Positions 1-9,444 of a stretch of 9,444 bases of DNA are shown here, piece by piece. The stretch spans positions 1 through 9,444 of the IMG/VR virus record IMGVR_UViG_2648501797_000003; one strand, given 5' to 3'. Origin of the DNA: a virus. Taxonomy: Duplodnaviria > Heunggongvirae > Uroviricota > Caudoviricetes. A program made the translations under genes and the position numbers. A model generated the notes under the pieces. The model made no database searches and was not told the origin of the DNA. It was given only the letters and a program-made list of their open reading frames with translations. Each line of letters opens with the position of its first letter. Position 1 is the stretch's first letter.

Positions 1-783
1 CTAAATCATCGCAATGCCGTAATGCTGCCTGATGCGAAATGGTCGCCGGAAACTTAAAACAGAAGCGGAAGTCATCTGTGGTCTGCTCACGCCAGCGCAG
101 GACAACCTCGGGTTCTCAACCGCGCCGATAACCTGTTTCTCTTCTGCGCTTAACGCCACCCAGAATTCCTGATACTTAACAGTTCCAAGGCGTGCGGCAG
201 ACTCGCCTTTTGCGATCAGTTCCGGGCGGCGATCATCCGATTCATGCCCTACATGAACCTCTGTCGCACTCCCTTCAATGACACGTTCGGCTTCGTCCTG
301 ATCGAAGATGCCAGCAAACCCAAATGCGAGACGCGCACACTGGATCAGCGTCTTGTGACGAAGCATACGGGTAGGGTGGGACTGCCATGGCTGAGTGTTG
401 CGTTTGCACTCTCCCATGTACTCAGTAACGATGGTCGGGTGTGTGCGGTCTTTCCGGTATATCTTGCAGGTACACGCGCCTTCTTCCTTGTCGTAGGCAA
501 ACTCCATTCCATCAAACTGAGGATGTTCGTTGATGATTCGAGCCCAGCCGTCAACGCCGACTACAGGAACAATTCCACCTTTATCCGGGAATGCATAAAT
601 CTCTTTTGTCCACGGGTTCAGTCCGTACTGGTTGGCGACGATCAGCAGTGCCGTGAACTGCTCATCAGTGACATTCCCACCCTTAAATGCTGTATTTTTC
701 AGAGTGTTCATCAGGTCAGTTCCGGCATCCATGCCGAGGCGGGAGGCAAGCTTCCCGGCCATTGTAGAAAGTGCTGTGCTCAT
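1..783 (-). CDS. bet: Bet / Red-beta family single-strand annealing recombinase (260 aa)
   Basis: Translation from ATG at 783-781 (MSTALSTMAGKLASRLGMD...LLIVANQYGLNPWTKEIYAFPDK...VPVVGVDGW..RIINE..QFDGM...CTC.IYRKDR.HP...TE.M.EC.....PWQSHP.RMLRHK..IQCARLAFGFAGI.D.DEAER) is near-collinear with lambda Bet as I recall it. SD GAGGGG lies 6 nt upstream of this ATG. Stop TAG is at 3-1. The ORF-track start at 834 adds 17 residues with no homology and overlaps the upstream gene. Confidence 0.9.
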   Translation of the reverse strand: MSTALSTMAGKLASRLGMDAGTDLMNTLKNTAFKGGNVTDEQFTALLIVANQYGLNPWTKEIYAFPDKGGIVPVVGVDGWARIINEHPQFDGMEFAYDKEEGACTCKIYRKDRTHPTIVTEYMGECKRNTQPWQSHPTRMLRHKTLIQCARLAFGFAGIFDQDEAERVIEGSATEVHVGHESDDRRPELIAKGESAARLGTVKYQEFWVALSAEEKQVIGAVENPRLSCAGVSRPQMTSASVLSFRRPFRIRQHYGIAMI

Positions 784-799
784 AGAATTCCCCTCAAAG

Positions 800-1084
800 T
801 TAAAACGGGCAGCCGGTGCGGTGGTCCCAGTCATATTCCGCCTGGGCGTAAGCTACTGCCGAGATGAGATCGTTATATGCCTCGCCAGCTGCATCGCTGC
901 GGAGGCCTTCGTATGGGCTTTTGTCCATCGGCACAGAGAAGCGGAACAGGCCTGACGGCTCTTTCGGCAGGGCGTCGATAATTTCCTGCGCCCGATCGTC
1001 AATCCACTTTTGCTTCTCTTCGGTTAGCGACTGTTCAGCCCATTTCCTTTCTTCGATAGCGTCGTATGCGCGGTAGGCGTTCAT
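800..1084 (-). CDS. gam: Gam-like host-nuclease (RecBCD) inhibitor, 94 aa from ATG 1084 (GTG at 1090 also possible)
   Basis: N-terminus MNAYRAYDAIEERKWAEQ resembles lambda GamS MNAYYIQDRLEAQSWARHY; similar length (~95 aa), charged helical character, and position immediately upstream of bet as in lambda. Start sits 7 nt after the stop of the upstream gene with an SD-like GAGGUG spanning that stop. Homology is from memory. Confidence 0.6.
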   Translation of the reverse strand: MNAYRAYDAIEERKWAEQSLTEEKQKWIDDRAQEIIDALPKEPSGLFRFSVPMDKSPYEGLRSDAAGEAYNDLISAVAYAQAEYDWDHRTGCPF

Positions 1085-1091
1085 AAGCACC

Positions 1092-2063
1092 TCAGTAACT
1101 GATACCGGTATGGGGAATGCGGCCGTCTTTAACCGCTGTAAGCACCTCGATAGCCTGATCCCGAGTAAGGCTGGTATTGGCCAGAAGAGCTTTGACGATT
1201 TCAGTGCCTACAGCCTTGCGGTGCTTAACGTCGGCTTCGCGGCGAGCCTGCTCATCGGCTTTACGTTTCTCCTCAGCCAGGCGGGCCTGTTCGCGTTGCT
1301 CTGCCTCGCGGCGGATGCGATCGGCTTCTTCCTGAGCTTTGCGGCGCTCCGCTTCGATAGCGGCCTGCTTGTCAGCCTCAGCTTTCTTCTCGGCTGCAAT
1401 GCGATCTCGCTCTGCCTGCTCAGCTTGTGCTTTCAACACAGCTTCGCGATGCGCCGCTTCTTCACGTTCACGCGGTGCGCGCTGCTCAACTTCTCGGGCT
1501 GCTGCGGCGGCTGCCATTCGCTTAATTTCTTCTTCATGGGCAATGCGCTGGCGCTCAGCCTCAGCTGCTTTATCTGCCTGCTCTCGGTCGAAAGCGTCAT
1601 TCATCAGCATGGCCATTTCGTGGTCAGACTCAATCCGAGCTGCCAGCTGCCGATCGAACTCTTCATTCATGGCCAGTGCTTCGACGTGAAGGGCGTTCAT
1701 GGCTTCTTCGGCCTTAATGCGTTCCTGCTCCGCCTCCCATTCGGTCAACGGGCGACGCACTTCATCTTTCAGTGCATCGAGACGCTCACGGACAACGCGG
1801 CGGCTTTCATCAATCTGCTTTGGCAGCGCCTTCAGCTCAGCGACCAGGGCTTTACCTGCGTTGTCGATGTAGGTTTTAGAGCGCGCGACCTTGTGAGCCA
1901 TGGATGCGATAGCATCGCGGCCTTTTTTGGTGGTCACGTCCGGCACCAGACTGCGAGCCTCTTTTTCGATCGCTTCGATAAGCGGATCGAGTTGGTCGTT
2001 ATTGGTGAAAACCGCCATCGCGTTCTTTTTCTCGATGACGACTAAATCCATTATTTCGCTCAT
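1092..2063 (-). CDS. Hypothetical coiled-coil protein, 323 aa; structured N-terminal ~110 aa, then long Ala/Glu/Arg/Lys-rich low-complexity helical region
   Basis: Long ORF from ATG 2063-2061 with SD AGGGGA about 5 nt upstream; stop TGA at 1094-1092 directly abuts the gam-like start. Central region is repetitive (AEAERQRIA..., AAAAAARE..., KAQAEQAERDRIAAEKKAEADKQAAIEAERRKAQEEADRIRREAEQ). The antisense frames are open only because of this GC-rich repetitive coding. Family not recognised. Confidence 0.75.
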   Translation of the reverse strand: MSEIMDLVVIEKKNAMAVFTNNDQLDPLIEAIEKEARSLVPDVTTKKGRDAIASMAHKVARSKTYIDNAGKALVAELKALPKQIDESRRVVRERLDALKDEVRRPLTEWEAEQERIKAEEAMNALHVEALAMNEEFDRQLAARIESDHEMAMLMNDAFDREQADKAAEAERQRIAHEEEIKRMAAAAAAREVEQRAPREREEAAHREAVLKAQAEQAERDRIAAEKKAEADKQAAIEAERRKAQEEADRIRREAEQREQARLAEEKRKADEQARREADVKHRKAVGTEIVKALLANTSLTRDQAIEVLTAVKDGRIPHTGISY

Positions 2064-2312
2064 GGTTTCCCCTGAAATTTGGTTGTAAGAATCCCGGCAC
2101 CGTATTGGCTGCCTGATAGCTCAGTTAAATTCGTGCGCTGATATCCGGGTTTATATTGCCTGGGAGTCATTAATCAATCTGGCGTGGAGTGCGATTCGTG
2201 GCTAAATCCCCCGCCGAACGCAAAGCCGCGCAGGAGGTAAAGATCTGTTTGGCTGGAAGTGAGGGCGTGGTAATGTGTTTACCTATTCTTCATTTGCTTA
2301 GGTGGCGTGAAA
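2064..2312. promoter_or_regulatory. Divergent intergenic control region between the leftward recombination operon and the rightward small-ORF operon
   Basis: 249 bp non-coding between divergent gene starts (2063 minus, 2313 plus). Candidate leftward sigma70 promoter: -35 TTGATT (revcomp of 2172-2177), 16-nt spacer, -10 TATAAA (revcomp of 2150-2155). Short repeated motifs TTGSCTG (2105, 2156, 2249) and GGCGTG (2181, 2265, 2303). Promoter calls are by eye only. Confidence 0.35.
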
Positions 2313-2510
2313 ATGCTGTATACAGTGACGTTCAATGAGACAGAGCGGAAGGAAGATATTGAACTTAGCGCGGATGTCAGGGCGGGTGATTTGCTGTCAT
2401 TAACGCTCGATGGCGTGAAAGATGACTACACGGTGATGACAGTAGGCGGTCCTATCATTGGCAATACCTGTGTCCCATCAATAATCCGGGTAAAAAAAGC
2501 TCAGAAATAA
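2313..2510 (+). CDS. Hypothetical small acidic protein (65 aa from ATG 2313; ORF track starts at GTG 2307)
   Basis: ORF with SD AGGTGG (2300-2305) 7 nt upstream of ATG 2313; first gene of the rightward operon. No helix-turn-helix evident, so not obviously Cro-like. Confidence 0.5.
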   Translation: MLYTVTFNETERKEDIELSADVRAGDLLSLTLDGVKDDYTVMTVGGPIIGNTCVPSIIRVKKAQK

Positions 2511-2519
2511 TAATGTATA

Positions 2520-2546
2520 ATCCCCTCCACAGCAGAGGGGATTTTT
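2520..2546 (+). terminator. GC-rich hairpin with short U-tract (terminator-like) that sequesters the SD of the next gene
   Basis: 8-bp perfect stem ATCCCCTC / GAGGGGAT (2520-2527 with 2535-2542), 7-nt loop CACAGCA, then TTTT immediately followed by ATG 2547. The 3' arm contains the GAGGGG Shine-Dalgarno of the 2547 ORF. Confidence 0.45.
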
Positions 2547-2729
2547 ATGACAAACAAAAAAATGACACCTGCCGAAAAGCTCAAAGCTTCGCGGAAGCGG
2601 TATAAAAAAATCTGGCTTCAACTGGATATCGCTAACGCCAAGCGATTTGGCGAGAAAGAAGTGCTTTCCGTTGACACCTACAGATCGCCCTATGAAACGC
2701 GCAAGAAAAGAGGAAGGACAGCAGATTGA
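2547..2729 (+). CDS. Hypothetical small basic protein (60 aa), possibly nucleic-acid binding
   Basis: [42 protein letters not shown]...; Lys/Arg-rich; a beta-strand-then-helix pattern ([14 protein letters not shown]) is compatible with a ribbon-helix-helix fold, but this is a guess. Confidence 0.5.
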
Positions 2730-2989
2730 CAACATCATCCTGGAACATAGCAGCCAAATCGAAAGACGAGCAGGACAAAGTCAACGTTGACCTCGCCGCG
2801 TCCGGCGTCGCTTACAAAGAACGCCTGAACATGCCGGTTGTCGCCGAAGTGGTGGCCAGACAACAGCCTGAACACCTGCGGGACTACTTCATGGAGCGCG
2901 TCCGCTACTACCGCGAGCAGAGCATCCAGCTTCCCCGCGCATCCGATCCGCGCTATCTGGAAATGGCTGAGCAGAACGCCAAGAAATAG
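2726..2989 (+). CDS. Hypothetical protein (87 aa) with putative TTG start overlapping the upstream stop (TTGA)
   Basis: ORF in track; strong SD AGGAAGG (2711-2717) 8 nt upstream of TTG 2726; the first in-frame ATG (2831) has no SD. Confidence 0.45.
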
Positions 2990-3095
2990 CGATTTCCTCG
3001 CCTATGCTCATTTTGCTTTTATCCCCGGGAGGGGCGATAATTACTTAGTCAGTCTGGACAACTGACAACTTTACCCCGGCGCCAAGTGGGGACAC

Positions 3096-3563
3096 ATGGC
3101 GCAAACACTGCAATTTGAGAAAAGTTATCAAAACGTACTGATTCCCGCAGAGCCGGGAACCAGCGAATACCTGCAACTTATCCCCGTAGGGCAACTGCTT
3201 TGCGGTGAGTTCCGCAAGCCCAGGAATTACGCATTCCACAAGAAGTTCTTCAAACTTCTGACTCTCGGGTATCACTACTGGACGCCTTCCGGTGGTCTCA
3301 TTGAGCCCGCGGAGCGTACCCTCATATCCGGTTTTATCGACTTTCTCTCATCCGACCTCGATCAGCGCGCTGCACTCCAGAACGCCGCGGAGATGTATCT
3401 CTCCTCGGTCGGTATATCCCGTTCCCGCGATATGGCGCTGCTGAAACACTTCGAATCCTTCCGCGAGTGGGCAACCATTCAGGCTGGCTTTTATGACGAA
3501 TACCAGATGCCTGACGGCAGCCGTCGTCGTGTCGCAAAGTCGATCTCCTTTCTGGCTCGATGA
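3096..3563 (+). CDS. Hypothetical protein (155 aa), nin-region-like position
   Basis: ORF with ATG 3096 preceded by GTGGGGA. Sequence feels like a conserved enterobacterial prophage protein of unknown function (possibly a DUF-type family), but I cannot name it reliably. Confidence 0.6.
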   Translation: MAQTLQFEKSYQNVLIPAEPGTSEYLQLIPVGQLLCGEFRKPRNYAFHKKFFKLLTLGYHYWTPSGGLIEPAERTLISGFIDFLSSDLDQRAALQNAAEMYLSSVGISRSRDMALLKHFESFREWATIQAGFYDEYQMPDGSRRRVAKSISFLAR

Positions 3564-3650
3564 CCAGCAGGTTGACTACTACAGCGTGAAGAGAATGCCT
3601 GTCGTCAAAGGTGGGCGGCTTGAGCTAACCATTACCGAAATGGAGTCCGC

Positions 3651-3791
3651 ATGAGCCGTGACGTTATCGAACGCATCCGCGACCGCTGGCAAAAGCTTCG
3701 CCTCCTGCGTAGCCGCGGCACCGTGCTGGTCGACTACAAAATATTACGCAATTTCGTCCGTATCTATAAGCGCCTGGGAGAAGCAGCATGA
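3651..3791 (+). CDS. Hypothetical small Arg-rich protein (46 aa), below the ORF-track length cutoff
   Basis: ATG 3651 with SD GGAG (3642-3645) 5 nt upstream; translation MSRDVIERIRDRWQKLRLLRSRGTVLVDYKILRNFVRIYKRLGEAA; its stop TGA (3789-3791) overlaps ATG 3788 of the next gene (ATGA coupling). Confidence 0.35.
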   Translation: MSRDVIERIRDRWQKLRLLRSRGTVLVDYKILRNFVRIYKRLGEAA

Positions 3792-4477
3792 CAGCTCAAT
3801 ACTTGGAATTTGTTCGCCAGCAGCTGATAGTGGCCACCGCCGATCTGAGTGGTGCGACGAAAGGGCAACTGGTAGCTCTTGCAGAGAACGCGCAATTTAC
3901 CGCTACGGCGCGCAGCCGTGGCCGGAAGAAGGTGTATAGCGAGGTGAAGCAAAAAATGGTTAACCCGGATGGACCGCCGATGAGCGGCAGCCAGTCCCGC
4001 GCTAAGGGTTCCTCAATCGCTCTCGTTCTGCCCGTTGAATACTCGACAGCCAGCTGGCGTCGCGCCCTCCTGTCGCTGGAAGACCACCAGAAATCCTGGT
4101 TGCTGTGGAACTACAGCGACAATATCCGCTGGGAGCACCAGGAGACGATAACCCGCTGGGCATGGGAGCAATTCAGCGACAAGCTGGCCGGTGTGCGCAT
4201 TGCAAAGAAAACAGTCGATCGCCTCCGTCAACTTATCTGGCTGGCCGCACAGGACGTCAAAGCCGAGCTGGCAGGACGGGAGACGTATGAATACCAGTCG
4301 CTGGCGGAGCTGGTTGGTGTAGCAAAGTCCACATGGACAGAAACCTACCTCCCTCATTGGCTGGCGCTGCGCAGCAGTTTTGTGAAGCTTGATAGCGACG
4401 CTCTCATGGCGGTAACGCGATCACGTTCACAACAAAAGGCGTCAAATTTAGATGTAAGTCTTGCAAAACCGAACTGA
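3788..4477 (+). CDS. Hypothetical protein (229 aa); candidate late-gene regulator (Q-like by position only)
   Basis: ORF with SD GGGAG 7 nt upstream. It is the last early gene, immediately upstream of a promoter-terminator-tRNA arrangement like lambdoid Q-pR'-tR'. It has no cysteines, so it is not a lambda-Q-type zinc-finger protein. The functional call is inference. Confidence 0.55.
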   Translation: MTAQYLEFVRQQLIVATADLSGATKGQLVALAENAQFTATARSRGRKKVYSEVKQKMVNPDGPPMSGSQSRAKGSSIALVLPVEYSTASWRRALLSLEDHQKSWLLWNYSDNIRWEHQETITRWAWEQFSDKLAGVRIAKKTVDRLRQLIWLAAQDVKAELAGRETYEYQSLAELVGVAKSTWTETYLPHWLALRSSFVKLDSDALMAVTRSRSQQKASNLDVSLAKPN

Positions 4478-4489
4478 AAGGCATATATT
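4461..4489 (+). promoter_or_regulatory. Candidate sigma70 promoter (pR'-like late promoter)
   Basis: -35 TTGCAA (4461-4466), 17-nt spacer, -10 TATATT (4484-4489), overlapping the stop codon of the 229-aa gene; predicted start near 4496, about 50 nt upstream of the terminator hairpin. Confidence 0.35.
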
Positions 4490-4544
4490 TCATGTAAATC
4501 TGATATCGTCGCCATAGCTTCGATTGTCGACACATAAAGAATTC

Positions 4545-4578
4545 AAGCCCGAGGTTAACGCCTTGGGCTTTTTCATTT
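4545..4578 (+). terminator. Intrinsic terminator (tR'-like)
   Basis: 10-bp stem AAGCCCGAGG / CCTTGGGCTT (one G-U pair), 6-nt loop TTAACG, followed by TTTCATTT. Confidence 0.6.
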
Positions 4579-4580
4579 CA

Positions 4581-4655
4581 GGGTCAGAAGCACAGCGGTT
4601 GTGCGTTCGGCTGTTAACCGAATGGTAGAAGGTTCGAATCCTTCCTGTCCCGCCA
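4581..4655 (+). tRNA. tRNA-Asn (anticodon GUU)-like gene, 75 nt including encoded CCA
   Basis: Hand-folded cloverleaf: acceptor 4581-4587 with 4645-4651 (6 bp plus one T-T mismatch), D-stem GCAC/GTGC, anticodon stem TTCGG/CCGAA with loop CTGTTAA (anticodon GTT at 4613-4615), 5-nt variable loop, T-stem GAAGG/CCTTC with canonical T-loop TTCGAAT, discriminator G, CCA. Non-canonical A at position 8. Confidence 0.6.
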
Positions 4656-4661
4656 AATAAT

Positions 4662-4732
4662 GGCCTGACCTGATGACGGGCTCATAATCCAATCCATCAG
4701 GGGCGCTGCTGCAACAGCGTCACAGGCCGCCA
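4662..4732 (+). other. Degenerate tRNA-like remnant (possible decayed tRNA with CAU-type anticodon loop motif)
   Basis: GGCCTGA (4662-4668) pairs with ACAGGCC (4722-4728) and is followed by G-CCA. Inside are a 7-bp hairpin (4669-4675 with 4695-4701) whose loop contains CTCATAA, and a 5-bp hairpin CGCTG/CAGCG (4704-4719). No D-arm and no canonical T-loop. Confidence 0.25.
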
Positions 4733-4789
4733 GACCAAGCCTGGGTATTTTCGGTCATCACCGACATTGCTATTACCCTCATGCTTATT

Positions 4790-4818
4790 GCCTGCCTAAC
4801 CGCAGGCTTTTTTATTTT
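4790..4818 (+). terminator. Intrinsic terminator
   Basis: 6-bp stem GCCTGC / GCAGGC, 6-nt loop, followed by TTTTTTATTTT. Confidence 0.6.
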
Positions 4819-4920
4819 CAGGGTCGCGGGAATCACCCTCGACGCTTTGTTGGTAAATCAGCCCGACGGCCCTGACCTTCTCACACACAGCTTCCCGATC
4901 TTTCATCGGAGGCGGTAACT

Positions 4921-5340
4921 ATGGCTAAGCGTATGCAAGACAAAGAGAGCATTGCCGGGATGTCCTGGCTGGTTCTGCTGATCATTGCTGGTTGGGGCGG
5001 CCTTGTCCGATTCCTGATGGATGTAAAGCAGGGCAAAGCAAAATGGAGCTGGATAAATGCTTTTGCGCAGATTGTGGTTTCGGCTTTTACCGGGGTTATT
5101 GGTGGGCTCATCAGCATTGAAGGTGGCCTGAGTATTTACATGATACTGGCCACTGCCGGTGACCAGGTTAACAGCGAGCTATGGTGGGCGATTCAGAACG
5201 GTTATATGACGGTTAAAGCCGCAGGGGTTCGTGTCCGTGAAATAGAGACCGTCAGTGATGGTTATCAGTTTTTTGGCTTCGATATCGAAAATGACTATAT
5301 CGCTGGCTTCGACCGCGGGTCATGGGGAGAGAGATTTTAA
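4921..5340 (+). CDS. Holin-like small membrane protein (139 aa) with dual-start motif
   Basis: SD GGAGG (4908-4912) 8 nt upstream of ATG 4921. N-terminus M-A-K-R-M (Met1 and Met5 separated by Lys-Arg); hydrophobic helices around residues 11-33 and 43-79; charged C-terminal region. First gene after the late promoter/tRNA region, where lambdoid holins sit. Confidence 0.6.
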   Translation: MAKRMQDKESIAGMSWLVLLIIAGWGGLVRFLMDVKQGKAKWSWINAFAQIVVSAFTGVIGGLISIEGGLSIYMILATAGDQVNSELWWAIQNGYMTVKAAGVRVREIETVSDGYQFFGFDIENDYIAGFDRGSWGERF

Positions 5341-6221
5341 TGGCGACTAACGATTTTAAACCCTTCGCTACTGGTAGCGGGGCAAACGTATTATCACAAG
5401 CTGATTATGACGCACTGTCGGCCAGAACAACTGGCTTTTTAAGTGGCAAAGCGTCTTCGGCCCAGGTCAACAAAGCTTTAAGGCAGGCATCAACTATTGC
5501 GGCGGTTGTGGCGCAGTTTATTTCTGATAACAGCGGCGATGACACCCTTGATAACGGTAATTTACCTACCTTACTGGCTAGTCTCGAAAGCGCCCTCCTC
5601 AAGTCCTCCCCTGGGCGGTTACAGAATATCGTTAGCTTTACCGCAAATGGGACCTACACCCCATCGCCAGGAACCAAACATGTAAAAGTTATTGTTACTG
5701 GCGGTGGTGGCGGTGGTGGTGGTTGTCAGGGAACTTCAGGATCTGAATCAGTTTCAGGTGGCGGCGGCGGTGCTGGTGGTACGGCCATTGGTTATTTTGC
5801 TGTAACTGAATCCAGCTATGCAGTCACTGTAGGTGCTGGTGGTTCTGCTGGCGTTGGTGCTGTCCAGGGTGGAACAGGCGGAACCTCAATCATTAACGGC
5901 ATTAGCGGATTGGGCGGAGATGGTGGTCAGAAATCAGGGATCACTACGCTGGCTGGTGGGAAAGGCGGTATTTCTATTGGTGGCTCGGTTAACCTTCCCG
6001 GAGGTTACGGCACTGATGGGCAAAATGGCTCCCTGATTATCCCCGGCAATGGCGGCTCGTCATATTGGGGCGGCGGTGGTCGTGGGGGCGCACGCGGGGG
6101 CGTGGCAGGGGATTGTTATGGTGCCGGTGGTGGTGGCGCATATGATGCTGCCATGTCTGGCAACTCCTACAATGGCGGACAGGGGAAAGCAGGGATTGTA
6201 TATATTGAGGAATATTCTTAA
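5340..6221 (+). CDS. Glycine-rich protein (293 aa from ATG 5340), tail-fibre/adhesin-like
   Basis: ATG 5340 overlaps the upstream stop (TAATG) with GGGGAGAGAG upstream; the ORF-track start at 5322 lies inside the upstream gene. N-terminal ~110 aa ordinary composition (MATNDFKPFATGSGANVLSQADYDAL...), then polyglycine tracts (G8, G5, GGxGG) separated by short variable segments. Family not identified. Confidence 0.7.
   Translation: MATNDFKPFATGSGANVLSQADYDALSARTTGFLSGKASSAQVNKALRQASTIAAVVAQFISDNSGDDTLDNGNLPTLLASLESALLKSSPGRLQNIVSFTANGTYTPSPGTKHVKVIVTGGGGGGGGCQGTSGSESVSGGGGGAGGTAIGYFAVTESSYAVTVGAGGSAGVGAVQGGTGGTSIINGISGLGGDGGQKSGITTLAGGKGGISIGGSVNLPGGYGTDGQNGSLIIPGNGGSSYWGGGGRGGARGGVAGDCYGAGGGGAYDAAMSGNSYNGGQGKAGIVYIEEYS
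5700..5723 (+). repeat. In-frame trinucleotide simple-sequence repeat (GGY)8 encoding Gly8
   Basis: GGC GGT GGT GGC GGT GGT GGT GGT read directly from the sequence, within the Gly-rich CDS. Confidence 0.8.
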
Positions 6222-6391
6222 TGGTAAGCAAGTATGCAGTCCTGAAAGAATGCGTGGTAGAAAACATTATTGTTGCTGATGATAATTACTCTCCTGATGA
6301 TTTCGAAGTCGTAAAATATAGCGACGAAACATTTTGCCAGCCAGGCATGTTGTACAATAAAGAGGATGGTTTATTTTATGATGATAAATAA
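6221..6391 (+). CDS. Hypothetical small protein (56 aa), translationally coupled to the Gly-rich gene
   Basis: ATG 6221 overlaps stop TAA 6219-6221 (TAATG); translation MVSKYAVLKECVVENIIVADDNYSPDDFEVVKYSDETFCQPGMLYNKEDGLFYDDK. Below the ORF-track cutoff. Could be a short chaperone or a fragment of a tail-fibre assembly protein; unproven. Confidence 0.35.
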   Translation: MVSKYAVLKECVVENIIVADDNYSPDDFEVVKYSDETFCQPGMLYNKEDGLFYDDK

Positions 6392-6438
6392 TCATCAAGA
6401 ATAAATAACATTATCTACATATCTACACATTACCAATC

Positions 6439-6463
6439 AACCGGCTTATGCCGGTTTTTTATT
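6439..6463 (+). terminator. Strong intrinsic terminator directly abutting the start of the 694-aa gene
   Basis: 7-bp stem AACCGGC / GCCGGTT, 4-nt loop TTAT, followed by TTTTTTATT; ATG of the next gene at 6473. Confidence 0.7.
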
Positions 6464-6472
6464 GGGGCGACC

Positions 6473-8557
6473 ATGAGTGAATACGATACCGGCAATCCTG
6501 TGCCGTCTGCATCAATACCTGATGCATGGGATAATATGCAGTCTATTGACAGGTTCGCTAATAGTAGTGATGAAACTATTACCACGCGTACAGGTAAGCA
6601 GTTAGACACTCTGCATGGCATCAATGTAAAGTCTGATAACCAACTTAATGAACAACAAGATACCTTTGAATTATCTCAATCCGAAAGGGAATCCTCTTTC
6701 GAAGAAAAATCAAATGAATTTGAATCGCGCTTCTCCTCTCAGTTATCGGCGCAGGAATCAACATTTTCAGAATCTCAATCTGATAAAGAAAACCGCTTTC
6801 AGCAGTTCCTGAATACTTCAGGATACGTGTTCCTTGGCGATTATCAGGACGGCCCATTCCAGTTTAGTGCCCGTAACCAGTACATCCGTTACGGCAATGA
6901 GTATTACCGCCTGAATGCTGCTACTGACGTCGGCTTTACGACCACCGGAACCGATGCGACCAGCTTTGCGAACGACGTTACTCACTTCGTTCTGATGGAT
7001 GGTGATACGCTTCGCCAAGACCTGGGTTCAGGCGAAGGAGCAATGAAGGTTTACCGGAACGCCTCACCTCTGGCCAGAATCATTCGCTCCTCGATTTTTG
7101 AATACCTTACTGAAGCTGATCAGCAGGCGTTGCTCACAATTCCTGGCGTTAATGTTATCGCTGACTACGCGTTAAAAAAAGCTATAGCTGATGGAGTGAT
7201 GGTACTGGATATTCCGTGGAATGTCGGTGCGTTAAATTTCGGGCTTGACCCCGCAATGCTTCCATTAGGTTTTCAATTTATAGGGTGGGGTTGCCGACGC
7301 CCATATACAATTGATGACGATAACAGTTTTCTGAATTGCGGAGTCGTCATCCGCGTAGCTGCTGGTGCAAGTTTTCCATTTTATTCAACAGGCAGGCATG
7401 TATTCCGGGATATTGTTTTTGATGGCCGAGATAAAACAACGTACCTTTTTTATTCGCCAAATACTGCAACCCAGTTCAACGGCACCCGACTTGAGGGGTG
7501 TGGATTTTATCGGTTTGCGATCGGGATTGGCTGGGCTTCAGGAGGAACAGCCAGGTACATCGGAACAATGAAAGCATATTTCTGCTCAATATCCGGAAAC
7601 GGGGATGGAGTCAGGAATTTAATAGACTCCATGATGTTTGGTTGCACAATCAATGCTAATGATCGAGGAGTGGCCCTTACCGGTGGGGCAAACAATAACT
7701 TTTTTGGAGGATGCCGGAACGAATGGAACACCGGCGATAACTGGTATGCGTACCAGTCGGTGGAGAACCAGATTTTCGGCGAACTGTGCGACAGGGCCGG
7801 AAGGGGAGGTGTGGTCGCCGGGGCGAAATCCTCATGGATTTTAAACGGCGTTAACGTCCGGCGCAGTGGTGCTAATCAACCCGTGGGTAATGACTATTCC
7901 GCAAACTTTATTATTATTGATGACGGTAAAATTGAACTCTCAGGGGTAAGAACTGGTGTCGGTGCGAATGACAGCGGTGACGGAGGGACAATCTCGCCAT
8001 CCTACAACGTATCAGCTCTTGGCTCTGGCGGGGGGACCTTGCAGGTTTCCGGAAGTGACATGACTGGTTTTGTTACTTCAGCAATTAACCAGAAGGCGAC
8101 CACGTTAAATAAGTCGATAACCGGCAACCTTGGTATGGACGACGATGTAAATATTGGTATGACCCAGGTTGTTAAAGGCAGGCGAATTATTGGTTCACAG
8201 TCATCAGGTACGTTAGCAGGCTCTGCGGGCGCAACGTTATCGCTGACCAAGACCAACATATTCCAGAATTATTTCGATACATATATTACCCGTTCAATCC
8301 TAATTGAATGTCGAATTGGTAGCCAGTCATTTGGTGACGATATTAAAATTCCCGTCAGATTCAGAAGGGAGAATCTTTATTATCTGGATATCCTGACCTC
8401 GGGAATTGTTGCCAGCTCTGCACGCATTGGGCTTTCAGGGACTGGCGTAACGGTATCATTGTCCATTAACAGCTCAACCGGTCTGGTTACTGTTCAGTTG
8501 ACAAATGTTGATGGTCTGGAAAGAACCGTTAATGTATCAATGTTGCCCTCAATGTAG
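6473..8557 (+). CDS. Tail-fibre / tailspike-like protein (694 aa); probable receptor-binding protein with beta-helix-like body
   Basis: Long ORF. N-terminal acidic Ser/Glu/Phe repeats with roughly 11-residue spacing of Phe (TFELSQSERESSFEEKSNEFESRFSSQLSAQESTFSESQSDKENRF), typical of fibre coiled-coils; central and C-terminal Gly/Asn/Ser/Thr-rich stretches resembling beta-helix tailspike proteins. No specific family confirmed. Confidence 0.7.
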   Translation: MSEYDTGNPVPSASIPDAWDNMQSIDRFANSSDETITTRTGKQLDTLHGINVKSDNQLNEQQDTFELSQSERESSFEEKSNEFESRFSSQLSAQESTFSESQSDKENRFQQFLNTSGYVFLGDYQDGPFQFSARNQYIRYGNEYYRLNAATDVGFTTTGTDATSFANDVTHFVLMDGDTLRQDLGSGEGAMKVYRNASPLARIIRSSIFEYLTEADQQALLTIPGVNVIADYALKKAIADGVMVLDIPWNVGALNFGLDPAMLPLGFQFIGWGCRRPYTIDDDNSFLNCGVVIRVAAGASFPFYSTGRHVFRDIVFDGRDKTTYLFYSPNTATQFNGTRLEGCGFYRFAIGIGWASGGTARYIGTMKAYFCSISGNGDGVRNLIDSMMFGCTINANDRGVALTGGANNNFFGGCRNEWNTGDNWYAYQSVENQIFGELCDRAGRGGVVAGAKSSWILNGVNVRRSGANQPVGNDYSANFIIIDDGKIELSGVRTGVGANDSGDGGTISPSYNVSALGSGGGTLQVSGSDMTGFVTSAINQKATTLNKSITGNLGMDDDVNIGMTQVVKGRRIIGSQSSGTLAGSAGATLSLTKTNIFQNYFDTYITRSILIECRIGSQSFGDDIKIPVRFRRENLYYLDILTSGIVASSARIGLSGTGVTVSLSINSSTGLVTVQLTNVDGLERTVNVSMLPSM

Positions 8558-8565
8558 GAGTGAAA

Positions 8566-8745
8566 ATGGAAGACGAAACAGAACTGACCGAACCGCCATT
8601 TGAAACCTGGTTCAGAGACGTGGTTGAACTGGTTAAAAATGGCGGACATTCAATGGATATTGTTGCCTATAAGGGGGAATGGGTTGATTATTTTTCGGAA
8701 GGATTAACACCAGAAGATGCGTTTATAAAAAGAATGGCTCTTTAA
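8566..8745 (+). CDS. Hypothetical small acidic protein (59 aa from ATG 8566)
   Basis: SD AGGAG (8556-8560) overlaps the stop of the 694-aa gene, 5 nt upstream of ATG 8566; very acidic (MEDETELTEPPFETWFRDVVELV...). Confidence 0.5.
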   Translation: MEDETELTEPPFETWFRDVVELVKNGGHSMDIVAYKGEWVDYFSEGLTPEDAFIKRMAL

Positions 8746-8858
8746 ATAACCGACCGAAAATAAATGTCAGGGAGTAACGTATTGATAATTTTCGACAAAA
8801 CGGCAGAGCATAGTGAAAACCGCCTGTGGATGATGGCCAACATGGGGAGGATTCTGTA

Positions 8859-9176
8859 ATGGGCTTTCCATCACCCGCGACGGATTACACGGAACAGCGA
8901 TTAACGGTTAACTCGATCTGCAATGTCGGTCCAAATACGCGCCTCTTCGAGCAATCTGGCGGTTACGTTGTGCTGGATGTCTCCCTGAAACCAAAGCAGG
9001 CCAGTCAGGTTCTGATCCAGCACGGCGGCGGGACGGAGCTTGCCACGCTGAGAGGAAGGTCGCTGATTACCGAAGATGGTGAAGCGATCGAGGGCGAGGC
9101 CCTGGACGATGTTACTGTCATCGGTGTAGTGACGTTTACTATCTGCGATGTGCGCCAGGACAATGCGGTTGTTTAG
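8859..9176 (+). CDS. UmuD'-like protein lacking the N-terminal pro-peptide (HumD-like; 105 aa)
   Basis: SD GGAGG (8846-8850) 8 nt upstream of ATG 8859. N-terminus MGFPSPATDYTEQRLTVNSIC matches the UmuD segment GFPSPAADYVEQRIDLNQLL that begins at the Cys24-Gly25 self-cleavage site (13 of 20 identical by my recall). C-terminal TVIGVVTFTI resembles UmuD DVFGVVIHVV. No GDSM serine motif seen and no umuC-like ORF downstream. Confidence 0.65.
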   Translation: MGFPSPATDYTEQRLTVNSICNVGPNTRLFEQSGGYVVLDVSLKPKQASQVLIQHGGGTELATLRGRSLITEDGEAIEGEALDDVTVIGVVTFTICDVRQDNAVV

Positions 9177-9339
9177 TTGCAGTCAATTGATGGAAGATTT
9201 CGCGTGGCAGGCGTCTTGGGGCATGGGTGGGGCATGAGAAATCAGTGAATTTCGCCAAACATTGCAAACAACGTATGTTGGATGCTATCTCCAGCCATTA
9301 AAAATGGCGCTCCTGGACGATATTTGTCGATTTTTAAAT

Positions 9340-9444
9340 TTACCGCGTCACGCAGTTAAAGTGGCGGGCATACTCTTCAAGGCTGGTGATCCCCAACCGC
9401 ACCCATTTAGGATGCGACCATTGCGGTAGACCGATGTAAATCAT
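9340..9444 (-). pseudogene. 5' fragment (34 codons plus stop) of a DUF72 / YecE-like host gene, apparently interrupted
   Basis: Minus-strand translation from ATG at 9444-9442: MIYIGLPQWSHPKWVRLGITSLEEYARHFNCV then TR-stop. This matches my recollection of the E. coli YecE (DUF72) N-terminus, which should continue EGNTT...; divergence begins near 9348. Identification from memory. Confidence 0.45.

Follow-up and report, generated by a model that had tools for sequence, protein, structure and literature searches.

The window, which is the whole stretch of 9,444 nucleotides that was analysed, carries a piece of the host gene yecE at each end and phage genes between them (Table 1). The phage genes that remain include bet, gam, Q, a tail fibre gene and a UmuD'-like gene. 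The sequence-only reading had placed a UmuD'-like and a tailspike-like gene nearest to the right junction, and both names were supported, the first by the similarity to UmuD' (E ~5e-4) and the second by the similarity to the 7xy1 tail fibre (E 3.7e-46). A small RNA similar to isrJ, an Hfq-binding sRNA, was identified with Rfam (57.1 bits, gathering score 37) at 4493-4571, directly upstream of a tRNA at 4581-4652. The latter is annotated in RefSeq as tRNA-Asn, and both follow the Q antiterminator gene.

Table 1. Position, strand and basis of the features assigned in the window.
Feature	Position	Strand	Basis
yecE internal part, codons 43 (partial)-80	1-114	minus	100% identical to K-12-type locus L002 2356-2469
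bet (RecT family) without its last 76 nt, left end of the remnant	113-834	minus	RecT E 1.6e-27; blastn against KFu024 bet
Tail fibre or tailspike gene	6473-8557	plus	Residues 207-606 against 7xy1_A, phage type I tail fibre, E 3.7e-46
UmuD'-like gene, last phage gene before attR	8859-9176	plus	PDB-sequence match to 8gmt_B (E 4.7e-4) and 1umu_A (E 5.3e-4)
Non-coding P arm of attP, kept in attR	9177-9348		Contiguous with core, P' arm and int in Mulock
Tandem pair TGGGGCATG-gg-TGGGGCATG, 11-bp period, candidate arm-type Int sites of the P arm	9217-9236	plus	Exact-copy search
Core-proximal block GGCGCTCCTGGACGATATTTGTCGATTTTTAAA	9306-9338		Columns conserved in all aligned attPs
Phage-derived codons T and R plus TAA stop, end of the 34-codon ORF	9340-9348	minus	Translation; divergence from attB starts here
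yecE (DUF72) 5' fragment, codons 1-32	9349-9444	minus	ATG at 9444-9442
21-bp att core CACGCAGTTAAAGTGGCGGGC	9349-9369		Three-way comparison of attB, attR and attL

The protein of ORF 8859-9176 starts with MGFPSPATDY and is aligned to UmuD from the post-cleavage Gly25, through residues 2-43 only (E ~5e-4). After its Met it begins exactly at the first residue of processed UmuD', and a Val is aligned to the catalytic Ser60 of UmuD. No Pfam family was found for this ORF at E up to 0.01, the S24 domain included, and none for ORF 6473-8557. Judged by its N-terminal segment the UmuD'-like label is fair, and the protein is not classed as an S24 peptidase. It could be a pre-processed UmuD' analogue incapable of self-cleavage. 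Its homologues are annotated as UmuD-like in related Klebsiella phages. The segment that follows the UmuD'-like gene, 9177-9348, has no gene annotated in RefSeq; a search of 8700-9444 for promoter-like and terminator-like sites gave nothing, and Rfam identified no family in the att region, its only matches being the tRNA and the isrJ-like sRNA far upstream.

At its right end the window carries 96 nt from the start of E. coli yecE, 100% identical to the annotated gene in thousands of E. coli genomes. In the matching genomes this fragment lies directly downstream of yecD, the stop codon of which overlaps the yecE ATG. Its length does not allow a Pfam domain to be called, and its identity rests on the sequence and on the neighbouring yecD. 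In RefSeq it is a partial CDS with the C-terminus missing, and yecE is annotated as two partial genes because a defective prophage interrupts it. The minus strand of 9340-9444 is translated as MIYIGLPQWSHPKWVRLGITSLEEYARHFNCV followed by TR and a stop, the full product of 34 residues being MIYIGLPQWSHPKWVRLGITSLEEYARHFNCVTR. The sequence-only reading had described this ORF as the start of a DUF72/YecE protein ending in TR-stop, and this is what it is: 32 YecE codons plus TR, with 32 of 32 residues identical to YecE residues 1-32 of a K-12-type genome.

The extent of the host sequence was established by megablast, with window 9100-9444 (345 bp) as the query and 5426 complete E. coli genomes as the target. 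Matches were obtained in 5420 genomes, 9349-9444 matching annotated yecE. In the genomes with an intact yecE only query positions 250-345 are covered, equivalent to window 9349-9444, so that the edge of identity at query position 250 is window 9349. The comparison of 9300-9444 with E. coli yecE proposed earlier is covered by this search, which gives identity to yecE from 9349 on. The edge of the element, expected at about 9340-9360, lies exactly at 9348/9349, where identity to yecE breaks off sharply with phage DNA beyond, and the core occupies 9349-9369. In 82 genomes the same junction is present, with 80% or more of the 345-bp query matched. The corresponding empty site, a region of 161 bp, is uninterrupted in 4903 of 5423 E. 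coli genomes, and this spot of yecE is disrupted in about 9.6% of the complete genomes.

A plain pseudogene, its TR-stop due to a point mutation or a frameshift and not to a mobile element, would account for an ORF that stops early, after 34 codons. This explanation is next to impossible: identity shows no gradual decay and stops abruptly at 9348/9349, the DNA beyond is continuous with phage genes and with an attP arm as found in free phages, and the rest of yecE is found 9.2 kb away, on the far side of the element. No continuation of yecE in another frame was found, and the 27-kb source-type locus lacks the 31 bp that come next in the gene.

In a three-way comparison the core, CACGCAGTTAAAGTGGCGGGC, is the segment that the right and left junctions have in common with the empty site (attB, in the K-12-type locus L002). 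The copy in the window is identical to positions 2501-2521 of the attB locus and encodes YecE residues 26-32 (ARHFNCV). One copy is present in the window, one in the empty site and two in strain KFu024. Strand exchange takes place somewhere within these 21 bp, any more exact position being presumptive. The first 11 bp of the core are the att of phage phiP27, CACGCAGTTAA, as given in its GenBank annotation; the phiP27 record opens with this annotated 11-bp attL, aligned to the first base of the core.

The identical junction bounds a complete prophage of 42.7 kb in strain KFu024 (NZ_CP091659), in which the two cores are located at 3666 and 46390 of the extracted locus (L001), 42,724 bp apart. 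The gene order is cmoB-cmoA-yecN-'yecE-int-xis-...-bet-gam-...-cI-cro-cII-O/P-like in the left part and ...-Q-lysis-head-contractile tail-baseplate-tail fibre-UmuD'-like-yecE'-yecD in the right part, with int and xis adjoining attL. The integrase contains the arm-DNA-binding domain PF12167 (E 5.5e-24) and the tyrosine-recombinase catalytic domain PF00589 and is 77% identical to that of phiP27, and the excisionase carries PF06806. Window positions ~2998-5159 have no match in KFu024, so that its prophage is regarded as a mosaic relative rather than the direct ancestor. At attL of KFu024 (L001 2943-3722) RefSeq annotates a hybrid DUF72 protein of 259 aa, with its first 12 residues, MRMIKISKLVHH, encoded by the phage; its start codon shares bases with the stop codon of the integrase gene (ATGA). 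In this way a new start for the truncated yecE and the downstream yecN-cmoA-cmoB may be provided by the phage in KFu024, the hybrid being a putative product.

The phage attachment site was reconstructed from the P arm of the window, the core and the P' arm of KFu024 (487 bp). Klebsiella phage Mulock (MN098327, 24584-25070) matches 100% of this attP without interruption at 94.7% identity, in the middle of its genome and adjacent to the integrase and excisionase genes. Therefore 9177-9348 is the P arm of attP, and 9177-9444 is a genuine attR. Another phage, Klebsiella phage vB_VIPKPNMC05, was considered as the source of a native attP and rejected, as its core runs into Klebsiella host DNA similar to yecE/yecD, that is, an attR. 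Midway through its record, deposited as a complete phage genome (PQ351753.1, L004 3334-3446), the P arm is followed by the core and then by host DNA; the record thus has attR and not attP, and is probably prophage-derived or misassembled.

The junction at 9348/9349 might be read as the scar of an illegitimate deletion or insertion, left by a transposon or by random recombination, given that the integrase is absent from the window and that the other end of the element, at 113/114, is precisely such a scar with a 2-bp microhomology. This is very improbable for the right end, where the junction is base for base the one that bounds intact prophages with int, xis and a duplicated 21-bp core, and coincides with the annotated phiP27 att; in Mulock, moreover, P arm, core and P' arm are uninterrupted. 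In addition, no transposase or terminal inverted repeats were found at the junction, and the 82 genomes share one position and not scattered ones. The early proposal of an integration junction in yecE is sustained, as the host identity stops at the core common to attB, attR and attL. We regard it as almost certain that 9177-9444 is attR, the right-hand junction of a decayed phiP27-type prophage in yecE.

The left end of the element is a truncated bet joined to yecE. The internal part of yecE at window 1-114 runs on leftwards past the window edge, and the 225-aa DUF72 CDS of RefSeq reaches window position 100. The blastn segments of yecE and bet overlap by 2 bp (TT) at 113/114, and the Bet frame reads on through the yecE DNA, out of the yecE frame, to a stop at window 1-3. 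This point is an illegitimate deletion scar with TT microhomology and not attL. Compared with KFu024, 4196 bp are missing, comprising 31 bp of yecE, the attL core, int, xis and exo, and it is because of this 4.2-kb deletion that no attL core, int or xis is present here. The window contains both ends of a 9.2-kb defective prophage, which nearly fills it, with a precise attR on the right and a deletion scar on the left.

The whole window is matched by four genomes, at 100.0% as reported, with the deletion junction at 113/114; one of them, B18271, differs from the window at 2 positions. In its annotation yecN and the 225-aa DUF72 CDS are followed directly by bet and gam, some early genes, Q and a tRNA; beyond these a holin fragment adjoins a DUF2612 fragment, and the series ends with the tail-fibre genes, the UmuD'-like gene, the 5' fragment of yecE and yecD. 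The rest of yecE and an integrase had been expected at the other end of the element: the former is there (window 1-114), and no integrase or excisionase was found in the window or in the B18271 locus, where the truncated bet is likewise joined to yecE. Similarly, a direct-repeat core shared by both junctions holds for KFu024 (two copies) and not for the remnant, with no second core and a single copy each in the window and in the 27-kb B18271 locus. By the established requirements of lambda-type excision the remnant would be unable to excise site-specifically, being immobile because it has no integrase, no excisionase and only one core.

Two further discontinuities with KFu024 were observed inside the remnant. 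At 2137-2151 about 7.8 kb of immunity and replication genes are skipped, the matching segments overlapping by 15 bp, and at 5159/5160 a holin fragment is joined to a DUF2612 fragment, all the lysis, head and tail genes being gone. In another of the four genomes (NZ_CM148361.1, 1948578-1960997) an ISEcp1-blaCTX-M-15 unit is inserted inside the remnant, and the window is matched in two pieces spanning 12.4 kb.

The P arm contains a short tandem repeat. The sequence-only reading had noticed a duplicated octamer and misplaced it at 9208-9215 and 9218-9225, the actual copies of GGGGCATG being at 9218-9225 and 9229-9236. The repeat extends to the 9-mer TGGGGCATG, at 9217-9225 and 9228-9236 with a spacing of 11 bp. 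These are the sole exact copies in the window, about 0.07 being expected by chance in 2 x 9444 positions. With one mismatch allowed, 4 copies were found in the window against 3.1 expected, which is chance level.

The same arrangement was recognised in an alignment of eight attP-type sequences: this phage, Mulock, RCIP0034, KPP5665-2, CharmingMan, phi330, the PPompW/Stx2_EH1910 junction and phiP27. One of them, Stx2_EH1910, represents a prophage-in-prophage junction instead of a free attP. Between groups the arms align poorly, and the cores of several sequences differ. In all eight, TGGGRCA motifs are paired at a spacing of 11 bp, one pair lying at about -132/-121 relative to the start of the core and the other at about +75/+86, and the pairs of both arms have one orientation. 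Variants are found within this layout: the P-arm pair is 3 bp further out in CharmingMan and phiP27, which also have an extra pair near -176/-165; the P' pair of phi330 is at +94/+105, 19 bp further out; and at -143 the motif is present a third time in phi330 and the PPompW junction. A search for the pattern TGGGRCA-N4-TGGGRCA gave one match in the window, two in the KFu024 locus (49 kb) and three in the phiP27 genome (42.6 kb), all of them at most ~190 bp from an att end; the single motif is present at about the random rate. Since the P' copies coincide with the final integrase codons (PSMPH / PMMSH), protein coding could account for part of their conservation.

The TGGGRCA pairs are most likely arm-type Int-binding sites, and we treat them as candidates; this reading follows from the dedicated arm-binding domain, PF12167, of the integrase. 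The octamer noticed earlier would then be the P-arm pair of these putative sites. A literature search on the arm-type sites of Stx or phiP27-type integrases gave a general review only.

It is conceivable, and in our view unlikely, that the duplication of TGGGGCATG is a functionless repeat due to chance or slippage, or that it binds another factor, for example an excisionase, and not the Int arm domain. The window has two copies only, and tandem direct repeats of the P arm are also targets of lambda-type excisionases, as X1/X2 are in lambda. A repeat without function would hardly be expected as pairs at ~-132/-121 and ~+75/+86, in the same orientation, in eight sequences otherwise poorly alignable, with further upstream pairs added in some phages and the pattern absent elsewhere in the searched loci of 42-49 kb. 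Presence in both arms is what is expected of arm-type Int sites, whereas the Xis sites of lambda are confined to the P arm.

Closer to the core, the block at 9306-9338 may be the site of a DNA-bending or accessory protein, as suggested by its conserved columns; the best candidate for an IHF consensus within it, searched by eye, has 2 mismatches. In other E. coli yecE prophages (H2 and H3) window positions 9290/9309-9348 are matched at 91-92% identity.

The following history is proposed for the element. A temperate phage would have integrated into codons 26-32 of E. coli yecE by means of a lambda-type tyrosine integrase of the phiP27 family, recombining the 21-bp identity segment CACGCAGTTAAAGTGGCGGGC that attP has in common with attB. 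The core would then have had on its left the phage P arm, with its tandem TGGGGCATG pair one helical turn apart, and on its right the 5' end of yecE; the repeats would most likely be the sites bound by the N-terminal domain of the integrase. The prophage would later have decayed, through the 4.2-kb deletion that took 31 bp of yecE, attL, int, xis and exo and through further losses of the immunity/replication region and of lysis, head and tail genes, until a 9.2-kb element remained that could no longer be excised. Of this history, the sequences themselves show the right junction with its core, the empty site, the int-bearing relative that is intact, the free-phage attP and the deletion junction. 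The site-specific origin rests on the comparison with relatives, because the window is without integrase, excisionase and second core.

Lambda provides the general model of such a structure, its attP and attR having a P arm with arm-type Int, Xis and IHF sites followed by the core and, in attP, by the P' arm. The system resembles lambda in the tyrosine integrase with a separate arm-binding domain, in the excisionase next to int, in the repeats of both arms around a short identity core and in the P arm kept in attR. It differs in the arm motif, TGGGRCA here as opposed to the lambda arm consensus, with protein-DNA contacts that here are predicted; in the identity segment, of 15 bp in lambda and 21 bp here; and in the target, which lies inside a protein-coding gene, with a P' arm that overlaps the 3' end of int.

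Among the closest of the described systems is phiP27, an Stx2e phage that also occupies yecE (AJ298298; Recktenwald and Schmidt 2002, cited in PMC8065619). Both have the same target gene, an att starting at the same base, int and xis adjoining attL and TGGGRCA pairs in both arms, with 77% Int identity in KFu024. By integrase identity and att position the element belongs to the phiP27 group of yecE-integrating phages. The differences are an identity segment of 11 bp in phiP27 and 21 bp here; an unrelated phage body, similar here to that of the Klebsiella temperate phages Mulock, RothC and ST16-OXA48phi5.2; and the absence here of stx genes, the element being a 9.2-kb remnant without int or attL. 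That yecE is a known phage integration site, as the sequence-only reading stated, is backed by two sources: it is listed among the Stx-phage integration sites (PMC8065619), and Nakamura et al. 2021 described Stx1a/Stx2a prophages at yecE with a 21-bp att there and called the gene an integration hot spot (PMC8112680). Their att agrees with the present one in length and gene, by which it was matched, the published sequence being given in figures; the element described here is neither an Stx phage nor a lambda-like PPompW. Defective or "grounded" prophages without int and att have been described by Ramisetty and Sudhakari 2019 (PMC6379469), and the remnant is typical of them, with attL, int, xis and most morphogenesis genes lost, the remnant fixed in place with few genes, and no difference in kind.

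The attB inside PPompW prophages has been proposed to derive from an attR-like structure formed by a phage arm, the core and yecE-derived DNA (PMC8112680). To the left of the internal attB of PPompW_EH1910 (LC567834.1, L011 1-1579) a TGGGRCA triplet and a core-proximal block were identified, both the same as in the phi330 P arm. This internal attB looks like a captured attR-type structure, in agreement with the yecE origin proposed in the same paper.

An attR-type junction in yecE is an ordinary finding, the phenomenon being already known, and the value of the present analysis is chiefly that of a correct annotation and little beyond. The exact ends of the defective prophage are fixed, at 113/114 on the left and by the core at 9349-9369 on the right. 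The description of the core and arm sites helps to call prophage ends at yecE, Stx phages included, since about one in ten complete E. coli genomes is disrupted there. The one mildly new element is the conserved layout of the arm repeats, which by sequence comparison would be a small addition for the phiP27-type integrases. The chances seem evenly balanced that the TGGGRCA pairs constitute an undescribed arm-type code of the whole PF12167 phiP27-like Int family across different cores, and that the orphan attR of this remnant, with its phage arm, intact 21-bp core and yecE, may also still serve as a landing site for incoming yecE-specific phages. Structures of this kind are those proposed to have given rise to attB inside other prophages.
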